Shown here: positions 1-64,000 of the stretch, one piece after another
Position numbering within the stretch: position 1 is the stretch's first letter
How the letters are laid out: each line of letters opens with the position of its first letter
From: Amphiscolops sp. MND2022
Taxonomy: Eukaryota
Reading direction: 5' to 3'
Assembly: GCA_964187785.1 (NCBI GenBank)
Contig: OZ076409.1
Span: 4,156,001 to 4,220,000, forward strand
DNA: 64,000 nt
The notes under the pieces: model-generated
Databases searched by the model: none
What the model saw: the letters and a program-made list of their open reading frames with translations, nothing else
Told to the model about the DNA's origin: nothing
Translations under genes and position numbers: made by a program

Positions 1-193
1 TTTCGTGTTCAATTTTTGTGTTTTCCATTTGTTCAAGAAAAGTTGGAGGTGTTTGTTCAGAAGTCTCGATATAGAGAACAGGAGAATCATGTAAAAGATG
101 TCTAGTTATGAGATCTGTTGGGGTTGTTTGTTCAAGCTGTGTTTGTAGATCAAGTTGTGCCTGTTTTTGTAAGTCAAGTTGTGCTTGTGTCAT
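1..193 (-). CDS. N-terminus of post-env accessory ORF (ORF4) of element A, truncated by window edge
   Basis: ATG at 193 reads MTQAQLDLQKQAQLDLQTQLEQ...FLEQMENTKIEHE, homologous to the element B ORF 19759-20448 (MEHTKVEHE...). Confidence 0.6.
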   Translation of the reverse strand, partial: MTQAQLDLQKQAQLDLQTQLEQTTPTDLITRHLLHDSPVLYIETSEQTPPTFLEQMENTKIEHE

Positions 194-466
194 TGTGTTT
201 AAAGGAAAAACATCAACAGTCACAGTGTTATCTATTTCAAGAGGCCTTAGCACTTTAAAGTTAAAGTACTTTAAATGACACTAACGAGTGGATTTATCAA
301 CGTTAGTTGAAGAGTTTTTGAAGACTGTTATGATGAGAGATGTGTTATTGGATTGAGGAAGATGAACTTCTGCAAGGGTTTCAAGCGGTGGAGGAGTAGC
401 AATTGTGAAAAGATGAAGTAGTAGGCGAGTGTGCAGGAAGAGAGTTTGCAAAAACTGAGAAAGTGT

Positions 467-3184
467 TCAAGAAGATGGAGGAGGAAAAGGATAGTTTATC
501 CGTGAATAGATTTTAATTGGTGTATCCGTAGTAGAGGTGACAAAATTGGTCATTAAAGTGTCATGTTGAGTAGTTAGATTGTCATTCGGATGAAAGTTTT
601 TATGAGTATAATTAGGAAGTGGAGGATGTTGAACAGGAAAGAAAGGAAGTGGAGCAGTTTTTTGGTGGGATTTGTGGTGTCGTTTCGGAAACAAGTTAAA
701 TTTAGGAAATTGAATTTTGTTTGGACGTTTAGTATAGAAAGGTGGAGGGGAAGTAACATCAGTAGAATGATTAATTAAAATTTTGAAGTGTCAATAAAAT
801 TATCTAAGGATTTGGATTTTAAAAGTGTACTTTTGGGTTTTTTGTTTTGAGTCTCATTGAGGTCATTGACCATTTGTGCTGTAAGAACTTTAAAAAAACC
901 ATGTGCTATGGAGTTAAAAATGGTAATATTTTTTTTAGATTATATTTAATAGATATTGTTTTGTAAAGTTTGACAATGAGTGTGAGAGTAGTTTGTACAA
1001 AAAGAATGTAGAAAAGTATATACCACATTGTGTGAGAATATAACAAGGGTATATATCCAAAAAGTGCAATAAAAGCATCTGAAAACCATGTAGGCGTAAA
1101 AAGAGGAGTTAAATTCAAGAGTTTATCATGTAGACCTATACGTAATGTATTGTAAGGATTACCAGACTCTTGAGGGGAATCTGCATCATAATTAGGAGTA
1201 TTAGATGAAATGAAAGAATAGCTAAGAGCTTTGCCTAGTAATTGAAGTGTAGAATCAGAATGTTTAGAAAATAAAAAACGATTCCAAAATTGGTCAAGTT
1301 CTGCATTAGAATATATACCAGCATCTTGAGCTGTAAAAGTGTTAGGGCGTATTGTAGTTTTAATTTGTGAAGGTGTAAACATTAGTGGAGGTTTGCGTTT
1401 AATAGGTTCAGGTCCAAGAATATAAAAATCTTGATCATCTGAATCAGGATCTAGTTCAATAATGTTACGTGGATTATTATCACATGTAATTGGTGTAGCA
1501 TAGTCATAAGTTTGTCTTGTAATGGGATCAACGTACATTAAGGTATCTTTATATGTTTAAAATGGATAGGTATACGATCAAAGCATCGATCAGCTTTGTA
1601 TAAAAAAGATAAAAAATGAAGACAGTCATAAAGCCAGGCGGTTGAGCCTTCAATGTATAAGAAAAAACTTCGATAACCGGTTAAAAGAAAACCAGCAAGT
1701 TGAGGGTTTTGTACTGACATTGCGAGTATTGTAAGAAGTTGATTTCGTTCTAATTCACATATTGTATGAAGAGTATTTAGTTCTTGTACTGTCATTGATC
1801 TAAAAACATGGTTAATAGTGTAATCTATTTTCGTGTTTATATGTGCGTCATAATCAATGGTAGCAAAGTTGTTTGAAACATTAAATGCAGGAAATATAAA
1901 TTTGTTATTTGAAGTGTCCAAAACTATTTTACCAGAAATATATTCATCAATCATAGAATGAGGATTGGGTTGTCCTGTATGCATATTGAAACCATCAGTG
2001 CATGTAACAAAAAGGTCTGAATATTGTGTAGAATAAAGAGGGTCTGGTTTACCACAAAAGGTTTGTGCTGTAGTAAAAACTTCAAATCTTGAAAGTCTTG
2101 GGTTATTTGGATGTTCTGTATGAGGAGCATAAACATAGGGATGTTCTGTACCTTTGATACCAGAAGTTGTTTAATGTTTTATTGACTGTGGAGAATGTAC
2201 AAAAGAGTCTGTTTCAATCCAATATCTATCTTCAATTTTAGTCATACGGCCAATGAAGTCTTGTAATGTGAAAATTAGGCCATAGTCATCATTGAACCAA
2301 ACAAGAGTAAAAGGGGTTTTCGTTGTGGGTTTACAAAAACCATCTGCAAATTAGCAGGGTAATGTTTGTCCATCGATTATCATGTCATTAGATGTGTCAT
2401 TATACGTAAGTTCTACTTCAGAAATTTCTAATCGCCAACTAACTAGGTTGACTTCGAATTGGTGTTGAGCAGGACAGTTATGATAAGGGTTTTGAGTAGG
2501 GTAATATATCCAGTCTTTATCGGCAGGCATAAATGTAAATGTACCTGTGTACATTTTGTTCAATTGGTATACAGTGAAAGGAGTTTGATATTGTTCCAAT
2601 CGTTCTTGAAAATAATGGTCTTCTAAGAGTGTGAAAGGTTTATTGTAGTGGAGGTTGTTCAATATATTATCATTTGTACCATTTAGATGTCTTATAATGT
2701 TTTTACATTCTAATGGATCAAGAGTAACAGGAAGCGGTAATGTATTATGATTCCATACCGTTCTATCAACACGACGGTATTTTACGGAACCTTGAAAGCA
2801 TATTTTCCTTTCTTTCTTTGCATAAGCAACACATTTAAAAGCTTTGATGCGTTTAGCTTTTGCTCGGACATATACACGGGCTTTAACACTTGCGTGTTTA
2901 ATGTCAGAAGGAGCTTCAGTGCATTGTTTCACATTAAGTAAGTTAAATTGTCTCAAATTATGTTGTTTTGCACAGTCATAATGAGAAACCATGAGATTTG
3001 TAATATTTGGATCATCCGATGGAAGATAGTTTTCTGTGTCAGAGGGTGTTATGTGTATTGAAAAGGTGAAGTTAAATAAGTGTAAAAAGAGTATCAGAAT
3101 TGTTTTATATGAGGATGTAAGGAGTTCAAAAAAAGGTAGTATATTTAAGACCGGAGTATGGGTTACAGAATATGATTTTGCCAT
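467..3184 (-). pseudogene. env: env-like glycoprotein of element A (class III fusogen-like), frameshifted, ~900 codons
   Basis: Hydrophobic signal-like stretch, then SHYDC..QC..FKC..IC..LECK, core HTICELERNQLLTILAMSVQNPQLAG, WLYDC..RCFDRIPI..VDPITR..ITC, a TM segment and a long tail. Reconstructed from ORFs 2351-3223, 1538-1984, 906-1538 and 467-694. Confidence 0.85.
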
Positions 3185-4762
3185 AGGTGATAGTAGGTAT
3201 ACTGAGGTCTCGTTCAAAATCAATGTGTACTACTTCAAAAGGAGCAGGAGAAGTTTTATGTTCTATCTTCGAGACGTGAAATATTGGATGTGGATTTAAA
3301 CCTTGAAACTTGACTTTGACTTCTTCAAATTTGAGTTCTAGATTCGGTGTCTGAAGGCGGTTTAGTTCTGTTTCCTTTCTTTTGTGAGATAAGAGATCGT
3401 TGTTTGTAATGAAGCGTTCTGCAAGGATAGGAAACCTAGGATCGTGCTGTGGGTCGTAGATGGTTATACCATCGACTCTAAGAGGATAGTCTGCCAAATT
3501 TGGAGTTGGAGGTCTGGATTGATCTGCAGTATAATATTCAGGTATTCTAATATGTGCGGGAACAGGAGTGGTATTATAACTTCTGGGAAAAGATTTCCGG
3601 AAAGGAATGCAGTCTGAGCGTCTGAGGAAAGTAGAGAAGCGGTTTCAAAACCAGATGTAAAATATGGAGAAGGTATAAAGTCAGAAGATTTTGTTTCAGA
3701 AGACAACGGTTGTGCGTGTTGTCGTAGAAGTCTTATAGTAGAATTGCTAGAAAGAGCAGATAGGGTAAGTGTAGAAGTGTCTGTACTAAGTCTGCGTGAA
3801 GGAAGATCTCGAAGATTATATCTATGATGTGGTACAAAAAGTGAGCATGTTGTATCTTGTGATGGAGTGTATTCTGATGTATTGTCTAAGAGAATTGATA
3901 GTGATGAAGAAGGTTTTCGAAGAGGTTTTAATGGTGGATAAAGTTTTGAAGAAGTAGTACTAAGTTCTGATGGTAATTTCAGTGAAGGTAATTTGTATGT
4001 TCAGTATCAGGGATTTGTACAAGATTAGGTTGAGGTTGTAGTCTAACAGTTTTGATAGCTGTAGGATGTTTGTAGTTTACGTATTGTTCAACACTTTCAG
4101 GGTTTGGTATGTGTACTAGAGGTTTATTAAATGGGGTTTGTTGAGTACGAGTGTTTATAGGTATTTCAGTTATAGGTGGTCGATAAAGGAGTGATGAAGA
4201 TGTTGTTTCAGAAACGTATGATCTTGGTCTTTTAGAAGGAGTAGTAGGAGTTACATTACTAGAGTTTGTAGTGTTTGATACTGAAGATTCAGGAGTAGAA
4301 GGAATACTTGGAGCTGATGGAGATCTATCAGAGGAAGAATCCAGAATTCTTGAAAAGTTTTCAACAGGTTATCTTTGAGATAACTTGTTATTGATTATCT
4401 TTTAGTCAGCTGTAGTGACTAGTTTTGAGTGAGCCAGTGGATAGAATGATGAGGCTACAGTTTTGAGGGTGTAATAAAAAACTATATTCTAATTTGGGTT
4501 GTTGTCGTGGTTTATAAGTAGTTTTAGTAGTTCTGTGAATTAGAGGAGGAAGTGAAGTTGTTTGGTGAAGAAGAGTGTCTTGATTTGTCACTAGGGATAT
4601 TAGTGTGAGGGGTGTTAATTATATGCCTATATAAGGAGTTGTCATTGGATGAGGAAGTTAAAGACTTGTCATTGGATGTTGTAGATGGTGTATTGTGATT
4701 GGACGTACTAAATGATGATGGTGTCACAAATGTTTGAGAAGAATTATCTGTTGTGGATGGTG
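3126..4762 (-). pseudogene. Post-integrase S/T/P-rich tail plus unknown globular domain X
   Basis: Low-complexity reading frames after IN including an RYNLR motif (~3820); the frame stays open into 3706; domain X (ADYPLRVDGITIYDP...LKYTTFF) ends at 3126. Confidence 0.55.
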
Positions 4763-6040
4763 TCATGAATGTTTGAGAATCTTCGTCTGATAAGGATTCG
4801 TCTGAGTTAAAAGAGAAGAATCACTGTTTGCATATTTGGTAGGTTGTGGAATTTGGAATTGCGTTGTGTCTGAAAAGCGCATGAAACTACGCAAATGTGG
4901 ATATAAGAGTGGTTCGTTTGGATAATATTGAATTAAATGATTTCTTTGAACATGTATTGTAGAGCCATCTTGTGCAAGTAGTTCATATGTAACATCTGAT
5001 AGTCTATCAAAAATTTTGTATGGTCCAATCCGAAGGGGTTTTAGTTTGTCAGAAAAATGTACGTGTTGGAAATTGCGTTTTAAAACAAAGGTGCCAATAG
5101 GAAGGGGTTTACCTTCGTGGTAAGTTTTTGTAATGTATGCGTGTGAATTAATTTTTCGTAAAGTGTTTTCGTATACTGTAGGATAAATTTGTAACATAGC
5201 AGTTTCTACAGCGAGAAACCAATGGGGAATGGGTTTTGAAAGTGTTTCTTTAAAAAATGGGTTAAGAACTGATTTATCATAGTGGGAGTGTTCTGGAAGT
5301 TGAGAGCAATAGCGTGAAATACATGTTTTAGAGGTGTCTCTATTAAGATTTAAATCGAACGTAAGGGGTATTCTGGGTCTGGTGTGGAAAACAATTTCAT
5401 GAGGAGAAATACTGAGTTCTGAAAGTGGTTGTGAATTATGTGCATAAGCGTACATATGGACTTGGAATGCCCAATCTTTAGGTGTGTCATGTAGGAACAT
5501 TCGTAGATGTGTACCAAGATTTCTGTTTTGTACTTCGACAAGGCCCTTTGTCCAAGGAGAGTAAGCTGTTCTAGGAGAATGACGAATTCCCATTAGTGTA
5601 CAAAGTTGTGCCATTTCTTTATTGACATATTCTGATCCACGATCAGTAACAAGATATATGGGTGGTCCAAATTTAATAATCCAATGGTGTAAAAGAGTTT
5701 TGATAGCAGTCTTTGCGTTGTTTGATTCGATGGGTACTGTAACAACAAAGTGACTAAAAGCGTCAATTATGACATGTATATATGATTTGTTGTGGGAAGG
5801 AGGATTAATAGGTCCTTTAGTATCCATTGACTTGCGGTAATTGAAAGATGGAGCATGTTCTGAAAAGGATTGTGTAGGAGCAGTTTGAATTTTCATGTTG
5901 AAATGTTTATTGCGTTGACATTCAATACAGTCGTGTATAAAAATGGAAAGCCATTTTTCAACAAATGGAATGTAGTAATATTGTGCGAATGTATTATATG
6001 TAATTTTGATGCCTGTATGAGAGTGTTCATGAAGTTTGTT
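4763..6040 (-). pseudogene. pol: Integrase of element A
   Basis: HEHSH...DCIEC zinc finger at ~5910-6040; MDTKG, VTDRG and GLVE with exact D-35-E spacing; GPY module (IGPYKI...TYEL). Confidence 0.95.
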
Positions 6041-6949
6041 TAAAACAGTTTTGAAGAGTCGAAATGGAAGACATATTCGAATAATAGCGCGTACAAAATC
6101 TGGAGTAAAAGATTGATTTAGAGTAGTAGGGTGTTTATTATAAAGGCTAATAAGATTTGTGGAGTCATCTATAAAAAGTTCTGAAAATCTTTTGTAATAG
6201 GCATGTAGGAAAGGAGTGCCAGTGATAAGTGGTGTTAGAGGTTCAGGTTTTTCATTTTTATTGATCCAAGAATAAACAGTTCTAAGAACCGGATCTTGGG
6301 ATTGTTGTTGTTGAAGTGTTGTTATGTCTAATGAGTAATCATCTGGGAGAAAAAAACCTTGAAAACAGTTTTTGTACTTGAAAAATGATGTATCATAGAA
6401 AGGTATAATCTGTGGACAATGTGTGAGAGATGGGAGATTTGGTTGTACATTTATTGCAGAAACAGATTTTTGTGAAGTATTTCGGGTTAATTTGTTAAGA
6501 GTAGAATAGTTTTCTGTTTGTAATGTTGTGTCATGTAAGAAAGAAGAGTCAGATTTTGGAATTCTGGTATATATATATATATGATCTTCATCATCACTTG
6601 TAATGTCAGTATCATTGAGTAAAAGAGATTGTTGATGAAATGTTTTATTGTTCTTTTTTATAGGTGTTTTGAACTTGGTTTGAAAAGGAGTTATAGATTC
6701 GAATGAAAAGGATTGTAAAGGTTTAACAACAATGTCGTTTCTTTTATCATTGATACGAATAGAGAATTGATCTGTACCATAATCAGCAAGGATGGGGTGA
6801 GAGTCATTTTTTGATGAGGTAGGATTTCTTCATGTTTAATTAAGTAATGTACAGGTTTAAGAGTGCCATCTTGTAGAAGTGCAAAATCAATTTGTGGTGG
6901 AAGTTGTTTATGTTTTATTGGTTGAGTTGTAGTTCAGCTTTTGTAAGAG

Positions 6950-8500
6950 AGCGACTTAACATGTCGGCAACAGAGAGATTTTTTCCAGGGGTGTGAATTA
7001 TTTTGAGTTTTGAAACTTTGTTACATGCATTTGAGCTCTGTAAAAACGAGAACTAAGGTTACCTTTTTCTGCAAAACAATGTAATAAGGGTTTGTGGTCA
7101 GTAAAAATGTGTATTGGATGGAGAGAACCAATGATAAGAAATTCATAGATTTGAAGAGCATGTACTATATCAAGGAGTTCTCTATCAAGTGTGGAGAGTT
7201 TTTGTTCTTGAGGGTTGAGTATACGAGAGTTGTACGATATAACTTTCATTTTGTTTTGTTCATTTAAATGGAATAGGACAGCGCCTAATCCAATAAGGGA
7301 AGCGTCAACTGTAATAAAAAATGGATGTTTTGTATTTGGTATTGTAAGTTCTGTTTCAGAAGTGAGAGACATTTTAAGTTTTTGGAAAAGACTTTCGTGT
7401 TCGTCTGTCCATTTCCAAGGAGTGTTCTCATGTAAAAGATCGTAAAATGGTTTGAGATTAATATGTAATTTTTCAATAAATTTGGTGTAAAAATTGAGTG
7501 CGCCAAGGAAACTCATTAGGGCAACTTTGCCAGTTGGAGAAGGGATTTTATGGATAGCTGCAATTTTCGAATGGATTGGTTTAATTGTATTGTAACCAAT
7601 TTCATGTTCAAGAAATTTGACTTTGAGAAGCATGAAAAAGGATTGTGTTTTGTACTGATATATATGTAATTGTTCTATGAGTTGGAACATGTGTTCATTA
7701 GAGTCAGATAAAAGTAGTATATCGTCAATGTGAACAAGAGCAAAACCTTGTTCTATAAGAGTTTTAAAGAAGGTAGACATTTGTTTTGTAAAGAAGTTTG
7801 GGAGTCTTTTGAGACCATAAAAGCCTCGGATGAAAGTAAAAAGTTTATCTCCTGAGGAGAAACTGGTAAGTTTAATAGTGTCTTCATCAAGAGGTGTATG
7901 TGCATAGGCATACATAAGATCAATAGCAGATTTGTACTTTTTGTTTGCGCGTGCTAATTGTGGAGCGAGAGGTTCAATAGGCCAAGATTCATCGGATTGT
8001 TCTGTATTGGAATTAAGATGTTGAGCGTCTAATACACATTTTATGGTATCTCCCTTGGGGATTATAATGAGAGGGTTTAAATAAGTTGTGCCATAGACGG
8101 GTTTGTCTTGTGGAGAGGAACCAATTTGTTTGATAATGTTATATTTTTCGAGTTCTTTGAGAAGTACATTAAGTTTGTTTCGATAGTGAATAGGGACTTT
8201 AGAAGGACGTTGTGTCATAAGTTGAGCATTAGGTTTAAGTCGAATACGGAAGGGTGTTGAAATTTTTCCAACATCGTTTTCATGAGTTGCATAACATGTT
8301 TTATACTTGAGTAACATATTGCAAAGAGTAATGTATTCGGTGTCTGTAAGGTCAGAAAATTGGAAGTTAAATTTATTAATAAATTTCAGATTTTCAGAAG
8401 TGTATGGTAGAGAAGGGAAAATGCGTTTTTCGGAAGTATGAGAAGTAGGCTGAACGTTATATAAAGGAGAAGTTTGATTTGGAATGTCATCATTTGTCAT
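6950..8500 (-). pseudogene. pol: Reverse transcriptase and RNase H of element A
   Basis: AIDLMYAY, RGFYGL, HIDD (YIDD mutated), RNase H motifs TVDASLIGLGAVL, DRELL, FTDHKPL and ADMLSR. Confidence 0.95.
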
Positions 8501-8630
8501 TTAAATTTGATGTAAGGAAAATTGAGGAGGAGGGGTTGTAGGATCATCGTATTGTACAATATAGTTAGTTTGTGGAACTGGTTCAGTGATTTCAGGATGG
8601 TAGGTATAAGTAACATTATGTATAAAAGTG

Positions 8631-10760
8631 TTAATATATAACTTGGAAGAATTTGGGTTTTTCATTAGTAATTGAAACTTCAATGTATCCAATATGTCCT
8701 GTAGGTAGTGTTGCAACATGTTTCGAGGTGTTTTGGATGATAGTTGCACAAATATCTGGTTTGTCATCAGTGAATACTTCAATAAAATTGAAATTTGTAC
8801 GAATTGTAGTAGCAAAATAGGTATGAGGTACTGAAGGGAAGAAGTGGTTTTGTGGTGTAGTTGTAAAATGGAGGTTATGATAATTTTTCATTGGAAAGTG
8901 TGCAATTTTGAAGACTTGGGTCTTAGACGTATTTGAGTCTTTGAATTAATTCTATAAATGTAAAAGAAATTTGGATAATTTTTAGATAGGACTGTTGTGA
9001 ACTTTGCATAATTTGGGTGTGTTTTTGATTGGTATTTGAATTCGAGTGTAAAGTCTTGTATGTTTATGTTTTGTATATTGTCTTCAAAGAAGGGTGTACC
9101 AAGAATATTGTACTTGATATCGGCTACTGCAAAAGGTACTGAAAAGTAACGAGAATTTTTGTCAATAGTGGTGCTCAAAATTATATTTGCATAATGTAAA
9201 ATAGGAACTTCAGTTTGGTTTGCAACGGTTAATGTTTTGGAATTTCGAGTTGGTCCAACATCAGAATTGTGATTTGATTTGATATCCAAAAGTTTGGTAA
9301 GAGTTATGTATGTTGGGTAATTTAATACAGAAATGGAAGCACCGCTATCTAGAAGGAATGCAATTTCCAATCTAGATGGGTTGTCCCTTTGTACTATACT
9401 TGATGGTGTATGTACATATAATGAATAAAACCAACTTGTAGGTGTGACAGCATTTGCCATTGCTGTTGGGTGATACATGTGTACTTCAAATTTTATAGGG
9501 TCAGATTGGTCTCGTTGTTGTATCATATTAATTTTGTTTCTGGAATTGGAGTGCGAGCGAGATCTAGAAAATCTAGAGTCTCTTGGTCTTGAAGGTGGTC
9601 TGTATGAATTTGTATATTTTGTGAATTTGTTGTCTCTGGAATAGGAGCGTGATCTGTATCTGGGACGAGAGTTGTGTCGATATGGGGATCTATATGAAGA
9701 TCTGTAGGGAGAACGGTAGGACCGGGAATCACGTTTGTATGTATCATATCGTGATCTAGAGTAGTGTGGAGGAGTAGTACTTTTGTCATAACTAAATCTA
9801 TCTCTATCTCTAGATGTAGAACGGTATCGATTTTGTGAATAGTTTTTATTGTAAGAGTTGTCTCTTGAGGTACTTCGACTTCGGTATCTATTATCATAGT
9901 GTTTTGTTCTATCATTGGAAGGAGAACGGAAGTACTGTACAAAAGATTTTTGTGGAGATTTAGTTTGAGCATATGCTTCTCGTTTGTCTTCATCATCTCG
10001 TTGTTTTTTGAAACAAGCAGAAATGGAATGATTTGTTCTATGACAGTATGAGCAATATTTCTTATATGCAGGTTTAGTTTTGTTATTTGGATCTTTCGGT
10101 TGTGTAAACATAAGTTGTTCTTGAGATGAAGGGTCAAGAGTTTGAGTGTTCAATTGTTTTGTAATATAATTAATTTCAAGTGCAAGATCATGTGTTCTGA
10201 TTTTGTCGTTTGCAAAATCTTCAGCGTCAACAAGTTTTGTTAATGTATGAAAAGGAATTGAAGGTTCTAAAACAGTGGAAGTGTGTTTTACTTGCCTTTT
10301 GATGGCAAAGTCTTTAAGATTTTTTGGAAGTCCTTTTGTAAAGATTTCATTACATTTAAGGTTATTAGTGGATGCATTCTCATTACACCAGCCTTTTTCA
10401 ACCAGCTGTTGAACTTTGAGTGCAAAATGACGTACTGTTTCATTATCTTTCTTGCTTAAATTAAGGGCTTCAACTTGAGCATAATAAGCGTTCTTTTGTG
10501 AGGAAAATTGTTTTTTTGAAAGCTTGTACAAAAGCGTGCCAATCGTACTTGTAGGTGTCGTTTAAACGAATGTATCAACTAAGTGCTGTACCTGTTAAAG
10601 AGCATTGTATGAAAGCCATGCGACGAGCGTGCCAAAATTTATAATCATGTTCTGATGTAGGTTGTAAACCTAAGGAAAATGTAACACGTGCGTCAATATG
10701 CTGTAAATATTCTTCAGGTGTATAATTATGATCTAGTCCATCAAAAGGTTTAATGGGTTC
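8631..10760 (-). pseudogene. gag: Gag capsid, CCHC knuckle, RS-rich tract, aspartic protease and post-PR beta domain of element A
   Basis: IKPFDG..EEYL, LTGTAL, F.KGLP capsid motifs; CSYCHRTNHSISAC; LLDSGAS and NILGTPF in the same frame as Gag (ORF 8888-10531). Confidence 0.93.
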
Positions 10761-12658
10761 TGATATAGAAGTAGAAGAGTTGATATATGTTGGGTGTGAT
10801 ATAGTATTATGAGATATAGTAGATGGTGGTGTTGTATTGTAAGTGGGATTGTTTGAAATATTAGTTAAGGAAGTAGTAGAAGTGTTATGAAAGTGATGGT
10901 TGGTTCTAATTGTTGTTGTAGGAGGATTTTGTATTTGAAATTGAGAAGTTTGTAATGTAGGTGTGATTGTATTAGGCGTATGTTGAGAAGAGGGAGTGTT
11001 TAATGAATTGGGTCTGTTGTAATTTATCTGAGATTGTTGTGTATTACTTGGATTAGTACTTGTGAGACTGTACGATAATGGATTAGTTAATATAGTTTGT
11101 AATGGAGGTCGAAAAAGTTGTCTGGCAGTGGTGTATTTAAAGGATGGGTTGGAATGAATGGTATTAATTTTTAAGGTAGGTTGTGTAGTTTGTACTGGGT
11201 TACTTTGAGCTGGAGTATAGGTTGAAGTTTGTATTTCAGAAGGTGATGATGGCGTTGGTGTTTGAAAATGTACTGTATTGGTGTTTTGTGTAATATTGTG
11301 TGTATTTGATGAGCTTTGTTGAGGAGAATCATGGGTGTTTATCTGAGTTGAGAACTGAGGTGGAACAGATTGTGGATTATAATTTAATTTCGAGGAGATA
11401 GTACTTGTGTCTGAGAGGGTTGTGTTATATTAGTATTGGATGTAGATAAAACAGAGGTATTGTCTGGATTTGTAGTTAAAGTGTTGTCTTGGTTTTGGTT
11501 GTTAAATTCGTTTTGTGGGATATTGTGGGTAGAAATTAGTATAAGATTTGAATCATCAGTTATTGTAAAACTTCGTGTATTTTGTACAGTTTCTTCAGAG
11601 AATTCTGATGTATCGTGAATTGTAGTTGTTTCAGAAGGATTTGGTTGTTGTATATCTGAGATTTGTGATAGTGGTGGGTATAGTGGCTGTTCTTGAGGAG
11701 GATCAGAATTTTGAAAAAGGTTAGTAATGGTTTCTTGTTCTGATTGTTCTGATTGTTGTCTAGTATATAAATGTTCAACATTAGAGGTTTGTTCTTCAGG
11801 AGTAGTTTCAGGAGAAGTATCGGATGTAATAAAAGGTCGGTTATCTGATGTTTCAGCATGTTTAAGCAAAAAGTTGTGTTCTAAGTTTATTTGTTTAAAA
11901 TGTGTAACACTAAATGATGTAAGATCTCTGTAGTGTAAATGTTTGTTTTCATTTTTTATTATGTATGGTAAAAGTTCTATGTGTGTTAGTATTTGAGGGA
12001 AGTTAATGTAAGCTTGTTGATCTTTTTGTTCCCAAAGTAATTGATAGTTAAATCTAAGAAACTTTAATAGGAAATGAGTAAAAATTTTGACTTGAGGTAG
12101 AGTGTCATCCGTAAAAATAATGTTGTTAAAGAATCTGTATTGAAAATTTTTTATTTGTAAGATATCTCGTTGTAGCCAATAATGAGGGTTATCATGTGTT
12201 TGAACTTTTGTGTCAAGATCGGGGACCTCGAAATATTCAGATCTGTGTCTTAGTTCTTGTAGGTGAGAAGGACGATAAAGTGGTGTGTCTTGGTTTTCAT
12301 TGAATTCAATCAGTTTTTGCATGTATGTGCGAAAAACATCTTGTAAAGAAAGGGTAATATTTTGTGGGTGAATGGTTCTATAAAATGTTCCAGAGTTTAT
12401 TCCTTTAACTGGGTTAAAAATTACTTGAAAAGGAGTTTGTGATGATGTTATTTCAAGTGTTTTATATCGAATGTAATAAAGGTAAGAATCACAATGTCCT
12501 CGTGCCAATGGAATAGTATGTACTGTATGGGGTTCTGTTTCGAATGGAAGTGGATTTGAGTACTGAAAGATGATGTTATTTAGGAAAGGTGTTACATTTT
12601 GTATAAGAGATCTATTTTGTCTTTTTTCTGTAGTTAATGTAAATGGAGTGGGAAGCAT
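10761..12658 (-). pseudogene. Long N-terminal Gag extension: conserved ~280-aa domain plus S/T/Q/P-rich linker
   Basis: ORF 11384-12658 is conserved with B 26290-26985. Comparison with B (SPRQNYDPP) shows the stop at 11384 comes from a frameshift, so the frame originally continued towards the capsid. Confidence 0.75.
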
Positions 12659-12673
12659 TATATGGTATAAAGT

Positions 12674-12907
12674 TTAGTTAGTATAATAAGATTGCCATAA
12701 AGGATAGATGTATTGGAAAAGAAGATATTTTGTATTAAATTGTGAATTATATGGTAATATTTGGTCTATGAATACAATGTGTAAGAAAATTGTAAGTACT
12801 GTACTTAGGAAAAGAAGAAATGGATTTTGTGTATATTGGATAAGTGTATAAAAGGTGTGGTAAATACTAAGGAGTCCAAAAAGAGGTAGTACTATACTTG
12901 TTAACAT
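12674..12907 (-). CDS. uORF2: 77-aa hydrophobic peptide with two probable TM helices
   Basis: Intact in A and in B (27077-27307) with the same start and stop and mostly conservative changes. Confidence 0.7.
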   Translation of the reverse strand: MLTSIVLPLFGLLSIYHTFYTLIQYTQNPFLLFLSTVLTIFLHIVFIDQILPYNSQFNTKYLLFQYIYPLWQSYYTN

Positions 12908-12926
12908 AGAAGGAAAAGGTTGTACT

Positions 12927-13049
12927 TTAAAATTTTGGTATGAATGAAATTAAGAATTTGTCAAGAAAAAGTGCAAGACCGGCAACGATAGCAATAAAGA
13001 ACCAAAGGCAGACAATGAGCTTAACTACAGTGTCTACTGAAGGCGGCAT
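12927..13049 (-). CDS. uORF1: 40-aa single-TM micropeptide (below the ORF-track cutoff)
   Basis: MPPSVDTVVKLIVCLWFFIAIVAGLALFLDKFLISFIPKF*; same length in B with synonymous and conservative changes. Confidence 0.7.
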   Translation of the reverse strand: MPPSVDTVVKLIVCLWFFIAIVAGLALFLDKFLISFIPKF

Positions 13050-13463
13050 GTACAATAAAGTTCTTTTAAAAGTATGTTAAAAAGGTTGTAAAAAAATTGG
13101 TAATATAAGTGTATGGCAAAATGAAAGTTATATAAAGAAATATTTGATACATTTGTTATATATTATAATTGTTATGTATTTGGATCCGTAAACCAGTTTT
13201 GAAAGAGTTTTGTATGAAGTTTGTACTTTAGGAGAGAGAGAAAAAGAAGTGTTATTATGGTGTTATGTAAGAAATATATGTTATATAGGTGTGCCAACTT
13301 TAAAGTTGATCCTAGCGGCTAGAACCAAAGAGTTTTTTACTAGCAGGAATCGCTGGATAGCACTGTAGAAGGGCCAACACGTATCGCACGTCTGCGGTTG
13401 GAACGGAAGAAAGAGAAAAAGCCAACACGAATTCACTCAGAGGTGGTTGGAACGAAAAATTTC

Positions 13464-13595
13464 ACTGACAGGAATTACGCGAATAAACGTAGTCAGAACC
13501 AAGAAATATGACTGACAGGAATTACGTTGAGAAACGCAGTCAGAACCAAGAAGTGTAACTGACAGGAATTACGTGAAAGGACGTAGTCAGAACCA
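13464..13595. repeat. 47-bp tandem repeat x~3 in the element A leader
   Basis: actgacaggaattacg...gtcagaacca units start at 13464, 13511 and 13558. Confidence 0.9.
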
Positions 13596-13776
13596 TAGCA
13601 ACACGAATCAATTTCGAAGAGAAATTGGTTGCAACGTTGAAGTTAATAACGGTAGGCAATATTGAGAGGTGGAGAAACTGTGTGTCGAACAAAGAGATAT
13701 CGGATGAGAAAGTCGAGAAAAGGTGTACAAAAATTGTAGAGTTGTGAAATGAATGGGAGAGAAAGAAGAATTTTCT

Positions 13777-13787
13777 TGGTTGCACCA
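13777..13787 (-). promoter_or_regulatory. Primer-binding site of element A (partly degenerate)
   Basis: TGGTGCAACCA on the minus strand, 2 nt after the LTR-terminal CA; B has TGGTGCGACCA. Confidence 0.75.
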
Positions 13788-13789
13788 AC

Positions 13790-14202
13790 TGAGCTGTTAA
13801 AAAGGGTGGTGGTTGTTTCTTTTAGATGTTTTATTACGGACATAAGAAGTCTAAGATTTTAACAGCGGGGTAGTCTTCCTTTATGCCTTGTAGCTAGCTA
13901 GTTCTAAGTACAATCTATTTCTGAGATCTCAGTTCTTGAAGTGCTAGAGAGAAGACTGATCGTCAGGATGAATTCTCAATTTCTCCGAGTAGATATATTC
14001 TATTAACTAGGGTAGGTTTCATCAATTAACAATGTGACAGCAACAGGATGAATCTAAGAAGCTTGTTAGAGGATATATTAAATGAAGTTTCTTCTAGAAT
14101 AATTAGCTTTCAGATAAGATTACATTTGTTAATTATTTGGACTAAGAGTTCAGATAATTTCTGAATTATAGAATCTTTGAGGACATGCATCATGGCATCA
14201 CA
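13790..14202 (-). repeat. LTR shared between A (as 5' LTR) and B (as 3' LTR), 413 bp
   Basis: TGTGATG...CAGCTCA on the minus strand; homologous to 27598-28009 with the same boundaries. Confidence 0.93.
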
Positions 14203-15177
14203 ATCAACCGGGAATTTGAAAATTAAAATTACATATATGCACTTTGGGTTTGAGGAGTTCCAAATGTTTTTGTTTCAGATGTGTTATGCATGGGTTTGTT
14301 TCATATGTGGTTTGCATGAGTTTCGTTTTATAATGTACCACACTTAAGGAGTGAGAACAACTAAAGACGATTTTACTTCTTACGTCATAGACGATTCAAT
14401 TGGTGCAAAGGTTCTAGTTTCTTTCAGTTTCGTTGACTGACAGTTTCGTTCAAGTTATTGTTGACAACTATTTACTATAACTATGTACATTTTCATGTTC
14501 TTTTTTCGTATCAGCCAACGGCTTGTTTGAAAAAATTTCACCAACATGAATTAGACAGCATGAAAATCTTTTTCAAGTTGAATTAAAGCGTGATGTAACA
14601 ATGAGTTGTGAACCAACATTGGCGGGTTTGTGAACCAAAAGTGAAGAAGTTTTGAAAAGTCAAGGTTGAAGTGAGAGTCCATTTTCAACAAAAGTGACGA
14701 GTAGAGCAGAAGCAAGAGAATTGAAAGCAAAAATCTTTGACAACTGCAAGTTTCAAACATCAAAAAACTCGAAGTGAAGAAGATGTAAAAAGTTTTGAGA
14801 AAATGTTTGGGAATGTTTTTGGGGAAGTAAAATAAAAGGTGTAGAACATGTTTTGTAAAAAAAAAAAACATTTTTTGTCAAAAATCTTAGGAAATTTCTT
14901 GTACAAAAATCTTAGGAAATTTCTTGTACCATAGGTAGGACTTGTGTTCTGTAAAAGATGGGAATTAAAGATGTATTGTATAGATGTATTATACACTTGT
15001 ATAGAAGTATTATACACATGACAATATAAATAGAAGTTTGTGGTTAGAGGATAAATATGGACGCAAATTTTGAAGGGTTACAAAGATTAGATTAGCGACT
15101 AATATGGGCAATTATAAGATTAAATATGAGTATGTACTGTTGAGGTTAAATGGGGGGTAAGATTATACACTGTATCT

Positions 15178-15330
15178 GAGTTACAATTTAGTTAAAATTG
15201 ATTACAATGGGTTACAAGTTAGTTAAAATTGACTATATTTTTACAATTGAGTTTGGAATTGACTATAATGAGTTACAAGTTAGGTAAAATTGACTATATA
15301 CATACAGTTTAGTTTAAAATTGACTAGATT
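15178..15330. repeat. Degenerate ~31-bp tandem repeat x~5 (second copy ~18039-18190)
   Basis: Recurring gttacaa(g/t)ttagttaaaattga(c/t)ta units. Confidence 0.75.
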
Positions 15331-15680
15331 CGAATCGCATTGTTTGAAATTTGGAGGAGAATTCAGTTCATCGAAGTGAGAAGACCAGTCAAGGAGTCGA
15401 CGATGTAGTGGCTGCCGCAAACACAGACCAGTGAAAAGGCAGGTTGAAAAAGTAGAAAGACCAGTGACAATGACAAGAAGAATGTTGGCAAAGTCGAAGA
15501 ACCCAGAGTGTGGATGGATGATATTGACCATCTTGTGGGTGTGCAGTGAGAATTGTCAGCGTGTGTAGGAGAAGTTTTTTTGGAGGAGTGATCAACAGCT
15601 ACATCTCAGACATCATTGAAGAAAGATGATGGAATCAAGAAGAGATCTATTTGAAGAGTGATAAAATGTAAGTAGAATGT

Positions 15681-16097
15681 TTAATTGTATGGAGCATGTT
15701 GTTGAGGTGGATGGGCCTGATGTTGGTGAGGGTCATAGATTTCTAATTTCTGTGTGTACCCAAAACTTTGGAGCATTTCATTGAATGCGTCAGTGGCTTC
15801 TTGTAGAGCAGCGTGAAAATAATGATCTTTGGAAGTGAATGCGGAGTTTAACACAAAAACGACATTAGAAGCCGTTTCACAAACGGCAATTTTTGGTCCA
15901 GCAACATGAATTCTTGAATTTTGTTCAAATGTGATGCGTTTCTTTTTGATTTGTGCGACATTATACAGAACTTTCAGAAAGGCAATAGGAGATTTTGGCG
16001 TTATTTTGTTGTTGTTGATTTCCAGCGAAAGTTTATAAGCCATTTTATGAAAGATAGCTGCTTTGAGGCTATGAGCTTTTGAGTGACTGGAAGTCAT
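15681..16097 (-). CDS. 3' accessory ORF5, 138 aa, unknown function
   Basis: ATG-initiated ORF with globular-looking composition on the element's sense strand. Confidence 0.55.
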   Translation of the reverse strand: MTSSHSKAHSLKAAIFHKMAYKLSLEINNNKITPKSPIAFLKVLYNVAQIKKKRITFEQNSRIHVAGPKIAVCETASNVVFVLNSAFTSKDHYFHAALQEATDAFNEMLQSFGYTQKLEIYDPHQHQAHPPQQHAPYN

Positions 16098-18535
16098 AAT
16101 AATTATATCTTCTACCTTCTACTTCAGCGTTGGGGGCCATTTAGAAGACAAAGAAAGAGAAGTGGAGATGTTCTGAAAGAGTATGGAAGGAGGACGAAGA
16201 AGAATGGATGTTTCTAAAACAAACGAAGTGTAAGGAATTTGACAACGACAATGGAAGAGAAGTACAATATAAAAAGGTGCTATAATGTATCATACATATT
16301 TTGTGCTATAACGTCTTGTATGTCTTGTGCCATTGTTTATGTGTAGTTTTTTAGACAAAAATAGTTATTTTTGACATGTACTCTAGGAAAGAAGTATGTA
16401 TTTTAAAAATAGTCCTGAGAATTCATTCAGAAAAACAAGGTATTCCCTTGACTAAGTAGGTAAAAATGTATGTACCTTTGATATAGGGCCAAAGATGTAC
16501 CATAGAGTGTACCAGAGAAGAAAAATTAAGAAATTTGTATTACCTGTAGTAGAGTTTAATGAAGATTAGTTGAGTTAAAAAGAGTAGTTATAGTTTCCAA
16601 AGCAGATTGAATTGCTTGGGATGATTGAGTAATGCGTTGAGAGTCTCTAGATCGAATGTTTGTAGGAGTTTGTGTGTTCTGTCGTAGCAGTGTAGTATAT
16701 GTGTGAGTGTTGTGATAGGTGTTTCAGAAGGATTTCGTTTATTTGGTTCTAGTAAATTTGTCATGTCTCGAAGTGCTCGGTTGTTTAATACAGAGGAAAG
16801 TGTGTCAGGAGTGTTTTTTATAGGTGAAGAGTGTGATTTATGTTCGTTTTTTTGTTCAGCTTGTACCATAAAGGAAATAGTTTTTGCAGAAATGAAGAGG
16901 AGTTCATTGTAGGAGTAGGTTTGTTTGTAGTGAATGTATAAATTTAGTATACGTTTGATGATGAGTAGCGTTTTGTGAAATAGAAAGGAAAGATGGATCT
17001 GATTCATCTGTTTTGATATCGTAAATAGATGGGCGGAGAAAGTTGAATTGGAGAGAGAAAATTTTGACTCCGTTATCAACCCAATATTGGTATGGACCCA
17101 ATATTTCGGAAGCGATTGAAGTGAAAAAGTCTTGGTTTTTGTCATACAAGCGAAGCGAATAGTCGGTAGGATGCTTATAGAGAGAAGTTAGTAGTGATTT
17201 AAAGATGAAATCATCATGAGAAAGAAGTGGGATCAAATGATCATCACGATTCGTGCAAAGCGAAATTTTTGAAGGTATTGAAGGAGGATATATTCGTTGA
17301 CTGACAGTTTCGTTCAAGTTATTGTTGACAACTATTTACTATAACTATGTACATTTTCATGTTCTTTTTTCGTATCAGCCAACGGCTTGTTTGAAAAAAT
17401 TTCACCAACATGAATTAGACAGCATGAAAATCTTTTTCAAGTTGAATTAAAGCGTGATGTAACAATGAGTTGTGAACCAACATTGGCGGGTTTGTGAACC
17501 AAAAGTGAAGAAGTTTTGAAAAGTCAAGGTTGAAGTGAGAGTTCATTTTCAACAAAAGTGACGAGTAGAGCAGAAGCAAGAGAATTGAAAGCAAAAATCT
17601 TTGACAACTGCAAGTTTCAAACATCGAAAAACTCGAAGTGAAGAAGATGTAAAAAGTTTTGAGAAAATTTTTGGGAATGTTTTTGGGGAAGTAAAATAAA
17701 AGGTGTAGAACATGTTTTGTAAAAAAAAACATTTTTTGTCAAAAACCTTAGGAAATTTCTTGTACAAAAATCTTAGGAAATTTCTTGTACCATAGGTAGG
17801 ACTTGTGTTCTGTAAAAGATGGGAATTAAAGATGTATTGTATAGATGTATTATACACTTGTATAGAAGTATTATACACATGACAATATAAATAGAAGTTT
17901 GTGGTTAGAGGATAAATATGGACGCAAATTTTGAAGGGTTACAAAGATTAGATTAGCGACTAATATTGGCAATTATAAGATTAAATAAGAGTATGTACTG
18001 TTGAGGTTAAATGGGGGGTAAGATTATACACTGTATCTGAGTTACAATTTAGTTAAAATTGCTTACAATGGGTTACAAGTTAGTTAAAATTGACTATATT
18101 TTTACAATTGAGTTTGGAATTGACTATAATGACTTACAAGTTAGGTAAAATTGACTATATACATACAGTTTAGTTTAAAATTGACTAGATTCGAATCGCA
18201 TTGTTTGAAATTTGGAGGAGAATTCAGTTCATCGAAGTGAGAAGACCAGTCAAGGAGTCGACGATGTAGTGGCTGCCGCAAACACAGACCAGTGAAAAGG
18301 CAGGTTGAGAAAGTAGAAAGACCAGTGACAAGAAGAATGTTGGCAAAGTCGAAGAACCCAGAGTGTGGATGGATGATATTGACCATCTTGTGGGTGTGCA
18401 GTGAGAATTGTCAGCGTGTGTAGGAGAAGTTTTTTTGGAGGAGTGATCAACAGCTACATCTCAGACATCATTGAGGAAAGATGATGGAATCAAGAAGAGA
18501 TGTATTTGAAGAGTGATAAAATGTAAGTAGAATGT

Positions 18536-18952
18536 TTAATTGTATGGAGCATGTTGTTGAGGTGGATGGGCCTGATGTTGGTGAGGGTCATAGATTTCTA
18601 ATTTCTGTGTGTACCCAAAACTTTGGAGCATTTCATTGAATGCGTCAGTGGCTTCTTGTAGAGCAGCGTGAAAATAATGATCTTTGGAAGTGAATGCGGA
18701 GTTTAACACAAAAACGACATTAGAAGCCGTTTCACAAATGGCAATTTTTGGTCCAGCAACATGAATTCTTGAATTTTGTTCAAATGTGATGCGTTTCTTT
18801 TTGATTTATGCGACATTATACAGAACTTTCAGAAAGGCAATAGGAGATTTTGGCGTTATTTTGTTGTTGTTGATTTCCAGCGAAAGTTTATAAGCCATTG
18901 TATGAAAGATAGCTGCTTTGAGGCTATGAGCTTTTGAGTGACTGGAAGTCAT
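18536..18952 (-). pseudogene. Second copy of ORF5 with a nonsense mutation
   Basis: CAA>TAA at 18808 relative to the 15681-16097 copy. Confidence 0.55.
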
Positions 18953-19442
18953 AATAATTATATCTTCTACCTTCTACTTCAGCGTTGGGGGCCATTTAGA
19001 AGACGAAGAAAGAGAAGTGGAGATGTTCTGAAAGAGTATGGAAGGAGGAGGAAGAAGAATGGATGTTTCTAAAACAAAAGAAGTGTAAGGAATTTGACAA
19101 CGACAATGGAAGAGAAGTACAATATAAAAAGGTGCTATAATGTATCATACATATTTTGTGCTATAACGTCTTGTATGTCTTGTGCCATTGTTTATGTGTA
19201 GTTTTTTAGACAAAAATAGTTATTTTTGACATGTACTCTAGGAAAGAAGTATGTATTTTAAAAATAGTCCTGAGAATTCATTCAGAAAAACAAGGTATTA
19301 CCTTGACTAAGTAGGTAAAAATGTATGTACCTTTGATATAGGGCCAAAGATGTACCATAGAGTGTACCAGAGAAGAAAAATTAAGAAATTTGTATTACCT
19401 GTAGTAGAGTTTAATGAAGATTAGTTGAGTTAAAAAGAGTAG

Positions 19443-20448
19443 TTATAGTTTCCAAAGCAGATTGAATTGCTTGGGATGATTGAGTAATGCGTTGAGAGTC
19501 TCTAGATTGAATGTTTGTAGGAGTTTGTGTGTTCTGTCGTAGCAGTGTAGTATATGTGTGAGTGTTGTGATAGGTGTTTCAGAAGGATTTCGTTTATTTG
19601 GTTCCAGTAAATTTGTCATGTATCGAAGTGCTCGGTTGTTTAATACAGAGGAAAGTGTGTCAGGAGTGTTTTTTATAGGTGAAGAGTGTGATTTATGTTC
19701 GGTTTTTTGTTCAGCTTGTACCATAAAGGAAATAGTTTTTGCAGAAATGAAGAGGAGTTCATTGTAGGAGTAGGTTTGTTTGTAGTGAATGTATAAATTT
19801 AGTATACGTTTGATGATGAGTAGCGTTTTGTGAAATAGAAAGGAAAGATGGATCTGATTCATCTGTTTTGATATCGTAAATAGATGGGCGGAGAAAGTTG
19901 AATTGGATAGAGAAAATTTTGACTCCGTTATCAACCCAATATTGGTATGGACCCAATATTTCAGAAGCGATTGAAGTGAAAAAGTCTTGGTTTTTGTCAT
20001 ACAAGCGAAATGAATAGTCGGTAGGATGCTTATAGAGAGAAGTTAGTTGTGATTTAAAGATGAAATCATCATGAGAAAGAAGTGGGATCAAATGATCATC
20101 ACGATTCGTGCAAAGCGAAATTTTTGAAGGTATTGAAGGAGGATATATTGGTGAAGAAAGAAAGACAGGATCTTTCATTATTTCGTATCGCTTTTTTGGA
20201 GGAGGTGGCGTTGCTTGTGTATGATCAGTATCATCAGGTCGAGTAACAGTTTTTGGATTTTCGTGTTCAACTTTTGTATGTTCCATTTGTTCAAGAAAAT
20301 TTGGAGGTGTTTGTTCAGAAGTCTCGATATAGAGAACGGGAGAATCATATAAAAGAGGTCTGGTTGTGAGATCAGCGGTTGCTTGTTCAAGCTGTTTTTT
20401 TAGATCAATTTGTGCTTATTTTTGTAGGTCAAGTTGTGCTTGTGTCAT
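19443..20448 (-). pseudogene. Post-env accessory ORF4 of element B (possibly continuing into the overlapping 19443-20000 frame)
   Basis: ATG at 20448 matches A 193; early in-frame TAA; ORF 19759-20286 continues it. Confidence 0.55.
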
Positions 20449-20720
20449 TTTAGTGATAAAAACATCAACAATCACAGTGTTATCTATTCCAAGAGGCCTT
20501 AGCACTTTAAAGTTAAAGTACTGTAAATTACACTAACGATGGGATTTATCAACTTTAGTTGAAGAGTGTTTGAGGACTGTTATGATGAGAGATGTGTCAT
20601 TTGATTGAGGAAGATAAACTTCTACAAGATTTTCAAGAGGTAGAGGAGTAGCAATTGTGGAGAGATGAAGGAGTAGACGAGTGTTCTGGAAGAGAGTTTG
20701 CAAATAGACTGAAAGAGTGT

Positions 20721-23048
20721 TCAAGAAGATGGAGGAGGAAAAGGATAGTTTACCCGTGAATAGATTTTAATTGGTATATCCGTAGTAGAGGTGACAGGGT
20801 TGTTAATCAAAGTGTCATGTTGAGTAGTTAGATTGTCATTCGGATGCAAGTTTTTATGAGTATAATTAGGAAGTGGAGGATGTTGAACAGGAGAGAAAGG
20901 AAGTGGAGAGGATTGGAGAGCAGTTTTTTGATGAGAATTGTGGTGTCTTTTCGGAAACAAGTTAAATTTAAGAAACTGAAGTTTGTTAGGACGTTTAGTA
21001 TAGAAAGGTGGAGGGGAAGTAATGTCAGTAGAATGATTATTTAATTTTGTTGAAGTGTCAATGAAATTATCTAAGGATTTGGATTTAAAAAGTGTACTTT
21101 TGGGTTTTTTTTGTTTTGAGTTTCATTGAGGTCATTGGCCATTTGTGCTGTAAGAACATTTAAAAAGCTATGTGCTATAGAGATGAATAAAGTAATATTA
21201 TTTTTAAGATTGTATTTAATACAAACTGTTTTGTATAGTTTGATAATAAGTGTGATAGTTGCTTGTACGAAAAGAAATGTGGAAAAATATATTCCACATT
21301 GAGTGAGGATATAACAAGGATATCCGAAAAGTGCAATAAAGGCGTCAGAAAACCATGTAGGTGTAAAAAGAGGAGTTAAGTTTAGCAATTTATCATGAAG
21401 TCCAATACGTATTGTGTTATATGGATTATCATGAGGTGAATTTGCATCATAGTCAGGAGTATTAGATGAAATGAAAGAATAACTAAGAGCTTTGCCGTGT
21501 AATTGAAGTGTAGAATCAGAATGTTTAGAAAATAATATTCTGTTCCAACATTGGTCAAGTTCAGCATTTGAATAAATACCAGCATCTTGAGCTGTGAAAG
21601 TGTTAGGGCGTATTGTTGTTTTAATTTGAGAAGGTGCGAACATTAGTGGAGGTTTGCGTTTAATAGGTTCAGGTCCAAGAATGTAAAAATCTTGATCATC
21701 AGAATCAGGATCTAGTTCAATAATATTTTTTTGATTATTATCACATGTAATTGGAGTAGCATAATCATAAGTTTGTCTGGAAATTGGGTCTACGTACATA
21801 AGAGTATCTTTAAAGTGTATAGGTATACGGTCAAAGCAACGATCAGCTTTGTATAAAGGAGAAAGAAAATGAGGACAGTCATAAAGCCAGGCAGTGGAGC
21901 CTTCGACGTATAAAAAGTTACTACGATTTCCTGTTAAAAGGATACCAGCAAGTTGAGGGTTTTGTACTGACATTGCGAGTATTGTAAGGAGTTGATTTCG
22001 TTCCAGTTCACATATTGTATGAAGAGTTTTAAGTTCTTGTACAATCATGGAACGAAAAACATGATTTATGGTATAATCAATTTTGGTGTTTATATGTGCA
22101 TCATAGTCAGTGGTAGCGAAGTTGTTTGAAACATTTAATGCAGGGAATACGAATTTCCTATTTGAATTGTCTAATACAATTTAGCCAGAAATATATTCAT
22201 CGATCATACAAAGAGGATTAGGTTGTCCTGTATGCATGTTAAATCCATCAGTGTATGTAACAAAAAGATCGGAATATTGTGTACAATAGAGTGGATCTGG
22301 TTTACCACAAAATGTTTGTGCTGTAGGGTATACTTCAAAGCGTGAAAGACTTGGGTTATTAGGATGTTGTGTATGAGGAGCGAAAACATATGGATGTTCT
22401 GTACCTTTATTACCAGAAGGAAGAGGTTTTCGGTTTTACTGAATGTGGAGATTGTACAAAAGAATCAGTTTCAATCCAAGAGCGATCTTCAATTTTGGTC
22501 ATACGTCCGAAGAAGTCTTGTAATGTAAAAATTAAACAAAAGTCGTCATTGAACCAAACAAGAGTAAAAGGAGTTTTAGTTGTCGGTTTACAGAAGCCAT
22601 CTGCAAAATAGCAGGGTAATGTATGTCCATCAATGATCATAACATTTGCTGTATCATCATAAGTACGTTCTACTTCGGAAATTTCTAATCGCCAACTAAC
22701 CAAATTGACTTCAAATTGATGATGGGAAGGACAATTATGATAAGGGTTTCGAGTTGGGTCATATATCCAGTTTTTGTCTGCAGGCATAAAGGTAAAAAGG
22801 CCAGTGTACATTTTGTTCAATTGATATACAGTGAAAGGAGTTTGGTAGCGTTCCAAACGTTCTTGAAAGTAGTGGTCTTCTAAGAGTGTAAATGTTGTAT
22901 TGTAATGTAGATTGTTCAATATTTTGTTGTTAGTACCATTAAGGTGTCTAATAATGTTTTTACATTCTAAAGGATCAAGGGTAACGGGAAGTGGTAAGGT
23001 ATTGTGGTTCCATACTGTTCTATCAACACGGCGGTATTTAACCGATCC
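20721..23048 (-). pseudogene. env: env-like glycoprotein of element B, N-terminally truncated
   Basis: ORFs 22410-22919 and 21071-22048 closely match A env; TM GYPCYILTQCGIYFSTFLFVQATITLII; removing one base from the A-run near 21110 extends the tail to 20721. Confidence 0.85.
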
Positions 23049-23050
23049 TT

Positions 23051-26000
23051 TGGGTTATTCATTTGTAATTGGTACTTCGATATATCCAATATGTCCTGTA
23101 GGTAGTGTCGCAACATGTTTGGAGGTGTTCTGAATGTTCTGAATAATAGTTGCACAAATGTCTGGTTTTTTATCTGTAAATTCTTCAATAAAATTAAAAT
23201 TTGTACGAAACTTGGTGGCAAAATAAGTATGTGGTATTGTAGGAAAGAAGTGGTTTTGTGGTGTAGTTGAAAATGGAGGTTGTAAAAATTTTTAATTGGA
23301 AAGTGTGCAATTTTAGAGGATTTGGGTTTTAAACGTATTTGAGTTTTGGAATTGATCCTGTAGATGTACGAAAAGTATGGGTAGTCTTTTGATAGGAGTG
23401 TTGTGAGTTTTGGATAATTGGGATGTATTTTTGATTGGTCTTTAAATTCTAAAGTAAATACTTGTATGTTTATATTTTGTATATTGTCTTCAAAGAAAGG
23501 TGTACCAAGGATGTTGTGTTTAATATCAGCTACTGCAAAAGGTACTGAAAATGAACGAGAGTTATCATCAATTGTAGTGTTTAAAATGATGCTTGCATAA
23601 TGTAATATAGGAACTTCAGTTTGATTTGCAACAGTTAAAGTTTTTGAAGTGTGCTGTGGTTTAATGTCAGAAGTATGATTTGGTCTGATATCTAAGAGTT
23701 TTGTAAGCGTAATATATGTCGGATAGTTTAGAACAGAGATTGAAGCACCACTGTCTAAAAGGAATGCAATTTCGAGTCTGGAAGGGTTATCGCTTTGTAC
23801 TATACTTGATGGTGTATGCTCATATAGAGTATAAAACCAGCTTGTAAGTGTGACAGCATTTGCCATTGCTGTTGGATGGTACATGTGTACTTCAAAATTT
23901 ATTGGTTCAGAGGGGTCTTGTGATTGTACCATGTTGAGTTTGTTTCTAGAATTGGAATGTGAACGGGATCTAGAAAATCTACAATCTCTTGGTCTGGAAG
24001 GTGGTCTGTAAGAATTTGTAAATTTTGAAAAATTGTTTTCTCTTGAATAAGAGCGTGATTTATATCTCGGGCGAGAGTTATGTCTATAAGGAGATCTATA
24101 TGAAGATCTATATGGAGAGCGATAAGATCGTGAATCGCGTTTGTAAGTATCATATCGTGAACTAGAATATTGTGGAGGAGTAGTATTTTTATCATAACTA
24201 AATCTACCTCTAGATGTAGAACGGTATCGGTTTTGTGAATAGTCTTTGTTGTACGAATTGTTGCGTGAAGTACTTCGACTTCTGTATCGGGTATCATAGC
24301 GTTTTGTTCTGTCATTAGAAGGGGAGCGAAAGTACTGTACAAATGATTTTTGTGGAGATTTTGAGCGAGCACACGCATCTCGTTTGTCTTCATCATCTCG
24401 TTGTTTTTTGAAGCAAACAGATATGGAGTGATTTGTTCTGTGACAGTAAGAACAATATTTTTTATATGCAGGTTTGGTTTTGTTATTTGGGTCTTTAGAT
24501 TGAGTAAACAAGTTGTTCTTGTGATGAAGGTTCAAGAGTTTGAGTGTTTAATTGTTTTGTAATGTTATTGATTTCGAGTGCAAGATCATGTGTTCTAATT
24601 TTGTCATTTGGAATATCATCGGCGTCAACAAGTTTTACTAATGTATGAAAAGGGATAGAAGGTTCTAAAACAGTAGAAGTGTGTTTTACTTGTCTTTTAT
24701 TTGCAAAATCTTTAAGGTTTTTGGGAAGTCCGTTTGTAAAAACTTCATTGCATTTAAAGTTTATAGTAGATTCATTCTCGTTGCACCAGCCTTTTTCAAC
24801 CAGCTGTTGAACTTTGAGTGCAAAGTGGCGTACTGTCTCGTTATCCTTTTTGATAAATTAAGAGCTTCAACTTGAGCATAATAGGCGTTCGTTTGAGAAG
24901 AGAATTGTTTTTTGAAAGCTTGTACAAAAGCGTGCCAATCTTGTTTATAGGTGTCATTAAGACGAATGTACCAAATGAGAGCTCTACCTGTTAAGGAACA
25001 TTGGATAAAAGCCAATCGACAAGCGTGCCAAAAATTATATTCATGTGCTGAAGTGGGTTGTAAACCTAGGAAAATGTAACACGTACCTCAATATGTTGTA
25101 AATATTCTTCAGGTGTATAATTATGGTCTAAACCATCAAAAGGTTTAATATGTTCGGATATTGATGTAGAAGAATTGATGTATGTTGGTTGTGGAGTAGT
25201 ATTTTGAGTAATTGTAGATGGTTGTACTGTATTATAGGTAGGAACGTTTGAAATATTTGTGAAGGAAGTGGTTGATGTGTTGTGAAAGTAGGGATTAGTT
25301 CTAATAAATGTTGAAGGAGGATTTATTTGGTATTTGAAATTGTGAATTTTGTAATGTAGGAGGAAGTGTATTAGAAGTTTGTGAAGGAGGGGAAGTATTA
25401 TTCAGTGAATTTATTGTATTATTATTGGTTATAGATGGTTGTGGATGATTTGAGTTTGTGCTTGTAAGACTGTAGGATAAAGGATTAGTTAATATTGGTT
25501 GTAATGGAGGTCTAGAAAGGTTTCTAGCAGTTGTATAATTGAAAGATGGGTTTGAGTGTATAGTGTTAATGTTTAAACCGGTTTGGGCATTTTGTATTGG
25601 ATTATTTTGAGCTGGAGTGTACGTTGAAGTTTGTATTTGAGGAGACGAAGGTGGAGTTGGTGTTTGAAAATGGACTGTATGTGTGTGTTGAGTATTAGAA
25701 GAACCTGGTTGTGGAGAATCATGGGTATTGTTGGAAGTTGCAAATTGTGATGGAAGAAAAGGTGGATCATAGTTTTGGCGGGGAGATGCTAGTGTTTGAG
25801 ATTGTTGTGTAATATTAGTATGGGATGTAGATAAAACAGAGTTGTTATCCTGGGTTGTGTTTGAAGTGGTATCTTGATGTTGGTTATTAGTTTCTTCTGG
25901 TGTAATATTATGGGTAGGAATTTGTAGAAGGTTTGAGTCATTAGTTATCGTAAGGCTTTGTGGATTTTGTGGGTTTTGTTCAATTTGTTCAGTTTCATCA

Positions 26001-27061
26001 GAGAGTTCTGAAGTATTTTGAATTGTAGCAGTTTCAGAGGGATTTATTTGTTGTAAATCAGGAATTTGTGATATTTGTGGGTAGAGTGGGTATAATTGAG
26101 GAGTTTCTGAGGTTTGAAAAAGGTTGATAATGTCATCTTGTTCTTGTGGTAATGTATTTTGTCTACTAAATTGAGGTAAAACATTTGGTGTTTGTTCTTC
26201 TGAAGATGTTTCATGGGAAATGTTAGTTGTAACATAAGGTCTAATGTCTGATGTTTCTGAATAGTCGGTTATAAAATTGTGATCTGGATTTATTTGGTCA
26301 AAATGTTGAATGTTAAATGAGGTAGGATTTCTGTATTGTAAATGTTATGTTCGTTTTTAATGATGTACGGCAAGAGTTCTGTTGGTTCTAGTATGTGAGG
26401 AAAATTAGTGTAGGCTTGTTGATCTTGTTGTTCCCAAAGTAGTTGATAGTTATATCTGAAGAATTTTAGTAAGAAATGAGTGAAAACTCTAATTTGAGGA
26501 ATAGTTTTGTCTGTAAGGATGATATTGTTAAACAATCTGTATTGAAAGTTTTTTACTTGTACTATATCTTGTTGTAGCCAATAATGAGGGTTATCATGTC
26601 TTTGAATTTTAGTTTCAAGATCTGGGACATCGAAATTTTCAGATTTGTGTTTCAAATCTTCTAAGTGAGAAGGAAGATCAAAGGGTGTTTCTTGATTTTC
26701 GTTAAATTCAATGAGTTTTTGCATATAAGTATTGAAAACATCTTGGATAGAAAGGGTAATATTTTGTGGATGAATTGTTCTGTAATATGTTCCAGTATTT
26801 ATTCCCTCAACTGGGTTGAAAATGATTTGGAAAAGGTATTGTGATGATGTTATTTCAAGTGTTTTATATCGAATGTAATATTGATAAGAGTCACAGTGTT
26901 CTCTTGCTAGTGGAATAGTATGTATTGTATGAGGTTCTGTTTCAAATGGAAGTGGGTTTGTGTACTGAAAGATGATGTTGTTCAAAAAATGGTATTACAT
27001 CTTGTGTAAGAGATCGATTTTGACTTTTATCTGTAGATAGGGAAAATGGGGTAGGAAGCAT
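23051..27061 (-). pseudogene. gag: gag-protease of element B, frameshifted
   Basis: MLPTPF start at 27061; MAFIQCSLTG capsid segment; CSYCHRTNHSISVC; RS tract; LLDSGAS. Confidence 0.9.
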
Positions 27062-27076
27062 TATATGTTGTATGAA

Positions 27077-27307
27077 TTAATTAGTATAATAGGATTGCCA
27101 TAAAGGATAGATGTATTGGAAAAGAAATTTTGTATTTAATTCAGAGTTATATGGTACTATTTGGTCTACAAAAGCAACTTGTAGAAAAATTGTAAGTACT
27201 GTACAGAGAAAAAGAAGAAATGAGTTGTGTATATATTGTATCAAAGTGTAAAATGTGTAATAAATACTAAGTAGTCCAAAAAGAGGGAGTACTAAATTTG
27301 TTAACAT
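27077..27307 (-). CDS. uORF2 of element B, 76 aa hydrophobic
   Basis: Counterpart of 12674-12907. Confidence 0.7.
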   Translation of the reverse strand: MLTNLVLPLFGLLSIYYTFYTLIQYIHNSFLLFLCTVLTIFLQVAFVDQIVPYNSELNTKFLFQYIYPLWQSYYTN

Positions 27308-27326
27308 AGAAGGAGAGAGTTATACA

Positions 27327-27449
27327 TTAGAATTTTGGTATAAAATGTATTAAAAACAGGTCAAGAAAAAGTGCAATACCGGCAACGAATGCAACAAAGA
27401 ACCAAAAACAAACAATTAGTTTAACAACAATGTCTACTGAAGACGGCAT
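27327..27449 (-). CDS. uORF1 of element B, 40 aa hydrophobic
   Basis: MPSSVDIVVKLIVCFWFFVAFVAGIALFLDLFLIHFIPKF*. Confidence 0.7.
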   Translation of the reverse strand: MPSSVDIVVKLIVCFWFFVAFVAGIALFLDLFLIHFIPKF

Positions 27450-27575
27450 GTACAATAAAGTTGTACAAAATGTTAGATAGAAAGGTGTGATAGACCAAGG
27501 GTTATATACTTTGTTATATAGTGGTTAATTGTTTTATATATGGATGTTATATAGTGGTTAATTGGTATATATTTG

Positions 27576-27595
27576 GATCCTCACTGGTCGCACCA
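27576..27595 (-). promoter_or_regulatory. Primer-binding site of element B
   Basis: TGGTGCGACCAGTGAGGATC is complementary to a tRNA-like 3' end (GATC CTCAC TGGTCGC A CCA); isoacceptor not certain. Confidence 0.85.
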
Positions 27596-27597
27596 AT

Positions 27598-28009
27598 TGA
27601 GCTGTTAAAAGGCGTTGTGATGTTTAGTTTTGGATCTTTTAAGGATGACATAAGAAGTATGGACTTTTAACAGCTGAGTCGTCTTACTTTTAAGTCTTGT
27701 AGCTAGCTAGTTCTAAGTTCAATCTATCTGAGATCTCAGTTCTTGAAGTACTAGAGAAAAGACCGATCGTCAGGATGAATTCTTATTTTCTCCAAGTAGA
27801 TATATTCTATTAACTAGGGTAGGTTTCATCAATTAACAATGTGACAGCAACAGGATGAATCTAAGAAGCTTGTTACAGGATATATTAAATGAAGTTTCTT
27901 CTAGAATAATTAGCTTTCAGATAAGATTACATTTGTTAATTATTTGGAATAAGAGTTCAGATAATTTCTGAATTATAGAATCTTTGAGGACATGCATCAT
28001 GGCATCACA
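27598..28009 (-). repeat. 5' LTR of element B, 412 bp
   Basis: TG..CA termini, followed by the PBS; homologous to 13790-14202. Confidence 0.93.
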
Positions 28010-28051
28010 GTAGCCAATAATTCTATCTTTTTTAGACTTGTGCTAACCAAT

Positions 28052-28536
28052 AACAAGCCGGGAACAACCCCACTCGGCGTCATTTCTAAAGCTCAAAAAT
28101 AGCAAAAGGACTTCAATGTGTCAAGTATTCTCTTCTACAGTACCTGCGTGAGGAAAAAATTGAAAAAAATCGTAAAAGGGGTCCTTTGGGGGTTTTTGAA
28201 CATACATTCTTTTGCAAAATAGAAAAAAAATGAAGGGGGTCCCTTTGGAGACATTTAAAAAATTTGCGAAAAAAGTCTCACCAAGCCGAAAAAAACCTGC
28301 ACAAAAAAACTTGGTCATGGGTGGGACTCGAACCCACGTCCTTCTGTTTGGCAGACATCAAAAACTATCCTAATTAACCTCTATGCTAAGTGGCAGTAGA
28401 TGTTACAAGTGTGGCAGTTAGTGGACGCAGCTTCTAAAGCTTATGAAATCTGTCACTTCGTTGGTCTTAAAAAGAAGAAAAAAAAGAAAAGTCATTGCTA
28501 TAGTCTGTGTTTTCTACGAAAAGTGCCGACTAAAAA
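28052..28536. repeat. Probable non-autonomous interspersed repeat containing a tRNA-derived fragment
   Basis: Minus-strand 28312-28357 has a T-arm/B-box (GTGGG TTCGAGT CCCAC) ending in ACCA but no tRNA 5' half; terminal imperfect hairpin tagtc...gacta. Confidence 0.45.
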
Positions 28537-28815
28537 TGGAATCTCTTGTTAAACTTAATGTTCATCCAGTTGTTAGTTGCATACCCCTCAGAAGATAAGA
28601 TGACTCAATCCCATCCAAGTTGTTCTTTGAGTAGACCTGAAGCTCTCTCTGTTAGATGTCTTTTGAAGCACTTCCTCTCCAACGCTATTACCATGTTTTG
28701 TCAGATACTAACCACCTACTTGATATTACATATACTTTACAATCGATTCACTCGTGAAAATTGCAAGATTTTTCTGTTTTTTGTCACCTAGTCATCAATG
28801 TGAACCGTGATTAAC

Positions 28816-29100
28816 CTGTGATATCCTCACGAAAGCTGGTCGTTTGGCGGAAATATTGAATTCGGATTTTCTCAACGAGTGCGTTAGCAATTGTTATTCG
28901 CAAAGTGTATCCATCGCTAAGCGAAAGCGAATGGCCAGTTGAAGTGACTTCACCCTGCTGGGGCGAATCTAGAGAAGCTGCTGAAAGTATATCTGGTGGA
29001 GGATAGGTTTGACCATCGTGAAGCCCCGCTAGATCAGACGCAGAAATGGAATGACCGTCAATTGTGATCCGTTTTATATGCACTTCTTGAATTGCAGTGG
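28816..29100 (-). CDS. Candidate host exon, 95 codons, phase 1-1
   Basis: Acceptor ttttgtttcag, donor g|gttaat, 285 nt open frame. Confidence 0.3.
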
Positions 29101-32100
29101 CTGAAACAAAATTGTTGACATCATTGATGGAATAAAAAGAAGCTATATAACGACACAGTTTTTGGGAGCCTTATATAATTACCAAGTGTACTCCCGTATA
29201 TGCACACTCAAGTATGATACTTTGATTTTACGAACTTCGTTTTTTCGCGAAACTCATTTTCTATTCGAGAAAGGCCGAGGCGCTGTGACAATGCTGAGAA
29301 GGTTGAAAAAACTTCCAAAGGTTATGGAAGGTAAAGTGCTTCAGCCTAAAAAGTGGCAAGATCCCGAAATAAAAGCAAACCGGAAATGAATCATGAAAAC
29401 TATGCATATCAAGTTGTATAATTCATGTGTATAATAAACATTCCCTGCGTATAATAAAACGGTAGTAGTCCCCCTTCAACGTTCCAAAAGAGGAAAGAGA
29501 TACCCATAAGACTCGAAATTCTCATTTATCCTAGCTCGAAGCATCAAAAAATAAATTCAGAAAAACTCAATATTTCTTGGAAAAACCTTGGAAATATTTC
29601 TATTCCGAAAAACCAAAATTGCAAAACGGTTATTCCAAGCCAAAAACTTTCTCAAACGTCAAGGTGATTAAACATTTGATTAAATGATGAACCCTTTGAT
29701 TAAATGTCTTTATTCCGAAATCCGCGCAGTGATGGAAAAACCGAAGGTTGCGAAAAACATTGACGGAGAACTACGAAAAACCAAAGAATGTATGACAGAA
29801 ACTTTTCGAAAAGTTTTATGGAATTTTGTTCCATTTTTTTCAAACAGTTTTTGTAATTTCAATTGCGCCAAAAAACCTCTAAAATCGCATTACACTGTTT
29901 CTGTTTAAAATCAAGGTGTATCAAAATGTTCGGAAAAAAATTGCATAGTGACCAACTACCCAAAGAGGGGGCTCTTTGGACTCCTCCTATTTTTTTTGCG
30001 TTCATTAAAATTGTTTTGATTCAGTACTCCTCGTGCTTCTCAAATATCGTCTCTAAAAAATCCCAGTTGTCAATTAGACCAGATGGCAGTGAAAGTACAT
30101 GAACTGCCGACCAAAAGGACATCAACTGAGTGAAATTTCGGAATGACATCACTCAAACCAACAGCTTCTAATTACTAATTTGAGCGAGTCGCCTGTTTTG
30201 GATCTTGCAAGCTAGCTTTTTGTAGTTTGAACCATTATTATTATATATACAACAATATGAAACTGGGAGTTTGAACTTACTTATAGACACATATTTTTGA
30301 AAAAAGCGGATGAAAAAACGAGCAAAAGATAATTTGTTCCATTTAGAACCACAGATAGAAGATTGTCTTTTATTTTTACTATGCGAAAGAGATTATGCAC
30401 TATTCTCAGCTGCAAATAAGAGAAACAGCAGTCCTGACACACCTAGAGTTACCTTCTCTCAGAGTAGAAACCTACAGTGTCCCACAAAGAAGACGTGAGA
30501 CACTCATGGCGGGAATGGAACAAGCTGTAGTTCGTTTCGTCTCTAAGAGAGTATTGCAGACTGTCGCCTGTGATTGCAAGTACAACCAGATATCTCCTGA
30601 CAGAAATAATTCAGTACCGTCCACCGCAGTTCTCCCCATTTGGAAGATCGAAACCTTGAGTCCACGCCGAACTACAAAACTAATATAATTTAGTTGCTTT
30701 GTTGTCTCGTATATTTCAACATTTAGGTAATCAATGAAAAACACCATGATGTAAGTGTCCTGAAGTATATTCACAGAAACAGGTTCTGTAGTTCCGTTAT
30801 TAACTCCGTTAAATCAAAATACTCCTTGCTTTTCTTGGATCTTATTTAGGTACAACGTGATGTTCCAACTTGATATAAACTATGATGACGTCAAAGGTAA
30901 TCTTTTAATTAGGGAATTCTGTTTTTAGGTGCCAATTTTGATAACATGACACTCATTTTTCTAAGTGTCATGGCCATTGAGTGTCTTACAGGCTGATTCA
31001 TGGCCCCTCCGAGACGCACCAACAGGAAATCTAACACAAGAAATTGATCTAAACAGTTTGAATCCGCGAACCTAGCCTCCCACACGTGAGCTTTGCATAG
31101 AGCTGGAGTATATTTCACAACACGCAAAGGTTCTGGACTATACTGCGATTCACTCCACTCAGAGAAGACGTTGAATAGCGTGAACGAACAACCGTGGAGA
31201 GCCACAGCAGACTGCCCGGCAAGCAACAGCGCTAACACACGTGATGAACAAGTCAACTCGGCATCTTGACAAGAGCACCTACAAGACGATGACTTCTCGA
31301 ACAGTGTCAGTAACGAGGCAACGAGCAGTACAGTGCTAACCATCCGAGCCCCCCTGCAAAATGACGCTGTAGTTGACATCCTCACAGCAAGTTTTGACAC
31401 TCTGCAAAGTCCGCGGATACAGAGTTTAATAAAATACAACTGAAGACTCTGTCTTGCTCCAGGTGGCTGGAGCATAGTTGGATTCGACTGAAATTGTGTT
31501 CCGGAAATGGTTCCACGAGCGCCACAGCAAACTATGAGAGCGCACACTACGCTGCAGTTCCAATAGACCACCATCAGAGTGCAGAACGGCACGTTCGAGC
31601 AAACACTCATAAGAACGTCCACCTCGTCTTCAAAGAAAGGTTCTCTTTCCCAAAGTAACAGAAGTTTGTTCGTTCTCCGCACGAAGCTCTTCAGGAGAAG
31701 CGGCAACTTCCATCGGGTCAAACCGCTAGGTTTACACGTGGTCCAATCAGTAACGGCGATCCTTACTCAAATGTGTTTCACTGTTGAAATGCCACCAGAT
31801 TTCATCTTCCCCCGACTCAAACACGAGATGCCCGAGAGTTGTGAATCCGAACGCAGCTGCTCCCAGAAGTGCGCGCAGGATCATCCGACGCCAAGACATC
31901 AACAAAATGGTCCTTCAGAGCATCATCAGCATCATCGCTCGAACTCTGCCCCAAATCTTTGTACACATTCCCAAAGCCTGCACAGGGGGAAATAGCGAAA
32001 CAAAAATACAATCAAACCTGGTAATCACCCACCTCACAACAGACCATCAACAGGAATTGATTACCTACCAGTCTCTTCACGGAAATCTCCAGGGGATTCC

Positions 32101-33436
32101 TCCCCTCTTTCTTCTACGCCTAGGATTGGATGAGATGGTCGGGAACGCTTAGTAGGGCACTACAGCTGGGAAGACCGCATACGCTTGCTACGACGAATCC
32201 CAAAACTTTCACACGTAGTCCTTGGCACGAAGTCTGCATTGTTCGAATCATCACTGGCACCTAAAAGTGATAAGCAGGTGGATGAAATCACGGTTTGAAA
32301 GCTGGCAGCACGTTTGTTAACTGAGAAACTCACCTTGTCAATAACACAAGTAATCGAGGTCGTGTCTGGCATCGCTAACAGAGCAGTGGATTGAAACGAT
32401 GTCTCCAAACGATCTTCATCATCCTCTTTGACTTCACCGAAACTGGCAACGTGACGTGTAGAAGGATGCACTGCTCCGTATGTCTGCCCCTCAACATCTG
32501 GCTTCTCCGCAATCAACAATCGAGACTTCAATTCAGCACTGACTTCTCCCACATCTCTCAAATCACCCTCATTCCTCTCACATGACTCCACTTCACTCTC
32601 GAATACTCCAATCGCTTGAGACCGCACATAGTGAGCAGTACTTTCATCTGTTGCTTCTGCAATGTGGTTTTCCACAAACAAATCATAGTGAAACAGCATC
32701 ATTCAGTAATACCAAACGTGGCGTAAAACAAAAATATACCTAATATAAGATATTATTATTATGAAGTAATGTAATCTTTTCATTCTGCCAGCTGAACGTT
32801 TTACTTCACTCACGCAAGCGGCGAGAACAGGATTAAAGGAAATATCACTTCAACAATAGGCAATTTCGAAAACAGTCGTGGATTCCTATTCATTAGAACT
32901 TACACTATTTCAATCAAGGCACAAATGATTTCAGATTTCAATTGGTCAAACGAGTGTTTTTTCTCAGACCTTCACCAAGTTAGCTACCTACACCCACCAA
33001 GGATTTTTATAAAAACAACCAAGAAGTACAACAGCCGGCAATTGAAGACCTAAATGAAGTCATCAAAGCAGAGGACGGAGATGTAGTGTTAAATCATGAG
33101 GTAACACATGAATGGTTACTGCTGACTGCACAAGAAGACGGCTCAAACAATAGAAGATTCACTACGAACAATCCCGTGATCCCCGATTATGCTTTAATGA
33201 GCCCTCCCAGGAATTACCACGACATGGCTAGCTGGTTATTTAGTCCCAATAAACCCCGGATGGGGCCACACTAGCTCACACAGAAAAGCACTCTCGCAGC
33301 GACTGGGCAACGGACTTATTGTGGTTCTCTTTTGACCAAATGGTTCAATCAATCTTCCAACAGCCTAATTCGTCCCCTGTTCATCCAGTTTCGCCGCTTT
33401 TGTCCCTTAGGGACGATTCTCAGCAAAGCTGGGGAT

Positions 33437-34272
33437 TGTCACAGCCCCCCCCAGCAAGCGTTGTTGTGGGAATAGGAGCGAAATGAGAACGCCTGAGCAC
33501 AAAACCAACCTGGAAGAGACAAGGAAAACGGCATGAAAATCCTAATCGAAAACACTCAACAAACATCATTGATCACATTTAAATAACTATATATTTATTT
33601 AAATAATAATAATATTGATACAGTGAAGTATCTAAAATATATTCTTATGGTAATATATAAATATTAGTAATGGCAGTAATTGTTTGCAGTCAACCAGCTT
33701 TTGCGTTGACAGAAAATAATCCAGTAAGCGCGTTGACTGAAGTGCTGCCTCATCCGTATCAGCTGGTGGCAACAACCCGTGCTACTTCATAATATCGCCC
33801 TATCAGAATTGAGCGCTGATGTATTCTATACAACTGAGAAGCTCTCACAGACAGCCCACCAATTGAGCCGATTTGAGTCAACTGCTCAGTCGACGATGCT
33901 GTACACTCAAATGCTTAGTAATATGTTAGCTGTACTGTAGCATGTAGTTTAATAGCCAACAGCTCAAAAATGGCCCAAATGAAGAGACTATGAACTGCGA
34001 GAATGAACATTGTTGCCGAAATGATGATGCTTGTAGTTCACAAACTTTAAATCTGAAACAACCGTCCAAAAAAAGCGCTGTAAAACTTCTTTGAGTGAAC
34101 CACCGGGACAAACTACATTTACAACATGTATGAACTCAATGATAAACATGATGTAATGTGCTATTTATAAGAGTGAAATGTGTAATTATACTGTTTTTAA
34201 TTGTACTCGTTGCATTTGACGTTATTTATGCCTACTCAGTGAAGTTTTGATTTAAATCAACCTGAGGCAACA
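33437..34272 (+). repeat. Candidate LTR remnant of another element
   Basis: gggacg...aaagctggggat|TGTCAC resembles a Gypsy PPT/LTR start; possible end GCAACA; no partner LTR in the window. Confidence 0.3.
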
Positions 34273-37200
34273 CCCTCTTCGACTGCTTTGTCATCCATGA
34301 GGTAAACGTGATACCTGGTGTTTAAACTAAACTATTGTTAGTTATCGAAGTTCAAAGTATTGATCATCAAATCTGAGAAATTATTTTGAGGCATGTAGAA
34401 GATGTTAAATATTTATTCAGTACTTCTATTATTCGGATCATCAATTTCCCAACTTTGTTGAAGCAAATTTTATTTCTTTTCCCGCATCAGTTGCTAGGTT
34501 CATGATTTTCAGTGCCAACTTGGATTCAGCGTCATGAATTGGCGGGAAATGAAGAGGTAGAGACGCGGAAATGGGACTTCGGCAGGAAGTTGATTCCCAC
34601 TTTTCCTCAAAAGTGAGTTGAAACTGAAAGCCGAATCTTCAGAAAGCCTACCTTATTTGGATTTCCTTGACTCAGAAGGACGCCGAGTAGAACAAGGTGT
34701 GAAGTTCACGCGCGGGATTTATCCGGCGTGTGTAGCACAAAGTATTAATACCTGACTTAAAAGTGTGAGAGAAACTTTGATCTTGATTGAGAAGCAGTAA
34801 CTTGCGATAGTGTGGTGATTTTGAATTTTGTTTATTGATCTCAATTTTTACCAATTTGATTTCAATTCGTTGAATTAGCCAATTGTTGACTAACTTTTGC
34901 CAGTACCTTTGTTGCAACAACTTTTAACACTTTTCCTGTACGGGTTCGAGAATCAATATCTTAATTTAAATCTTGTCCTGCTTCCGAAATTTTCCCTTGA
35001 GAGATGCCAGAAAAAAAAACGCAGAAAAGGAATTTAAGACAGGACCCTCCAAGTGACCACGAAATGGTCAGACCTACATGCTCGATTGCCGAAGAAACCC
35101 CGAGTTTGTCGGAAAGAGGCTTTAAGGACATCACGGACAAGGTAGAATATAGGATGTCCAAACGATTTAGAGACACGGAGCATAGTCAGAGGTAAGTACT
35201 TCAACCAATAGAAAATCTGTCGTCTACGGTTGACAACTTGTCTAACTCTTTCTTGGAGCAATGTTGCTTGGAGCAAGGGACTGTCGGATATGTCAGCCAC
35301 TGACACTGAAGTCAGGAACGGAACTAGAAACGCTAGTCTCAGCAGACACGAACAAATTATTCAAAAAAGCTACTCACAAAACACTTAACAGTCAAGAATC
35401 AGACAATCAAAAGTCCCACGAAACAAATCTTTACTCAGTGAACTCTAAAGTCAATCCAAAAACTTGCATGGCCTTTAAGTGATATCGTTTCTACTCAGGA
35501 ATATGAAAACACTTCCAACCTCCAAGACAAAGAAAGATCAAAAACAACTTCAGAAAAAAAAACAAATTTAAAACCAAACTCCTCATATTAATATTTGAAA
35601 ATTACTCTAAATTGGTGATAGAACAACCTTATTCTCAACAACTCCTTATTCTCCAAAAACTGACTCAAAACATCTTGAAACCTTTGTAAGTTTGTAACTC
35701 ATACTAACCTTGAAAGGTTCCCAACTCACCTTTTGTATTTATTCATGAATTTTATACAAGATGCTGGCGTGAGTTCTTCAGTTTCATTTCCAGTTTTTGC
35801 TTCCAACCAGTCAGTTTTGAGATCATGCGAAAACATTCTGTTGAACTTAAGGTAAAAATTGAAGTGAATCTTACTCGTGGGACGCTTTTGTCACAGCACA
35901 GACTAAGAGTGAGAAAAATTGTGTAAACTATCAAAGTTTTGGCCTGTGATATTAGATGTCTTTGTGGGACTAAAGTGTATTTAACACCGGTATACAAATG
36001 CATTGTTGACTAGGAATCATATACATTTCAGTGTTCGTGAAGCTGTACATTGAAAATTCAACTCTTTTAACATTAAAACTGAATTAGAAGTTCGAAAAAG
36101 TGGACAACAAGAGGCGCAGTGACTCGGCGACAATTTTTTCGAAAAGTGTTTTAAGACGCCATAGACACAACCGAACAGTTTCAAACATCGATTGTTCGAG
36201 AAAAAACAATGGAATAATGACATCTCGAAACATCTTTTTAGATCTGGAAACAATGTCTTGCATATACAAAGGAGCCTAAAATAGCGGTTTCATAGTTATG
36301 TTTTATCTGAAACTGAAAACGTCAAAAGGAAAAGATTTGTGAAAGAATGTGGGTACTTGGATACTGTGCATGAGCGTACTATTTTGGAGGAACGTTGTGT
36401 GTTGGGAATGTAACTGAACGACATCTTTGATCCGAAGACCGTCAAAGGAAAAGGAATGTTATATAAGGTTTGAAAACATGGATTTGGCAAAACACAGATG
36501 AAAGTTTTTGCAACTGGGGTATATTATTCAAATGGATGATTGTTCTTACCTTCTTCTGAGCTATTCGTTTCTTTCACTGTGAGTCGTTGCTGAGACAATA
36601 CAATCAGAAACAGCTAAAGAGAGTTACTAGGGCAAAATGGAAGCTTCAAAATTGGTTGTATGAGAAGAAGCTGTGGAAGCGAATACCCCTAATATTTTGT
36701 TCGTGCTCACGATTCAGATGAGACATCTGACAATGTCTCCTTGCAACAGTTGTTACAAAAAAAAACGGTTGCTTCGATTATCGGAATCATGTGACTTACT
36801 TCGAAAACGTGATAGAAGTATGTTAGAGTTCCCACAATCATGACCATCGTACATGAGGCCAGTAACACAACGGTAGCACGTTGAATGGAGTCCCGCATCA
36901 CCGAAATTGTTGAGCTTTGGATTCTGGGTATGTGCAAACTAGGTTTCGTTTGAGGTCCTAGTTGAAAACGATATCAAAAATTGAAGAAAAAAACATTGGA
37001 CAAAGAGAGAAGACTTTATTGAAAACTGTTTACCAAAGAGTATTTCATGCTTTTGTAGAGTCTCGAGAGATGTCAAACTGTAGATATTATATCAACACTG
37101 TTTCATTTTCGTTGGATCGTCTTCAAAAGTGTTGTTTTCTACTCAACTTAACCGCTCAGTAGATTAGTTTTACCAGGTCACCCGATTAATAATTATCGTA

Positions 37201-39259
37201 AGTCTTTCTAAGTTGTTATGCAGCATTGACCTGAAGACCTGTTTGTTGGTTCAAAAATCTATTCGAACATGAAGTTTGTGAAACGTGAAGCAAGTCACAT
37301 CACGTTGCATAAACTTCCTTGCAAAATAACAAAAACGTTGCAATTCTACCTGGATTTGAAACTGTTAACCGAAAAAATCTCACAATAACTATGCCATTTT
37401 CAAAAAACTATTGAATGTCGAGATATGTAACATATTATTAACGCAGAACGAAGGTTGAACGACGATTCAAGTCAATGTAGTTCAGGACTGAAAAACACTG
37501 AACAACCTTGAGGCACACAAGAAATTGTGTCTTTGGGGACTTTTCGAAGACGGCCTTCATTGTGTTCACCGGTCGGTAAATGATAATAGTAGCCCGCAAT
37601 AATCTAAAAAATCCATCTATGTTTAAAAAACGTGAGTATTTACCTCCTCTAACGTGCTTGTTTTCAAAAACAATTTATGAAAAAAATGAACACGAATTAG
37701 GCAATAACGCCTAAATCCATGGGGCACAGATGAAAAGATTCTAAAACAAGCCAAGTTACATTTTGGAGCACCGAAACTTATTGTCGCATAGGTGGTCCCT
37801 GAAGGGTCCACGCAAAAAGCACCATTCTAAACAATGTCGACCACAATAGGCAAATGAGAGATACAAAATTCGGGAAAATTTTGGTAACACAAGAAGAAAG
37901 CTCCTGTCAACTTTTAAATTGAAACGCGAAAACGGCTATCTTTCTAGCTTCTTCCGAAATTTTTCATAGTCGTTCACGCTTTTTGCTCTCAATTAGCGAC
38001 GTTGCTCTTTATTTGAACCAAGATTTCCCTTATTAGGCGAAATTCGATAACGGTTGAGTATGTACATTTGCGTCAAGTTCTGTTCCGGATAGATGGAAGC
38101 ATTCAACAAAGCGATATCTCTCGAATACTAATATTTTGAATAATAGTTTGTGATAGCACGAATTGAGCAGTTTGGTCTACTGCGCCACTGTTTTCGACTA
38201 CATTGACTAGTTAGGTATACGCATGTAGATTTGAATATTATTCGACCTATGAAGTTGTAATTTTAAACGCAGCGACTTGAAAAATTGACAGTACATCATT
38301 ATATTATATGGTTGGTGAGGATTTCGGTTTTTGAAATTTCATACTGCTCAAAGTTTCGAATATGAGCAAAACTGTTGGATTTTCTTACCTGATGGGTAAG
38401 ATTACTTTTCTTCTTTCGAATCGGTTTTCGAATAATCCAGGCTTTGTGAGGCTGTCATTGGAAAATTTAAATTTCTATGTCTTCAGTAGCTACATTCCAT
38501 GGGTGCATAATGCGCTTTTTTCAAAACTCGTTGCTTCAGCTAAAATCAATTTGTAGTTTTTCAGTTTTTGAGATATACATAATTTATGAACGCATTTTTT
38601 TGCAAAATACACTTGCCACAGCTTTACAAAACAGAAAAAGGAAACGTTAATTTGAGGTTGTTAATTGGTTTCATGGTCTTATGACACCCACACAACTTCG
38701 CGAAAAGACAACGTACCAAGAAGATATTTTAAAAGATACCTGAATATCGAATATCGCTTTGAAACATCATCATAGCAGAAACAATCTTTTCTTTCCTTTC
38801 AAGAGTTCACTCGTTAAAAATGAATGCACTCCTTGCAAGTTCTTGCAATCTTATAATTTTCTTTATCAGATAATTTGCAGAAACCTTGCAAGGTCATCAT
38901 TACCTTTCAAGAATCTTACAAGATCAACTTATTCATATTTTCGCCCTGCCAGAACTTGACATATTAAACAGGCAAAAAAACCTCGGCAGCGAATTCGAAT
39001 TTGGGTCAAGTTTGGTGTCTGAAAAAAGAAACTACAAACGTTTTATCACCCGATATTGATGGTTATTTTCGCAGTGTCTGAATGACATCCACACTATATT
39101 TTTGACCGTGGTATTTTCCACCAACGTTTGGAACCAACGTTTTTCTGCAAACGCTCCTCGTGAAAAACCGTGTAAAGTCATCATTCCTTCTTAGAACCCT
39201 TACCAGATCAACATTCCAAATTTTTCCCTTGCAGAACATGACATATTCAAAACCAAGAA

Positions 39260-40455
39260 ATGCTCAGGAAAATTTCGAACTCGGGTCAATTTTCCAATTC
39301 GAAAAAAAAAGAAATAACAACTTCAAAACGCCTACTGTTGCCAACAAAGCTGAAGTTCCAGGACATTTCAACTTCACCCTTGCATTACAAACATCTGAGC
39401 ATGGAAACACACAAACAAGAGTAACTCAAAACGCTGTTGCAAAAACACGTTCGATAAACTATTTAATTTAAAAAAAAACTTCAAACCCTTGACTTTGGGA
39501 AGATCTCCACAACATTCTGCAAAAAGCTGAATAAATTATTAACACTCTCCTTTTGGCAGCTCAATAGGAAAACGTTTATATTTTTTCTCATACCTTTATT
39601 CTATCAATGCATCCACCTAATATATACCCAATTCTTCTCAAGTCATTCATTTCCAATGTAACCACTTCACCTTCAACGTTTCAAACTTCTGAGAATGAAA
39701 ATATATTTCCATTTATCCATATTCTGTTCCGCCTCAATTTAACACATAGGCTTCACCAAAACCACCAAAACTCTCAACCTGAAGACAAGAACTGTTCAGT
39801 AAAGATCCCAAACAAAACTCAACTTATTGCCATTTTCTTCTCAAGTTATATCGGATATATTGAAAAACAAGCCACCATCAATAGACCTACACACAACCAA
39901 GTTAAAAGAGTTAACTCTTTGGTTCATGCCTTTTTTCAAACACAATATTCAGTTCCCTCCGGACCCCAACCTTCGCTGTGTATTGAGAGCTGCTCATATT
40001 GGAATTAACTCATATTGGAATCAACAATCTTTAACCTTCTCAAATAATTAACAAAACCCTTCCTCCACTTCTTGATTCGCATGAGACTAAAAAAATTTCA
40101 ACAATTCAAACTTTTTATTCTCTCATATTACAAGCGATGAAAACTGATAGATTTTCTCTCTCCTTCTTAGTTACCAAAATTGTAAAGCTACATATCGCAT
40201 TGAAAATGAAACTTCATTTAGAATATGTCCTAATCAAAACGCAAAACTCAAAACTCAACATCCCACCAAAGTTCTCAAACACTTTTGTGAAAAGGCGAAG
40301 AAACTCCTTGATGTGTTTAAACAACACAACATGGTTAAACAAATTGTTTCTAATCCCTCAGCTATATCCTTTACAATTTTTTCAAATCCTCCAAATATCA
40401 TTCCCAAAGAAGATACTACTAAAATTGTTTTAGATGCTGGTCATTTGAACTCCAA
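39260..40455 (+). pseudogene. Old, highly degenerate PR to RT N-terminal fragment related to family A/B
   Basis: KTPTVANKAEVP vs KTLTVANQTEVP; SYIGYIE vs GHIGYIE; NPPNIIPKEDTTKIVLDAGHLNS vs NPLIIIPKGDTIKCVLDAQHLNS. Confidence 0.85.
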
Positions 40456-41977
40456 ACAATTCGAAGTGAGGAAAATATTGAACAAGGAAGAAAGATTTTG
40501 TTGAATAAAATTAACTAGAATTTTACTAGATTTAGTAGGATCCAAAGAATAAGATCTAAAATTTAGTGATTTCAGATCTTATCCCCTTTGGATCTTATTC
40601 CCGTCCTGAAATTTTAGATCTTTTTCCTTTTTTTGACTGTAGATATTATTCCCCTTCTAAGATTCTATTCCCCCCTCTGAATGGAGATAGTCAAGTGGAT
40701 GGGGATATTCAAGTGGAGTTTTGGCAGAATTTGGAAAAAACGCAGAACTTGGAAAAAATGTGGAGTCGGAAAAAAATAACCTTTCATTAATTTGAAAAAT
40801 GTTATTCAATCTAGTTAAAGGACTATTGCATGTCGATGGATGTAACATACACCTCTCGCAGAACGACGCTATAACAACCGAGAAATCGTTGACGTCACTA
40901 TAAAGTAGTAAAGTGGTGATAATACTAAAAGCAACATAGCACACAAAAAAAACCCAAATAGATAGATTACGCGCTTCATTTTATTGATCGAAAGCTTTTC
41001 CCGAAACATGATTTTTCAGTTTTCAAATTTTTTGATCCACTTTCGGATTTTGATTTTCAAATACTTTTAACGGGAAATGTAAATTGAATTGTGAATTACT
41101 ATGAGCTTGTTTCAAGGTAAATTTCAAATTGGTATTCGATAATGAAACAAACAAGCTCATACTAATACAATTTACGTTTTTTTTCGAGAACAGTTTCGTG
41201 TCAAAGTTGTTTCAAAATCAAAGAAAAACCAAAGTGGACCAAGAATTCTAAAAACTGAAAAATAATGTTTTGGAAATGGTTCTTGAATATAACACATACA
41301 TGTTTTTTTTCTGAAAAGATAAAATTTTGAAGATGCTAGAATAATTGCGGCTTCAGTAAAGCAGGGTCGATTGAATTTTTGAAACAAAAGTAGACCAAAA
41401 CTGAGAAAATTGTGGCACCTCAGTTTCGACCAAAAATTGGCTTAAATTAGCCAATCGTAACTTCTATAAATTACATTAACTAATTACAAGCAAACATACT
41501 TGTATATTAGATGAATCTAACAAACGTTTCCGTTCATCCGTTTTCAAAAGTCACTGCCTTTTTTTCGAAAAATTTGGATTTTGACATTTGATCTATGTTG
41601 ATTTTGATGGCATCACTAATGTTGTCCAAGACTTCTGAGGCAAGGAAGACACATTAGCCAAAGAGAAGTCTTTGTAATTCGTCATCCTTTGTAACCAACA
41701 CCCAATACGCTAGCATATCGAACTTTGGTCAAATTGACTTGTGAAAATAGTACCTGGTACTTTGCTGATTTCAAAATCAATCTATGAAACGTAAATGGAA
41801 AAAAATATTTTAGAAAAACGCAAAACTCCATATGGTAGAGGAAAATGCATGCCAAAACAAACTATAAAACGTCACCCTGTGATCACCTAAAATTTTTTGA
41901 AAATTTTGTTCAAAACTGACGTGGCACTAGAACCTTGAACATGCTTTCAGCGCTTGCCGTTACATGGAACATCATTT

Positions 41978-41995
41978 TGGCGACCACCGAGGGAT
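41978..41995 (+). promoter_or_regulatory. PBS of element C, probably tRNA-Arg
   Basis: TGGCGACCACCGAGGGA; its complement TCCCTCGGTGGTCGCCA resembles metazoan tRNA-Arg 3' ends. Confidence 0.7.
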
Positions 41996-42287
41996 CGTCT
42001 TAGGGAAGTTTTCCTGCATGGTTTTTGAAAATCTGGGCCACCGGTATTCAGCGCCAAGACAGTTTAGACTCTGTTGGAGAAGCCAGACTTATGCCTCATT
42101 CTTAACGACTGCATGTATTCTTGGGTGTTTGAACTGAACGGACCCAGATAAACCCGGAAAAAGCACATTTTCATCTGTGATAATGGCATTTTCGGGGAGA
42201 AAAACCAGTAAATGCATGTTACGTGATGTTGTGATGTGTTAACCCATCAGCGGGTATATGTTTTGCAGGTAGCACGTTCCGTAGCAC

Positions 42288-43740
42288 GTGACTACGGGTG
42301 CATCAAGTAGTAAGATGGTGCCTGCGCGGACCCCTGACCCACCACTGATACGGAAGGCTAGTCCCCAAACGGTGACTAAAGCACCCAAGCCTCCCGAGGC
42401 AGCTAAGAAGCCCACTAAGGTGCATGTGTGCATGCCAAATTCGCTGAGCACAGTTCAACTGCCGCCCACAATGTCAATCACTCGAACTCAGGATCGAGGA
42501 GTAGATCCCATTACCACCAATTCTTCGGTCATAGACCTGACTGACACGAAGGCAACGGCTGGATCCCAAACCAGCAGCGTGGAAGACGATACCACGCCAC
42601 CACTATGGAAAGGACCACTGGAACTGACTCGATGTTCCTAACTGCAAGCGAAGGAGTGCTCGCGGGCAACCCGTGTGCCAGTAGCAATCGCAAAAGAACA
42701 CCTGAATGGAGATCTGTCCAGGCAAGCTACTAAGGGTAGTCGGGACAACGCCCCAGCAGCGAGCGACGAAGGGGAGGTAATCAGATTGAGCAGTTGCGAT
42801 TCACCGCTGCAATATCCAAAGCCATCTCGAAGGCACTGGCTCCTTTGCTAGCTGGCCGTGACCCCTCTCAAGCCCGGCCTAGTGTTTACCGAGAATCCAA
42901 AGAAGTCTCCATTGACGGCTGGATCCTACTCATGCGCCGTTATCCGCAAAGTACGCAAACCAAAGCGACTCCAGATGACAAAGCTTGGAGCATCATCAGT
43001 CACCTTGGAGGTGTAGCGCACAAATATAATATCAACAAACCGAGTCCGAACGGGACACACCTGAACAAGCATTCGAGTTGTTGGCTAGTCAATTCGGAGC
43101 TGGAGGCAATAAGATGCAAGTGCGTCAAGCCTTTCCACTCGACAACTTTCGGAAAAGACGACTGGATGCAGTACTTAGACGCTTTGGAAGGGCTGCGTAG
43201 TGATGAGCCCGTCACCACTAAGCGTTATGAAATCCTGCAGTGCTTTATCGAGGGTGTCCGTGACGCTGCTTTGCGACGGGATCCCTCTATCACTTACGCA
43301 TCCGAAACCACCGCCACTGCCCAACCCACCGTGGAATACTTGAGGCTCACCACCAGGTAGTTGCAATGCACCCGACCCAAGTCTTCACAACCACATGATC
43401 CCCGGTACGCTATGAGGTTGAGCATCGTTACCCCCAAATAAGATTGTAGGTGCCTGTTTCAACTATAGGCAGACAGGTCACTTGCCCGATATTGCCCTAC
43501 CCGAGATCAGTCTTCCAAACCCGCCGTAGTGCCAGAGCCTGAAGCCGTGAATGCCACTGCTGAGTACGTTGTAGAGTGCATCGCGGAGAACTGCTCCGGG
43601 GTTCGCTTTTGCGCCAATTGTGGTGTAGTAAATCAAATCGCCTCACAATGTGTGGAAGCTCCTGCGAGCTCCTGTGATGACTTTGCTTACAGTAGATGTG
43701 CGAAAGTCGAGGCAGCTGGTGCTGCTGTCCACAGTGTGCC
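42288..43740 (+). pseudogene. gag: gag of element C
   Basis: SIDGWILLMRRY, YLDALEGLR, FIEGVRD capsid-like motifs; degenerate knuckles CFNYRQTGH and CANCGVVNQIASQC. Confidence 0.75.
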
Positions 43741-44025
43741 ATTAGAGGATGATCGCGTGTTCATGCTCCACCCGGCGGAACCTCCAGCAATCTACACACC
43801 CCTCTCCATAACTTGTGGTACCAAGCAAGTGCAAACGTGCTTGGAACCAACGACCTTTGACCCCCCGGGCGTACGCTCGTGTCCATCAACTTGATGTTGG
43901 CTGCAGAACAGCTGCGTTGCCGGACGATAACTCTGGCCAAACTTTGGGCTGAACTATCCATCCTGTACAAGCGAGGGTAACTACCTCGCCCAAAAGAGTG
44001 GTATGCTCCCGGAGATTCTGACACG

Positions 44026-47000
44026 TTGACTACGTATTCTCCAGTGCCAATTTGCGCCACGATAGACGGCGTGGATGTGAAGTTTGAAGCCTGCGTCGTA
44101 GTTGACGTATACCCTCCCGGTATATGCCTGGGATCCCAAGAGCTCAAATGCTACATCAGTCGCCAGGAACCCACCGGCGAAGAACGAATAGACGAGCATG
44201 CGTCGCTCGTCGTGTCCTTCCTTGTGTCCCATGCGGCACCAATTCCACTGCGAGGTCTGGTTAACACCGGTTCCGGAGTGTCTATTCTCACGTTCTCTGC
44301 CTTTAACCGAGTCGCTGTCCAAACCGGGTCAGTATTGAAACCCTACCAGACCGACTCATACGCCGCCAATGGCAAGACCATCAAAACGTCTGGAATGGCG
44401 GAGCGTGTGCGTTTCCAGTTAGGAGGCTATGAGTTGGAAACGAACTTTGTTGTGGTGAACGACGCAATGGGAGTTGATGCCTTTTGGTTAGGCCGCAACT
44501 TCCTCTGAACTTACCAGGTCCTCGTTGACCTGACATTGAAGAAGATCGTGGTTCGTGCGCCAGTTCAACCAGTTGAGCATCATGCCCACACTCAAGTAGG
44601 TGACTCCACTTTAGTGCTGCAACCCTTCGAACGTACGTTTGTAAAAGCCAAGGTGGTCACTGCCAACCTGGAACCACTTGTGTTTCAAAACCTAGTGTTG
44701 AACGCCGCTGTTGCGGATGCGTCACCACAGAATGTTGTGTTTTTAGAGGACTGCGTTACCACTGTCACAGAGACAGGTCACGTCTTTATCAGCGTGACGG
44801 ACCTCACAAGCAACCCACAACGTGTTCGTGGCCAAACCCGCCTGGGCAGCGTGGTACCCGTATCCCTGGTAAACCGAGCTGTACCTCAACAAGTGGATGG
44901 CCCAAAACCAAAAACTGAGGTCGATAAAGACCATATTGATTTTGTTCTAAAAGTGTATGAGAAAATTAATATCATTACCGACTCGCAATTAACTTCTTCG
45001 TCGGAATTTGAGTTTTTTGTCGTCAACAGATCCTATTCAGGATGGCCTTTCAGATCGTGAGAAACGCAAACGCGCGGATCCCGAGCTGTTGGTTCCCAAA
45101 CCGGGACCAGAGTCGCAGCTTCGCAGCTACAGGAGGTAAAGGAACTGTGGGGTTCTGAAGCGGGAACCTCTCTAGGAAACATTTTGACCGAGTTTGATGA
45201 CTCGTTCATGAAACACAAGGCTGACATTGGTCGATGCACCATGGCCAAACACCCAGTAGAGATGAAACCAGGTGTAGTGCCGCACAGTGAAGGTGCCAGG
45301 CGTATGTCTCCTGAAAACGCAGAACGTGCTAACCATGAGGTTCGCAACCTGCTTGCGCTTGGAATGATCCAACCTTGACTGTCCCCCTGGGCCAGCGGTA
45401 TCGTCATCGTCAAGAAAAAAACGGTGAGTTACGGCTCTGTTGTGACTTCCGCCCACTGAACGAGGTAACCGTCAAAGACGCATAACTGTTGCCACGAATT
45501 GATGAAAGTCTGGCCACGCTGGATAAAGTCAATATCTACACCAGTAATGCTCTGGCCTGGGCTTTCTGGCAAGTCGCTGTCCGAAAAGCTGATCGCCAGA
45601 AAACAGCGTTTGCCTGTGAACTAGGGCTTTTCGAATGGAGACGCATGCCTTTTGGTATGTGTAACGCTTCCGCCACCTTCCAGAGAGCGCTAGCGCAAGC
45701 GCTACGTAAAATGGTGAATCGGAAAGGTAGCATGGTGATGGCCTACATCGAGATATTGTGATCGTGACAGAAATTGAGGATTGTGACAGAAACTGTGGAA
45801 GACCACATGGTGCGTCCCCGTGAAGTTTTTGAATGCCTGCGTGAAGCTGGGTTCAAGATGAGTGTTGCCAAGTGTGATATCAAGATATCTGAAATCAAAT
45901 ACTTGGGTCGTGTGGTGTCAGCAAAGGGTGTAAAACCTGACCGTAAAGCCGTGGCGAAACTACAGGTTTGGGAAATTTCCCGCAACAAAACGAAAATACA
46001 GAGCTTTTAGCGCTATGTCAACTATTATCGCGATTTCATCCCTTTGCATGCCAAACTCGTTGCTCCTTTGCATATTATCACAGGGGGTGAACGCCACCTT
46101 CACGTGGGGGGTCCAAACAGCTGCAGGCTTTCGACGAGATCAAGAAAGCTTTCATCGAGACGACTGCACTTGCGCAGCCAGACTCGGAAGGCGAATTCGT
46201 GCTGGACGTTGACGCCAGTGCTGTTGCGATTTCTGGTATCTTGCACCAATGGCAAGGTCCACATGGAGACAGACGTCACCCTCCCACTGTTTATGGCAGC
46301 GAGAAGATGACTGCTACCCAGGCAAAGTACGGAGCTCCCAAGTTGGAAATATACGCCGCCTAACACTTCACTGTCAAGAACCACAGCTATTTGTGCCCGC
46401 GAAAACTCACCTCGAGAGTGGACAACCAAGCGCTGTCATTGTTGAAAACCTACGCAACCGATTAGGCTCTCATTGGCCGTTGGATAATGGCACTCGAGAA
46501 GTACCACTTCCACGTGGAAAAACGTCCACGGACACAACATCGCAATGCCGATGGTTTGTCCAAACGGACCAATGACTACTGTTGGCGAGAACAACAGCTA
46601 GAAAAGCTACCACCCGTAGCAGAGCGCCGGAATGTCTTGTCTCAAGATGAGCATAAGCGATTCCCCTTCTGCACCATGGTTTGGCGTGCAGGGCCGGGTC
46701 ATACCCAACCACCCTGATCGGCCGTCACATTGGCGTCATGGGCAACCCACCCCTCCTAATCTTGTTCAGCTCGTTAAACTTCGTACTCAACGGACCAAAC
46801 TACAGGAGAAACAAACGGAGGCTTTGCAGGCACCACTGCAGCTGACTCCCCCGCCTGTGCTGCACTCTCACGAAGACTTTTATTCCGACTATCCCGACGA
46901 CGGGATAGATGTAACCGAGGAAGCAAGCCATGATTACTTGCTGGGGGTGCTGCTTGCCATTCGAAGTCTCAGCACTGATCTCCACGAGCCTGCCCACACT

Positions 47001-48000
47001 GTCCATGGCATCAAAGATCTAGTTTTGGCCCAAAACCGAGACGTTCATGTCTTGGCCCTCAAAATGTTGGTCAACAACGAAAACATTGACCAAGACATCT
47101 TTCCGGAGGATGTGCGTGCTTTTGCCCGCAATTACTTCAAACAAAAAAAAAGAATTCTGAATTCTAACGGAGTTCAATGTTGTTGCATGAACGGTCCTGC
47201 ATGATTGTGATTCCCCACTTGTATCAACATGACATCCTCTTCTGTGCGCACGACGCACTGGCTCACAAGGGCATTAGCAAAGTTGTCGCGCACACATAGG
47301 AGCGCCACACTTGGCCTGTTATTCGCCGCACTGTAGGGCAATACGTTAGCCAATGCCTCACTTGCCAACAGGTGCGGGACAAGCCTGGCGACGTCCGCTT
47401 CCACCTCAAAAACCACCAGGGTGGGTACTTATTTGAACTGGTCCAGTATGACCACATGAAGTTGTACCCTGGAGCCACGATGAGTATGACGCCATCACCT
47501 CATCCCGTTTGCTGCTTCAGAAGTGGTTTGCTCGTCATGGCACGCCAGCGCGCATGCAGTCTGACAACGCTCCCAATTTGACCGCTGATGTCTCCAGCGA
47601 ATACATGAATGCTTTACAGATCACCAAGGTAACCTCTACCGCTGGTCACCCACGCATCCAAGGACTAGTGGAGCGCCACTCTTTGCTGCTCACTTTGCTG
47701 CGAGTTTTTTGTTCCCGCCGGATGCGAGATTGGGGTCAGCACCTTGATGAAGTACTCTGTGCGTACAAATCAACCAGGCAGGCTATAGCAGGATTCGCTC
47801 CGACCATGATGACCTGTGGTACTGAAAAAACGATACCGCTCACGTACCTCTACCCTGAGTTTGCTACAAAGTCGTTTGCAACTCATGACGCATACGTGGA
47901 CTAGGTGTTTGCCCGCCAACTAGAAATTCATGACTTGGTGCGTCGCAACACCCACCAAGCTCAATTGCGTCAAAAGCTTAAAGTACGATCGCGCCATACG
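44026..48000 (+). pseudogene. pol: pol (PR-RT-RH-IN) of element C, heavily frameshifted
   Basis: LVNTGSGVS and LGRNFL (PR); SPWASGIV, DFRPLN, RMPFGMCNASATFQR (RT); LDVDAS, NADGLS (RH); CLTCQQ, QSDNAP, GLVER (IN). Confidence 0.92.
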
Positions 48001-48532
48001 CGCAATACGATCGCCCACAGTGCCTCCGGACCCATTCCCTGAGTTTTCACCCCTCGATCCAGTGTCCGACGTCTCTTTGAATGACTGCCTCCCGCAGTTG
48101 TCTTCTGACCACGAGCTCGCGCGCTCACCGTCACCACAGCCATCGCCTTAAGACCACCCGCCATAGCAATCCTTGACTGGTACGTCTGACCCGTTGTTGA
48201 CCGTTAGAGCCCCCCAAAGGACGTACCGAAGATTTAGCGTTTTCTGACGATTCTCTGAAACATACATGTATATAGTACGTTAAAAACATAATACGTTAAG
48301 GCTCTTTTCTGTTCCTACCCATGTGAATTCACGCATGTAATTATATGAAATAGTCAAGTTAGTGTACATGTAAACCAGTCAAAGTGAATAGTGTGAAACA
48401 TTCAACCTAATTACCGACTGCAATTACAATGTGAAGCGTTTTTGTTAAATAAAAAAGCAAAACGATGTATCGTTTCTTTGGTGTAAAGTAGTCAAACTTT
48501 GATCACTTTCCCCGTTTTCAATGAATGATATT

Positions 48533-48757
48533 TCTAAGTACTCGAAAAGAGAACTCTAGTCAAACATTGACTAATTTACGTGGTAAATAGCTCTAAGTGC
48601 TCGAAAAGTGGATTCTAGTCAAACATTGACTAAGTTACGTGGTAGATAGCTCTAAATACTCGAAAAGTGAATTCTAGTCAAACATTTACTAATTTACGTG
48701 GTAGATAGCTCTAAGTACTCGAAAAGCGAATTCTAGTCAAACATTGACTAATTTACG
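48533..48757. repeat. 59-bp tandem repeat x~3.8 inside an AT-rich insertion (~48225-48985) in element C
   Basis: tctaagtactcgaaaag..ctagtcaaacattgactaatttacgtggtagatagc units. Confidence 0.92.
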
Positions 48758-50139
48758 CTTTATACACGATACGGAATTGAGCCAATTGTAGGTTGAAATT
48801 CTTGACTGGTTTCCACTTTTCTCTAATTACGCTCAATGACCAAAATCCGCAATTTTTGATTACACTGTGCATCAAAATTCGCGATGAACACATTGCACTG
48901 TTTGACTAGAAAACGGTTCGTTCTCGTTTTACGTAAATACACTTTACACTTGATGATAATTTCCACTTTTGCGGCATATGTATCGTAATGACGCATCTGT
49001 ATCTTACTGACTACCTCAGCAACTATCCCATCTGGCCTAACCAGGCCGAGCACTCTAACATGTCTTGGTCACGCCCATCATCTCCATCGGTAAATGATAC
49101 AGCTTTGGCAGCTCCTGAACCCCGACCGCTGCTTCGTCCGAAAGGGGGAGGGGGAGACCTCGAAAAAAGCACGGGTGCCTCGGCAGCGGAAAGTCCCGGC
49201 TAGAAACGTTGCTTCGGCACCAAGAATGGAGACTCAGACAGGGACTCAGGACCGGTATCAGATAAGGCAAAAACGACAGCCTAGATGTAAATGTAGAACG
49301 CGTTGTCTACGTGACTGCGTCTGCATAATAAGAAGGTTCAAGAGGTTCCCATTGGAGCCCGGAGAGTCCCCCGCAGGGACGACAAGACGAGGATTTAGCT
49401 CACCGCATTGAAATACGAGCGGAAAAGACTGTCGCTGGTGTGGAAAGAACCGATAACCACTCAGCTGAGGTAATCCTGCAACAAGTCCCTGTGCCAGGTG
49501 TCGCGAAAGCGCCATGTCCTCGGTTCAATGAAAGGACAAGCAATGGCAAAGGCCTCGAATTCTCGCTAGCAACTGTGTTCCACCACTATTGTGTTTGGTC
49601 CGTTCAACTTTGAGCGAGAGCCAGTGCAAGCCAGGTGCATTACCGCTGATCTGTGACTCGACCGATAAGGGGTAGAAGTCGAGCCGGGTGGTATATACAG
49701 TCCTGCTCCGTACTGGTGGTTATTGGTGACTGCCCCACGTGTCGGCAAGCTAATAAACCCGCAATATTTGTTGCTAGGTTCGCAAAGTCTGAGGAATTTC
49801 ACCACGGAAGATCTAATCTTATGCTTCCACCTCATCCATTGGTTTTGAGGTAGAGTAAAATTTGGCTGGTGGTTAGAATTGAGCACAACGCGTTTTGTCA
49901 ATTACCCACGAATCCGCCTGCTAGATGAGTGGATCCACACTTTCGAGGAACCCCTGCATGTTAAGGCAACGGTGAGCACACTCGACACATAAGTCCGAGG
50001 GAATGTGGACAACCAAGCGCTACCACGTTCCGTATGGCAGGACTTAGCTGCGATTCAAAGACGTACCCCATGTGTGTGCCTACCTCCTGACAACGGACCT
50101 GGGCGAGAAATGGTATACCCAGGCAGCCTACGTCCTAAC

Positions 50140-50622
50140 CTAGTGGAGTACATCTCGTATGGCACGACTGCTTTCCTGCAAGCCGAAAGCCAAACTGCTT
50201 TTACATGCCCCGCTGACTTGGAAACAAATACGGTTGCGCTGCGCTATCTACTGCGCGAATGTGGCATGGAGCAAGTTTTCTCCTAGCGTCAAAAATTAGG
50301 GGAGATACTAACGCTAACCACCTCCATTACCAACAAACCATCTCAAACAATCCACTTATTGATAGCCACAGCAAATCAGCGTGCGCCGCTGGTAGCAGAC
50401 GACTTCCTACTTTGTCTGGAGAAGCTGATATTGTGTCTCGGAGACAGGGGAGTGTCCAATGTCCACTTTCCAATATTGGATTCCGAAAGGCCAGTGTACT
50501 CTTTGGCCAACCTGTATCAGAAACTGATGGATCTGTTCGCGGGAACTAAAGTCAGCGTAATACTGCACAATCGCGTGTGTGTGTCAATATTGGGCGTTGA
50601 GGTAGTCAACGAACTACCATAA
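50140..50622 (+). pseudogene. Macrodomain-like accessory ORF (TARG1/Poa1p-like pattern)
   Basis: YISYGTTAFL..AFTCPADL..LGEILTL..IHLLIAT..P....LLCLEKL....GVSNVHFPIL..LMDLFAGTKVSVILH; one internal stop. Confidence 0.55.
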
Positions 50623-50923
50623 AATTACCCTAATGATGTGCTGCTTGCATTAGTTCAGCCGGCATGAAGTCTGCTGTGGACCACGGTCTCATGTTTGATG
50701 TTGTTTATTTTTTTGAGTGAATTACGTGCTTCCTTTTCTTTTGCAACCCCACATGTAAATACGAGTTAAGGATGCCTTAAGCATCTCCTTAGCTTATCAC
50801 TATTTAATGTAAAGTTTGTCACTGATAGTTGACGAGTTCCCTTAAGGAGCTCCCTAATTTTTATTTTACAGCTTATCAGTTAATGAGGCGAAACAGGTCT
50901 AATGAGTACTTGTTTTTAGACCA

Positions 50924-53900
50924 ATGATTGATAAGATGGCCTACCATCACACTGCTTGTTCATCAGTGCCAGCTGGAACCGCACCAACTCAAGGGCAGCA
51001 CACAACCCAAGTTCAGTGTAACGAAGAAAGGCTACGCAATGGCTTTCCGCCAGCAGCTGTGACCAGCATTACTGCCCTGCTGGCCCAGTTAGAAACTCAG
51101 CCTACGTTACCGAGTATAGCGTTATCAATTGTAGCAGATGTATCTGGGTACAAGCGTACCATGACCTGCCGCAATGGAGTGTGGGATGGTTACGATTTGA
51201 CGCATCCATTCCAAGATGACAGGTCCACTGTGGTGTATGGCACCAGCACCCATACCACGTTCGAGCAGGAGGCCACACTGCGCATGTCTCCTAGCGCACC
51301 CATTCCTCACCCATTGCCGCCAGCTCACCTGGTAATTCAGCCGCAAGTGCAGGTCCCGCCACATGCTCCATCTCAGCCGGAGTAACCGACGTGTTTGCCG
51401 AATATGCAGCAATTGGTGTTCACACTGGAAGTTCGTCCTCTAATCCGTAGCTCGCGCACTCCAGTCAGGTCTCTGGCGCAAGGGTACAATCCACGCAGTC
51501 TCTTGGGCGCAACCTTCAGCCCGTCCATTAGCAGTACCCAACATGGCTAACAGAACACCAGGTGAACCGGCTGTAATTCAAGCCTTGCAATCTGTGGCCA
51601 AGTATCCAGAATCCAAAGACTTTGTAGAAACTATGTCTCGCAGTCTTCCTGGTCTGCAAACGTTGCTAGATGCACCTTTGCAGCCCGAGGGCTGCATGTC
51701 AACAAGGACCAGTCAAAGTCCAGTACCTAGCACCACAACCCAGCGTGCGCTATTGTCATTTTCAATGCTATCGCCCGTCTCAGGCGAGGAGCCTGGGCGC
51801 AAGAGAGTCTCGCCCCATGAGCTGTCACAGCGGCGAGCACAAGTGATAGCCCAACCAGTCGTCCTCCCCCTGACAAACGAATCAATATGCCACGATCAGT
51901 AATGATCCCGGAACCCCCTGAGGTGGACTGAGCTCAGCTGAGGTGATTGAACGTTACGCAGCCAGCCCTTCTTCCGTGCTCGAGGGTACGGCCAACACAG
52001 CGTCATCAAGTTCTGCCTCAACGACAAGGAGTACACACAAGGTCCCGCCGTATTATCCACCTTCGGCGGATGTGGCTGGTTCCTTGGTTACCAGAGATGC
52101 CAACCGAATGTGGCAGGTAGCTCCACGGTTATCAGAAAGGCAGTTCAGAGATCGCCAGCGTGATCCTCCTTCAAGTGCGGACCAGGCGCAATTGAGGAAG
52201 CTCTCAATAGTTGCTCATTTGTCGAAGAAACTTCGTGCTTTTGACATTGGCATCGGCGAGCAAGCACGGGAGCAAAGCGTTGCAGCGCGGCTGGCGGTAG
52301 CCCACGATAAGTACCTACGTCTGAAGCAGAACAACTTACATGAGCAGTTCAACGCAAGGTACTCCCTGGAAAGCAGCAAGACCTGGGAGACCCACAGTGT
52401 ATATCACCGGAGTTTGGAGTCATTGAAGCCTATACCTAAGAAACTGGTACAGCGTACACAGTTTTGCGTAATGATGGAATCCACGATTCCATGCGACCTG
52501 CCCTACGGCAACGTAGTCCCCGATGTGATGGTGGTAGCAATGTCCCTCGCTCGTCTACCCGAGATAGCGGAGGTAGCAGTGGCCTTGTTTGTCCCGGCGC
52601 TCGAAGGCTCTCAAAAAGAACCGCCCCAAAGTGATTCATTTTTGCTAATTTGATAGACCATATGGCCTGTGAAGGTCTTTTACCAGATCTACCAAGGACC
52701 TGCGTTAAATGCCCAACCGATGCAGCCAGGAATGAAACGGCACAAGTACTACATCAAGTTGCAACAGCCATGGAAACGACAACAGAACTGCTGCGTACGC
52801 AGCTCAACACTTCTGTGCTCTTCGTGTCGCCTCCAGGCATGCTGTACTGGGGAAGCGCAATTCGGCAATTTGTTTACATGTTAACCGAAGTCTGCGCGGC
52901 AAGGCGCATTGATTTTTTTATGTGTGCTCCCAACCTGCGCGTGGGGCTGGACGACATGCGCACTGCAGCACTGTCAGTCCATGCATACTTGGCAGCGATA
53001 TCCCGTCTGCTGCAGACACTTGAACGAGGCGGCAACGACACAGTTGGCATGGGATGACCCAATCAACTACGACCATGGGATGCGCTTAGGTCGTTTAACG
53101 TTTGATCAGGAAGGCAACCGCCTTCTCCCCGGCGCTACCGTGGCAGAGCACGAAAACATGCGCAGATACAACTGGTTGGTCAGCGAGGCCCACCCCACCA
53201 CAGTAAAGGCGGACTTGGCCGCCTTTTGGGACCAAATTGGAAGGTGGCCGGTCAATCGTGAGGTTGAGCGCACAATACCTCAAGTCCACTTTGCTGAGAA
53301 TATCGAGATCATCAAATTACCCCTGGGATGCGCCACATTGTATACCATGAAGCTGTGATCCTAGAGCGGGTATTACCAGCCCGTGAAATCATCTCTGGCG
53401 AATGGTATCAGGGCAGGCTGGCGACAGTAATCCTCCCAATGGCAGCTCGAGCGCTGTCTGTTTCGTTCCCAGTCCTCATGACGAGATTCGGCCTTGGCTG
53501 GAACCTGGACATCGTGACCGATGAATTCAACATGAGTCGAACACAAGTAAAGACACTCATTGAGACTTTGGAGCTCATGACTGTCAGTGAAGTGCCAGCT
53601 CTCAAGCTAATTTTAAGACCTACTAAGTTCGTGGCTGGTCCTCTCGCCATCGTAGTAGACCTGGTAGCAGCTGGAGACTTGCTTGAGTTTTACACGTACT
53701 TGGTGCTAGCTCAAGGCACGATGAACTGACTGGCCTAGGCGAGGTGCTGTTCATGCAAAACAAACAAAACTACACTGAGCCCTTATTCAAGTTGAGAGCA
53801 TCCCTACATCATTGGCTGTATTCATTGCTGGTCTTCGCGTCCGATTTGTTCGTGGGCGTGGACCAGGCGCGATCGCTCTGAACCCGGCGACCGAATTCCC

Positions 53901-55000
53901 CAATGAAAATGCTGGAATCCCAATGCTGCAGCAACTGACGGACCTCACATTGGCCGAGCTCGAGGACTTGGTCCCAGTCGTAGACCCGGTGCTCGTCCCT
54001 GTCTTCGGACCTTTGGGACTACTGCGGTACCCAACCAAACCGGAGTCAATGGCCGTGCATTTGCCAGTCTCCATTTGCACGTATTTGCAAGGCAGTCCTC
54101 TAATGGACTATGAAAACATCGTCAGAGAACTTCTCAGCAGTGAAGTGCATCAAGCATACACTACTATCAAAACGGAACAACAAGCTGAGGAGAAATTTGG
54201 GGAGTAATTGGGACCCAAACCCGGAAGGCGACTGTTCTGCCTAGAGAGTACGGTCCAGTCAACTGATACAATGCTCCCGTCGACCTGAGCGGGTAACCGT
54301 TCAGGTTTCCTTGGCCCACAGAAATATTGCGAACGGTTATCAATGCTAACTTAAAGGCTAGTCCCACTGCGCGGTCTAATTACAGCTTTAAGTTCATCCA
54401 GATCCAACCAACACTGGAAAGAACCCGCGTGCTACCCCCGCGCGCGCCCTGTTCCTCGAGGGCAAGAGTATCGGGATCACCAGCTGCAACATTTGGACTT
54501 TGCGCGTGTTCACCAGTGAATCCAGGAAGCCGCACAAGTACGAAGGCGCACTCTATCACGCCGCATGACATCAGTGCAGTACGAACCTGCCTGGCCCCCG
54601 CAAAGAAAAATGACAATGTCTTTGGTTCTATTGGACGTGGTCAATTCTGTCCTGGGTCCAGAGTTGCGAGCCGAGTGGCAAGAGGGATGCTTGAACCTGG
54701 AAATCAGTAATTTTGAAGTTTGGAAAAGAGCTTGCGGGCTTTGGAAGCAGGCCGTCTGAATCTCCAAGCGTGTGGCCCTCGCTGCCACCAGCAGAGCCGA
54801 GGCAGAGCGTACACGGGCCTCGGCGCAACCACTGGAGCCCAATCCAGACCCATAATGGCAATGTCTTTAGAGCAGCCACTGGCTGTGGAAGCAGCTACGG
54901 TGGAAGATGAGGTCTTGGAAGACGCAGCCATGTCCGTAACACCCGACCAATCTGGCGAGCGAGCATGCCACAGAGCTGACGCCGAATGCAGCAGTTAGTG
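50924..55000 (+). pseudogene. Long fragmented accessory ORF of element C with an SGNH-hydrolase-like segment (~52450-53030)
   Basis: Chain of sense-strand ORFs (50924, 51543, 51943, 52650, 52909, 53328, 53812); block spacing resembles SGNH blocks I, II, III and V. Confidence 0.5.
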
Positions 55001-57020
55001 GACCCCATCGAAGGTCTCACCATCGACACTGATCTAGAAACAGTGGTGCCGTCTCCCACCAGACGTGCTTCAGTGAGTGCTGTCTCTCCGCCTACGGAAG
55101 TCTCACCCCGTACCCGGCACAAATCGGCTATACAATAAATCCAAAAAACGGTGAGCTCGAGGGTTCACCATATACGTACGGTGCTCGAGGGCTCATAGCC
55201 AACAAACTGCAGAATTTTCATAAACTTTCGTTACCGTTCCTTGGTGCTGCCTTATATTGGTGCAATTTTAGTTAGTATGTTTCTTAGTTAGTACTATTTT
55301 ATAGTGTACGGTGGGTGTATGGCCTTAGAGTGCGCATGCCCCGCGTGCTAGAACTGAAACACGTGTCAGAGAAGCAACCAAGTCAAAACAATTCTCTTTG
55401 TATCTAACACCTCGAGCGGTGTCGACAAAAGACGTTCAAGAACCACAGGCGGAAAGAGACATGAAAAAGATCTTTTATGCTGAATTGCTATTCTTTCGTT
55501 GGGGTCGTGTGCATTCTGTCCACTGTCTTTCCTGTAGCGGAGAACCCGCGCTCCCAGCGATAAAAAGTTTTTTTTAAAAAAACTGAAAAATAGGAATTCT
55601 AAAAAGTGGAGAAAAAAATTGTTTAGCTAGCATTAGCCGCGAAAAACGTTTTAACATCCAAAGGTGCTTCAAAAATCGCAAAAGTCCCCCGAAATCTCCT
55701 AGCTCTCGAACTGGTGCTAAAACAGTTACGATTTTTTGTTAAAAAACGAAGTTTTCAGGTAGTATTTCCTAGGATCCCAGACGGCGCTATCCCTACAACA
55801 GCTGTTAGACAAGGATTCGTCCTTGTTTCAAGACGTATTCACAGCATGGGCAGCAACCCTGTTCCTGGACGAGGTCCTGCAGTGCTTGTCGGGGACGACA
55901 AGCCAGAAGCCCGGGGAGTGGTGTAACTCCATTCCGTGATCACCGAAAAAGTTTGAAAATTTGGTGCAAAACTGACGTGGCACTTGAACATGGTTTTGAT
56001 TCATTCAAAGTTCAAGGAATTTTCAGGACAACAAAAGATCATTAATATTTCCGAAAAAAAAAACGTGAAAAGTCTTCCAAACTATCCAATAGTGTTTCGC
56101 TGCTTCTTGCTCTCGGTCGTGCTTTATTTCATTGTTTTCTTGATAATTACTGAAACCTCCCTGATTCCACTTTCGATCACTTCAACGAATTTCTCTTCGA
56201 ATAAATGACAGAACATCTCGTTCGTTATAAAACAAACGAAAAGGAAAATTTCTAAACAATGCTTAGTGACTATCGCATCCTATTGCGCGAAGTGGTTCAT
56301 GGTTTGAATCAAGGAGTACATTGTCTGGCAAAAGATAGTTGATCCGGATCAAAGTTTTATTACACGGCTGGCTGGGTGTTATCTCTGGCATAGTTTTGTT
56401 TAGAAAAAGAATAAAATTATGTGACATCCAGTTCCAGTTTTTATTAATTTGACTTGTTAGATATATGCATTTAGATTAGGATATGATTCAACCATTAAAA
56501 TATTTATGAATTTTGAAGCAAAGATTTAGAAACTAGATCATCCAAAACAAATATTAAACAATTGAAAACAAGTTTGGTTTTCGCAGCTGCATTCTGCTAA
56601 AGGTTTCGAAGAAATATCAGTTTTGATTCAAGTCTAACCTGGAATTAAGTGAAACTTTTTCTTTCAAATCCCCTTTTCAATTACAGGAGCACCGTGGAGT
56701 TGTCTTTTGGAAAAATAATATCTTAATTAGCTACGTTCTCGTGGGTGTTTTCATAAAAGTTCGTTACTTCAGCTATCATCAATTTTTTTTTCATTTTCAG
56801 CCATTTGAATGATGTTTCGTTCCATCCACTTTGCAAACGAAAAATTGCCTCAGCTGAACAAAAAGAAAAACAGTTAAAGGGGACGTGAAATTCATGTAAG
56901 ATTTGCTTTTATCGTTTATGGCATCTGCAGTCACCCCGCAAAAGGACGAGGGACCAGGAAGTTATTTAAAAGTGCATGTATGTCTATGCTTCGAGCCATC
57001 ATCAGTGCAGCGAAATCATA

Positions 57021-57800
57021 CCCAGGTTTTCGATCTTTGCGAATCTGTGCAGGATTTTTGCAGATCTTTGCAGATATGTGCAGATTCGAAAAAAAACTGA
57101 CGTACTCAGAAATACAATAAAAACCCCACAGAGATGTCAAACGAATATTAAAAGTGTTTAAAACTGGAGAGAAGTCTCATTTATGGCAAAATGATGAAAC
57201 ATTTTTCTGCAGCAATCTGTACAGATCTGTAGAGTTTTGCAGATCTTTACAGATCTTTACAGAGCCAAACAATTACTATAACGTATTCCAAAATAACAGC
57301 AAAATACTCCAACAAACTATGTTGCGGAAATATTACAAAAACAATTTTTCATCAACACATCGACCAACCCAGATTGTTGCCAAATGTCAAATTTTATCTG
57401 CCAAAACGAAGTCAATTTGGCAAATGAGCCTCTTAAAGTTCAACAATCACTTCTGGAAAGTTCGACAAATTTTCCTTCTCAAGACTTTTGATTGATGGAG
57501 AGTTTCAACTGACTGACCCTAGGTCAGCTAAAATACTCGATGAAGTAGTGGAAGAAGTCCAAAAATCAGTATATTGGTTCCTTAGAAGCTGCAGAAAAAC
57601 ATATTTCTGCAGAAATCTTTTTAAAAAATCTGCACACTTCTGTAAAGATCTTGCAGATCTGCACACTTCTGTAAAGATCTTGCAGATCTGCACACTTCTG
57701 TAAAGATCTTGCAGATCTGTATGGATCTTCAAGATTCAGTGCAACGATCTTTGCAGAACCCTGCAGATCTTTACAGATTCGCCAAGATTGAAAACCTGGG
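57021..57800. mobile_element. MITE, 780 bp, with TA target-site duplication
   Basis: TA|cccaggttttcgatctttgcgaatctgt ... acagattcgccaagattgaaaacctggg|TA; 28-bp TIR with 2 mismatches. Confidence 0.9.
57628..57719. repeat. 29-bp tandem repeat x3 inside the MITE
   Basis: atctgcacacttctgtaaagatcttgcag x3. Confidence 0.95.
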
Positions 57801-58644
57801 TACTTTTTTAGAAGAGTACAATAGTTGCAAGTTGTTGCTGGGTGATTCTTTTCCTACAGTACATTCCGGAAAAATCATGCTGAATGAAGACCCTCGACAA
57901 ACTTTTCTCCTGCAAAAAGTTTTCATATAACTAAAAAGTCTCAGAAGAAATTTCTAGATTCGGACTTTTTTCTGAACAGAACGAAACTGCAAAAGATATA
58001 TCATCCGGCATAGTTAAGAACTTTGGCATTTTTCGAGTTATGTCATGAATCTATACCCAAACAACCAGGCTTATCACGAAACGGTAAAGTTCTTGTTTGT
58101 TGTTGGTATGTTATGTTAGTTTAGATTTGAGATGTTCAGTACTTTAAAGAGACTCTAACAGAGCTGCAGATATTAGGTCTGAAAACGATGACAACTTGGT
58201 GAAGACGTTATTGTCGTTGTGAATGGTTACAAATCAGAGAAGTGCTTTACAGGATGGAATACGTAACAGGATATAAATTAGATACATTAAAGGTCAAAAC
58301 GCGTACATCAAGTCTCGACATTCATATAAAGGGCGGGGGATGATGATTGAATAATAGAATATATGTATATCACCCGACCGGGTTTTGAAAACACAAAATC
58401 ATACAGCAAGATGAACTAGGGATCAGAGGAATTGATGAAACTCAAGAGTGATTGTTGAGTTTGGTTTAAAATACAGGAGTTTGGTTTCATGTGACAAAAG
58501 AGTTGGTTTTAAAATTTCGAAGGACTAGAGAGGGCGTGAAAAGGTAGTTTTTAGGTTTGTTATTATACTTTAACATCAAGTTGAATATCGAGTTTTCATC
58601 AAGTTGTAACTATCCTTTCTTTACGTTAGATTCTGGCAAATATG

Positions 58645-59380
58645 TGTAACGGCAAGCTGTTGTCGGTCGCTTAACACGCTAACAGAGGTGGAAGAACCTG
58701 CAGAAATAGGTAAATCGCCCGGGAGGGCGCCCATCGCCAGAGATCCCTTTTGCCTCCAGGGTTGAAATACATCCCGATGCCGTAGGTGCTTCAACGAATA
58801 CTGTCCAACCGGTCCTAGTCTTTGATTGCTAATAGTAACGGGCATCTTTCTGACTCTCTAAAAACCACCGCTTAACTAGCACATAAAGACAACGCCAAGA
58901 ATAAGGTAAATTTCCAATTTCCAAACATGGGAATAAGTTTTAAAATGGGGATTGAGGTCTAAAACTGCCAAAACTAGTCTTCGAGCTAGCTAAAACCAGT
59001 ACATCAGAACAGGCAAGCATAAGGCAAACGACACAGCTGAAACCTGGGGCGCAAGGACTTCAAGCACGAAACAAGGATAATTAAGCTACAAGACTCATTT
59101 TGCTGGTTTCCGCTACTCAAGGAGGCATAATGCTAAATTGAAAGAAAACCAGGGTTAGCACTTTTTTAAAAAAAATGTCATTTCAAGAGTTTTTCTAAGC
59201 CCTCAAGCTGTTTCGTTCTCTCTCTTCGCGCTCGGTCCTCGTTTTTCATTGAAAATGACGAAAACAGGGAAAAGAGCAATCACATGCTCAGTGCCACGTC
59301 ACACAGCGAATTAGAGATTTTAACACAATTTCTGAATATATCAAAGTTGCAAAATCGCTTTACCAGAGGGTCCCGGCACA
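58645..59380 (-). repeat. 3' LTR of element D, 736 bp
   Basis: TGTGCC...GCTTGCCGTTACA on the minus strand; shares tgacgtggcact..catg and the terminus with the C LTRs; roughly 85% identical by eye to 63850-64000. Confidence 0.85.
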
Positions 59381-62300
59381 TCACTCCCCGGGCTTTCAGC
59401 ACGACGTCCCTGTCATGCGAAGGAGCTGGCATTGAAAACATCACCACATCATCATTGCAATCCACTGGGAGTTCAAAGTGATGTTGCAAGGGTACAGTGG
59501 CACTGTCAACTTTCGCTGATTGGGCAATTTTGAGGTCTTGATTCTTGCCATCCACAGAACCTGCATCGTCAACAAACTGTTGACACAGAGCTAGAAAACA
59601 AGTACTCAAAAATGCCGCACTCTGAAATCAAATCCCAAAATTCCGCAAATCAACCTAAAAGCACCAAGTTTTCAGCACGATACTCCTGCACTAAAATTGA
59701 ATAGGATCTTGCTAGCACTTTTTTGGACGTGTAAAATTCCTTTTACGGAGCTCTCAAGCTGCAAAACACACGTGGTTTGCGGCAAAAACTTATTTACCAC
59801 GGCAGTATATTTCCAGGTCAAAGCAAATTTGAAAGATGTTCTCGATAAAACTTCTAGTCAGCGGAAAAACCGTTGTTTAAAAGAAAAACTGTTTTTGATA
59901 CTTTTTTGTTCACAGTTCGACTTGGTTTGGGCAACACGCACGGATGTGCTGCTCCATACTTGAATAGAGTTCAGTTGCATCTGTTAAGGAGCGCATCAAA
60001 AGCAAACTACGAACCGCAGACGTCTCTGTTAGGATTAGTGCTTGGAGATGGTGTATTTCTGCCAACTGCCGAGTCAAATCGAATTCTTGCCTATCGGATT
60101 CTTGCTTCGAATATTTCCAATAGCTCCAATAGTATTCTGTCATCTCGTTCAGATACTCTAAATCCGTTGATCGGTCATATTCATCTATTCTTTTGGATTC
60201 AGTTTATGCTTTCAAATCTGGTTCATTGTTTGGTTGGGCTGCACTGACACCCTCTCCTTTCTTGAAAAAGGAGCGGGGGTGGTCAAAGACCTTCCAACGA
60301 TTCATTCCAGCTCCAAACTGCTTCAAAAGAACTTCTCGGGCACTCGGGTAAAATGCAGTCTCCGAGTCAAAGTCAAAATAAGTTCCAACGGTCACAGCTT
60401 GCTGAAAATTATTCGACACATTTTACGCAACTCGTTGAGCTCGAAAACTGCTCTTAACCATTTTGTTGCTGTGATAATGCGCGGCAAACAAACAGTTGAG
60501 CCGTCTATTGACCTCTCAACCTCATTGAATTGGGGTATTGTTGTGACTACCCAAAAGTGTGGTCGGAAAAACTGACGTGTTAATCGGTGTTTGTCCTACT
60601 TGACACGCAGAGCAACACCAATTTGAGACAGTGATACGGTCGAAAAGGTTTTACACTAGGGCAACTTTGTCAAACTTTACGTCGCAAAGAGGATACTCCT
60701 CTCAAAATCTCGTAACTTTGGTTACGTCGGATCCCTCGAGGGCAGTTTCTAGATATTCAAAACTCTGCTTGGACTCGAAAAACAACGCCTAGGTGTGTTC
60801 TTTTTAAAAATGATAGTCAGACGTGCGCCGCAGGCACTTTAAACAACCGACTGGGGCTCTATCAGGAGCAAATTTCAAAGTCCTAATGGAGTCAGAAATT
60901 TATGATCCCTGCCGGCAATTTTTTTGAACAGTAGGATTTGCCTCGTTTGCACCAAGGAAGGCGTACCAGGTCCCTTCGGCTAGAAAATGAAAGCCTTTGG
61001 TCTCTGCCTTCCGTACAGCGGTAGTCCTAAGGTTTTATGTTTTCGTTTTTCTGCCGGTTTTTCGGGATTTTTGACAAAATATGTGTCTGAGCTCAGTCAA
61101 AACCAATTTTTTCAGTCTCACAGGGTAGAATATTGCACAGCATGTTTGTCCAGTCACGCAAATTGAAAAAAAAAGCCTCCCGAAGCTGAAAACTACCTCC
61201 AGCACAAGCTAGCGACTTTTTCACCAATTTTTTGAAAATTCAAATGTTTTCGAAAAACAACCAAGTGGCTCTTATAAACACCGGAAACGTAGAATCGGGT
61301 TCAAATGTAGCAAATGTAGCCACACGATCTCACATTTAGCCAGGTACACTGCAAGTAGCACCAATTGGGGCTCAGACTACTGGATGAGTTTCAGATACGA
61401 AAAAGGTGTTCCGTATCACCGTGTCTCAGTTGACACGATCTTTCACGTGCAATCAAAAACTCTTGTCCACAGTGCTGAGCTCGCGAGCTAACCTTTTCAG
61501 CAACGGTGCACCAAATGAACTCGACAACAATGATCCTGAGCAATGTACTCCCAACTTTCCAACAAGGTGCGCCGATAGCTACCAAAAATGGTCCAACTCG
61601 TTACAATACACAGTATATCAGAACTATAAGTAACAAAATGCTGTTTTCCAGTAGGTCTGTCCACTCGATACCGTCCAATTTTCACAGGAACAACATCTTA
61701 TTCACAAATAAAAGTTCACACCAGGGACTTCTACAGTTTCCCAGGACGTAAACGTGGCTTTTACCCCAACCTTCCCAATTTTCGTCTCGGTGAAACCTTA
61801 AATTGAAACAATGGATACACACGTCCGAGAAGTGTCGAAATTGCTTCCAAGGGTCTTAGCGTGCTGAAAAGCATAGAGCACTTCATGGCTGGTGCACTGA
61901 TTCCAAATATGAGTCAGAATTAGGATATTAGGCTCCAGTCACCAGTCAGATGTTTTCTTCGAATTTTTGACCATTCAAAAGAAAAAACGTAAGTGGCTAG
62001 CGCTCACGCTAGAAACGTAGGACTGGCCTCAAAATTTGACAAACAATCCCACGTATGATGAGAACCACGAGAATAATCGCTTCTTTGGGCTGTGGTGACT
62101 AGGTGAAATTTTAACACAGTACGGACGTTCCGTATTACTGTGTTCCAAGATGGACTGTATCTCACGTGTCAACCAAGATCCCGGTCCACAATGAGTAATT
62201 CTCAAGCTCGTTTTTCCGGCAAACATACAATAAAAAAGCATGGTTACAATGGTCAGTAGCAATTTGGCCCCACCCTTTTACTAAGGTGTTCATTGCGACT

Positions 62301-64000
62301 TCAAAAAACATCACCATTTTGTGCACCTTTTTGTGCAGTCTGTTTTCGTCAATTTCTCATTGAGTATTGGTATTCATTGCCGGCAAGTACCCACAATGCT
62401 TGTGGAACGGTCAAAAAGAAGCACAGATGCTTTGTTGAGGTTCCGACCAGGTACAGATACTGTGTTTTTTGACACTGTGTTTTTTGACACTTTTGTTCAC
62501 AAATCGGCGAGGAGGGTCACTCCAAGGAACGTTACGGCATGCAAAATAGAGCTAATGCGTTGCTCCATTGACCGTAACAGTAACAGTATCCCACAATTAT
62601 GTTAGGTATAAGGCGCTGTCGGTCCTGTAGTTCTGGAAATTTCGGCAGTTTTCACTATTTTTAATTTCAAAACCTCAGAGAGCTTTTCTCAATTTTGGTT
62701 AGCGCTAGGCTCACCAAAAGTTCATCACTAGCATTTATTTTGGTGGTGGCAACGCGAATGCATCAAATTTTTTGCTAGGATTCGGGAATCAATGACCCGA
62801 TCCTAACAATTAGGAGTCCGGTTCTGTGGAGATTTGATCAAATTCAATGCATTTTTCCACTTTTCTCAGCACTGAAAAAAAATTTTCACATCACTCTGAA
62901 ACTGGCCAAAACTCAGGGGTCTTCCCAGTCCTGTTTTTGGTACTATGGATTGCGCCCCAAACTAATAGCAGCATGGAAGAGGCTATTACATCAGCATTTC
63001 AAGGTAGTTTTTTGCCAAATTTTCCAACAACCGGGTTTTTTGTTTTTTCATACAAAATGCCTCCAAAAAAGGACTCCAACGGCTGTGACTGATACATCGA
63101 GCACTTGCGCTCGTACAAAGAAAAACCCAAAAAACTGCCCAAAATGACGTTCATCCTACTTTTGCACTCAAAAGTGCACTTTTTTCCCTGGAAACAGGTG
63201 CAAAAGCACACAATGATTTGCGACTTGTAAAAACTAGCATGAACAAACAATTTCCCATCAAAACGTACGAAATCGAAAAGTTTTTTTATCATACTCGAAA
63301 AAATCGATACTTCTGGAATGAGGGGTGGTACCATCTCCGTCTTTTTCCTCAAGACCCTGACCAGCAAGAGAGAAACGGCTTTCGATCGTCTGCAAAGTCA
63401 GTGTTTGCTCTAGCTGTCCACGAAAAACGATGCTTCTAGCACGTCTCTACGGGAAATGGGACAGGGGAGTCGGGAACACTCGTTTCTGCTCTTCTCTTGG
63501 TCGGATGGAATATGGCGCATCCATCAACTGAATACCTCGTACGACAGGCGTAACGGCTCCTTAGCGATTCGCTAAGCCATTACACAGGTACCCGCTGATG
63601 GGAACAGGCAATTTTAGACGATACCTGTCAATAAATACCATTTACGAGAACATACCACAGGTACTCCCGAAAAACCATCGAAATACAGGCGAAACACCAG
63701 CAAATAATATCAGACTGAATAAAAAACATGGAAAACTCTGGATAAACGTCTCCTTCCAAAACCAAATCGTTCTTGGCGTCCAATACCAGGGGATCGAAAA
63801 CAGTAATCGGAAGCTATCCCTCTGTGGACCGCCAAAAATTGATGTCTCATGTAACAGCAAGCTGTTGTCGGTCGCTGAACACCCTAACAGAGGTGGGAGA
63901 ACCTGAAGAAATGGGTTAATCGCTCGGGACGGGCACCCATCGCCACAGATCTATTTTGAATCCCGGGGTGAATTACATCTCGAGGCCGTGGGCTGGGTGT
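58645..64000 (-). mobile_element. Element D: internally deleted, decayed relative of element C; 5' LTR runs off the right edge
   Basis: 3' LTR 58645-59380; PPT-like aaagcccggggagtga at 59381-59396 matches C; 5' LTR from 63850; PBS TGGCGGTCCACAGAGGGA at 63817-63834; no intact pol motifs seen. Confidence 0.85.

Follow-up and report, generated by a model that had tools for sequence, protein, structure and literature searches.

Small open reading frames (ORFs) for transmembrane (TM) proteins, with low dN/dS, have been described 5' of gag in Drosophila elements of the MDG1 group and in 105 arthropod consensus sequences (10.1101/2025.03.14.642691). In the available part of that report, fly MDG1-group elements carry two small ORFs before gag, and one TM protein accompanies the capsids into the oocyte. 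The sORF2/FAST-like proteins are recognised there as ORFs of 60–210 aa with a single TM segment, a juxtamembrane polybasic patch, an ectodomain of 10–50 aa (about 30) bearing an amphipathic motif, and cell-cell fusion activity; the MGxxxS/T N-myristoylation motif is missing from two of six fly sORF2s. A second group of related elements, the "ancient errantiviruses" (PMC13524379), are Ty3/gypsy elements of multi-copy young families with the order gag-pol-env and an env of the chuvirus/gB type (PF24664); according to the available text, the mechanisms by which gB-type errantiviruses outside flies exit and enter cells remain elusive. Burro and Ogre, as far as they are described in the accessible part of PMC6431247, are large gypsy elements with accessory ORFs, and Burro env shows homology to mononegavirus fusion proteins.

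Here we analysed 64,000 nucleotides of DNA from Amphiscolops sp. MND2022 (the window), in which a short hydrophobic ORF, sORFa, precedes gag in an env-carrying element. The locus resembles MDG1 sORF1/sORF2, as available to us in 10.1101/2025.03.14.642691, in having small sense-strand ORFs 5' of gag that combine a single TM segment with an amphipathic tail and show low dN/dS. However, sORFa departs from the sORF2/FAST-like type in several features. The peptides here are 37–48 aa long as against 63–107 aa in sORF2, they have neither MGxxxS/T nor a polybasic patch, their N-terminal end counts about 5–10 residues instead of ~30, env is present in the same element, and two to three hydrophobic ORFs are found instead of one. 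The elements share with the ancient errantiviruses all the features named above, but differ from them in being ~18 kb long with six or more extra frames; the main text of PMC13524379 makes no mention of small ORFs, accessory genes or ORFs upstream of gag, and the PBS-like motifs were not found in its supplement 1. Like Burro and Ogre, they are large and possess accessory ORFs. In Burro, however, env is packed in one polyprotein, and the accessible part of PMC6431247 is without a membrane-micropeptide cassette. A literature search, which reached few subscription papers and no bioRxiv supplements, found no account of this small-ORF cassette.

Current work regards sORF2, a small TM protein, as an alternative to Env, and the clade studied here keeps env together with a micropeptide cassette of another design. 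An initial annotation of this DNA had called such a peptide unusual for Gypsy elements. This holds for its co-occurrence with env and for the multi-ORF cassette, whereas small TM ORFs before gag as such are already known (10.1101/2025.03.14.642691, in the part available). Published screens filter for a length of 60 aa and for myristoylation, which such ORFs do not pass, so that they may be widespread and yet have been missed.

Two tandem elements in the window

The window contains two related Ty3/gypsy elements, A and B, arranged head to tail on the (-) strand with one LTR common to both (Table 1). This LTR is taken as the 3' LTR of B because the bases preceding it match those found in a young copy just before its 3' LTR. 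Gag begins with the 424-aa ORF that follows the small ORFs. Both elements are decayed: gag-pol and env of A are fragmented and its 3' end is cut off, and B lacks most of pol and has a leader shorter by ~590 nt. Therefore sORFa is best read there as inherited, and the functional evidence rests on the family.

Table 1. Positions of the features in the window and of the pol-env frames in three family loci
Feature	Position	Strand	Remarks
sORFa, copy A	12927..13049	(-)	40 aa, 123 nt from ATG to TAA
sORFa, copy B	27327..27449	(-)	40 aa, 80% aa identity to copy A
sORFb, copy A	12674..12907	(-)	77-aa hydrophobic ORF; 19 nt after sORFa stop, 15 nt before gag ATG
sORFb, copy B	27077..27307	(-)	76 aa
sORFz, copy A	13643..13843	(-)	66-aa ORF; begins in LTR, crosses LTR end and PBS-like site
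LTR shared by A and B	13790..14202	(-)	413 nt, TG...CA; serves B as 3' LTR and A as 5' LTR
5' LTR of element B	27598..28009	(-)	
PBS-like TGG stretch	13776..13787	(-)	2 nt past LTR end
gag-pol of element A	4524..12658	(-)	Split into several ORFs
gag ATG of element A	12658	(-)	A at -3
RT/RNase H of element A	6998-8500	(-)	Pfam
Integrase of element A	4763-5896	(-)	Pfam
AUG-poor stretch, pol-env interval of element A	3185..4523	(-)	
env of element A	906..3184	(-)	Fragmented; matches PF24664 Monjiviricetes_fusion in Pfam (gB/chuvirus type)
Met-less pol-env frames	L098:800-2062, L159:1281-2711, L160:745-1755		

The initial annotation, which had described copies A and B of sORFa as each keeping an ATG, 40 codons and a TAA, is borne out on the (-) strand. 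The two copies are 82% identical in nucleotide sequence and differ at 18 codons, 10 of them synonymous (including all five synonymous changes that it had named) and 8 replacement, which corresponds to an NG86 dN/dS of 0.21. Its description of the replacements as mostly hydrophobic-conservative applies to half of them (L15F, I19V, I21F and L25I) and not to P3S, T7I, K31L and S35H. The upstream leader had been said to align poorly. Across 60 copies the segment at about 13060–13260 is indeed variable (60–83% identity), but 13260–13500 is conserved (82–91%) and a further conserved ORF, sORFz, lies beyond it. Part of the poor alignment is due to the shorter leader of copy B.

Some minor features of the window may be recorded here. 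Short tandem repeats are present in the leader at 13430–13600 (-) and also in the sister subfamily, possibly as regulatory or packaging sites. No purine-rich tract was seen immediately 5' of the 3' LTR (14203–14225, -), either in B or in one young copy. GC skew over positions 1–28000 is about +0.2 to +0.65 on the + strand, which makes the sense strand of the elements G-poor, and the 3' region of element B (within 14429–20152, -) contains a tandem duplication of 2.86 kb at 98.7%. A search for relatives of the integrase found none among IMG/VR and phage records.

The host clade and its young families

Judged from domain content and gene order, the host is a ~18-kb, env-carrying Ty3/gypsy clade with an env of the gB/chuvirus type. 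Its organisation is best seen in the young sister subfamily C, in which the LTR pairs are 99.8–100% identical (three of three copies read). An element of about 17.9 kb begins with the LTR, followed by a 66-aa ORF begun inside the LTR, a 39-aa sORFa, a 78-aa sORFb and a single gag-pol frame; the 3' part consists of a 420-codon Met-less frame, a 908-aa env, a 473-aa ORF, a 159-aa ORF and the LTR. The LTRs measure 415 nt, and 4-bp target duplications flank both copies checked. Pfam domains occur in the order Retrotrans_gag, RVT_1, RT_RNaseH, Integrase_H2C2 and rve, the check having covered domains other than protease, and the 908-aa ORF matches PF24664 at 80.6 bits (cut-off 27; E=9e-23). Two distant young families, F and G, were reached through relatives of env. 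They are about 18.5 kb long, have the same back half as C, and are 74% (F) and 78% (G) identical to it in RT-RNase H. In the 1.07-Gb genome a first look gave over 2,000 candidate matches to the sORFa region, a figure which is not a copy number.

The Met-less open frame in the pol-env interval is homologous in three distant families, where it spans 420, 477 and 337 codons. The stretch is depleted of ATG (3 observed vs 12.9 expected, P=0.001), and the pattern suggests a non-AUG or spliced gene with leaky scanning to env. Two further ORFs lie 3' of env, of 430–495 aa and 122–212 aa across three families (14429–20152 (-); L098:4946-7253); a Pfam scan, made for one of these families, gave no match to them.

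Selection on sORFa

For the codon model, 135 loci were sampled, of which 90 have an open sORFa, representing 69 distinct sequences. Over all branches (GY94, 69 distinct open copies) omega is 0.46, and omega=1 is rejected (2dL=51). When the same pipeline was applied to 68 copies, omega was 0.48 in frame and 1.22–1.71 in four of the five other frames; the antisense frame that shares its third positions with sORFa gave 0.60. In all nine non-coding leader windows omega lies between 0.79 and 1.42. The proposal of the initial annotation that the peptide is selected thus agrees with the dN/dS measured across family copies, and sORFa is open in 23 of 24 copies of the young subfamily C.

The proportion of open copies depends on how the copies are chosen. 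Selection by DNA likeness to A or B, which is biased towards intact copies, gave 47 open of 60, and selection on env alone gave 18 of 19 (20 were fetched, one missing the region). Among 50 mostly older loci selected on sORFb, a homologue of sORFa is present upstream in 48, and 17 are open with an ATG, one of them frameshifted. In the 45-aa homologue of sORFa, two sub-lineages of family F are separated by 17 synonymous and 6 replacement codons; in its 37-aa neighbour the numbers are 18 and 4. Third positions account for 17/25 and 19/24 of the differences. Codon-level comparison across the family thus confirms sORFa of copy A as a real micropeptide gene under purifying selection.

Some observations speak against strong constraint. 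The contrast between shared and singleton changes reaches significance in sORFb and sORFz (p about 1e-7) but not in sORFa (34/50 vs 34/87, Fisher p=0.07). The sORFa copies of two young subfamilies, at 68% nucleotide identity, differ in 25 codons, with 20 replacements and 5 synonymous changes. In the comparison with the sister subfamily, sORFa is only 51% identical, against 89% for RT-RNase H. What appears to be constrained is length, hydrophobicity and register, more so than sequence identity.

It could be argued that the segment has no coding function and is conserved as an RNA structure or by recent descent. Packaging and dimerisation signals usually lie in the 5' leader, where sORFa is located. 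However, the third-position bias and the omega near 1 of the non-coding leader windows largely refute this reading, Rfam returned no match at E<=1, and we consider it barely credible.

Neighbouring small ORFs and translation of the cassette

Three conserved small ORFs (66, 40 and 77 aa) precede gag, and sORFa is the second of them. Its length is constant at 39–48 aa whereas the spacer to sORFb ranges from 18 to 108 nt and falls in all three frames, which identifies sORFa as a separate gene. A fusion of sORFa with sORFb was rejected on the same spacer evidence, and the fusions found in databases resemble lost stops or frameshifts. A role as signal peptide of Env is also disfavoured, because Env has its own N-terminal hydrophobic segment (splicing, judged by eye only, may occur).

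Both neighbours are themselves selected. sORFb (omega 0.36) is under stronger selection than sORFa and has two hydrophobic segments in the sister subfamily. sORFz (omega 0.55, neutrality rejected with 2dL=39) is truncated in copy B by the leader deletion and has a 60-aa homologue in family G (0/1000 shuffles). In most copies of four subfamilies the ATG of sORFb lies 249 nt 5' of the gag ATG and in frame with it, despite a moving stop; in other copies it is out of frame with gag, and some spacers contain stops. Readthrough from sORFb to give a membrane-anchored Gag is possible but unsupported.

A pyrimidine occupies base -3 in 69/69 sORFa, 67/67 sORFb and 57/57 sORFz starts, whereas A is found there in 84/86 gag starts; the copies are related, so that these counts amount to few independent observations. 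The weak AUG contexts of the small ORFs and the strong context of gag suggest leaky scanning or reinitiation. In family G, the peptide has A at -3 and abuts gag, which points to reinitiation there. AUG depletion in the leader is modest, one family having 7 AUGs where 12.6 were expected (P=0.07) and another having 8 where 17.6 were expected (P=0.009). For MDG1 fly elements an unspliced full-length RNA is described in the available part of 10.1101/2025.03.14.642691. The simplest reading of the cassette would be that the RNA carrying gag is translated by leaky scanning or reinitiation.

The weak AUG context and the position before gag would also be expected of a regulatory uORF that merely dampens gag translation, its peptide being incidental and hydrophobic through the U-rich strand (the leader is about 38% T). 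The moderate omega of 0.46 fits this as well, although that value is presumably raised by post-insertion decay on terminal branches. A scanning brake would, however, need neither a third-position excess, nor a fixed span length, nor an Asp/Glu-Lys/Arg register kept across families, nor the second tandem TM peptide found in family F, and such a role is very unlikely.

Anatomy of the peptide

The layout of sORFa consists of a short, often acidic N-terminal end, 19–23 uncharged residues, an Asp/Glu usually followed by Lys/Arg, and a tail. Copy A has a short acidic end, 19 uncharged hydrophobic residues, Asp-Lys and a short, moderately amphipathic tail; in two decayed copies the uncharged span is reduced to 13 residues. 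All 19 aligned peptides are 37–48 aa long with about 5–10 residues before the uncharged span, and each has one span with a Kyte-Doolittle 19-mer maximum of 2.3–3.2. The tail of 8–19 residues has a hydrophobic moment of 0.40–0.64 in 13 of the 19 peptides and below 0.40 in the other six. It contains 0–3 K/R, and its net charge, taken across at least the first 11 residues, is -1 to +1; given the small charge difference across the span, the topology is uncertain. L27 is nearly invariant, no polar residue of the span is conserved across families, and a small-residue face (A20/G20...G24) is present in the subgroup of the window. AlphaFold2 predicts one helix (residues 5–36, pLDDT 85). The uncharged stretch and the predicted single helix agree with the membrane peptide proposed in the initial annotation.

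Homology searches with the peptide were largely empty. Pfam gave no family at E<=0.1 for sORFa of copies A and B and only weak, unrelated matches for the 19 peptides; PDB sequences gave three matches at E 0.75–1, which are not meaningful, and Foldseek against viral folds gave one at E=9.5. The ESM Atlas held no usable match to sORFa, and matches to sORFb were under 0.8. Searches of protein databases with profiles of sORFa and sORFb retrieved 10 and 38 unnamed proteins, apparently copies of the same element family.

In influenza AM2/BM2, too, a TM helix precedes a short amphipathic one (PMC6679168, in the part available). The analogy is one of layout only, as sORFa has no sequence match to these proteins, lacks HxxxW and a long cytoplasmic tail, and is under half their length. 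The description "viroporin-like" in the initial annotation gains no positive support: neither HxxxW- nor YxxxK-type motifs are found, and the peptide, though it has one TM helix, is shorter than the ~60–120 aa given in that source for viroporins, which have 1–3 TM helices and form ion-passing oligomers of 4–6. More generally, the peptide might oligomerise into an ion-leaking pore, as would be allowed by its one hydrophobic helix, which contains small residues and ends in a conserved Asp/Glu-Lys/Arg. The length of 37–48 aa, the lack of a span polar residue conserved across families, and the fact that searches of Pfam, PDB sequences and viral folds returned no viroporin make a pore decidedly unlikely. 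HxxxW and YxxxK are specific to influenza channels, so that their absence from the alignment does not speak decisively against a pore. A four-copy complex prediction scored 0.01, which counts neither way.

Likewise, the position 5' of gag, one TM span, an amphipathic tail and purifying selection recall sORF2 (10.1101/2025.03.14.642691, available part) and would suit a minimal FAST/sORF2-like cell-cell fusogen that offers an Env-independent route between cells. However, Gly2 is absent from all 19 peptides, the tail has too few basic residues for a polybasic patch, the N-terminal end lies at or below the lower limit of the ectodomain range, and the whole peptide is shorter than 60 aa. Moreover, env is present, whereas sORF2 and ENV never occur together in 249 drosophilids according to the accessible part of PMC13486581. 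A fusogen is therefore highly doubtful, and the suggestion of a fusion cofactor, taken in the FAST/sORF2 sense, fails on the published length, myristoylation and polybasic features.

Membrane micropeptides in other families

Family F carries a clear homologue of sORFa, a 45–48-aa peptide open in five of six loci (0/1000 shuffles, also when hydropathy is preserved). Next come a 37-aa TM peptide, in 6/6 loci, and a 78-aa hydrophobic ORF, in 5/6, the stop of which overlaps the gag ATG as TAATG. In family G, a single 37-aa TM peptide lies 1–4 nt 5' of gag (30/30 loci). The family shows no match to sORFa or sORFb, and its peptide is homologous to the second peptide of F (0/1000 shuffles). Kinship of the 37-aa peptides with sORFa is borderline, the score being reached in 28 and 57 of 1000 shuffles, and that of the 78-aa ORF of F with sORFb was not demonstrated (395 and 16 of 1000). 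The family G peptide is the same in all 150 matches scored; among 30 of these, chosen for protein identity, there are 17 DNA variants, and 13 codons show silent changes. Every family read thus keeps at least one predicted TM peptide before gag, though not always the same one. As family G has the 37-aa peptide only, sORFa itself may be dispensable.

This gain and loss among families, the fast divergence and the two tandem TM peptides of family F would also be in line with a host-facing peptide. Retroviral Vpu and paramyxovirus SH offer a comparison for such a role, in which the helix would bind a host membrane protein so as to eliminate a restriction factor or to modulate a pump or a signalling protein, and the small-residue face seen in the window's subgroup would suit helix packing. 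Yet the synonymous excess within lineages is strong, no sign of positive selection was seen, a tail of 8–19 residues leaves scant room for the recruitment of adaptors, and the tight spacing to gag would better fit a stoichiometric role. We regard a host-facing peptide as rather unlikely.

Possible function

The reading that we prefer, with a probability of roughly 0.4, is that sORFa provides a Gag-coupled membrane accessory factor which would act in assembly or exit at the membrane used by Gag and the gB-type Env for budding. Ribosomes would reach sORFa and then gag on the same RNA, by leaky scanning or reinitiation. The peptide would insert with its N-terminus out and its C-terminus in, the Asp-Lys/Arg pair closing the span and the short amphipathic tail resting on the cytosolic leaflet. 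In the last and weakest step, it may shape or organise the budding site through curvature, scission or Env sorting; a role in cell fusion is not envisaged because Env is present for that. Co-translation with Gag and the helix-plus-amphipathic-tail design would suit a helper at the budding membrane, and the egress cofactor named in the initial annotation is a plausible candidate role. The peptides are short enough for synthesis and stand-alone assay.

More tentatively, and with less confidence than for the function of sORFa itself, it is possible that the host represents a "complex" enveloped clade of Metaviridae. Like complex retroviruses or influenza, such a clade would make its own dedicated 37–48-aa membrane micropeptides (a budding or scission factor, or a pore), their translation being coupled to that of Gag. 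It would also carry a gB-type Env, a gene without AUG and two further accessory genes. This would amount to a third membrane route, different from Env alone and from FAST-like sORF2.

The env type P0222 is about 63% identical to all four families, and its best match in this genome reaches 62–65%; given this env type, the clade probably extends into another assembly.
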